This document shows, in pieces, positions 1-32,000 of a DNA stretch of 32,000 nucleotides. Both the position numbers and the translations under genes were made by a program. This DNA comes from Paramicrosporidium saccamoebae KSL3. Its lineage: Eukaryota; Fungi; Cryptomycota. Under the pieces are notes generated by a model, which was not told where the DNA came from, made no database searches, and saw only the letters and a program-made list of their open reading frames with translations. Every line of letters begins with the position of its first letter. Positions within the stretch are counted from its first letter, which is position 1. The DNA is taken from assembly GCA_002794465.1 (NCBI GenBank), contig MTSL01000213.1, forward strand, positions 139,787-171,786. Reading direction: 5' to 3'.

Positions 1-160
1 GAATTTATTCAGTCAACCCAACGACCCATTTATAGTCTCACAAATAACATAATCCTCAAATGGTAAAGATCTCATTATTCTTGATCGATTGTTCTGGTTA
101 TCCCTTCTCCAAACTAGGGAACTATCCTCAAGTACCCAACTAATCAGTCTTCTACGTCAC
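1..160 (-). repeat. Copy 1 of a non-coding interspersed repeat, truncated by the window edge
   Basis: Gapless manual alignment to the reverse complement of 19633-19792 gives 148/160 identical positions. Confidence 0.9.
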
Positions 161-466
161 ATAAGGATGTGGAGGTGTAGTGATACAGGCAGGCGTAAAG
201 CCTAGTTATAATACGCAGGGCTTCAAGTGAACTTATCTGCAATGCTGAAATTTTTGTAAAGTTTGTAGTAAAGACTCTTTATTGTTGGTCATAAACATAT
301 TCTCTCTCACGAACTCTTGCATTCCACAGGCGCCTTGTTGGTGGATTTTTTAAACAAGATCCGCTTATGATTAGCAATCCAGGTAGCTACCCCATAACGG
401 CGCCTTTACTAAAAACAGCTCTTGCTTATAAGCAGGGTCCATTCTGCCTACCCACCCCAGCAAGAC

Positions 467-787
467 ATGACACCAACCCTACTCAGCCAAGCTCAGCGAG
501 AGTCACTTCTGGCTCCTCTCTTAAAACGCGCTTGGAAAATGGGGGACATTTCCTCCCCAACTCGCGATGCCATAACAAAAGAGTTTACCTTTGCCAATTT
601 TGTTCAGGCCTTTGGCTTTATGACGCAAGTTGCAATCAAGGCAGAGAGTGTGAATCATCACCCTGAATGGTTCAATGTGTACAATCGCGTCCGTGTGACT
701 TGGAGTACGCACGACTGTTCTGGGTTGAGCGAGAACGATGTAAATATGGCTCAGTTCTGTGACTCTATTGCTATCGTTCCATCCTAA
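467..787 (+). CDS. PCBD1: Pterin-4-alpha-carbinolamine dehydratase
   Basis: RDAITKEFTFANFVQAFGFMTQVAIKAESVNHHPEWFNVYNRV...THDCSGLSENDVNMA matches the PCD family (HHPEW motif). First ATG in the 422..787 ORF is at 467. Confidence 0.92.
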   Translation: MTPTLLSQAQRESLLAPLLKRAWKMGDISSPTRDAITKEFTFANFVQAFGFMTQVAIKAESVNHHPEWFNVYNRVRVTWSTHDCSGLSENDVNMAQFCDSIAIVPS

Positions 788-798
788 TCGACGCCCGA

Positions 799-1934
799 TT
801 ATTTATCTACAAGATACGGAACTAGGGATCTAACGACACTGTCATTGATATCCAGCTAGAAAGTCAGTAAAAGCGCAAACTTTCTACATGCTCTCCTGGT
901 AGTCTTATCTGAACTATTGCCTTTCTCTGGTCTAATGACTTTAGGCCAATCCAATCTTCCTTGTAAATACGAGTCTCCCTCATTGGCAACACTGTTTTAC
1001 CCTCAAAGTATCCAAAATTCTACAAAGTAAGCACACCGCCGTAGATATGGTGCCGTGGATTCTTGAGGATAAACTGTCGCTTCCTTCTCGAAAGAGTAGA
1101 TGATAAACTTGTCGAGCTTCTTAAAGTTTTCCTTGTACTTTGGATTCTTCCTCTACTCAGAACATTAGTACATGGGCTATGAATACGGGGAGCTCATTGT
1201 TAATGTCCGTCAGGAACTTGTTCGTTTTTAAGTACTCATCCATCCGGGTCGGATCCTTAAAATACTGGGCAGGCATCACATTGCCCTGTGCTCTAGCCGA
1301 ATAGACTGAGCGACCAATGAGTCCACTAATCACCGAGCACGGAATCAGCTTTTCTTTCGCCGTATTCATCATAGATCTGATGATTCTAGTTGGGGACCAT
1401 TTTGCCCAGGTCGAGGCTGGACCACATCCCGGGTAGGCTGCCACTCCTTGCAATGGCGATCCGAAAGTAATAAGTCGATGAACCTTTACTTGGGGGCATT
1501 TTTCAATCAGCGCTCGTAAAAGCAGACCCCCTTGAGACAATCCAATTGCATTGAACCCGTTTTTTAAAGATGGCTCGTTCTGCAGAGTCTGGCAAACTTC
1601 AGTGACCTACAGTCAATAATCAAAGGCCTAATACCTGTCGCTCGGCGCTGTCAAAATAGGATTTGTACGAATCGTCTGCAGGGCTCGAGCCGGTGCTAAT
1701 CGAAAAGATTTCCAGTTGCGGCAGCTGCTTCTTCAGCATGTCGGTGAATTCCTTGGTGCTACAAGCTGTCAGTCCGACACATTGATGATACAATCCCTCA
1801 CAGCAATTGGATCCAAGAGCGTGCCATACGACAACTGCGGGTGAGTAGGGACATTAGCAGATCCTACCTGGAAGAAGGCTGTAAACGGTTGCAAAACAAT
1901 AGGTGCAGATGAGTATCACAACAAGCTGCTTCAT
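799..1934 (-). CDS. PPT1: Palmitoyl-protein thioesterase paralog A, signal peptide, 7 exons inferred
   Basis: Spliced model MKQLVVILICTYCFATVYSLLP-VVVWHALG...GFNAIGLSQGGLLLRA...LITFGSPLQGV...YFKDP...ESTNFGYF...DWIGLKSLD...GEHLD. Six introns of 28-36 nt, one GC-AG (1020-1053). Stop TAA at 799-801. Confidence 0.85.
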
Positions 1935-2019
1935 GATCAGAGTCAACCAGTCACGAAATGCCTCCCCTTTACTCCACTCTATAATTAGAACAGTGAAGCC
2001 TATTGGATCTTTATTTCTT

Positions 2020-3073
2020 TCATTGCCCGAGCCAATTGGCCAACTGTTTTTTGATAAAGTCCCTGGGGATTTGCATCTACATGTTAAAAATGGACCCAAG
2101 TGTACATGCTCTCCCTCAATGACCAAAAAATGCAGAGAGCCTTGTTCATCCAACTTGCGCAATCCAATCCAATCATCCGTATAAATTGGCTGCTCGCGTA
2201 GTTCAAAGTGTTCGGTTCCGTCAAAGTATCCAAACCACTAGAACGATCAGTAATACTGGGGTGTAGTTACAGATGATTCCTTCGGGACTACTTGGTGATC
2301 ATCAGAAAATTTGAACATGACAAAGTTTTCCAATGAACCCAGCTTTTCGGCATAGTCCTCAATTTTTACTGGACGCTCATTGTTGATGTCTGCGAGAAAG
2401 AGGCTCTTTGTCAAGTACTCCTCAATACGTGCGGGATCCTTGAAGAACTGAGCTTGGACAATCCGGTTCTGAACAATATCCGAATAGACGCTCTTCTTAA
2501 ACATCCTCTGCCACCAGGAGCACTCTTGTCCGTCACTAATGCTCTCAGACAACTGTAGTACTTTTGCAAGTTGAGCATCTGGCACTGGCACAGCGGAACC
2601 ACAGCCAGGCAAGTCCATCACACCTTGATGTTGTGCTCCAACGGTTATGAGATTTCTTACCGGCGGCGAGTTGCAACGTTGAACATATGCACGGAGAATC
2701 TGTCCCCCCTGAGAGAACCCAACTGCATCAAATCCGTCCTTCAGCTCTTCGATTGATTCCAACTGCTCGCAAATCTCATCAACTTGTCGGTTGAGGTCAT
2801 CATAAAAGGAAGCAATCCGGTCCTTGTTCTCTGAGGCCCCAATTTGTATGGAGTGAACAAATATGCCGGGATAAATGCTCTCAATCTCACCCTTCACCCC
2901 CATCATCCTACCGGCATATTTAGACTCATTCGCATGGTTCTTACCCATCACTCTGGCTGCTGTCACCCATACCGTGAAGTAAGACAACTACACTTTAGCT
3001 AGCAGGTCTATGTCCTACCGGGAACATACTTGGCGGCTGCCAAGCCGAGAACTGCGAAAATAAAGCCGATCAT
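2020..3073 (-). CDS. PPT1: Palmitoyl-protein thioesterase paralog B, signal peptide, 5 exons inferred
   Basis: MIGFIFAVLGLAAAKYVP-VVLLHGMGDS...GFDAVGFSQGGQILRA...FSDDHQVVPKESS-WFGYF...DWIGLRKLD...EGEH-MQIP. Ser-Asp-His triad intact; four GT-AG introns whose positions are shared with paralog A. Confidence 0.9.
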
Positions 3074-3149
3074 TGCGCACGCACTCCAATGTATTAGCCA
3101 ATCGCTCTAATCGCTGTTAAAAATAGAAGTCCTGACAACCAATAAAAAG

Positions 3150-3222
3150 AGGCCCTTGAGAGGATCGAACTCTCGACCTACTCCTTACTAGGGAGTCGCA
3201 ACTACCACTGTGCTAAAGGGCC
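3150..3222 (-). tRNA. tRNA-Thr (anticodon AGT)
   Basis: Minus strand folds as GGCCCTT/AAGGGCC acceptor stem, D loop with AGTGGTA, anticodon stem ACTCC/GGAGT with loop CTAGTAA, T arm GAGAG-TTCGATC-CTCTC. A T5 Pol III terminator follows. Confidence 0.95.
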
Positions 3223-3559
3223 AGTTGAGTGCTGATGAGGAGAGATGTATAAAATACGTTAGAGATAAAGCGCCTGCTAAATAGTATCCCCGAATCATTG
3301 GGGAGTCCGACTCAGATAGCGGTTCCACAGTCCGGTTTGGTTAAATTAAGAATGGCTACCTATAAAGAAGCCATATACTTTAATAAAAGTGTGTTCACCC
3401 ATCAACAGGAGCCTTATGCTTCAATAAAAGCAGTTCGCTCATCAACCTACTCTCATCAAAGGCGCCTTTAATAGCGCCGATTTGCTCATCACCAGACTCC
3501 TTATTGAAATCCTTGGTGATCCTAGATATAGTATTTCCACAACTGGAAAAAACTTTGAT

Positions 3560-3802
3560 TTATTGTTTAAATGGCTCGTCTCGGCGAAAGTACTTTATTG
3601 AAAACTCCTACAATGAGGCTGTATACAGATTTGACATTACATTTCCCATGGCAATCCCATAGTAGAGAGCGACCGGAAACCCCACCAAGGTCAGTAACCC
3701 CACACCAACTGTCAGTGGACTCATCTTAAAGTACAAATGCGCATTGTCACGCATCATGGCCCAGCGCTCAATGGCGGGGTCCTTGCGTATTCCACCGGCC
3801 AT
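3560..3802 (-). CDS. NDUFB4: NADH:ubiquinone oxidoreductase subunit B15 (NDUFB4-like), 69 aa, 1 intron (3608-3640)
   Basis: DPAIERWAMMRDNAHLYFKMSP, then a TM helix, then spliced tail EFSIKYFRRDEPFKQ. Resembles the fungal NDUFB4 pattern DPAIERW...R...Y.F..TP. Confidence 0.72.
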
Positions 3803-3818
3803 GAAACGGTTTATTGAA

Positions 3819-4487
3819 TTAATCGTTTAGTGTATCGGCAAAAGTACCCGACTCAATCATCTCTTGGACAATGTCTAGACCGCCAGCTAATTCCCCACGG
3901 ATATATACTTGTGGATAGGTTGGCCAGTTGGAGTACTCTTTCAGGCCCTGACGGACGGTCTCATCGGCGAGAATGTCAAAGTAATCGTATTCAACTTGTT
4001 GGGAGGCAAGTAAGCTCAGCAGCTGGCGAGTGAAGCCGCAGCGAGGAGCGGTCGGTGTTCCCTTGATGAAAAGCATCACTTTGTGACGGTTAATCAACGA
4101 GGAAAGATGTGTGTCCAAGTCTTGGGGAGTAGAGATGGCTTCAATAGCCATGGCAAGTTCCTCGGCTTTGGAACCATTAATACGACGGACTTCCTGGCCT
4201 TCCTGAAGAAATACAAAGGTAGGCACAGCCTCGACCATGAAATGAAGTGAAATATCAGCTGTGGTTTCCGCATCTACGTCCCAGAAGGAGATAGTGGGGT
4301 GGGCAGCGGCTAGCGCAGCAAATATTTCGTTCATTTGGAGACAAGGTTCGGCCCAAGATGCCCAAAAGTTGAGCACATGCAGCTTCCCAGGTTCTGTCTT
4401 GGAAGCTAAGAGTACTTCGTCTAGAGAAATAGCATTCTTGATAGTCATGCCCTGGACCCATCGGTGGGCGGCGCTGCTTTTTGTCAT
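3819..4487 (-). CDS. GRX4: Multidomain monothiol glutaredoxin (Trx-like + Grx), Grx3/4/PICOT type; start could be 4448
   Basis: WASWAEPC Trx-like motif; FIKGTP..PRCGFT (CGFS-type); YSNWPTYPQVY..GEL.GGLDI. Confidence 0.92.
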   Translation of the reverse strand: MTKSSAAHRWVQGMTIKNAISLDEVLLASKTEPGKLHVLNFWASWAEPCLQMNEIFAALAAAHPTISFWDVDAETTADISLHFMVEAVPTFVFLQEGQEVRRINGSKAEELAMAIEAISTPQDLDTHLSSLINRHKVMLFIKGTPTAPRCGFTRQLLSLLASQQVEYDYFDILADETVRQGLKEYSNWPTYPQVYIRGELAGGLDIVQEMIESGTFADTLND

Positions 4488-4884
4488 AACATTCTGTACC
4501 CCCCGATAAATTTCAATTATATAACTATACCGCCAGCTAGATTATGCTATATGCATAGATGGGCGAATCAGTGTCATACTAGACTGTTTCTTGGCATTCA
4601 ATACCTTAGGGACAAGGATAAATTTCTGCACACTTGTTGTGGGAGCGTATTTATTAGATATTCCATCTTTCTCTATAATCAAGAATTATCTCTTGGCTCA
4701 TATCTCCTCATCTGTGCATAGAACGTGACGGACCAATCTGCCCACCACCGGACGCTGGAATACCACAGAGCCAATCATTCAGGGGACAGCCGGTTTCCAA
4801 GTAAAGAAGGTTGCTATTTGAGGGTATCGACTCAACGGTGCGTTCCCTGACGAGTTTGGCCACTCTCTGTGTCTACTTTTACAC

Positions 4885-6552
4885 ATGGTAATGGCAACAA
4901 GTGAAGCTTCCTCTGTTGAAGGCAAGCCGCCGTGCCCCCACTATCATGACGGCACCCAAGATTCCATAATAAACACGGTACCAGCTGCAGAGGAGCTGTT
5001 TGCTCGACAGGATCATGCTCAAGAAGAGGTAAAAGCATTGAAAGAGAAGATTGAAGAGCTACAACAAAAACTGTGGGAACAGAGTGAGGTGAATGCCGAG
5101 CTGAAAAGGACCAGGCAGGAACTTTCGGAGGAAATCATGGACTTGACAAAAGCTTTATTCGAAGAGGCCAATGGCATGGTCGCAGCCGAGGCCAAGGCAA
5201 GAGCACATCTTGAAATCGCCCGGCGGAAGCTGGAGGGTGAGTTGGAAGTTACAAAAGAACAGTTGCGGCTGGAGAAGCAACAATTGTATGAATTGCGGGG
5301 AAGGTTTGCCAATGATCACTCATGCGAGCGTCAAGACACACCTTTGGGGAGCATTTGTGAAGTAAAATTTGACAAAAGACACCTTTCCACAGTGTTGGAC
5401 AACAACTACTTTGGATGTTTATTACCAAAACACAGGTTTGATTCCAGAAGCAAGTGCGATGGTCCAGCAGGAGATATTTGGGACATTATTTCACAAAAAA
5501 TTGCATCTGAAGACTTGCCCGAATTCTCCAAGTTTGTGGAGAAATGCGTCATTTTGGATGCCGAAGGAATGTTGTCTCATCCATACTTGAAAAAGATTTG
5601 CGAGACGGATGTGGCGCCGTGCCTGAATTTTGAGTTTAAACCAAAGCCCTTTGTGAAGAGAATAGCCATTGCAATGTTGAGGAACACTTGCTATGTGGAA
5701 CAGATCCCCACCAGTAGGACAGCCCATGAAGGCCATCTTCGAGTGGCGAGTCAAGGAAGTAGCGAGTCGGCAGAGGTTCAGATGGTTGCCTTGAAGAGTC
5801 CTAACCCAGTTGATGAAGATGCCAAGTCTACGACATCGCCGACTGAGCAACGACTCCGCGGATTTGTTAACCATTTTACCACGAGTGTTTCGTCCCTTCC
5901 CGAAGCCTTGCTGGCCAATATGAGCACCAGTAGCGGTATTGGCCATAATACTGGCAGCGGTACCGGAGAGTCACACAAGTTTTGCGCGCTTTGCGGGAGA
6001 GCCACCATGGAGAAGCCATTTCCGCTACAGTACCGGGTTCGATTGAACGATTTGGAACCTTGGATCTATATTGATGACGGATGTCGAGAGAGGCTGGTGG
6101 CAGCAGGACACTTTTTCACATTTTTAAGACACCTTGGGGGAGGCTTGTATGGACACCGTCCGTTGTTGGAGCTATACTATGACATGCTGCACTTTAGACG
6201 CTTCATGTTTTATGCTCGGGTCGCAACTGGGGCGTCGTCGTTCTTCCTGCAGTCTGACTACGAGGCCTACCTAGATTTTGTTGATTCTAAGCTGGGAGGG
6301 GATGCGATCGTGTCTAAATCTCCCGTGTTTACAGCCGAGGCTGTGACAAATGCGACCTTGGCAGGGATTAGAGAAATTGCAGTAAGCGAGCCTATTGAAG
6401 AATTGACGAATGAAACCAGCCAGGTCTCGGTGCTCGGAACAGTGGAGATGCCGCTTGCCCACGTCTCAGAACCAGTAGACGTTGACACGGAGCAGAGCGG
6501 CACTCCCAAGAAGGGAAGAGTCAAGAAAAAGGGCAAATCGAAACATTCTTGA
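4885..6552 (+). CDS. SEC2: Sec2-like Rab GEF
   Basis: Coiled coil with ELSEEIMDLTKALFEEANGMVAAE (Sec2p domain); later PCLNF, CALCG and CRERL...FFTFLRHL blocks typical of the fungal Sec2 C-terminal region. Confidence 0.85.
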   Translation: MVMATSEASSVEGKPPCPHYHDGTQDSIINTVPAAEELFARQDHAQEEVKALKEKIEELQQKLWEQSEVNAELKRTRQELSEEIMDLTKALFEEANGMVAAEAKARAHLEIARRKLEGELEVTKEQLRLEKQQLYELRGRFANDHSCERQDTPLGSICEVKFDKRHLSTVLDNNYFGCLLPKHRFDSRSKCDGPAGDIWDIISQKIASEDLPEFSKFVEKCVILDAEGMLSHPYLKKICETDVAPCLNFEFKPKPFVKRIAIAMLRNTCYVEQIPTSRTAHEGHLRVASQGSSESAEVQMVALKSPNPVDEDAKSTTSPTEQRLRGFVNHFTTSVSSLPEALLANMSTSSGIGHNTGSGTGESHKFCALCGRATMEKPFPLQYRVRLNDLEPWIYIDDGCRERLVAAGHFFTFLRHLGGGLYGHRPLLELYYDMLHFRRFMFYARVATGASSFFLQSDYEAYLDFVDSKLGGDAIVSKSPVFTAEAVTNATLAGIREIAVSEPIEELTNETSQVSVLGTVEMPLAHVSEPVDVDTEQSGTPKKGRVKKKGKSKHS

Positions 6553-6611
6553 ACTCTGTGTATCTATAGAGCCGAATAAAGAAAACCACAAAGAAATAAA
6601 AAAGAGAAATC

Positions 6612-6998
6612 ATGTCTCCTGACGAGCTTGACCTGCAGAGACATATTGACGAGGCGCTGGCAGACATTTCCTTCTCTGCCGACAAGCACGAGGAGAAGGA
6701 AATGACCCTTCTTGGGGACCTACTCGATACACCCATACTGGACAAAGACGACGACTTTCAAAAGATGACGAGGCAATTGAATACTCGAAAAGACAATGAC
6801 TTGCGAAAGATGGGGAAGCGATTGGATAGTCGAGAAGACGAAGACTTGCGAAAGATAGCAAAACGGTTGGATAGCCGAGAAGACGAAGACTTGCAAAAGA
6901 TGGTGAAACGGTTGAATAGTCGAGAAGACGAAGACTTGCAAAAGATGGTGAAGCAATTGGATGACCGCTTCAACAGCATCATTGTAAGCAGCTGGTAA
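6612..6998 (+). CDS. Small acidic orphan protein with five 15-aa tandem repeats
   Basis: 128-aa ATG-initiated ORF. Differences between repeat units include synonymous changes in this frame (AAG/AAA, CGA/CGG, AGT/AGC). Confidence 0.55.
   Translation: MSPDELDLQRHIDEALADISFSADKHEEKEMTLLGDLLDTPILDKDDDFQKMTRQLNTRKDNDLRKMGKRLDSREDEDLRKIAKRLDSREDEDLQKMVKRLNSREDEDLQKMVKQLDDRFNSIIVSSW
6744..6968 (+). repeat. 45-bp coding tandem repeat x5
   Basis: KDDDFQKMTRQLNTR / KDNDLRKMGKRLDSR / EDEDLRKIAKRLDSR / EDEDLQKMVKRLNSR / EDEDLQKMVKQLDDR. Confidence 0.95.
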
Positions 6999-7140
6999 TT
7001 AGCGTTTCCTCACGCATTTAGGCACGATTGAGAGACGAGTTGAAACGCAATCAAGGACAACTGTAATTGCATCGGAATATATATAAGCACGTGCTGGTTA
7101 CCTTACAGAGCAGACCTGTAGAATTATGCCGCGTCAGCCA

Positions 7141-7225
7141 ATGAGTCATTGTTGATGCAGGCACCCAATCAAACCTGTCCGTCCCCCCAATGAGTCATGT
7201 GCCCTGGCCGTTTTCAAATATAAAA
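7141..7225 (+). promoter_or_regulatory. Two perfect Gcn4/AP-1 sites plus TATA box upstream of the amino acid transporter
   Basis: ATGAGTCAT at 7141-7149 and 7190-7198, both preceded by CCA; TATAAAA at 7219-7225; ATG at 7251. Confidence 0.6.
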
Positions 7226-7250
7226 GGCCAGACCCCCGCCGAGCTTCTGT

Positions 7251-8522
7251 ATGGCCGACAAAGGACACAACGAAATCAAAGCGAAACGCACCACGACCCT
7301 TTCGCAGGGTATCTTTAACGTCAGCAAGAGTGCGGTGGGAGCCGGTGCTCTGAGACTGCCCTACGCAGTGTCCAAGCTGGGCATTGCTGGAGGAGTGGGG
7401 GTGCTGTTGTTTGTTTCCTTCATTACAACAACAACTCTACACTTCCTGGCCCGCATGGCAGCGAATCTTGACGTGGGAGACTACTTTACGCTGGGAAATA
7501 TGGCCTTTGGAGTGGTTGGAGAGGTGGTAGCAATGATTTCATTAGTCTTGTTCCTCATTGGTGGCCTGATTTTCTATATTGATAAGGCACAAGAGTTCAC
7601 TGTCAATGTCATCAGCGAGGTAATTCCGTCGTTGAGTGAGTACAGGTCTTCTCTGCCGCTCATTGTGACGGTCGTGACGGCTGTGCTCATTTTCCCATTG
7701 GCTGCGCAGCGTGATATGAGTGCGTTGGCAAAGGGTGCAATGATTGGAATGGTGTGCATGGGCTACATTCTGGTGCTGACTGTGGCAGATTACCTTTATG
7801 CCGTGGCCACTGGTGCTACTGCCCCTGATGTGGTCATGATTGTTCCCTTTTCCTTTGGAGACTTTTTCAGAACATTCTCTGGGATGCTCTTTGCCTTTGT
7901 GAACCACTTTACTCTTTTGGCCGTTGTGCCCGTCATGGTCGATCCCAGTCCGAAGCGACGCATGTCTCTAACCCTTTCCTCGTCTGGTGTCGTCCTAGGA
8001 TTCTACTTGCTTGTTGCTGTCTGTGGCTATCTGCACTTTGGTGCCACTGTGCCCCAACTCGTCTTGAGCGCCTGCACTGCTAAGAGCGGTCCGATCAAAT
8101 GGGCTTATCAGGCGGGCAGTCTTTTGGTGGCTGTCGTGTTGATTCTGAGCTATCCTCTTCTCCTCGATCCGGCGCGTGGAACCATTGAGGGAGCGTTGAT
8201 CCGTTTTGCTGGCGGTGCTCCCCACTCAGCCAGTCGATCACTCATCATTACATTTGTGCTTGTGGCTCTCCCCACCTTTATCGCATTGACGTTTAAAGAA
8301 CGAGTTCTTAACATTCTCGATGTCTTTGTGGCATTTACGGGGGCCCTGCTGCTCTTCATCTTCCCGGGTGGGTTCTTCCTGCGTTTCCAGGACAAGTATC
8401 ACGTCTCTCCCATTGAGCGTGTCCTTGCCTACATTAGCGTTGCGTTTGGGTTTGTGCTCATGATCTTTGGAACCTACTACAGTGTTGTAGACCTGGTAGC
8501 GCCAGCCGCAGGAATTCAATAA
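7251..8522 (+). CDS. Amino acid transporter, Aa_trans (AVT/SLC38-like) family
   Basis: IFNVSKSAVGAGALRLPYAVSKLGIAGG N-terminal signature, FAFVNHF motif, about 11 hydrophobic segments. Confidence 0.9.
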   Translation: MADKGHNEIKAKRTTTLSQGIFNVSKSAVGAGALRLPYAVSKLGIAGGVGVLLFVSFITTTTLHFLARMAANLDVGDYFTLGNMAFGVVGEVVAMISLVLFLIGGLIFYIDKAQEFTVNVISEVIPSLSEYRSSLPLIVTVVTAVLIFPLAAQRDMSALAKGAMIGMVCMGYILVLTVADYLYAVATGATAPDVVMIVPFSFGDFFRTFSGMLFAFVNHFTLLAVVPVMVDPSPKRRMSLTLSSSGVVLGFYLLVAVCGYLHFGATVPQLVLSACTAKSGPIKWAYQAGSLLVAVVLILSYPLLLDPARGTIEGALIRFAGGAPHSASRSLIITFVLVALPTFIALTFKERVLNILDVFVAFTGALLLFIFPGGFFLRFQDKYHVSPIERVLAYISVAFGFVLMIFGTYYSVVDLVAPAAGIQ

Positions 8523-8685
8523 AAGCATTTCAGTTTCGACTGCATCAAAACCGGGTGATATTGTTAAAGTGCTCTCTTCACGTTTATTCCATGCTTGGCC
8601 ACCACGTATCCGCCCAGCTAATCATTCCACTACGTTGTTCAACTCACATGGCACGTGTTTATAATAACAAAATCAAATTGACTCA

Positions 8686-9908
8686 CTATTCAGCCGTGTC
8701 TTTACAATGACAAAAGAACAACCGACTCGTTTTATCCCATACCGATCGCATTGAATACTGATTGCCCCGCGGTACTATGAACTGACTGCCAGTGCCCACC
8801 ACAAAACTGGTCCCATGGATGGTCACTTCCACCGTCCCCTCCACCACAAAGAACACCTACAGATTAAAAGCGATAGAGTGCAGTACAAGCGCGTGTTTTG
8901 AAGAGTTACGGGTAGGCTTTGAAGAGCCCGCGGGAAATTCAAGGATCCCCGAGGACAAAAAGGTTCCCTCTGTGAATATTGTCTGGATGGCGAAATCTTC
9001 ATTTTTGACCGTTGTCGTTTCTACCTGATCTGGACCCAGAGCCAGCACTACACATCAGCCATTAACCATCTTCTTACGTTTCTCGCACTCCCGATGACTG
9101 TCATAATCCATAATCTTGGCCTCCACAGACACCTTGGACTTGAACCCCGCCGTGGACAGCTTCTCAGTAGTCTGTCTCTTTCTCCCCCTACTTCTGCCTC
9201 GGGTTGTGGCTTTGATGGGTGTATCTTCCCCTCCCCTCACCACGTCTACGATTACTGGAACGCGACTGGACAATCTCCTCCCATACACAACGCGCTCATT
9301 TTTCCAATACTTTAGAGGTTCAATCTTTTGTCTCTTACTCTTCCGTCCATTGTCGTCATATAAAATCACAGCCTCGTTTCTGCGGGGAGCCTTTTTCTTC
9401 ACCGTCCTCTTTTTCGCAGCCACAATTCGAGGTTCTTCTCTTATCGGCTCAGGCTCGCTATCGGTAGCAGGTCCAGGCAGGTCCTGGGGCATCATATCCT
9501 CCATATAGTCCGGTTCGCCTTGAATGGACGCCTCCAAACCCAATTCCGACCGCAGCGAACTTTTGATCCTTGGAGAACTCCTCACTCCTCCTCTTGGCGA
9601 ACTCTTTGATTTTGGCGAACTGCTCTTTACTAATTTCATTGTGGGACGGAAGGTGACTTCGTTATCGTCATCAGTCATTACATTTTCTCGATCAACGTCC
9701 ACGTCCTCCACACTCCAGGTGCGCGTTTCGGGCCGACGCGGACTGGCAGCAAAGTAATTGTCGAGGTCATCAAATCCCTCCTCGTCCTTTGGCGCTGTCC
9801 GAACCAAAGCCTCCTTTCTGCTCAATGTCGCAAAACGACGGTTGAACAGGGATGTACGTCGCATTCCCTACAGATTAGCCCCTTCCAATAGTGTCGTACG
9901 GTCGACAT
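8686..9908 (-). CDS. MIF2: Kinetochore protein Mif2/CENP-C, 4 exons inferred
   Basis: GFDDLDNYF N-terminal motif; CENP-C motif RKSKRQKIEPLKYWKNERVVY; spliced C-terminal cupin SSGILEFP...VFFVVEGTVEVTI...FIVPRGNQYSM...LFFCHC. Short first exon ATG TCG ACC at 9908 followed by a 32-nt intron. Confidence 0.9.
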
Positions 9909-9946
9909 CCCGCCAAAGTGAAAAGAACAATGAATTGTTGTTTTTT

Positions 9947-10400
9947 ATGATTGGACTGCGGAGATGGACGAGACTGGCACCTGACTCGATGCTACGAGAG
10001 GTGCGCATTCTGCCCGTCGGAATATCCCCGACCACTGAGCACTATATCGCGTCCCATCGTGTATGTCGTCCATATCCCTAATAACGGATTGCAGGTGCAG
10101 AAATATGCCGAGCTGGTTCGTGGCCATTACATTTTCCACCACACCTTCTGGTCTCGGAATAATGTGCGATTCTCCCAGGCCCAGCAGAGCTTTGAAGACT
10201 TGAATCCCCAGGGAGACTGGGCAGACTTTTATCGGGAGTACATGCTGAAACATCGGGATGAATTTGCAGCATATCATCGGGAATCTTGGAGAAGGGCATT
10301 CAAGATGCTGTTTGAGGAATATCGCTTCAATTTCCACCAACTGGGCATATATCTGCGTCAGCTATCATTACCCATCCGACGTCTAGTGAGTAATCATTAA
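9947..10400 (+). CDS. COA8: COA8/APOPT1-like (DUF2315) mitochondrial protein, 1 intron (10061-10094)
   Basis: Spliced APDSMLREVRIL...SPTTE...HHTFWSRNNVRF...WADFYREYM..HR.....YHRESWRRAF resembles COA8 PPD..SNLRP...FW..QN..F...MA.FYK.FL...YN..WY.RNF. Confidence 0.65.
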
Positions 10401-10508
10401 ATCTCTGTATAAAGAGCTGGTACTGATCAATAGGAGTGACTAGTCCATCGTAGTACAGTGAGTAGTGAGTGATCAGTGGTGCGAGTGACCAATGCACAAG
10501 TGATTAAC

Positions 10509-10612
10509 AATGTGGGTGACTAGTACTTTGGGTTCTAAAAAATGTGGGTGACTAGTACTTTGGGTTCTTAACAATGCGGGTGGCTAGTACTTTGGGTTCT
10601 TAATAATGCGGG
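10509..10612. repeat. 32-bp minisatellite x3 plus partial copy
   Basis: AATGTGGGTGACTAGTACTTTGGGTTCT-AAAA/TAAC/TAAT; units start at 10509, 10541, 10573. Confidence 0.9.
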
Positions 10613-10781
10613 CGAATATTGGCCATCAGTTTGGGTGACTAGCTGTCCCTCAGTATACATTGTTCGATAACTAATCGTGTTTGTAACGGTCCATCAGGCA
10701 TCACAATTAATTGTCTCGCTCAACACGCCATCCAATCACACCACTTACCCTAAATTTGCGCGGGCCGGGGGCCGAACCCTA

Positions 10782-12077
10782 ATGGCCGTCACAACACGTA
10801 GTCGTACCCGTCGTGTCTCCTCTCCTCGCCGTGGAGTGTTCCCGTCTAATAGTGATACATTGAAATCGCGTCGTTCTGTGTCTCCTTCACGCCGGGATGT
10901 CTCTCCCCACCGGAATTTTTCACCTAACCGAAAGGCCTCTCCACACCGGAATGTCTCTCCTCGTCGGAGTGTTTCTCCCCACCAAAAGGTCTCTCCTAGT
11001 CGACATGTCTCTCTTAGTCGAAATGTTACCTCTCGTCGTGGCAAGGCCTCTACTAACCGCCGTAGCTCTCCCGTGTCTACTGCGCCTTTAACTTCTACTC
11101 CCCCAAGTAGCCTTCCATTTGGAGCCTGGCTGGGTCGATTGGTGGGTCGTGGTGATTCAGTCAAGCCCCACTCATCAAAAACTCCAGAGAGACGAGTAGA
11201 ATTTAGATCGTCGGATGATGACTTGGAAGTCTCTAGTACCTCTGAGGAAGCATTGTTCTCCGATTCCAGTGAGGAGAGCGAGTCTGAGACAACTTTACGA
11301 TCCGCCTCAAAGTCAACTTCTACCCGATCCGCCTCAAAGCACAACGCCCCGAAATCCGGCTCTTATGGCAGCAGTCCCCAAAAGAAACAAACAAAGTCGG
11401 GGGCTGCACGTCGTCCCCGCGGTATCAAGGAATGTGACCGTAAGATGTTACATAAAATGATCAGCAAAGACGATGATCCCGCGATCATTATCAATGCCGC
11501 CAACTATCGTCCCACGAAGCGTCGTCCCCGTCTGCCATGGACTCCCTCCGAGGTCATGTTCCTCCGGATGGGCGTGGAGCGCTTCGGGATGGCCTGGGCC
11601 GATATCCTCAAATGCAATGAGTACAAGTTCCATCCTCATCGGGTGCAAATCGATCTAAAGGACAAGTGGCGCAATCTGACCAATTATCGTCCCTATGGGT
11701 CTCATGGGAAGCGGACCTTTGTGCTGCTTGATGCGGATCACAACACCATAGTCCGTCCCGACACTCTGAAGCCGTATCGCTTCAATAACCGTTGGCCACG
11801 CGATGCTGCCCTAAAGGCCGCATCCAAAACTGAATTCTATGACGTCGGCCGCACACATACGACAATCCGCGTTCGTGAGATTCTTCCCGATGAAAATGCA
11901 TCGTCTGTCCTTGTGCATGTCTACGAGGGCACCCGAAAACGGTGCACTGCCCCGCCCCACCTCAATGAGCTTCGCATCCGCCAAGTTTGGCAAAGCGATG
12001 TGCGCAAAACCCACGAAGAACGGCACGTCAGCAAGGCAGACTTGGTACAAATTGAGCAAGATGCTTGTCGTCTCTGA
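10782..12077 (+). CDS. Telobox-type Myb/SANT protein with N-terminal SPxR repeats and C-terminal MC1-like domain
   Basis: PWTPSEVMFLRMGVERFGMAWADIL...HRVQIDLKDKWRNL is a TRF-type telobox Myb (11535-11678). The C-terminal 100 aa match remembered MC1 motifs. First ATG of the ORF is at 10782. Confidence 0.8.
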   Translation: MAVTTRSRTRRVSSPRRGVFPSNSDTLKSRRSVSPSRRDVSPHRNFSPNRKASPHRNVSPRRSVSPHQKVSPSRHVSLSRNVTSRRGKASTNRRSSPVSTAPLTSTPPSSLPFGAWLGRLVGRGDSVKPHSSKTPERRVEFRSSDDDLEVSSTSEEALFSDSSEESESETTLRSASKSTSTRSASKHNAPKSGSYGSSPQKKQTKSGAARRPRGIKECDRKMLHKMISKDDDPAIIINAANYRPTKRRPRLPWTPSEVMFLRMGVERFGMAWADILKCNEYKFHPHRVQIDLKDKWRNLTNYRPYGSHGKRTFVLLDADHNTIVRPDTLKPYRFNNRWPRDAALKAASKTEFYDVGRTHTTIRVREILPDENASSVLVHVYEGTRKRCTAPPHLNELRIRQVWQSDVRKTHEERHVSKADLVQIEQDACRL

Positions 12078-12343
12078 TATGTGCCCAAGCATTGAGTTTG
12101 TACGATAATGACCAAGGAGCCTATGAGATTTGTGAGGGCCGTGCTTGTAATAAATGCTGAGAAGTCTGTGCTTTGATAACTAACCGAGGAGTAGTAGTAG
12201 TGGCTTTTTATACTCATGGGATTTGTGATCCATGACATATACTCACACACAATAGATCCGTTCCCTCCATCCTCACTGCACAATAGACTTTGTGTTTATG
12301 GTAACAGGTTTCAAGGATAAATAAAGTTCATTTACATGTCGTC

Positions 12344-14430
12344 TTAGGAAGTGGGCGTGCGTCTTTTGCGAGCATGGTCTGGTAGACGGGTGAATGATTT
12401 GGTTCGGCGTTGATCAATTCCATCGGCATTGGTCGGGGTGCTCCGATTACCCACATTGCTCAGACTCCTCACAGACAACACTGGGGACAAATGTCTTCTA
12501 ATGTCCACAGTGGGGTCAAGCATAATGTCGGCGTCACTATCGTTAAAGTGCTCCTCGATGGCTTCCTTGGTGCCATTCGTAGGATCCACCCTAGAGAGCT
12601 CCAGCAGACGATCACGGATTGTTAGTAAAATCTCATCAAGAGTTAATTCTGCCTGCAGATGACTTCGGATCATGGAAATGCCTACTGGTTATAGCAACTA
12701 TGCAATGTACTTGGCCAGGTAGCCTTCTCGCCTCGATGAACAGACTCGAGGATGGCATCCAGAGGACGGTCCACAAACATGTGGAGAATATCTCCCCATG
12801 CCAGGTTGGGGATAATAGTAATGTCGCCATAGTATTTTTGACTCAGAACGCTCTTTAACATTTGACAGGCACGGGGCATTATCCCCAGCCCCGATATTTG
12901 ATCCAGACGATACTTTAGCTCAGAGCGGATCAGATACATAACCTTGTGATTAAAGGAACGAAAGGTCGTGTCCCTGACTGCATGTTTCACAAAGGGATAG
13001 ATATGAGGATTAACTTGACTCACAATAAAGTGGTTCACATTGAACAGCTCAGCCAGGCGGTTCATTGGCAGATCATTCTCCACCGACCCATCACACCAAA
13101 GATCACCCGTGACATTCCACGGAACAATGTCGCCACGTCGGTTTTTTGCCAACAGCGGTGCAGACTCATACAGGGCTGGCACTGCACACGATGCCACCAC
13201 TGCACTCCAGACGAGCACATCAGGTGAGGTGATATAGTTCAACAGTCGAGGCATATCGTACATTGAGGTGGAGCTGACTGCGATATTCAGTACACGATTG
13301 GTCTTTTGATATGCTTCCAGGAATGTAATATCTCCTATGGTCTGGCGAAGGCTCTTCTTCAAGACTTTGCCATCAAATATGACCCCATGGCTGACTAGAC
13401 GAGCAATTTTTTTGCTCCATGGATAGACCCAGGATCCTCGCTGCTCCTCAGGCACAGCCTCCTCTAGCAAATGAGTATTAATGCCTTCCATTTTCATCAG
13501 ACGGGGAAACTCTTCATCAGTATGACAACAGGCAATTGCAGCCATAATCGAGCCAGAAGAGGCCCCCGCAATAATCCTCGGAAGAAGCCCATTCTCAAAC
13601 AGCGCCTTGAGCACTCCAATATGATAGACACCCAAGGAGGCGCCACCAGAGAGCAGCAACGCCGTGTTTCCCAGTGAGTGTCGCAGATCTTTGAAAAAGT
13701 CCATCTGGGCTTTCAACTCGACAGGATTGGTTACCGCAGTAATTCGACTGGCAAGAATGTTTAGGAGGTTCACTACCTCGACATTAAAGTCTTCAATCAA
13801 ATGCTTCGTCCCAATGTTGCAGTGCTGAAAGTTTTTTGCACCATCAATCCCGCCGAAATTTCTTATCAAACCTACATATGTAAGGCGGTATACACAATGG
13901 CACTGGTCCGGAGAAGAAAAGAAATGGCAGCAGCATCTCCCATTTCATGGGCACTCTCGAGCTGTTGTAACCGCGCCTGAACTAGTTCATAGTCGTAATC
14001 CCCAGATCTTGGATCCCTCTTCCACTCATTCTTTCCTACAACATCAGACCATTCAGTCTCTAGAGTGCCTCCCAAACGGTCCAGCTCTGAGGCTGCCGCT
14101 GCCCATTCGTCATAGTCATTTGCCTGCTCCAGCCGTGCCCTCCATACGCGTCTCTCCTGAATCGGGGTGATAACCCCATTATAGGCCACCTGAAACATTA
14201 GGATAAGGTTAGAGCCAAACCTTCACCCAGAAACTGGCAACTTCCCAACAAACGCTACCCACGCCACCCACGAGTGACAGCATCACGCCAAAGAAGGAGT
14301 GAAGCACTACCGTTTCCACTATCATTACTGAGGGGAGGAGGATGGGTACGTTGGTGGATGCGGCCGGTGACTCCGAGGGGAGCGCGTCGTCGTCTTTCAC
14401 CATTCTGCATGAACCGAAGGGGCCAATCAT
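12344..14430 (-). CDS. Patatin-family triacylglycerol lipase (Tgl3/4/5, SDP1-like), 5 exons inferred; start 14430 or 14403
   Basis: YDEWAAAASELD, DYDYELV, LLRTS-LIRN, GTKHLIEDF, LGNTALLLSGGASLG, GASSGS (GxSxG), WCDGSVENDLP, HFIVSQVNPH, YYGDITIIP, GEKATWP. Confidence 0.92.
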
Positions 14431-14539
14431 TGCAATTTCTTTGCTCCACGCACGAAAGCACAAAAATAGCAACACGATTCCTTTAGAACAATGTTTTATT
14501 AATGCAATTGATGTTGGCCGATAGAATCAAGTGTCCAAG

Positions 14540-15628
14540 CTATGGTACCAAGACATCCATACGGGAGTCTTCGTGATTCAATACTGCAAAACGACTCTCG
14601 TTAATGCGACGTTGCTCTTTGATAAACCCATTCATGGAATTACGGATCCGATCAATGTCACCAAAGTCTTCAATTTTATGGGTTCGCAAGTACTCCTGGA
14701 GCAAGAAATCAAGCAATTCACTTGGCGCACCAACCACGATGGAGGCAAGGAGACGGTTTAGATAGATTGTGGGATGGGTAAGACCGATGCAGCGAGCAAG
14801 GAAGCGAGGAATATTACCATAACCTGGAGGTAAAAGGACGGAAAATATTGAGCTCTCGAGAGTCTTTCGGACCTGCCACGGGGAGTTGATAATAGTCTCA
14901 TCTGCAAGCATGGATTCCAGGGCAGGATCTAATTTGACGTTATATTGGGCTACCAGGGAAATCAAAGTTGTCTTGATAATCTCATCTTCCTTGCCTGAAA
15001 CATATTCGTTCCACGAGGAGAGCTCCAGGAGCAGCAGGTGATTCTTGACAATATCTTGACAAAACCTTGAAGGCAGAGCCCCATCTCCTTGCAGCGCCAC
15101 TAAATCCACTAGCTTATTGGCTGCTTTTTGAAGCGTCTCTGTAGGAATCAAATTCTTGCCCAGCGAAGATTTTAGTGACATTGTCTCAAACTTTCCGACG
15201 CTGCTACATTTCCCCATAGCCTGTCCCAGGGCGTTAACCAGCGCCTCGCGCCTCAATTTCTCTTCAGAACTCCACACTATCGGCTTAACGTGCGAGTGCG
15301 GACTCTCTTCTTTACGCTTGGTAGAATCTCGGGCGCCGTTGCGAGTGCGCTGCTCAGTAGGGCTGAACTGTGCGCGATTATCATTGCCTAGCTGCCCAGA
15401 CTCCTCTGCGGAGAATGAGCTGTCAATATTGACACTCATTTCGGTCTCATCACGTTCAGAAAATGAGCCTCTAACAGGGAAAGTAGTCAACAAGTCGTCA
15501 AGGCTATCCCCGACCTCTCTAGAATGAGAGCCCATTCGACGGAAGCCTCCGGGCGGCGAGTCAAATAGTCTACCGGATCCGAAAACACTTTTGACACTAA
15601 CCAGAAGACCAAGCACAGCAAGCCTCAT
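14540..15628 (-). CDS. Orphan protein with probable signal peptide (start 15628 or 15643)
   Basis: About 362-aa open frame; N-terminus MRLAVLGLLVSVKSVFG, then a charged low-complexity region and a helical C-terminal half. No family recognised. Confidence 0.7.
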   Translation of the reverse strand: MRLAVLGLLVSVKSVFGSGRLFDSPPGGFRRMGSHSREVGDSLDDLLTTFPVRGSFSERDETEMSVNIDSSFSAEESGQLGNDNRAQFSPTEQRTRNGARDSTKRKEESPHSHVKPIVWSSEEKLRREALVNALGQAMGKCSSVGKFETMSLKSSLGKNLIPTETLQKAANKLVDLVALQGDGALPSRFCQDIVKNHLLLLELSSWNEYVSGKEDEIIKTTLISLVAQYNVKLDPALESMLADETIINSPWQVRKTLESSIFSVLLPPGYGNIPRFLARCIGLTHPTIYLNRLLASIVVGAPSELLDFLLQEYLRTHKIEDFGDIDRIRNSMNGFIKEQRRINESRFAVLNHEDSRMDVLVP

Positions 15629-15926
15629 GAATATCAGCCACATTCTAGGGTTGCCCAAATTAGATCTTATTCGGAATATTAATAATCCTTATCAATTTGA
15701 GATTGATTGGTGAGAGATTTGTCGAGACTGTGAAAGGTCTGATGGAAAGTTGGAGACACGCAATGTGTGGCTTGATCTGGCTATCATTATTTCAGTAAGT
15801 CTATCCACCCATTAGAAATAAAAGCGACCAAGTCGATGGCAATTACCCGGAAAGGACTATAATAACTTTTTCACTACGCGGCCCAACTTGGTGGTAATTC
15901 TAGATTAAGTGACTTGATCGTGATGC

Positions 15927-16126
15927 GACGTAGAAAACTGATTAGCATGGCTTTTGGGAATAGTTCCCTAGTATGGAGAAGGGATAATCAGGACAACCGA
16001 TGAAGGATAATGAGATCTTTACCATTTGGGAGACTATAAACGGGTCGTTGGATTGACTGAATAAGTTCTCTTCTCATCCCTTCTCGTCTAAACTGGGCCG
16101 TGGTATTATCCCCCCACTACGCGACA
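15927..16126 (+). repeat. Copy 2 of the interspersed repeat
   Basis: 31-nt exact match 15998-16028 with 19706-19736; 35 nt with 1 mismatch at 16030-16064 vs 19754-19788; shared 3' end ATCCCC..ACTACGCRACA. Confidence 0.88.
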
Positions 16127-16151
16127 GTGATACTCCCTCCTTCGCATGGCC

Positions 16152-16226
16152 CAAGTCTATAACAACTTTCCACTATGTGGTCCAAGTTTATAATAAATTT
16201 TCCACTACGTGACAAAAGTCTATAAT
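16152..16226. repeat. 31-32 bp degenerate tandem repeat related to the 3' end of the interspersed element
   Basis: CAAGTCTATAACAACTTTCCACTATGTGGTC / CAAGTTTATAATAAATTTTCCACTACGTGACA / AAAGTCTATAATAGC. Confidence 0.7.
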
Positions 16227-16280
16227 AGCTTTGTTACGGCGCGCCAACAGAATGCCCAAGAAAGAGAAAATGCATAAATC

Positions 16281-19200
16281 ATGCCTCCGAGAAGGAGAAC
16301 GAGCAAGTCCATCGATACAGAGTTAGTTATTGCTGAAAGCTTTGCTTCTTTGCAGTTATATCAAGAGCAGGCGAAAAAGCTGGCAAATGTAGATGCTGCC
16401 ATTACAACGGCGCGGGCTGGGCTTGTCTCCAATCCAAAAAAGTGGCTCATTTCCGAACCATCTCTTCTCGATGCAATTGGGTTGCATGCACCAGATGCTT
16501 TACGCGACTGCTTGCTGGAATTTCTTGGCACTATTTCAGAATCGAGAGAGCTAGTCAATGCTACAGTATTGCGACTTGGATTGTTAGGCCCACCAAAGAG
16601 CTTTGACAAGATTCAGCAAGTGCTGTCAGTATCAGATTCAAAGTGGGACATTGTTGAGAATCTTGCTTGTTTGTGTGACTGTACATTGGACCAACATCTT
16701 CGGGATTCTATTGAGATTTGCGAAAAGCTTTGGATTGATCCAGACAGAGCCAGGATATTCAGGTTTCTGGCGAATATCGACATTCCTGACGATCTCTTGG
16801 GGTGTTGGCGCGATAGGGGACTTCAATGTCTTGGAACTGGTCTAGGTGACTTTTATTCAGTCTTTTCATTCCTCATTAAATGCTGTCGATCTACCGAATC
16901 CGCCAAATGTGTATCTTGAGCGGTTCTTGTATTAAAGACTAGGTATTTGAACATTTACAAGTTCACTTAAAGCTGAATCGTTTGGAAGAAAGTGTTTGTC
17001 GCCAAGAGCAGTCAAAACGGGCTCGCACGACTGAAGGATTTCAAAAAATTGCTCTGGACGACTGTTTTAGGTGTCTGATACAAAACAAGTACGCGTTAGA
17101 GGCGTTCCGAAATTGTAAAAGTTTGACTAACCCAGTGTTCTATTTGTTCAACTTGCTTCTTTTCCGAATCTCCTCGGAGGAAAAGCACGTGCTACAGGTC
17201 CTGAAAGACGCTAGTCAAATTGATAACGTCCGGCTTGCTGCTGAATTCCTACTTTCGGAAACGGTGCACAAGGTCGATTTGCCTCTTGTTATGAGGATCG
17301 TCAGATCTTGTGTTCAGCAAGGATCATTAAAGATTGCCAGTCTCTTGATGGTGCAGGGATTCCAATCTGCCAGTCAGTATGATGCCCGCGACCTCATTTC
17401 CGAGCTTGCTGGCTACATTACTGACACTAAGAGCTCCAGTTGGGGATTGGGCCTGCTTGAAGAGATTGCCATGAATTCTTCCGAGCTAATCTATCGTTAT
17501 CAATCAACGCTAAAGATAATCTTTGACCATGTCGATCGCCTTCAAAGTGATCAAATAAGAACCTATTACAGGTGCATGGTCCGACTGGCAGTATATACGC
17601 TAACTCAACATGGCGACGCCTCACCGTGGAACGACTTGCTAATCATATTTCGCAAACAAGTTGGCAGCCTGGATTCAAATATACGACTTTTTGGCGCCCA
17701 AGCTGTCCTTGCAATGTCGGGTGTGCTATTCTGTTCATCACCAGACCTGGCTGAGGAGGCTACGTGTTCACAGGCGCCTCGCCATATTGGAAATCAACGA
17801 TTCTTGGAGACATTCCTTGTCTTATTTGAACTTTCTCTTTCCATGGTCAACTGCGATGCTCCATCAGTCCAAGTGATCTGCACCGAGTTGCCCTCCATCC
17901 TATCGGAAGCAGACCCCATGATCATAGCCAGCCTTGGTCGACGAATATCGAACATTTTCGAATCTGCCTTTATCTTTGAGCTGAAATCTTCTGACAAAAC
18001 TGAGCATAATTTGGATGCTGATGAAGCTTTGATTGGCGTTTCCTTCGGGCACGACTCTCCCCAAGCTGCCTCTAGAGTTATCATGCCATACCTGTTCCAT
18101 CTGCTGCAATGGAGCGAGAAGATGACCCACCATGGCTCGCTCGACAATATCGACGCGCTCCTTGGTTGTCCTGTAAAGACTGACGACTCCGAGTTGCATG
18201 GAATTGTTCTTTCCAATTGGCTACGGGTTCTTGTTAATGCATTTGCGGATCAGGATGACAAGGAGATTCAAAACAAGTGTTTGTCCCGGCTTGCCCTCTT
18301 GGCTCAATCAAAGATGGACATTCCCACTGTGATATCTGGTGGCCGTGCGGAAAATGCAATGGTGCGTGAAGACTTTGACAACGACTTTGTACATACACTT
18401 ACTTCCTGCAAGCATGTCTCCGGACCGCCCACAGCGATCAAGATTTCATCGATCCCGCTGTCGGCTTTGGTATATTGCAAGTATTTTGCAAAATTCGAAG
18501 CGTTCCTCTCCAAAGAATTCTCCAATACCAATCTCTCTTCCTGGTCAATCGAGGATATTGAAAAGGTCATTGAGGCCGTGGTAGGAAGACTAGATGTGCT
18601 GGTAATCCTATGCGGAGAGCTACAGAGACGAAGTTATGTAAATTTACCTGAAGTTTGCGCTAAGATTATCAAAGGTGTTGATCAGTTCGATTCAATAGTT
18701 TCCTTGCTGCAAATTCTAATCATCGGCAAGACCACGTCAGAGGAGATCATTTCGCACGGAACAGAGTTTATATTTTCTTCTGAATGCTCCACTCCTGAAG
18801 CCGTAAGTATATGCGAAAAATTGAGTGTGATCCACACGGATGTTGCTGGCTTTATTGAACACATTCTGGAGCAACTCCCAAACTTGTCAGCGTGGAAAAA
18901 GAAACTAGCATTACACGGAGTACTGTGTAGCTCGCTTTCCAAGACGGCACTGACTGATCCCCCTACGATTGAAAAGGCCACCCGGATATTTGAAAAGTTG
19001 GTTCAAATGAGTAGAGCAGGGATTGACACTGGCTTCTCTGAAGCCATTCTGAAATACGGCAGAATCTTTGTCGAAAGATTTGTCAAAGAGTGTTTGCCGA
19101 TATTACAGCGCTCTTTCATCTCCACACGAACATTGATCCTGGAGACTTTCAAAGTCTTGCAGCTTGCAACTCGTTCCCTGCAGATTATGTGCAACCACTT

Positions 19201-19597
19201 GAAACCTCAACGATTGCCAAAATACCGCAACTTGCTACCGCCGATGCGCCGGGTGCTCGAGTCTTTGCTCTATGGGGTGAAACAGCTATTACAGGCCAAC
19301 AATTGTCTCTCGGCCTTTTGGATTGGAAATCTAAAGCATCGGACCATTGATGGAGCCGAGGCGAATTCGCAAGTACCTCTCGACGTTGACTCGGACGAGA
19401 TGAGTTCACAAGAGTCTCTTGATTCGGGCGAGATGAATTCACAAGAATCTCTCGATTCAGGCGAGACGAATCCACGACGGGCTGTTGATCCAAATGAAAC
19501 GAATTTGTCAGCATCCCTCAATGCCAATCCAGACAGAGGCCCTCCCCGTGTCCCCAACAGTAGAATATTATCAAAAGAGCTGATATCGGAAGACTAG
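16281..19597 (+). CDS. FANCD2: Fanconi anemia group D2 protein homolog, at least 1 intron (16911-16942)
   Basis: DLLIIFRKQVGS (monoubiquitinated Lys context), HGSLDNIDALLGCP, NWLRVLVNAF, ILKYGRIFVERFVKECLP, LQIMCNHLK, ANNCLSAFWIGNLKHRTIDG all match FANCD2 blocks. The 32-nt GT-AG intron joins the two ORFs in frame. Confidence 0.9.
19388..19504 (+). repeat. 33-bp coding repeat in the FANCD2 tail
   Basis: DSDEMSSQESL / DSGEMNSQESL / DSGETNPRRAV / DPNETN. Confidence 0.8.
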
Positions 19598-19627
19598 CGG
19601 TATGATCCTACTATATAATCTCATATA

Positions 19628-19897
19628 ATATTGTGACGTAGAAGTCTGATTAGTTGGGTATTTGAAGATAGTTCCTTAGTTTGGAGAAGAGGTAATCGGA
19701 ACAATCGATGAAGGATAATGAGATCTTTACCATTTGATGATTATGTTATTTGTGAGACTATAAATGGGTCGTTGGATTGACTGAATAAATTCTCGTCTCG
19801 TCTCGTCTCATCTCATCTCATCTCTTCTCTTCTCGTCTCTTCTCGTCTCTTCCCGCCTGACAAAGTCCGTGGTACTATCCCCACTACGCAACAATAT
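19628..19897 (+). mobile_element. Copy 3 (most complete) of the interspersed repeat; putative non-autonomous DNA element with imperfect terminal inverted repeats and internal (TCTCN)n microsatellite
   Basis: Homologous to 1-160, 15927-16126 and 24566-24718. Ends ATATTGTGACGTAG (19628-19641) and CTACGCAACAATAT (19884-19897) are inverted at 12/14. Pentamer array at 19791-19851. Repeat status is certain; mobility is inferred. Confidence 0.5.
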
Positions 19898-20135
19898 AAT
19901 ATCCGCCCGTGATGGGTATTAGAGGAATAATGGGTTAAATATTGTGAGGGCTAAGTAGGGAACATTTATTAGATTCCTTGGCCAGAATAAAAAGTGTCTG
20001 TTTACATGTCCTTTTGCACACTGTTTGGCAACACCTTTTTATATGATAAGATGGGCCGCAATAGATTACACCACCTCTCTTGAACCCCTGAGATGTGAAT
20101 ATACCGTCTCACAAATATAAATAAAATAATCTTTA

Positions 20136-20796
20136 ATGAGGATTACATCCGAGTTGATTGAAAAATCAGCGTCGTTTATAAATGCTGTCAAAGACCGAGA
20201 ACTTGACCTACGAGGCAACTGAAATACTTTTTGCTAATGTTTTAGGTAACAAGATACCAGCGATAGAAAACTTGGCCATAACGAGGGACCAATATGACAC
20301 TCTTGATTTGACAGATAATGATATTCCACGACTGGAAAACTTTCCCACACTGCGCCGGCTACGTACGCTGCTCGTCTCTAACAACAAAATTACAAGACTT
20401 GATCTGGAGATGATGCAAAAGCTACCCGCATTAGAGATGCTGGTCCTTAACAATAACCCACTGGGCACAGTGGAGGCGTTGAGGGTGCTTCAGGGTGGAA
20501 AGCTGCGGTATCTCAGTCTGATTGACTGTCCCGTGACGAGGACGCCTCATTATCGACTGAATGTGATTGCCATGTTGCCACAACTCAAAGCATTGGACTT
20601 TTGTAAGATTACCGCAGCAGAACGACAGGCCGCGGCCGACCTTACCACAGACACTGCCGTGGTAGAGGAACGACCCAGCAAAGTGAGCAAGGTGGATAGA
20701 GAGAAGATTAAGGAGCGACTGAGGAATGCCAAGAGTCTAGACGAGATTAAGCAGCTGGAACGCATCTTGGATACTGGCCATGTTCCAGATATTTAG
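20136..20796 (+). CDS. SNRPA1: U2 snRNP protein A' (Lea1), 1 GC-AG intron (20215-20245)
   Basis: Spliced MRITSELIEKSASFINAVKDRELDLRG-NKIPAIENLAITRDQYDTLDLTDNDI..LENFPTLRRLRTLLVSNNKI...HYRLNVIAMLPQLKALDF. Confidence 0.93.
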
Positions 20797-20820
20797 AGAA
20801 TAAACTCTTATATTGAGTTT

Positions 20821-21513
20821 ATGAGGTATTTGGATGGCAGGACAGCGCAGGAAATTGACCAAGAGCTTTTAAATGTGCACCAATTCTCCATTGACCAGCT
20901 GATGGAGCTGGCGGGTCTGTCAGTTGCCTGTGCAATCCACGCCGAATATGCAGCGGAACAAAGTTGTCTGGTGGTCTGCGGTCCGGGCAATAATGGGGGC
21001 GATGGACTGGTGGCTGCCCGTCATTTGGCGCACTTTGGATATCGTGTCACTGTAGTGTATCCGCGTGTCGGAAAACTGGACATTTTTCCCGTACCGTCGA
21101 ATCCAATATTCATGCTGTAGCGATTAATGGCCCAATGTGTAGACATGGGGATTGATGTTTGTCAAGATTGGCCCATACGGAAGTCTTATGACATTGTAGT
21201 GGATGCCATATTTGGGTTTAGCTTCCACGGGCCTGTCCGTGAACCATATGCCAGTCTTGTTCAGCAACTGCAATCCCACCACCGTGTCGTCTCTGTTGAT
21301 GTGCCGTCGGGATGGGAGGCGGACGCTCCGCCTACAAATCCAGTATGGATGCCCGCTATGCTAGTCAGTCTCACTGCTCCTAAGCAGTGTTGCATATACT
21401 ACAAAGGCATCCATTACCTGGGTGGACGCTTTATCCCACCCAGTCTTGCTGCAAAGTACAAGTTGCAATCCAGCTATGCTGGGTCCTCCCAAATCCAGCG
21501 ACTTGAGCAATAA
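20821..21513 (+). CDS. NAXE: NAD(P)H-hydrate epimerase (YjeF_N), 1 intron (21091-21120)
   Basis: AQEIDQELL...FSIDQLMELAGLSVA, CGPGNNGGDGLVAARHL, IVVDAIFGFSF, VSVDVPSGW, LVSLTAPK, HYLGGRFIP. Confidence 0.95.
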
Positions 21514-21539
21514 AATTAACATTTTGCATAACCAAACCA

Positions 21540-22331
21540 ATGGGTGCAAAGGGATGGTTCCGACGGAGTTTGGTGTTTGACGCACCACATGCCAAATGGT
21601 ACTTTATCATCTCTGCCTCCTTCTACCTGTTCTGCGCCTATCTGATGGTATGTCAACACAGTCATTTGGGATTGTAGACCGTCTTTTCCAATGTTGCATC
21701 ATACCTCAGCCCTTCCAACGTCCACTTTCCAATCCTCCCTGACCTTGGCCTGGCCATCATGCCCCACATTAAGATGATTTGGCTGACAGATTTGGTTGTG
21801 CAGACGCCCGTCCTTTACACATTTGTCTACATTTTCATCGCCGACCCGCAGCCCGTGCTCTCCATCTGTCGCATTGGAAATACCCTTTCTATTGCCTATC
21901 TTTTGCGCTGTGTTTCAATGGTGGTGACCAGTCTGCCCGATCCGCGTCCAGGCTGCGTCCGCATTACCTCCAAAGTATTCACCACATTTACTTTGCACCG
22001 TTGTGGCGGTAAGAGCCAAGGCGTGATGGTTAGCTGTGTAGATTGCCTGTTCTCGGGACACATGATCATGCTAACTATCATTGGACTATATTGGCTCTCC
22101 CACCAGCCCTCGTTCTACCACCAAATAGCCGCCATCCTCAAGAAATGCACTCTACTGCTATTCTTTGCGGGAATCTGGGCCATCCTGGCAAACCGCACGC
22201 ACTACACTATTGACATTCTCGTGGCAATCTATACAGGCGCGGGCATCTGGTGGTCCTTTGCCTATTTCTGGCAAAACCACCTGGCTAAAAGGCTAGTTAA
22301 TGTTGATAGATTTTATGATAAAGCCTTTTAG
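21540..22331 (+). CDS. Sphingomyelin-synthase / IPC-synthase (PAP2_C) family phosphotransferase, 2 introns (21648-21677, 22009-22041)
   Basis: After splicing: LPDLG (D1), SLPDP (D2), CGDCLFSGH (D3) and HYTIDILVA (D4) motifs with multiple TM helices. Confidence 0.85.
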
Positions 22332-22568
22332 ATTATTCGCGAGTAGGTGAGTTGGCCTTGGTGAGACTTGGCATGATGCACACACCTACTATAAAAATGT
22401 TGGAGCGCGTTTTTATCCCACGTCTTTTATGACTTTGCAGTTTTGGATCGATAATTCCTAGCGCAACTTCTGACCGGCACTGGCAGTTAATTAGAGTGCT
22501 CAATATGACTCACCTTTATTATTGTTTAGACCGCTCAAGTCTTAATTAAAAGGTTACTTTGAAATCTT

Positions 22569-24329
22569 TTAAAAATCCATCATGCTCATAGCCAATGCCA
22601 TCGCGAGATCGTCATCAACAGCAGGCTGGAGATCAGGTCTAACAACCTCATTCGATATTTGCTCATTACTTCTAGTGGACTCTCTTGGCATTCTTGGTGC
22701 TTGACTACCAAGTTCAGGCCAACTGCGCTCATTACGACTGGTAGTCACTCTTGGTATTATTGGTGCTTGATCGCCAAGTTCAGGCCAACTGTGCCCGTTA
22801 AGTCTATTAGACGCACCCATTCCCCGAGTTGCGGTAGTAGTGGTAGTGGTGGTAGCCCTCGTAGTTCTCGCCGACGGAATATTATTTCCTGTAGTCCTGG
22901 GGTTCGATCTGGAAGCAGAGAGAGTACTACTAGCAGGCGTTTGCAATGCTCTGGGGTTCGGTCTGGCAACAGGAGTGCTGTTAGTGGGCCTTTGCAGTGT
23001 GCTGGGGCTCGGCCTGGCAGTGGGGGGACTATTAGTAGGTGTTTGCAGTGTTCTGGGGTCTGATCTGGCAGCAGAGGGGATATTGTTAGTGGGCGTTTGC
23101 AGTGTTCTGAGGCTCGGTCTGGCAACAGGAGTACTGTTAGTAGACGCCTGCGACGCTCTGGGGTTTGGAAGCTCTCTACGAGCTCGATCAGAGGAGCCAC
23201 TTACTCCCACAGGGATATTCTCATCAGTTCTCCGTGGTCGTAGGAGCGGTTCTTCTCGCCGAGGAGTGCCCTCAGAAAGAGTTCGATTTGCCGTTACGAT
23301 ATGACTTGGAACAGCCGCTTTGAAATCGGCAGCATGGTTATTCCACTGTACGATTTCAGATTCCTTTACGTAAAACAACAGCGCAACCTCTTTGTTGTAG
23401 GACAAGTGCTCCTCATCTTTCAGGCGCCTGGCTGTGCTATCGTTAAAAATATGCCAGTCATTATAGAGAATGTTGGTACGGACCACAGCCTGAAAATGTC
23501 CCGGTCGGCCAATTACCAATCCATTCAGGTGATAGAGCTCGCCATTGACAATGAGGATATTTTCGTACTGTAATTTAGCATTGGAGTTGGTAAATGAGAT
23601 ATTACCGCGCTTCACGAGGATGGGCAGGACGGGCCCGGTAGATTTAATGGTGTACTTTTCTTGCACAGTATTCAGACCGTCGAACTTTGCTCCAAAACCC
23701 GACAAACACTCATCAATGTAATCAGTGCCAGTTGGGCTTATTAGAACGTCATTAATCGTGGTGTTCGGATTGTCCAAAAGATCTTGGAGACTTTGTCCAT
23801 CCAAAGTGCCAGGAACTACGCTGATCTGCACACTCGACGCATCTTCATCTTCTATGAAATACGTAATGCCCTCAAAGGACAAGGTTTTTTCGAGTTTTGT
23901 TTGCATAAGTCCCTTCATAAATGGCAAAACATTTGTGAGCCACATTAAAAAAATGTCTGGATCACCTTCCTGACGAGGCATCAATCCTAGTCCTTTCTGC
24001 TCTCCCAGGATGCTCGCCTTGTACTCTTTTTCAAAATCGGGCACAATGGTAATCGCATCAGTGTTTGTAGATCGATAATCATTTCTTCCATATTGGGATT
24101 TTGGGGTCGTCTGCAGTCTAGCGAACACACCAGCGAGGGCCAAGTGAATCTTGCTGCCGGCCTCATTAACGTTGAGGACAGCCTCGCGAACGCTATGGAT
24201 GGCAAAGAGATTTTGGAGGACAGAAGACATGTAACAGAAATTCATTTGTCTATTTTGTATGCCCACAGGAACGGTATTCTGTGCGCACCAAACAGCGGTA
24301 CAGGACAGGAGGAAGAGAAACAGTTTCAT
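22569..24329 (-). CDS. Signal-peptide-bearing USP (peptidase C19)-type deubiquitinase with C-terminal UIM, paralog 1
   Basis: MKLFLFLLSCTAVWCA leader; Cys box GIQNRQMNFCYMSSVLQNL; QEGDPDIFL; His/Asp box GRPGHFQAVVRT...WHIFNDS; terminal DDDLAMALAMSMMDF. Confidence 0.82.
   Translation of the reverse strand: MKLFLFLLSCTAVWCAQNTVPVGIQNRQMNFCYMSSVLQNLFAIHSVREAVLNVNEAGSKIHLALAGVFARLQTTPKSQYGRNDYRSTNTDAITIVPDFEKEYKASILGEQKGLGLMPRQEGDPDIFLMWLTNVLPFMKGLMQTKLEKTLSFEGITYFIEDEDASSVQISVVPGTLDGQSLQDLLDNPNTTINDVLISPTGTDYIDECLSGFGAKFDGLNTVQEKYTIKSTGPVLPILVKRGNISFTNSNAKLQYENILIVNGELYHLNGLVIGRPGHFQAVVRTNILYNDWHIFNDSTARRLKDEEHLSYNKEVALLFYVKESEIVQWNNHAADFKAAVPSHIVTANRTLSEGTPRREEPLLRPRRTDENIPVGVSGSSDRARRELPNPRASQASTNSTPVARPSLRTLQTPTNNIPSAARSDPRTLQTPTNSPPTARPSPSTLQRPTNSTPVARPNPRALQTPASSTLSASRSNPRTTGNNIPSARTTRATTTTTTTATRGMGASNRLNGHSWPELGDQAPIIPRVTTSRNERSWPELGSQAPRMPRESTRSNEQISNEVVRPDLQPAVDDDLAMALAMSMMDF
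22660..23150 (-). repeat. Coding tandem repeats in the USP paralog 1 linker (17/18-aa units; 22-aa SWPELG unit x2)
   Basis: STPVARPSLRTLQTPTN / NIPSAARSDPRTLQTPTN / SPPTARPSPSTLQRPTN / STPVARPNPRALQTPAS; SWPELGDQAPIIPRVTTSRNER / SWPELGSQAPRMPRESTRSNEQ. Confidence 0.88.
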
Positions 24330-24565
24330 TTTGCAAAAACCCAGGGTAAAGCAAGCAAGGGCTCATGTTAAATAATTAGCTGGGTATTGGTTGTTTATAT
24401 GTGGGCAAATGCGGCAAGAAGGGGAGGGTTGATACTTCAATGTACTTTTTATAATCTTCCTCACTATGGGACACGGTCTTTTCCCGAATCTTTCTGATTA
24501 CCGGAATGAAGTAAATATGGTTTAGGAGGTGGGCCTGAACAATTTCCAATATCCGAAATTCATGT

Positions 24566-24718
24566 TGTCGCGTAGTGGGGATAAATAGTATGGATACACA
24601 TCTCACTGTCCTCAAATACCCAGCAAAGCGATCCACTCTAGCACACAAATACCCGGCAAAGCGATCCACTCTAGCACACAAATACCCAACTAATCAATCC
24701 TCTGCGCCTCTACGTCAC
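24566..24718 (-). repeat. Copy 4 (internally deleted) of the interspersed repeat with an internal 33-bp tandem duplication
   Basis: Retains the 5' end (CAAATACCCAACTAATCA and TCTACGTCAC at 24679-24718) and 3' end (TGTCGCGTAGTGGGGAT at 24566-24582). 33-bp units start at 24613 and 24646. Confidence 0.7.
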
Positions 24719-24785
24719 TGTTATCATAAACACGAAATTTTAACAAAGTATACTTTGAATATGTCGTTGCTATTATTTTCTATCC

Positions 24786-26366
24786 TTAAAACTGCGCAAG
24801 ACTCAAGGCAATCGCAGCCCGAATATCTTCATCGTCACTTCCATAGAGTCCATCTTGCCAATTTTCCACAGAGGACTGATTAGGCTTACTTGGATCACAG
24901 GAATCACCCTGACCAGCTACCTTGGTGGAAGAGTCCAGTGTCTTCTTATCATGATCAAGAAGATCGTCCAAATTCTCATCGCATTCATCAAATTGCCAGT
25001 CTTTCTTCCTGTTGCGTCTAGGAAGCACATTACCCTTAAACTCATTGGATTTGGCTGGGCGGTTAATTTCATGATTAGTACTAACTGGAAATTCATCGAA
25101 AAAGTTCCATGTCACATCTCTCTCCTCCTCATTCGGCAGATTAGAATTGTTCACACAGAGAAAAGTTTGAGTTTGTGATGAACATGTAGCCAAAGTCGAG
25201 AGCTCTACAGTTGCCGTCCATTTAGGTATGGTGCTCTCGTCGAACTGTTCGCCGAGTCTGTCCTGCTCATCCTTTGGGAGGTCCTCTGTTATGGGTTGAT
25301 CTCTTGGAGCAACTCTCTTGAAGCGGCCAAGGTTTGCCAGAATAATCTCGGGAATTTCTGCCTTGTACTCACCATGCCAATTTATGGCTTCAGATTCCTT
25401 TACATAGAATAAAAGCGCAACTTTGTCTTGGTATGAGAGCTCTGCATTCTTCTTCAGACGAGTGGCCGAGCTATCGTTGAAGCAATACCAGTCGTCGTCA
25501 GAAGTGTTGGTACGTACAACGGCTTTGAAATGCCCTGGCCTGCCGATTACCATTCCATTCAAGTGGTAAGTCTCGCCCCCAATGTCAAGAGTCTTGGTAT
25601 AGTGCAGTTTGGCCTTGGAGTTGGTAAAGTGGATATTATCACGCTTCACTAGGACGGGCAGGATGGGGCCCGTAGATACGATGGTGTATTTTTCTTGGAT
25701 ATTGTACTGTTGACCAAATACCACTTTAGCATCAGTCAAAAGCTGATCGATAGTCTGATCACCAGTCTTGGTAATATTGACTCCCTCAATGGAAGAGCCA
25801 ATATTGTCCAAAAGATATTGAAGATCTTGCTCCTTCGAGTCATCACTCAGTACTGAAACCTGTACGCTTGAAACGACGTCGGTTATTTGTCTGGAATACG
25901 TAACGTCACCATAGGTCAAAGTTCTTTCGAGTTTTGCGTACACAAGATCATTTACCAGCGGCAGGACATTTGCAAGCCACATTAAAAAAATGTCTGGATC
26001 ACCTAGTTGGTAAGGCTTCAGCTCTAGTCCTTTTTGTTCTCCAGTGATGCTCGCCGAGTAGGCTTGATAAAAGCCAGGATCGATACTGACTGCATTGGCA
26101 CTTGAAGAGGGATACTCATCTCGTTTGTATTGGTCTTTTGGAGCCATCTGCAGTTTAGCAAACACATCAGCGAGGGCCAGGTGGATCTCGCTGCCTGCTT
26201 CCCCAACGTTGAAGACAGCCGCGCGAAAGTTGTTGAGAGCAAAAAGATTCTGTAGGACTGAGGCGAGATAGCACAAATTTCTCCCCTCATTTATGATACC
26301 CACAGGGACAGTATTCTGTGCGCACCAAACAGTGGTACAAGACAAGAGGATGAGAAGCAGCTTCAT
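24786..26366 (-). CDS. Signal-peptide-bearing USP-type deubiquitinase with C-terminal UIM, paralog 2
   Basis: MKLLLILLSCTTVWCA leader, homologous to the start of paralog 1; GIINEGRNLCYLASVLQNL; GRPGHFKAVVRT...WYCFNDS; terminal DDEDIRAAIALSLAQF. Confidence 0.82.
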   Translation of the reverse strand: MKLLLILLSCTTVWCAQNTVPVGIINEGRNLCYLASVLQNLFALNNFRAAVFNVGEAGSEIHLALADVFAKLQMAPKDQYKRDEYPSSSANAVSIDPGFYQAYSASITGEQKGLELKPYQLGDPDIFLMWLANVLPLVNDLVYAKLERTLTYGDVTYSRQITDVVSSVQVSVLSDDSKEQDLQYLLDNIGSSIEGVNITKTGDQTIDQLLTDAKVVFGQQYNIQEKYTIVSTGPILPVLVKRDNIHFTNSKAKLHYTKTLDIGGETYHLNGMVIGRPGHFKAVVRTNTSDDDWYCFNDSSATRLKKNAELSYQDKVALLFYVKESEAINWHGEYKAEIPEIILANLGRFKRVAPRDQPITEDLPKDEQDRLGEQFDESTIPKWTATVELSTLATCSSQTQTFLCVNNSNLPNEEERDVTWNFFDEFPVSTNHEINRPAKSNEFKGNVLPRRNRKKDWQFDECDENLDDLLDHDKKTLDSSTKVAGQGDSCDPSKPNQSSVENWQDGLYGSDDEDIRAAIALSLAQF

Positions 26367-26708
26367 TTTGCCAAAGTCCGGGGGTAGTGATTCCATCCGA
26401 GACAGGGTTTTGTATATCACATGACCATTACCGATCGACCCTTTGTCAATTAAAAGCACGGATATTAAAAGCATGAACAATAAAGAAACACGGATGGACA
26501 GTCAAAGCGTGTTCGCAGCAGAAAAAGCACGCCGCGGCCGATAATGCGTACATGGCCACAAAAAGTCATCAGCACGAGTGTGGCTTGTCTTGAGTAGAGT
26601 GATTCCATCTTCAATGCTTGGCACCGTTTAATTTACCTCTTTTGATATTTGAAGGGTTCGAGGCGCCAGTTGTGTTTATGGAAAGTGTTCATGGCCAGGG
26701 TCCTCTCA

Positions 26709-27258
26709 ATGTTGGTCTACACCGACGTCATTTCCGGTACCTTTTTATCCATCCATCTCATCTCTAGGCGATGAGCTCCTCAGCGACTCCTTCAAGATCC
26801 AGACCGAAGACGATATTGTTTATCGCGTAGAGTGCAAGAACGTCCGCAAGGGAGCCGTAGAGATTAACATTGGCGCCAACCCGACGACTGGTGATGGCGA
26901 GGCCGGTGCTGCGCCCGAGGAGGCCGTTGAAGATGGCTCTTATGAGGTCATTGATGTCGTGGACGCGTGCCGTCTGGAGACTACCGTCTTTGACAAGAAG
27001 AGCTACATGGCCCACATTAAAGACTACATGAAGGCCATTAAGGAGTATCTCAAGGATCGGAACCCGGATCGCGTGCCCGTGTTCGAAAAGGCTGCGGCTA
27101 CGTATGTCAAGAAGGTTTTGGAAAACTTTAGCAATTATGGCTTCTTTACTGGAGAGAACTGTGACCCGACTGGAATGGCCGTGCTCTATGAGGAGGCCGC
27201 CGATGGAAAGACTTACATGATCTACTGGAAGGACGGTCTCAAGGCCGAAAAGTACTAA
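26709..27258 (+). CDS. TMA19: Translationally controlled tumor protein homolog, 1 intron (26737-26767)
   Basis: Spliced MLVYTDVISG-DELLSDSF...IGANP...VIDVVDACRL...FDKKSYMAHIKDYMK...FFTGE..DP.GM...WKDGLKAEKY. Confidence 0.95.
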
Positions 27259-27504
27259 GTCAAGCGTGAGAGTTCGTATATAACGGATCGGGGATTGGAG
27301 AGGAAGAGTCTTGATTTCCAACTTTACCAATAACCAATAAAGCTCTTTGTAACTGTGATGTAGAGAGGGTGGTAAAATGGTTAGCGGGAGGTGTTGAGAC
27401 TGAAGGGTGTGATGAAAAGCCACTGACACGCAATGAGTGAATTAATCTGACCATTGTCTTGGTAATACCCAAGCTGTAGTGACCAAGTCGTAGATTTCCA
27501 TTAT

Positions 27505-27750
27505 GCAGCACAAGTCTGGTAGTTCTACGTAATACAATTCCGGTAGTTCTACGCAATACCATCCTGGTAATCTCCCATCACGCAACACAGGTCTGGTCAT
27601 TTCCCATTACGCAACACAGGTCTGGTAATATCCCATTATGTAACAAGTCTATAACAACTTCCCCTCTGCTGCTACGCTGCAAAAACGCGGAAACCTCATT
27701 ATTAATACATTGGAATGCTTTTATTAGAGCACTATGTTACAAAAGTCTAA
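27505..27750. repeat. Degenerate 23-29 bp minisatellite related to the interspersed element 3' end
   Basis: CTGGT(A/C)AT(C/T)TCCCAT(C/T)ACGCAACACAGGT units; CAAGTCTATAACAACTT at 27644-27660 is identical to 16152-16168. Confidence 0.72.
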
Positions 27751-28045
27751 AGAGATGAGTATAAGGACAGATGGTGCTCAGAAAGCCATGCTTTTATCGT
27801 CAGGGAAATTCGGAAGATTGACAGATTAAAATAGTTCTTCATCACTGCACCGTTATTTACCTTTGCATATGCAATTGAAGAAGCAATCAGAACTTCTTAG
27901 AGATTTGCTATCATCCCCGTAGGTCCAGCAAGTTGAGTTCATCATTTCACTGACGACGGCAGTTGCCCACCGTCGTCAAATTTCTGCACCCCGGCCATTG
28001 CTGTCCTTTTATATCTGTCCAATCGAGACTGGGCGCGGGAAATCT

Positions 28046-28600
28046 ATGGGACGACCACGCAAAAATGTGCCTGCGAATAATGAGTATGAAGTGGAACGGA
28101 TAGTAGATAAGCGTACGCGGAGGAGAAAAATTGAATATCAAGTAAAATGGGTTGGCTATCCCGAGAGCGAAAATACTTGGCAGACGGTCGACTCTATGAA
28201 CTGTCCAAAGTTGATTGCCGAGTACGAGGAAGGGGAAGCTGAAGAGACAGACGCGTCAAACGAGTCGAACGAAACTTACGAAACGTACGAGACAGATGGA
28301 ACGGATGAGACGGAGGAGATAAAGACGAAGCGATCGGGTCGCACCACCAGTCCCAAACAGAGGCGAGTGGGAGCTCTGATTAAAATACAGCCAGAAGGTG
28401 ATTACAAGCCAGGTGATTGGGAGGATGAGGTTCTTCAGGTAGATAATGTGACGCGCAATGGGTCAGGCGGATTAAACATACACATTCAATGGGTTGATGG
28501 AGAATACACTGAGGAGCTGGCCGTTGAAGCAAATGTGCGGTGCCCACAAAAGGTCATAAGCTTTTACGAATCAAGGCTTAAATTTCGAAGGACCATTTAG
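28046..28600 (+). CDS. HP1/Swi6-like chromodomain + chromoshadow protein with N-terminal AT-hook
   Basis: MGRPRK; EYEVERIVDKR...EYQVKWVGYPESENTW...CPKLIAEYE chromodomain; IQWVDG...EANVRCPQKVISFYESRL chromoshadow. Confidence 0.9.
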   Translation: MGRPRKNVPANNEYEVERIVDKRTRRRKIEYQVKWVGYPESENTWQTVDSMNCPKLIAEYEEGEAEETDASNESNETYETYETDGTDETEEIKTKRSGRTTSPKQRRVGALIKIQPEGDYKPGDWEDEVLQVDNVTRNGSGGLNIHIQWVDGEYTEELAVEANVRCPQKVISFYESRLKFRRTI

Positions 28601-28662
28601 TTATAAATTTTATTTCACCGGATTTAGGGGCGAATTGTAGCTGGATGTGAAGAGTAAATAGG

Positions 28663-28728
28663 TGCGGAGAGGCCAATCTACGTAGAATGCGGAGAGGCCG
28701 ATCTACGTGGAATGCGTAGATGATCTCC
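28663..28728. repeat. 25-bp tandem repeat x2 plus partial copy
   Basis: TGCGGAGAGGCC(A/G)ATCTACGT(A/G)GAA at 28663 and 28688. Confidence 0.8.
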
Positions 28729-28931
28729 ACAGTGTAAACGATCCCCCCGGTATAGGGGCCTGCATCCCAGAGCTATCAAACTAACAAAAAGGCGAGTTTT
28801 ATCGGAACACGTTCACATGATCTGGACATTGGGATCTCTACACTTTCTAGGAGGCCAAGATTACCACATGAGTATCATCTACCACAAATTGCAAATATAT
28901 TAGAACACTATTACAGCTAGGAGATGATCTT

Positions 28932-29863
28932 TTAGAGCGAATCGCATTCGATCTTTGCTAATTGGTAAGTCTCTGGCCAGTCTTTAATGTTCTCGCAGAT
29001 AAACTTGGTATGCTGGAGCGCTTTTTTATGCCATTCGACCGGCTTTGCTACGGTTGGCGGCTTCTGAACAGCTTTTATGGCTGCCTCAGCCTTGCGGACG
29101 ACCCACGATGATACATCCACGGACGGCACACCAAAATAGGCTCTTACTCGCTGTCTGCCTTCAAAGGCGAGCGTGCACCAGAATGGCTGCTCGTTGGTGA
29201 GGTTCTCGATGACGCAAAGACTCGGAAAGGTGGCAAGCAAATACGCTGATGCGTGGTTATACCGGTTGGCTGCCTCAAGAATCTCGGGTGTTCTATCTTT
29301 GAGTGCAGCTGGTAGGCTCACGGAACCAACGCTTTTGGCTAGATAATATAGACACCCCATTGTCTTTTCCAAGGGACTATCTGGGTTGGACATGATCGCC
29401 ATACTATATGGTTAGAACCATCCAGCAATAAGTGGTACCAATGTTTTTGAATAGAGTATTCGGAGAGCTGTGTATCAATATAGTCTAGAGCCAAGAAGCA
29501 TGTATTGAAATCCTCGCTTTTGCAGGCCAGGTCGAAAGTCTCTGCTCGAACACTATCAGCCAATATTTTCTTTTGTGGTTCCTTCAGTTGTATCAGCTGT
29601 GCGTTTGCCTCATTCAAGTACGCGCTCACAATATGCAATGGAGTATCGCGGATGACAGCGGCAAATTTACTACGCTGGTTACTTAGCGCGGCCGCTGCCA
29701 CTATCTTTGGAAAATTGGTCACTTGAAGCTGGGAAGCCCCGCTTGGCAGGGTTGGTAGACCTTCCTTGCCCGCCGCCTCAATCACCTCCTTTAACTCTTC
29801 CACACTTGGAATTTCTGCATGGATACTGAGCAGAAAAAACACGAGAACAAAGAGATGCTTCAT
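28932..29863 (-). CDS. Orphan secreted protein, 298 aa, 1 intron (29404-29438)
   Basis: Leader MKHLFVLVFFLLSIHA. A 35-nt GT...CTAAC...TAG intron joins ORFs 29339..29863 and 28932..29402 in frame. Confidence 0.72.
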
Positions 29864-29971
29864 GATGTCGCAATGGGACCACGGGACTATGTAGAGCTAT
29901 GGACGGACGAATCATAAAATGCATTTGCACCACCTCGAACCAATCATATCCAATAATCGGCATTACATGGC

Positions 29972-30238
29972 ACTGTATAATTGTAATCGATATTATGCAA
30001 CTGTATAAACGAAATTGACATTCCGTGACTGTATAAGTGACATCGACCTTATGCAACTGTATAAGCAAAATTAAAATTCCGTGACTGTATAAGTGGAATC
30101 GATCTTATGCAACTGTGTATCTTGGAATTGACATTGATTGTATACTTTGAAATTGACATTCTGTGACTGTATAATTTGGAATTAACATTCTGTGGCTGTA
30201 AACTTTGGAATTGATATTATGTGACTGTATAATTTGGT
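29972..30238. repeat. 28-29 bp minisatellite, about 10 units, alternating A/B variants
   Basis: ACTGT core at 29972, 30000, 30028, 30056, 30084, 30112 (28-bp period), then 30166, 30195 (GCTGT), 30224 (29-bp period). Confidence 0.9.
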
Positions 30239-30315
30239 ATACTCCTAGCGGTTAGATTTGACTCTTAGGAATTTGACGGCTTACCATTCATTGGATAGCC
30301 GAGGTAGTGTTCGGC

Positions 30316-31437
30316 ATGAGAGTTGCTATACAGGGCTGTGGGCATGGAAACCTCAATTCCATTTATGCGGCCCTTGCAAAGCTACAGAATGACCGTCCGG
30401 TGGATTTGCTGCTGATATGCGGTGATTTCCAAGCAGTACGACATGAGGCCGACCTGGAGACACTGGCTTGCCCCCCCAAATACCGACACCTGGGCGACTT
30501 TCCCGAATATTACAGTGGAAGGAGGAAGGCGCCCGTGCTGACACTGTTTATTGGAGGAAACCATGAGGCGAGTTCGCATCTGTGGGATTTGTATCATGGC
30601 GGCTGGGTGGCACCGAACATGTACTTTTTGGGCTTTTCCGGCTGTGTGCGGTTTGGAGGACTGCGGATTTCGGGAATCAGTGGGCTGTATGACCCGCGTC
30701 ACATAAAAATGGGATATTATGAACGGATGCCATACACAGGCGACATGATCCGCTCCATATACCACACCCGGGAAGTGGAATACCGAAAGTTGGAGCTGTT
30801 GCAGGGAAAGACGGACGTGTTCATGTCGCATGAATGGCCTCACAAGATTTACGAACACGGTAATCTTAATGAACTACTGCGCTGCAAACCACACTTTCGT
30901 AACGACATTCAATCACGCGGTATTGGTGCTCCTCCCCTTGCCAAGCTGCTGAAAGTGTTGCAACCGATCCGTTGGTATGCGGCGCATATGCACGTGGAAT
31001 TCAAAGCGACGGTGCAACATGATCAAAATGTCACCGAGTTTTTGGCATTGGACAAATGTTTACCGGGACGACGACATATGCAGATAGTAGACATTCCCGC
31101 CGCTGGACCGATGCAGCTGGAGTATGACGAGGAATGGCTTTCTATTGTGCGGGCCATGGACCCTTTCTTAAGCCTAAACCGGACCGCCCCAGCCATTCCT
31201 GACAAAGTTGATCTCACTGACCATGTTGATTTTGTCCGTCGTCTCAAGGAAAGCCGTAGTCTAAAGATTTCTGAACGAAATAGCAAGCCATCCGACACGC
31301 CAGGGAAACGCACAACTCTTTTGCAAACCAGCGAATTTTGTCGTATGTTACAAATTCAGGATCGTTGGGGGTTACCCTTTAATCTCAAATTGACCAATAA
31401 TCCCGATGAGATTTGCAGTCATGAGAATAACCAGTAG
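30316..31437 (+). CDS. DBR1: RNA lariat debranching enzyme
   Basis: MRVAIQGCGHG, LLICGDFQAVR, CPPKYRHLGDF..YYSG...APVLTLFIGGNHEAS, HGGWVAPNMYFLG, DVFMSHEWP, AAHMHV, FLALDKCLP. Confidence 0.96.
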   Translation: MRVAIQGCGHGNLNSIYAALAKLQNDRPVDLLLICGDFQAVRHEADLETLACPPKYRHLGDFPEYYSGRRKAPVLTLFIGGNHEASSHLWDLYHGGWVAPNMYFLGFSGCVRFGGLRISGISGLYDPRHIKMGYYERMPYTGDMIRSIYHTREVEYRKLELLQGKTDVFMSHEWPHKIYEHGNLNELLRCKPHFRNDIQSRGIGAPPLAKLLKVLQPIRWYAAHMHVEFKATVQHDQNVTEFLALDKCLPGRRHMQIVDIPAAGPMQLEYDEEWLSIVRAMDPFLSLNRTAPAIPDKVDLTDHVDFVRRLKESRSLKISERNSKPSDTPGKRTTLLQTSEFCRMLQIQDRWGLPFNLKLTNNPDEICSHENNQ

Positions 31438-31512
31438 ATGAATGTATTTGTAGTAAACGATATGTGGTGTGCTAAATTGGCTACCACTGATTTTGTGTAA
31501 ACGTTGGGATGA

Positions 31513-31726
31513 CTACACAAAATCATAGGACCCACACGAAATCATAAAACCCACACGAGATCATAGAATCCGCGCGAGACCATAGAACCCACACTAAATC
31601 ATAGGCTCCACGCGAAATCATAGAACCCACACGAAACCATAAAATCCGCACTAAATCTACACAGAATCTACACAAAGTCTACACGGAATCTGCATAGAAT
31701 CTACACAAAATCTACACTGAATCCAC
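31513..31726. repeat. Compound minisatellite: 19-bp x7 flanked by 11-bp units
   Basis: CATAGAACCCACACGAAAT-type units 31524-31656; CTACACAGAAT-type units x6 from 31657 and one copy at 31513-31523. Confidence 0.9.
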
Positions 31727-31777
31727 CCATCCCCATGCGCATAAAGTCCACACAAAACCTACCCCCCCCCACTTTTA

Positions 31778-32000
31778 TTATACTTCAAAACACCAAGCTT
31801 GTTTGTTAAGACGAGGATTTTCAACAGCCACAAAGGCATCACCACAGGCCAATCGAATGCGTTCAGCGGTGGCCGGACTATCCATCACAAGAGGCGGACA
31901 ATCATGAATTGCATCTCGACGGGCCGAACGCACGGCATGTTGGATGGCAAAGAGCACCGAGGCGGCCAGGAATAGTGGTGGCTCACCCACAGCCTTACTA
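31778..32000 (-). CDS. XDH: Xanthine dehydrogenase/oxidase, C-terminal end (gene continues beyond the window)
   Basis: SKAVGEPPLFLAASVLFAI..AV..AR...MDSPATAERIRLACGD is the conserved XDH/aldehyde oxidase C-terminus. Confidence 0.88.
   Translation of the reverse strand, partial: SKAVGEPPLFLAASVLFAIQHAVRSARRDAIHDCPPLVMDSPATAERIRLACGDAFVAVENPRLNKQAWCFEV

What the first reader, a model, noticed from the sequence alone, without database searches (positions are those of the whole stretch)
10782..12077. Telobox-Myb protein fused to an archaeal MC1-like DNA-bending domain
Seen: directly after the telobox Myb (LKDKWRNL, 11535-11678), the region 11709-12010 reads KRTFVLLDADHN...RFNNRWPRDAALKAAS...TTIRVRE...VHVYEG...APPH...VWQSDVRK. 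Known, recalled from memory: Methanosarcina chromosomal protein MC1 reads TRNFVLRDEDGN...FTGKQPRQAALKAAN...IIRLRE..KKVHVF...APKN...SKPFVKK, and MC1-like proteins also occur in some large DNA viruses. Five motif blocks are colinear. Inference: a sequence-specific telomere-type reader is joined to a prokaryote/virus-type DNA-bending module, possibly a non-histone chromatin or telomere compaction system acquired by lateral transfer. I cannot confirm that this architecture is undescribed.
Basis: partly seen in the sequence, partly recalled or inferred. Interest (0 to 1): 0.85.

Follow-up and report, generated by a model that had tools for sequence, protein, structure and literature searches.

The report
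Telomere-type Myb fused to MC1 domain
A fungus-like parasite of amoebae, and other single-celled relatives of animals and fungi, encode a protein that joins a telomere-repeat-reading Myb domain to an MC1 DNA-bending domain so far reported only from archaea, some bacteria and giant viruses.

Summary
Window 10782-12077 (+) is one uninterrupted 431-aa ORF. A TRF-type "telobox" Myb (aa 246-301) is followed after 8 residues by an MC1 domain (aa 310-414). The MC1 call rests on Pfam PF05854 at 30.6 bits (cut-off 23), hhalign against canonical MC1 at 98.75% probability (E 1.5e-16), MC1 as the only PDB sequence hit, and an AF2 model (pLDDT 92.5) with the MC1 strand and helix order. Foldseek matched the model to giant-virus MC1 proteins but not to the NMR structure 1T23.

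The window is Paramicrosporidium saccamoebae (Rozellomycota) nuclear DNA. The fusion is not a local oddity. About 80 cluster representatives out of 1.84 billion share the domain, and nearly all full-length ones carry Myb plus MC1 as one module. Named members include Capsaspora, Pigoraptor, Chromosphaera, Entomophthora and Amphiamblys. This argues against a recent lateral transfer.

The MC1 bending residues are conserved (R25 = R340, K86 = K409). I infer, but have not shown, a monomeric, sequence-anchored DNA bender at TTAGGG-type sites. Telomeres and promoter boxes both remain possible targets.

A pair of CCCTAA boxes is conserved just upstream of the start codon. No paper in the searched library describes this architecture. 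The closest known analogue is the plant single-Myb-histone (TRB) family.

The parts
10732..10782 (+). Conserved promoter / 5' block: CCAAT (10732-36), telobox-1 ACCCTAAA (10747-54), TTTGCGCGGG (10755-64), telobox-2 AACCCTAA (10775-82, whose last A is the A of the ATG)
   Evidence: Only 6 CCCTAA occur in the 32 kb window, and two lie here. The CCAAT-to-GCGGG block is 30/33 identical to the orthologous upstream region in L005, against 40% in the flank. Box 2 is 7/7 identical, the box-to-box spacing of 29 bp is the same, and these are the only two CCCTAA in the 5.85 kb of L005.
10782..12077 (+). Complete coding sequence, 431 aa plus stop, no intron
   Evidence: ORF listing and sequence. Identical to deposited protein P0001 on GCA_002794465.1 MTSL01000213.1.
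10881..11027 (+). Basic hexapeptide repeat array S-P-x-R-x-V (aa 34-82) within a disordered N-terminal region (aa 1-240, pI 11.6)
   Evidence: Tandem Repeats Finder reports periods 18 and 54. Eight consecutive SPxRxx-type units (the last two SPHQKV-type/SLSRNV variants) plus one isolated SPRRGV at aa 14; nine full [ST]-P-x-[KR] sites in the protein. Reading these as CDK sites or SPKK-type minor-groove motifs is inference.
11205..11294 (+). Acidic, serine-rich patch (aa 142-171, DDDLEVSSTSEEALFSDSSEESESE)
   Evidence: Read directly from the translation. Function not tested.
11517..11684 (+). TRF-type (telobox) Myb domain, aa 246-301, with basic N-terminal arm KRRPR and helix-3 DLKDKWRNL
   Evidence: PDB sequence hits are all telomere-repeat binders. 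The AF2 model has three helices. Foldseek's best hits are hTRF2, zebrafish TRF2 and hTRF1 Myb domains (several bound to telomeric DNA), with target TM up to 0.83 and probability 1.0. Pfam Myb scores 16.3 bits, below its cut-off of 24.4, for this protein alone. 39 of 67 relatives match Pfam Myb at E<=0.01.
11685..11708 (+). Short conserved linker (aa 302-309, YRPYGSHG); Y302 and Y305 are nearly invariant
   Evidence: Alignment A1. High pLDDT through the linker in the two-domain model, pTM 0.71.
11709..12023 (+). MC1-type DNA-bending domain, aa 310-414: b1-b2-alpha-b3-b4-arm-b5. Key residues R311, R337, P339, R340, K345, L397, K409
   Evidence: Pfam PF05854 above cut-off. hhalign 98.75%. MC1 1t23 is the only PDB sequence hit of the domain profile. 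AF2 pLDDT 92.5 with the same element order as published MC1. BFVD Foldseek hits to giant-virus MC1 proteins at probability 0.99-1.0. pI 9.9.
12033..12074 (+). Extra C-terminal helix (aa 418-431) that stand-alone MC1 lacks
   Evidence: AF2 secondary structure H112-124 of the 125-aa model.

Best explanation
This is an ordinary nuclear gene of Paramicrosporidium saccamoebae. It encodes a member of a conserved, so far undescribed opisthokont family of two-module DNA-binding proteins.

Shown:
- A TRF/telobox-type Myb domain is joined by a short conserved linker to a true homologue of the chromosomal protein MC1.
- The pair behaves as a single conserved unit across many lineages.

Inferred mechanism:
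- The Myb helix-3 (LKDKWR) and its basic N-terminal arm anchor the protein on a TTAGGG/CCCTAA-type motif.
- The adjacent MC1 domain binds the neighbouring DNA non-specifically and kinks it sharply. It would use the conserved equivalents of MC1 Arg25 (R340) and Lys86 (K409) to neutralise phosphates, and a hydrophobic arm residue (L397 here, Phe in most relatives, Trp74 in MC1) as a wedge.
- The MC1 module would thus replace the second Myb, or the TRFH dimerisation domain, that other telomeric Myb proteins need. The result would be a monomeric, sequence-targeted architectural factor.
- The basic SPxR-repeat tail would add affinity and cell-cycle control.

The sites of action are telomeric repeats, promoter-proximal telobox-like elements (including its own promoter), or both.
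For: Domain identities.

One module: a Myb+MC1 core HMM matches nearly every full-length relative in a single envelope. 39 of 67 representatives match Pfam Myb and 34 of 67 match Pfam MC1 at E<=0.01.

Conservation of MC1 DNA-contact residues: the hhalign register compared with the published MC1-DNA contacts gives R4=R311, K22=R337, P24=P339, R25=R340, K30=K345 and K86=K409. All of these are invariant in the 32-sequence alignment A1 except K409, which is nearly invariant (at least 90%).

Basic character: the domain has pI 9.9 and the family median is 9.6, against 10.32 for MC1.

Nuclear eukaryotic context: Sec2/Rabin8, FancD2, DBR1, UCH and patatin genes surround it.

Vertical history: named members come from Filasterea, Ichthyosporea, Entomophthoromycota, Microsporidia and Rozellomycota. 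Holozoan MC1 domains form a 99% bootstrap clade. The gene lies convergent with a patatin/DUF3336 gene both in the window and in a 38%-identical homologue's locus. One orthologue has an intron inside the Myb domain.

Target motif: two CCCTAA boxes lie in a phylogenetically footprinted block at the gene's own start.
Against: No DNA binding, bending or localisation was tested; the function is entirely inferred.

Foldseek of both models against the PDB did not retrieve the MC1 NMR structures 1T23/2KHL/2NBJ. The viral structural matches have modest E-values (8e-3 to 0.1) and TM scores of about 0.45-0.53.

The intercalating Trp74 and Pro72 of MC1 are not conserved; here they are Leu and Asn.

The window protein's Myb domain is below Pfam's cut-off on its own.

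The telomere repeat of this organism was not seen in the window.

Several named relatives (Capsaspora, Pigoraptor, Chromosphaera, Entomophthora, Amphiamblys) do not hit Pfam MC1 by themselves. They are linked only through the family profile, at E 4e-15 to 1e-5.
Confidence: 0.6

Rival explanations
1. The protein is mainly a promoter factor rather than a telomere protein. It would read the ACCCTA(A) 'CCC-like' element that sits just upstream of start codons in Rozellomycota and Microsporidia, bend the core promoter or keep it nucleosome-free like a general regulatory factor, and regulate its own gene.
For: Two conserved CCCTAA boxes lie within 35 bp of its own ATG, footprinted against an orthologue from a genome of very different GC content (47% vs 60%). 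ACCCT also lies within 25 nt of the ATG of two other window genes, at 15643 and 24329. Microsporidian genes carry a CCC-like motif plus an AAATTT-like signal next to the start codon, with published examples such as AAAAATTTACCCTAAAT (PMC2803860). The nearest non-family Myb domains are plant single-Myb-histone/TRB proteins, which by established knowledge bind promoter telo-boxes as well as telomeres.
Against: Only a handful of genes could be inspected and their start codons are not verified. The motif may be bound by a different factor. L001 (the P0020 gene) has four boxes scattered over the 1.5 kb upstream rather than a proximal pair, and L002 (the P0029 gene) has none. Canonical microsporidia, which show the CCC motif most clearly, did not yield a Myb-MC1 homologue; only the metchnikovellid Amphiamblys did. 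The two roles are not mutually exclusive.
Confidence: 0.3
2. This is a recent lateral acquisition: Paramicrosporidium, living inside amoeba nuclei, picked up an MC1 gene from a giant virus or an archaeon, and it fused to a resident Myb gene.
For: MC1-like proteins are packaged by amoeba-infecting giant viruses (bioRxiv 10.1101/2024.02.22.580433). The best structural matches of the model are giant-virus proteins. The host of this parasite is an amoeba (PMC5701793).
Against: The fused module occurs in free-living and parasitic opisthokonts far from Rozellomycota. It has a conserved linker and a single HMM envelope, a holozoan clade at 99% bootstrap, conserved synteny and an intron in one orthologue. 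Local base composition is not atypical (GC 0.49-0.53 over 10-12 kb, within the window's 0.43-0.53 range; genome 47%). No NRWPR[DE]AA-type relative exists in 2.9 million viral contigs.
Confidence: 0.05
3. The MC1-like region keeps the fold but has lost DNA bending. It would serve as a protein-interaction or dimerisation module for a conventional Myb factor.
For: The Trp74/Pro72 wedge of MC1 is replaced. The family carries variable insertions between b3 and b4 and an extra C-terminal helix. Foldseek gives no match to solved MC1.
Against: The residues that neutralise DNA phosphates in MC1 (R25, K22, K30, K86) are invariant or nearly so across the family, and the domain stays basic. The wedge position keeps a hydrophobic residue (Phe or Leu). 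Mimivirus gp275, which has Lys at the Arg25 position, still condenses DNA.
Confidence: 0.1
4. The finding is an artefact: a chance similarity, or two genes wrongly read as one ORF.
For: The Pfam score is only moderately above threshold for the single sequence.
Against: hhalign E is 1.5e-16 over the full MC1 length. The ORF is continuous with an 8-residue linker. At least 60 relatives have the same layout. The deposited annotation gives the same 431-aa product.
Confidence: 0.02

Closest known systems
Archaeal chromosomal protein MC1 (Methanosarcina; PDB 1T23/2KHL/2NBJ; Pfam PF05854)
   Same: It is homologous over the whole 93-residue protein (hhalign 98.75%). It has the same b1-b2-alpha-b3-b4-arm-b5 order, the same PR(Q/D)AALKA helix with the bending Arg25, the same VxK(K) at Lys86, and a basic pI.
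   Different: MC1 is a small stand-alone, abundant, non-specific nucleoid protein. Here the fold is one domain of a 431-aa eukaryotic nuclear protein tethered to a sequence-specific Myb. It also has insertions in the b3-b4 region, Leu or Phe instead of Trp74, no Pro72, and an extra C-terminal helix.
Giant-virus MC1-like proteins (e.g. mimivirus gp275/R252; chlorovirus, Marseillevirus-MAG, Tupanvirus, Yasminevirus proteins)
   Same: They carry the MC1 fold in a eukaryote-associated setting, often with disordered extensions. They are the best structural matches of the model.
   Different: The viral proteins have no Myb domain and act as virion genome condensers. The NRWPRDAALK signature of the opisthokont family was not found in viral contigs.
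Plant single-Myb-histone / TRB proteins (Myb telobox + linker-histone H1/H5 globular domain)
   Same: They have the same logic and the same order: an N-terminal telomere-type Myb followed by a non-specific architectural chromatin domain. Their Myb domains are the nearest non-family hits of the Myb-MC1 profile (E about 1e-12).
   Different: The architectural module is an H1/H5 winged helix (PF00538), not MC1, so there is no homology in that half. TRBs also have a C-terminal coiled coil.
TRF1/TRF2 (vertebrates), Taz1/Tbf1/Teb1 (fungi), plant TRP/TBP1
   Same: The Myb domain is of this telobox class by sequence and by predicted structure. TRF1 and TRF2 also bend or wrap telomeric DNA.
   Different: No TRFH dimerisation domain or second Myb was detected in the window protein. 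Bending would come from a covalently attached MC1 domain rather than from dimer geometry.

Membership tests
MC1 (PF05854, non-histone chromosomal protein MC1) | Match to the curated family profile above its gathering score | tested here: met
   27.1 bits for the whole protein and 30.6 bits for the domain alone, against a cut-off of 23, covering profile positions 2-92 of 96. 34 of 67 relatives also match at E<=0.01, best 7e-24. Profile-profile probability against canonical MC1 is 98.75%, E 1.5e-16.
MC1 (PF05854) | MC1 fold: b1-b2-alpha-b3-b4-(arm)-b5 pseudo-barrel | tested here: inconclusive
   The AF2 model (pLDDT 92.5) has exactly this element order, in register with the published MC1 elements. 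Foldseek finds giant-virus MC1-annotated models at probability 0.99-1.0, query TM 0.41-0.53 and target TM up to 0.67. Foldseek against the PDB did not return 1T23/2KHL/2NBJ. A direct superposition could not be run.
MC1 (PF05854) | DNA-contact and bending residues: Arg25, Lys22, Lys30, Lys86, and the Pro72/Trp74 wedge | tested here: inconclusive
   R25=R340, K22=R337, P24=P339 and K30=K345 are invariant in alignment A1 and K86=K409 nearly so (>=90%). Trp74 is Leu397 here and Phe in most relatives, and Pro72 is not kept.
MC1 (PF05854) | Small, stand-alone, basic nucleoid-associated protein | tested here: not met
   It is a domain within a 431-aa multidomain protein. The basic character is retained (pI 9.9). 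I therefore file it as an MC1-domain protein, not as an MC1 orthologue.
MC1 (PF05854) | Sharp DNA bending or compaction and a preference for distorted DNA | not testable with these tools
   Needs EMSA, circularisation or AFM.
Telobox / TRF-type Myb | Single Myb repeat with the helix-3 motif (V/I)DLKDKWR(N/T) and a basic N-terminal arm | tested here: met
   IDLKDKWRNL is at aa 290-299 and KRRPR at aa 246-250. D291-K295, R297 and N298 are invariant and W296 nearly invariant in the family.
Telobox / TRF-type Myb | Closest solved relatives are telomere-repeat binders rather than c-Myb or SANT | tested here: met
   The single sequence hits plant TRP/TBP1 at 1e-5 and TRF1 at 3e-3. The family profile hits hTRF1 at 8e-16, against c-Myb at 0.5. 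Foldseek's top hits are hTRF2, zebrafish TRF2 and hTRF1 Myb domains, with target TM up to 0.83.
Telobox / TRF-type Myb | Pfam Myb_DNA-binding above its gathering score | tested here: inconclusive
   The window protein scores 16.3 bits against a cut-off of 24.4. 39 of 67 relatives match at E<=0.01, best 8e-21.
Telobox / TRF-type Myb | Specific binding to TTAGGG-type repeats | not testable with these tools
TRF1/TRF2/Taz1/Tbf1 orthologue | TRFH dimerisation domain N-terminal to the Myb | tested here: not met
   No Pfam family other than MC1 and Myb was found at E<=10. The N-terminal 240 aa are low-complexity SPxR repeats and an acidic patch.
Plant single-Myb-histone / TRB | Linker-histone H1/H5 globular domain (PF00538) after the Myb | tested here: not met
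   There is no PF00538 match, and the position is occupied by MC1. It is an analogue in architecture only.

The most novel reading that the evidence does not exclude
Myb-MC1 proteins would be an ancient opisthokont class of sequence-targeted DNA benders. In this reading a fold thought to be absent from cellular eukaryotes does the job that dimerisation does in TRF proteins. In Rozellomycota and early Microsporidia the protein would be the long-sought trans-factor for the ACCCT(A)/AAATTT core-promoter signal next to start codons. Eukaryotic hosts, rather than archaea, could then be the source (or a recipient) of the MC1 genome-condensing proteins of giant viruses.
Probability: 0.2. Interest if true: 0.85.

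Novelty: new variant of a known kind. Interest (0 to 1): 0.68.

Why it matters
First, it places the MC1 fold in cellular eukaryotes, including Capsaspora and other close unicellular relatives of animals. Published surveys stated that MC1 occurs in archaea and eukaryotic viruses "but not in eukaryotic proteomes" (PMC5671483) and that no algal host homologue could be found for the giant-virus proteins. Most named members are annotated only as Myb-like, because they miss the Pfam MC1 model on their own. This explains why the family was overlooked.

Second, it gives a new solution to an old design problem: how a single Myb repeat achieves stable, architecture-changing binding. Plants added an H1 domain and vertebrates added TRFH dimerisation. 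These lineages added an archaeal-type bender.

Third, it offers a concrete candidate and a testable site (ACCCTAAATTT) for telomere and core-promoter biology in Rozellomycota and Microsporidia, where the transcription machinery is poorly known. It also gives a tractable model in Capsaspora.

Tried and rejected
- Foldseek of the MC1-domain model and of the two-domain model against the PDB gave no MC1 hit. I treat this as a failure of sensitivity on a small NMR structure with a floppy arm, not as evidence against homology, because sequence profiles and BFVD matches agree. It remains an unmet structural test.
- My first guess of a diatom or stramenopile origin (telobox, compact genes) was wrong. 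DBR1 relatives pointed to early fungi, and the contig look-up identified Paramicrosporidium saccamoebae.
- The Aravind-lab paper on archaeal chromosomal proteins (PMC5906684) does not mention MC1, and the P. saccamoebae genome paper does not mention MC1, Myb or telomeres.
- Scanning IMG/VR for the family signature NRWPR[DE]AA found nothing. The canonical-MC1 scan found 8 viral and 260 archaeal/bacterial-genome loci, with the top 80 kept almost all labelled Methanosarcinales (one labelled Bacteroidales) and so too narrow for rooting.
- A neighbour-joining tree on 98 columns resolved only shallow clades. It does not decide between an archaeal, viral or vertical origin.
- Teloboxes upstream of more distant homologues were inconsistent. 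L001 has four boxes scattered within the 1.5 kb upstream and L002/L003 have none nearby. Autoregulation is therefore conserved only within the Paramicrosporidium-like clade.
- The bacterial promoter/terminator scan is irrelevant to a eukaryote and showed nothing.
- The antisense 199-aa ORF 10745-11344 was not examined further and is probably a by-product of the repeat-rich coding strand.
Full report
**What is in the sequence**

Window 10782-12077 (+) is a single uninterrupted ORF of 431 codons plus a stop. It is identical to a deposited protein, P0001, from NCBI/UniRef, on a 188-kb contig.

LKDKWRNL is aa 292-299 (nt 11655-11678), and KRTFVLL starts the second domain at aa 310 (nt 11709).

The surrounding genes are ordinary eukaryotic nuclear genes: a Sec2/Rabin8 GEF, an amino-acid transporter, a patatin lipase with DUF3336, FancD2, two UCH proteases and DBR1.

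The contig look-up gives GCA_002794465.1, scaffold MTSL01000213.1. Accession MTSL00000000 is the genome of Paramicrosporidium saccamoebae, a rozellomycotan intranuclear parasite of amoebae (PMC5701793). That genome is 7.3 Mb with 47% GC, which fits the window. The genome paper mentions neither MC1, Myb nor telomeres.

**The Myb domain**

For aa 246-301, the best PDB sequence matches are exclusively telomere-repeat binders. Plant TRP/TBP1 scores 1e-5 to 5e-4, followed by TRF1, TRF2 and zebrafish Terfa.

With a profile of the family, human TRF1 scores 8e-16 and c-Myb only 0.5.

The AlphaFold model of aa 243-420 (pLDDT 94.5) has the three helices. Its best Foldseek hits are hTRF2, zebrafish TRF2 and hTRF1 Myb domains (several solved on telomeric DNA), with target TM up to 0.83 and probability 1.0.

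The helix-3 residues D291, L292, K293, D294, K295, R297 and N298 are invariant across the 32 aligned relatives in A1, and W296 is nearly so. The arm RRxR precedes the domain.

On its own, the window protein is below Pfam's Myb cut-off (16.3 against 24.4 bits). Of 67 relatives, 39 match at E<=0.01.

**The MC1 domain**

For aa 310-414, Pfam PF05854 scores 27.1 bits for the whole protein and 30.6 bits (E 4e-7) for the region alone. The cut-off is 23, and profile positions 2-92 of 96 are covered.

A 20-sequence profile of this region finds exactly one thing among 177,635 PDB sequences: MC1 1t23 (E 0.023). In 1.84 billion cluster representatives the same profile reaches canonical stand-alone MC1-like proteins. 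One is P0103, 96 aa, which itself scores 70.8 bits on Pfam MC1.

- against the aligned segment printed;
- against every residue number quoted in PMC6776556;
- by matches of up to 94% identity (full length in most of the best loci) in Methanosarcina genomes;
- by reproducing the published pI of 10.32.

hhalign of the family region against this sequence plus three stand-alone relatives gives probability 98.75% and E 1.5e-16, over 94 columns covering MC1 residues 3-92.

In that register, the residues the NMR complex identifies as essential are conserved:

| MC1 residue | Window residue |
|---|---|
| Arg4 | R311 |
| Lys22 | R337 |
| Pro24 | P339 |
| Arg25 | R340 |
| Lys30 | K345 |
| Lys86 | K409 |

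All are invariant in the family except K409, which is nearly invariant. The intercalating Trp74 is Leu397 here and Phe in most relatives. Pro72 is not kept.

The AF2 model of aa 307-431 has pLDDT 92.5 and pTM 0.79. It has strands and a helix in exactly the MC1 order, plus one extra C-terminal helix.

Foldseek against predicted viral structures returns giant-virus proteins at probability 0.99-1.0, several annotated as MC1-domain or non-histone chromosomal proteins. These come from Yasminevirus, Faunusvirus, Marseillevirus MAGs, Tupanvirus and ChoanoV1, with query TM 0.41-0.53 and target TM up to 0.67.

Foldseek against the PDB did not return the MC1 NMR entries for either model. That structural test is therefore not met, and I could not run a direct superposition. 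The domain is basic: pI 9.9, family median 9.6.

**A conserved family, not a one-off**

The single-sequence search found about 30 relatives at 30-46% identity, all with the same layout.

The exhaustive profile search with the MC1 region found only 82 cluster representatives at E<=1e-3, of which 60 are at E<=1e-10. A local HMM spanning Myb plus linker plus MC1 matches almost every full-length one in a single continuous envelope.

Named members are:
- Capsaspora owczarzaki CAOG_05071;
- Pigoraptor chileana;
- Chromosphaera perkinsii (an ichthyosporean by my own knowledge; the name is not in the taxonomy copy);
- a EukProt record labelled 'Sdes', which I read as Sphaerothecum destruens;
- Entomophthora muscae, with several Myb repeats before the MC1 part;
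- Amphiamblys sp. (Microsporidia);
- one record filed under the moss Sphagnum compactum, which I suspect comes from an associated microbe.

All securely named members are opisthokonts. Most of the family is unnamed metagenomic or SRA data, so a wider distribution is not excluded.

Several named members do not hit Pfam MC1 alone, which explains their 'Myb-like' annotation.

Several observations point to a long vertical history:
- The holozoan MC1 domains form a clade with 99% bootstrap support in a rough neighbour-joining tree. Deeper nodes are unresolved.
- The gene lies convergent with a patatin/DUF3336 gene both in the window and in the locus of a 38%-identical homologue.
- An orthologue with a 64-68% identical core, from a 60%-GC genome, has a short intron inside the Myb domain.
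- No relative carrying the family signature exists in IMG/VR.

I therefore reject a recent lateral transfer into Paramicrosporidium. An ancient transfer, in either direction between viruses, archaea and an early opisthokont, remains open.

**Other parts of the protein**

The N-terminal 240 residues have pI 11.6. They carry an array of eight consecutive S-P-x-R-x-V-type hexapeptides (aa 34-82; nt 10881-11027; DNA periods 18 and 54), plus one isolated unit at aa 14. The protein has nine full [ST]-P-x-[KR] sites in all. An acidic serine-rich patch follows. Reading these as CDK sites or SPKK-type minor-groove motifs is inference. Relatives also have S/P/K-rich tails, but these are not alignable.

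**The promoter**

CCCTAA occurs only six times in 32 kb. Two copies lie at 10748 and 10777, and the second overlaps the ATG.

The orthologue in L005-L007 starts with the same MAVTTRSR. Upstream it has the same block, CCAATCACA..CTTACCCTAAATTTG.GCGGG. The block is 30/33 identical, against 40% in the flank and 61% in the first coding columns. The second AACCCTA box is 7/7 identical, with the same 29-bp box spacing. These are the only two CCCTAA in the 5.85 kb of L005.

This is a phylogenetic footprint of the protein's own predicted target motif.

However, ACCCT also lies within 25 nt of two other start codons in the window. Microsporidia are known to carry a 'CCC-like' motif and an 'AAATTT-like' signal next to start codons (PMC2803860). 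The boxes may therefore be a general core-promoter element rather than an autoregulatory site.

**How it most likely works**

Shown: a telobox Myb and an MC1 homologue are covalently linked by a short, conserved, confidently modelled linker, and the pair is conserved as a unit.

Inferred:
- The Myb anchors the protein on a TTAGGG/CCCTAA-type site.
- The MC1 domain then binds the neighbouring DNA non-specifically and kinks it, as MC1 does by phosphate neutralisation (Arg25, Lys86) and a hydrophobic wedge.
- It thereby supplies the second DNA contact that other telomeric Myb proteins obtain by dimerisation or a second repeat.
- The outcome is a monomeric, sequence-targeted architectural factor acting at telomeres, at promoter boxes, or at both.

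My confidence in the architecture and homology is about 0.95. My confidence in the mechanism as stated is about 0.6.

**Comparison with what is known**

The MC1 half is a member of the MC1 domain family but not an MC1 orthologue, because it is not a small stand-alone nucleoid protein.

The Myb half is of the TRF/telobox class. It is not a TRF1/TRF2/Taz1/Tbf1 orthologue, because it has no TRFH domain.

The nearest analogue in design is the plant single-Myb-histone/TRB family, which has a telobox Myb followed by an H1/H5 domain. Their Myb domains are also the nearest non-family hits.

**Novelty**

Ten full-text searches found no paper describing a cellular eukaryotic MC1 domain or a Myb-MC1 fusion. 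One paper states that the fold is absent from eukaryotic proteomes. Another reports that no algal host homologue could be found for giant-virus MC1.

Subscription-only literature was not searchable. The Pfam hit is also precomputed in public databases for some members. The claim is therefore 'apparently undescribed', not 'unknown to databases'. I rate it a new variant of a known kind, with interest 0.68.

Noticed in passing
window 10504-10612: A 32-bp tandem repeat (TTAAAAATGCGGGTGACTAGTACTTTGGGTTC) with 3.4 copies and 90% matches lies in the intergenic region upstream of the Myb-MC1 gene. Its 22-bp core occurs nowhere else in the window. GTGACTAG-like fragments continue upstream to about 10440.
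   Followed up: partly
window 9055-9864 (-): The divergent neighbour ORF (269 aa, no Pfam hit) contains GRKSKRQKIEPLKYWKNERVVY, which looks like the CENP-C motif as I recall it. In the related locus L005 a gene two genes upstream of the orthologue (COA8 lies between them) hits the CENP-C_C cupin (L005 1843-2262). This is a probable CENP-C/Mif2 gene whose cupin exon is not in this ORF.
   Followed up: partly
window 15643 (-) and 24329 (-) start codons; also 10775-10782: ACCCT(A) lies within 25 nt upstream of several start codons (CAACCCTAGAATG, TTTACCCTGGG...ATG, GAACCCTAATG). This resembles the microsporidian CCC-like core-promoter motif. About 0.2 such cases would be expected by chance for 15 genes, by my rough estimate.
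   Followed up: partly
window 12682-13869 (-); L002 6474-8129; L003 6184-7839: A patatin/DUF3336 lipase gene lies convergent with the Myb-MC1 gene, both in the window and next to a 38%-identical homologue from a 39%-GC metagenomic eukaryote. This is conserved microsynteny.
   Followed up: yes
L005 4930-5010 (also L006, L007): The closest orthologues (core 64-68% identical, locus GC 60%) carry a short intron inside the Myb domain, between ...WTPTEVM and MGVDRFG. The gene caller therefore split the gene into 111-aa and 166-aa products.
   Followed up: partly
protein P0107 (NCBI source, unnamed, 773 aa): This relative has two Myb repeats, the MC1-like region and a C-terminal BRCT-like region (RTT107_BRCT_5, E 8e-4, below cut-off). 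The domain set is reminiscent of Rap1's BRCT plus Myb.
   Followed up: partly
protein P0096 (695 aa): This protein consists of at least ten tandem ~47-residue repeats (RRYALLSEEHQRWVTTADGGTHYCLKN...) that match only the b1-b2 part of the MC1 profile. Its origin and meaning are unknown.
   Followed up: no
Entomophthora muscae proteins P0099, P0229-P0231: Two neighbouring loci on one 380-kb contig (DSO57_1016743 and DSO57_1016747) encode paralogues with three to four Myb repeats before the MC1-like part. This is a local duplication with expansion of the Myb array.
   Followed up: no
window 10745-11344 (-): A 199-aa antisense ORF overlaps the repeat-rich 5' part of the gene. It is probably a by-product of the SPxR codon repeats rather than a gene.
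   Followed up: no
holozoan members P0078, P0079, P0084, P0089: The filasterean and ichthyosporean proteins share a glycine-rich insertion (G.G..G.GR(V/I)R.P.DAA) just before the MC1 helix. They also replace NRWPRD with R(V/I)R(H/Y/L/S)P(R/G)D. This is a clade-specific variant of the DNA-contact region.
   Followed up: no

Follow-up and report, generated by a model that had tools for sequence, protein, structure and literature searches.

Two adjacent single-exon genes of Paramicrosporidium saccamoebae, an obligate intranuclear parasite of the amoeba Saccamoeba, encode proteins in which a divergent yet complete USP domain, with Cys32, His and Asp intact in both, is preceded by a hydrophobic leader and followed by a linker and a UIM-like helix at the C terminus. 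The explanation that we favour, and hold as a whole with moderate confidence, is that these genes (g1 and g2) are tandem paralogs, that they fall in a separate clade of cysteine deubiquitinases of the USP type, and that their products are secreted and act on host-side ubiquitin.

Gene models and N-terminal leaders

Both genes lie on the minus strand of contig MTSL01000213.1 (assembly GCA_002794465.1), where the initial annotation of the 32,000-nucleotide stretch analysed here (the window) had placed them (Table 1). The encoded proteins align over their first ~377 amino acids, with 54% identity, and are not alignable beyond that. The shared MKL start that had been annotated is backed by paralog similarity at the DNA level, which begins just ~20 nt before this ATG, and by coding constraint on the leader, but is not the start of either deposited model. 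The deposited g2 model begins at an in-frame ATG 10 codons upstream (26394–26396; MESLPPDFGK-MKL...), and that of g1 (P0002) at the internal Met28, so that the leader and half of the Cys box are lost. Upstream of the g1 ATG, a stop codon occurs after 14 codons, with no in-frame ATG in between. Across codons 1–27, g1 and g2 differ by seven synonymous and five non-synonymous codon differences (dN/dS 0.20); the coding sequence of the leader is subject to purifying selection.

Table 1 Features of the g1–g2 locus (positions in the window)
Feature	Positions	Strand	Description
g1	22569..24329	-	Complete single-exon CDS, 586 aa + stop; Pfam UCH; AF2 model m7dab5e9ad660
g1 leader, aa 1-16	24282..24329	-	MKLFLFLLSCTAVWCA; n-region MK, 14-residue apolar h/c-region, small residues C15/A16 before Q17
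g1 USP domain, aa 17-345	23295..24281	-	Cys32 at 24234-24236, His278 at 23496-23498, Asp297 at 23439-23441
g1 linker, aa 346-569	22623..23294	-	Predicted disordered, basic (pI 11.9), 41% S+T+P
g1 UIM-like helix, aa 570-586	22572..22622	-	Core DDDLAMALAMS; Pfam UIM 10.1 bits (below cut-off); AF2 helix 572-585
Spacer, g2 stop to g1 start	24330..24785	.	456 bp; 33-nt tandem repeat x2.3 at 24613-24688
g2	24786..26366	-	Complete single-exon CDS, 526 aa + stop, from start codon common to g1; AF2 model m70040fc40db2
g2 leader, aa 1-16	26319..26366	-	MKLLLILLSCTTVWCA; hydrophobic; sequence features, AF2 model and family comparison
g2 USP domain, aa 17-341	25344..26318	-	Cys32 at 26271-26273, His279 at 25530-25532, Asp298 at 25473-25475
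g2 linker, aa 342-508	24843..25343	-	Predicted disordered, acidic (pI 4.6); one basic cluster RRNRKK at aa 450-455
g2 UIM-like helix, aa 509-526	24789..24842	-	Core DDEDIRAAIALS; Pfam UIM 17.0 bits, E 0.005 (below cut-off); AF2 helix 512-525

The annotated 16-residue leader is present in both proteins: K2 is followed by 14 uncharged, mostly hydrophobic residues and then by polar QN. In the AF2 model of g1, residues 2–16 form a low-confidence helix outside the folded domain, and the g2 leader likewise lies outside it. Heuristics and comparison with relatives suggest that the leader is a cleavable signal peptide, predicting entry into the secretory pathway. Neither protein has an ER-retention or GPI-type C terminus (g1 ends in ...MMDF and g2 in ...LAQF).

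Catalytic domain, linkers and terminal helix

In both proteins, the Cys box (PVGI.N....C32Y..S.LQNLF) begins five residues past the leader, and the His/Asp box reads GHF(Q/K)AVVRTN....DW..FNDS. Pfam PF00443 (UCH) matches g1 with 36.2 bits and g2 with 43.5 bits (gathering score, 23.9), the g2 match spanning the full profile (1–254). With the catalytic residues also intact, the architecture that the initial annotation described (leader, USP domain and terminal UIM) is real, although the UIM profile itself scores below its Pfam cut-off of 21 bits in both proteins. A profile search of the PDB gave Ubp6 as the closest sequence match (E 2.5e-7); in its alignments, the Cys and His boxes fall on the corresponding boxes of Ubp6 and USP7, which share the Cys/His/Asp triad with g1 and g2. 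The AF2 cores reach pLDDT values of up to ~93, and the top Foldseek matches of the g2 model, and its closest solved structures, are USP7 catalytic domains (E 4e-18; TM 0.65–0.70 by target length). Neither sequence contains CxxC pairs for the fingers zinc site, which USP7 and USP14 also lack. Identity to USP7 is only 16–19% in the structural alignments, however, and g1 and g2 have no TRAF or UBL domains; USP7 and USP14 are, moreover, cytosolic or nuclear housekeeping enzymes without leaders. Relative to most relatives and to canonical USPs, g1 and g2 carry one inserted residue between the Asn of the oxyanion hole and the catalytic Cys, so catalytic activity stays a prediction. An N-D-S sequon overlaps the catalytic Asp and could be glycosylated in the ER if P. 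saccamoebae N-glycosylates. Between the paralogs, dN/dS is ~0.3, falling to a minimum of 0.14 over the His/Asp box region (codons 241–341).

The g1 linker is built of coding tandem repeats (51-nt unit ×4.3 at 22922–23141; 66-nt unit ×2.3 at 22661–22812). Conserved domains joined to unrelated linkers had been taken as the mark of a diversifying effector family. The contrast between domains and linkers holds for the two paralogs, but the g2 linker is partly conserved in the environmental ortholog P0008 (40% identity, 55/138), and the dN/dS of ~0.3, which does not exceed 1, gives no sign of diversifying selection or an arms race.

Despite the unalignable linkers, both proteins end in a strict UIM core (DDDLAMALAMS-MMDF in g1; DDEDIRAAIALS-LAQF in g2). 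In composition-preserving shuffles, such a core fell within five residues of the C terminus in one (g1) and three (g2) of 200,000 trials, a chance of ~1e-5 per protein. The AF2 confidence of these helices is low (pLDDT ~40–60). The P0008 fragment stops at its contig edge in NDEDI, which aligns to DDEDI of g2. By motif, the helices are putative ubiquitin binders. USP25, USP28, USP37 and ataxin-3 likewise join a deubiquitinase core to short UIM helices, which contribute binding of ubiquitin chains. In these intracellular proteins, the UIMs lie at the N terminus or within the domain and usually occur in tandem, whereas g1 and g2 are secretory-type proteins that each end in just one UIM, at the extreme C terminus.

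A wider family with leaders

A full HMMER scan recovered ~35 relatives. The P. saccamoebae genome holds at least one further paralog, which lies elsewhere and has no UIM (PSACC_02893), and nearly all other relatives come from metagenome eukaryotes. The annotated tandem pair is therefore two adjacent paralogs but not just a pair; by sequence comparison, it belongs to an older, wider, uncharacterised clade. Neither g1 nor g2 proved to be a one-to-one ortholog of any canonical intracellular USP: family matches score 105–220 bits and single-domain canonical USPs at most 45. Pfam UCH is above threshold in 20/20 aligned members, Cys, His and Asp are each at least 90% conserved family-wide, and the motifs flanking the Cys and His boxes persist throughout, as does the conserved Asp of the DD..F motif, although the catalytic Cys is lost in P0027, P0053 and P0060. 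A neighbour gene of one relative, SPT16, looks fungal, so some environmental members may come from free-living organisms.

Every relative with a complete N terminus has a hydrophobic leader directly before the Cys box, and an N-terminal hydrophobic segment occurs in 34/34 members examined; none of eight vertebrate USP18-like, USP7-like and yeast-type USPs from the same searches has such a leader. Conserved as a feature and not as a sequence, the leader is, across the sequences compared, a family trait, described here for the first time. The N-terminal flank is more positive than, or as positive as, the C-terminal flank in 29/31 family leaders, predicting translocation of the USP domain. Six relatives (P0005, P0015/P0120, P0025, P0053 and P0069) carry a C-terminal transmembrane segment followed by an RRRR/KRRR-type basic tail, a type I layout that predicts an exoplasmic USP domain, outside the cell. 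The view that USPs never have hydrophobic N termini was too strong, given that fungal Ubp1-like USPs from the same searches (P0121–P0124) have them, often two. Their layout differs from that of g1 and g2, with a ~100-aa spacer before the domain and other flank charges, and they separate from the family in a rough neighbour-joining tree.

Proposed role and alternative explanations

Parasites of this kind probably export or display enzymes of the g1/g2 type, which would remove ubiquitin tags inside the host cell. In the mechanism that we propose, the signal peptide would route the proteins into the parasite secretory pathway and be cleaved near residue 16; the mature protein, a zinc-less USP core like that of USP7 and USP14 (Cys32-His-Asp triad) that a long disordered linker connects to one UIM helix at the C terminus, would be released into the inhabited compartment, the host amoeba nucleus. 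There the UIM would dock on ubiquitin or ubiquitin chains while the core cuts ubiquitin off conjugates, likely targets being ubiquitin deposited on the parasite's surface or ubiquitin-modified proteins of the host nucleus. Ubiquitin-dependent host defence would be blunted, or the host reprogrammed. Relatives with a C-terminal membrane span may play an equivalent role while tethered to the parasite surface.

In microsporidia, the sister lineage of Paramicrosporidium, UCH ranks with the commonest known domains of proteins predicted to be exposed to the host; Paramicrosporidium itself was outside the species set (Reinke et al. 2017, PMC5423893). The list includes KCZ80175.1 of A. algerae (TM i12-30o282-304i) and EJW03922.1 of E. 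aedis (i12-31o) (PMC5423893); like g1 and g2, these proteins pair a USP/UCH domain with a targeting signal at the N terminus, and the listed topology of KCZ80175.1 (N-terminal hydrophobic segment, outside, C-terminal transmembrane segment) matches the layout of the type I relatives. Unlike g1 and g2, they are entries of a computational list only, without a reported UIM (PMC5423893). The P. saccamoebae genome paper makes no mention of secretion or ubiquitin. Export of a normally cytosolic enzyme by an ER signal peptide is an established strategy of microsporidia, whose hexokinases reach the host–parasite interface, host cytoplasm or nucleus; there, too, start codons were mis-annotated, which hid the signal peptides. 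Hexokinases are, however, another enzyme of another pathway, with secretion shown by yeast secretion trap and immuno-EM, whereas export of g1 and g2 is a sequence-based prediction. Microsporidian cells are targeted by host ubiquitin, a response that the parasite seems to suppress or evade. Deubiquitinase effectors of bacteria and viruses (CE-clan, OTU and others) take off host ubiquitin and evade defences that depend on it (PMC7971504, PMC7396840, PMC10643670). These are likewise pathogen enzymes delivered to host cytoplasm or organelles, but mostly have CE or OTU folds, not USP, and use bacterial secretion systems instead of a eukaryotic ER signal peptide.

Export would be moot if the leader were an annotation artefact, with real starts downstream yielding ordinary cytosolic USPs, as the Met28 start of P0002 might suggest. 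That start would delete the PVGI.N half of the Cys box, present in all relatives, and the purifying selection on codons 1–27, the onset of paralog similarity right before the MKL ATG and the independent leader-bearing starts of orthologs and paralogs in other assemblies make this highly improbable. Alternatively, the leader could be an uncleaved anchor that keeps the USP domain at the cytosolic surface of the parasite ER or another organelle, where it would act on the parasite's own ubiquitin conjugates. Yeast Ubp1 and human USP30 and USP19 carry a hydrophobic terminal segment and keep their USP domain cytosolic, bona fide intracellular USPs such as the fungal Ubp1-like sequences have hydrophobic N termini, and USP and UIM modules usually act in the cytosol or nucleus. 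Nevertheless, an apolar span of only 14 residues, from K2 to Q17, is short for a stable anchor; the Cys box follows 5–16 residues after the leader without the spacer of the Ubp1-like proteins, which stand apart in the tree; and both the flank charges and the relatives with a C-terminal span and basic tail, compatible only with an exoplasmic domain, point to translocation. We consider such an anchor quite unlikely.

The proteins might instead be exoplasmic proteases with parasite substrates, for instance in the processing of wall, surface or polar-filament components or of a ubiquitin-like tag, and not act on host ubiquitin conjugates. The divergence of the family, the Cys-loop insertion and the S/T/P-rich, repeat-built g1 linker, which resembles O-glycosylated wall proteins, fit this idea, but g1 and g2 both keep the C-terminal UIM, a module that we know solely as a ubiquitin binder, and have no ER-retention or GPI signal; moreover, the USP motifs are retained across the family, and to our knowledge the USP fold has no non-ubiquitin/UBL substrate. 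We regard this reading as unlikely. It is very unlikely that the proteins are secreted ubiquitin binders of little or no catalytic activity, which as decoys or scaffolds would mask or sequester ubiquitin chains of the host: members without the catalytic Cys do exist and the insertion in g1 and g2 might impair catalysis, yet in these two proteins the Cys, His, Asp and flanking motifs are intact, and the dN/dS minimum is as expected for a constrained active site. If secretion of deubiquitinases acting on host-side ubiquitin, the explanation preferred here, is true, a family from a parasite of the amoeba nucleus would export or display deubiquitinases against host ubiquitin tagging.

Start codons and selection in the tandem pair

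The adjacent genes g1 and g2 appear to encode USP deubiquitinases that have been recast as secretory or surface proteins of the microsporidian lineage, each with a terminal UIM. The g1 start lies 456 bp beyond the g2 stop, and the genes around the pair are unremarkable for a eukaryote (TCTP, an HP1-like protein with chromo and chromo-shadow domains, DBR1 and genes for PAP2_C and YjeF_N proteins). [quoted passage not shown] The two proteins are 54% identical across the first ~377 residues, and the remainder is unalignable. In the spacer between the genes, a 33-nt unit is repeated in tandem (2.3 copies at 95% matches); it may have a promoter or regulatory role for g1 or be left over from the duplication.

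Features discussed in the text, with positions in the window
Feature	Position	Strand	Description
ORF	14540..15658	-	372 aa
Deposited merged product	~16980..22330	+	1628 aa; positions 14066-20116 of the fetched locus L001
LRR ORF	20182..20796		Separate ORF
YjeF_N ORF	20821..21513		In two pieces
PAP2_C ORF	21759..22331		Separate ORF
g1	22569..24329	-	Uninterrupted ORF, 586 aa
g1 linker repeats	22661..22812 and 22922..23164	-	In-frame tandem repeats
g1 segment missing from the deposited protein	24246..24329	-	Leader and half of the Cys box
Spacer repeat	24613..24688		Between g2 and g1
g2	24786..26366	-	Uninterrupted ORF, 526 aa
Codons added in the deposited g2 protein	26367..26396	-	Upstream of the shared start

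A practical point is that the deposited gene models conceal the g1 leader: the deposited g1 protein (P0002) begins at an internal methionine, Met28, and the deposited g2 protein (P0001) begins 10 codons upstream of the start codon that the paralogs have in common. Four results favour this common MKL start over the deposited ones. In g1, a stop codon lies 14 codons upstream of the MKL ATG, with no in-frame ATG in between; DNA similarity between the genes starts only ~20 nt before the MKL ATG, upstream of which it does not exceed background; codons 1–27 differ by seven synonymous and five non-synonymous codon changes (dN/dS 0.20), which indicates that the leader codons are translated and constrained; and a Met28 start would delete one half of the Cys box, PVGI.N, that is present in every relative. 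If the upstream ATG of g2 were used, the hydrophobic core would remain at the N-terminus, behind an n-region of 12 residues.

The likeness of the two leaders might instead stem from gene conversion at the 5′ end, but third-position identity there (0.71) falls within the range of the other windows (0.38–0.80) and thus gives no special signal of conversion. The initial annotation had proposed a diversifying effector family, for which we found no support: Nei–Gojobori (NG86) dN/dS between g1 and g2 is 0.29 overall (dS ~1), ranging from 0.14 at the His/Asp box region to a maximum of 0.50 at the fingers region, well below 1 throughout, and the g2 linker is partly kept in a metagenomic ortholog (P0008). 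The pair is under purifying selection, somewhat relaxed.

Two further gene models in the window deserve comment. A 372-aa ORF begins with another signal-peptide-like leader (MGNPRMWLIFMRLAVLGLLVSVKSVFG), has no Pfam match at E ≤ 0.01 and may be another secreted protein. The deposited 1628-aa product merges FancD2, LRR, YjeF_N and PAP2_C domains; given the separate ORFs found there, this model is probably a fusion of several genes.

Catalytic domain, linkers and C-terminal UIM

Both proteins match the Pfam UCH family (PF00443; MEROPS C19) above the gathering cut-off of 23.9 bits (g1, 36.2 bits; g2, 43.5 bits), as do all 20 aligned relatives. The USP Cys box and intact His/Asp box described in the initial annotation were confirmed, with the catalytic residues present in g1 (Cys32, His278 and Asp297) and g2 (Cys32, His279 and Asp298), at positions that are at least 90% conserved among the family. 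A PDB profile search aligned the Cys and His boxes with those of Ubp6 and USP7. The domains have some particularities: one residue is inserted between the oxyanion Asn and the catalytic Cys, in the loop before the Cys; an N-D-S sequon overlaps the catalytic Asp; and, because CxxC pairs are absent from the mature domains, the fingers zinc site is missing. USP7 and USP14 are likewise not known to have a fingers zinc site.

AlphaFold2 models of both proteins comprise a low-confidence helix at residues 2–16 that lies outside the domain, a USP core to approximately residue 345 (pLDDT mostly 66–93), a disordered linker of about 160–220 residues (pLDDT ~30) and a terminal helix. With the g2 model as a Foldseek query, the top 50 matches were all USP7 catalytic domains (best E value, 4e-18), with TM scores by target length of 0.61–0.70, apart from 0.36 for one multidomain entry; the best of them reached 0.65–0.70 at 16–19% identity. 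We therefore have moderate confidence that g1 and g2 adopt the USP fold (thumb, palm and fingers), as each model is based on a shallow alignment of seven sequences.

The terminal UIM of the initial annotation stands as a motif, whereas its profile scores fall short. A consensus core is found at both C-termini (DDDLAMALAMS in g1, DDEDIRAAIALS in g2), composed of an acidic run, a hydrophobic residue and x-x-Ala-x-x-x-Ser, followed by four residues ending in Phe; against the Pfam UIM profile (PF02809), g2 scores 17.0 bits (E = 0.005) and g1 10.1 bits (E = 0.79), both below the cut-off of 21. A chance match can be discarded on the basis of shuffling: in 200,000 permutations, the core came to lie five or fewer residues from the C-terminus just 1 and 3 times. 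The cores coincide with the modelled terminal helices (residues 572–585 in g1 and 512–525 in g2; pLDDT ~40–60). The strict core was found neither in the rest of g1 and g2 nor in any other protein fetched, and the motif was not seen in any relative beyond the group of g1, g2 and P0008. The two copies share ancestry and are hence not independent of each other, but their retention while the intervening ~170–220 residues diverged beyond alignment argues for selection on the UIM.

The linkers differ in character. That of g1 is strongly basic (pI 11.9) and that of g2 acidic (pI 4.6), and one may speculate that these opposite charges direct the two proteins to different host partners. The g1 linker is built of in-frame tandem repeats of a 17-aa unit (R.LQTPTNS-type; 51 nt, 4.3 copies) and a 22-aa unit (SWPELG.QAP-type; 66 nt, 2.3 copies) and also holds a run of seven Thr, whereas the g2 linker has neither repeats nor a Thr run. 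The g2 ortholog P0008, a JGI metagenome fragment of 242 aa, has a linker that aligns to that of g2 (55 of 138 residues identical) and not to that of g1; its last residues before the contig cut, NDEDI, pair with DDEDI at the start of the g2 UIM. This pattern suggests that the linkers are not free of constraint and that the g1/g2 duplication is probably older than the split from the organism that carries P0008.

N-terminal leaders across the family

The 16-aa hydrophobic leaders quoted in the initial annotation are present at both ORF starts. Each consists of M-K, then LFLFLLSCTAVW (g1) or LLLILLSCTTVW (g2), then C-A|Q-N, so that Lys2 is followed by 14 uncharged, mostly hydrophobic residues ending in Cys-Ala, and these by Gln-Asn. 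The leader is the top 9- and 13-residue hydropathy window in both proteins and the top 19-residue window in g1 only. By heuristic standards, the leaders show the tripartite design of signal peptides (a positive n-region, an h-region of 7–15 residues and a polar c-region in which small residues precede the cleavage site), and a span of 14 residues is typical of signal peptides that are cleaved, whereas membrane anchors are usually longer.

The comparison across the family is a stronger argument for a signal peptide than these features. A hydrophobic leader was found in all 34 family members with scored N-termini, mostly 11–30 residues ahead of the catalytic Cys (one subgroup has a spacer of ~100 residues after the leader), and the leaders are dissimilar in sequence, as expected for signal peptides. 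Such an N-terminal segment was absent from the eight vertebrate USP18-like, USP7-like and yeast-type USPs recovered in the same searches. In 29 of 31 leaders, g1 and g2 included, the C-terminal flank is no more positively charged than the N-terminal one (C minus N difference of 0 or below); this predicts that the USP domain is translocated. Six relatives (P0005, P0015, P0120, P0025, P0053 and P0069) carry a C-terminal hydrophobic span of ~19 residues followed by an RRRR/KRRR-type tail, a layout consistent with type I membrane proteins whose USP domain would face outside. The architecture and secretory character ascribed to g1 and g2 hold up well, and the leader is a trait of the family.

One alternative is a cytosolic membrane anchor of the Ubp1/USP30 type. 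Four fungal Ubp1-like USPs from the same searches (P0121–P0124) also have hydrophobic N-termini, as g1 and g2 do; in these proteins, however, the hydrophobic segment lies ~100 residues from the Cys box, often there are two segments, the flank charges differ, and all four fall outside the family in a rough neighbour-joining (NJ) tree. A span of 14 residues, a Cys box that starts five residues later, the flank charges and the tree position speak against such an anchor for g1 and g2, from which the Ubp1-like proteins differ in span, spacer and charges alike, and a signal peptide is the reading that we retain.

Relatives were sought with HMMER in an exhaustive search of 1.84 billion representative proteins, which gave 99 hits. 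A word-indexed search returned only the window's own two proteins with g2 as the query and four proteins with the 20-sequence family alignment, a result that, given the HMMER hits, reflects a limit of sensitivity and not absence. For metagenome locus scans, the 20-sequence alignment offered no sufficiently conserved stretch, and a 5-sequence alignment matched 119 patterns, of which none was confirmed. Three high-scoring hits (P0007, P0018 and P0021) were rejected as vertebrate USP18-like arrays, the repeated domains of which inflate their scores. Also among the hits is P0022, a bacterial-looking protein of 1199 aa that combines three USP-like domains with Ig-like repeats behind a signal peptide and may be a secreted multi-USP protein of a prokaryote.

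In the NJ tree, g1 and g2 are sisters and the family protein P0003 is the next branch. A third paralog of P. saccamoebae (PJF17274.1/PSACC_02893; P0031; 413 aa), encoded on another contig, carries a leader and scores 69 bits against UCH, has no UIM and is placed in another subclade, one characterized by a conserved C-terminal ...LGQ...L... helix. Among the 30 clusters looked up, P. saccamoebae was the sole named organism with family members; the other family members came from JGI, ENA or Logan metagenome assemblies, and most relatives are known only from unannotated sequence. The three environmental flanking regions fetched (L002–L004) are compact eukaryotic loci, and the SPT16 that adjoins one relative (P0004) scores higher against fungal FACT (783 bits) than against the human counterpart (672 bits). 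One of these loci (L004; Logan SRR21707646_12191) carries family genes from different subclades in tandem (10001-11338 and 11485-12843): one encodes P0015, with a C-terminal TM and an RRRR tail, and the other a soluble, P0006-like protein whose true start is likely an internal Met ahead of the leader.

Other members vary in layout and catalytic residues. Five proteins from ENA, JGI and Logan assemblies (P0029, P0045, P0046, P0048 and P0057) form a subclade with a leader, a spacer of ~40–160 residues, the catalytic Cys at positions 59–173 and acidic C-termini; the tail of P0029 (DESWFLVDSD) resembles an Atg8-interacting (LIR) motif, and proteins of the P0048 cluster are found on near-identical ~105-kb contigs that recur across several ENA assemblies. 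The catalytic Cys is replaced by Pro in P0027 and by Ser in P0053, and no Cys box is detectable in P0060. All three retain the leader, P0053 also its C-terminal TM, and they are probably pseudo-enzymes inside the clade.

Possible export and ubiquitin evasion

On the leader evidence, g1 and g2 would enter the parasite ER and lose the leader; as neither a retention signal nor a GPI signal was found in either protein, they would then be released. For an intranuclear parasite, the outside would be the host nucleus. An export signal in front of two ubiquitin-directed modules makes sense only if they reach a compartment that contains ubiquitin, which points to the host: the UIM would dock with low affinity on ubiquitin or ubiquitin chains, cleavage would follow by the USP core, and TM-bearing relatives would catalyse the same reaction fixed to the parasite surface. 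Both export to the host and enzymatic activity are steps that we infer.

Similar proteins have been predicted before. In the host-exposed proteins predicted from 23 microsporidian genomes, the ubiquitin carboxyl-terminal hydrolase domain ranks with the commonest known domains, and the table includes UCH proteins that are hydrophobic at the N-terminus, one of which has a further TM at its C-terminus (Reinke et al. 2017, PMC5423893); these were predictions. The g1/g2 family has the same layout, compared by topology strings only (KCZ80175.1 and EJW03922.1), and g1 and g2 likewise combine a UCH domain with a predicted signal peptide and appear lineage-restricted among the 30 clusters looked up. 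Our literature search found no characterized secreted USP of a eukaryotic parasite, only this list, and neither secretion, signal peptides and effectors nor ubiquitin come up in the P. saccamoebae genome paper. Export of normally cytosolic hexokinases through added signal peptides is experimentally supported in Microsporidia. Host ubiquitin is deposited on cells of the microsporidian Nematocida and limits their growth; most microsporidian cells escape this targeting, which increases when the parasite is treated with drugs, and the study's conclusion was that it 'suppresses or evades' ubiquitylation by a mechanism that was not identified (PMC4063957).

These observations can be joined in a reading that we regard, taken as a whole, as possible rather than probable. 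Rozellomycota and Microsporidia may share an ancient clade of exoplasmic USPs, some soluble (with a UIM in Paramicrosporidium) and others held as type I proteins on the naked parasite surface. The clade would erase host ubiquitin marks and so allow escape from ubiquitin- and autophagy-based clearance; in Paramicrosporidium, it would act in the host nucleus, possibly on ubiquitinated chromatin. It would then represent the first USP-class DUB effector family of a eukaryotic pathogen to use the classical secretory pathway.

A clade of USPs that bear signal peptides, some of them anchored so that the catalytic domain faces outward, is a concrete and testable candidate for ubiquitin evasion, and, given that Paramicrosporidium branches beside Microsporidia, such evasion would date far back in the lineage. 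Hexokinase-type export, in which a signal peptide is grafted on a cytosolic enzyme, would then include the ubiquitin system as well, and the DUB effectors of bacteria and viruses would gain a eukaryotic counterpart with the USP fold.
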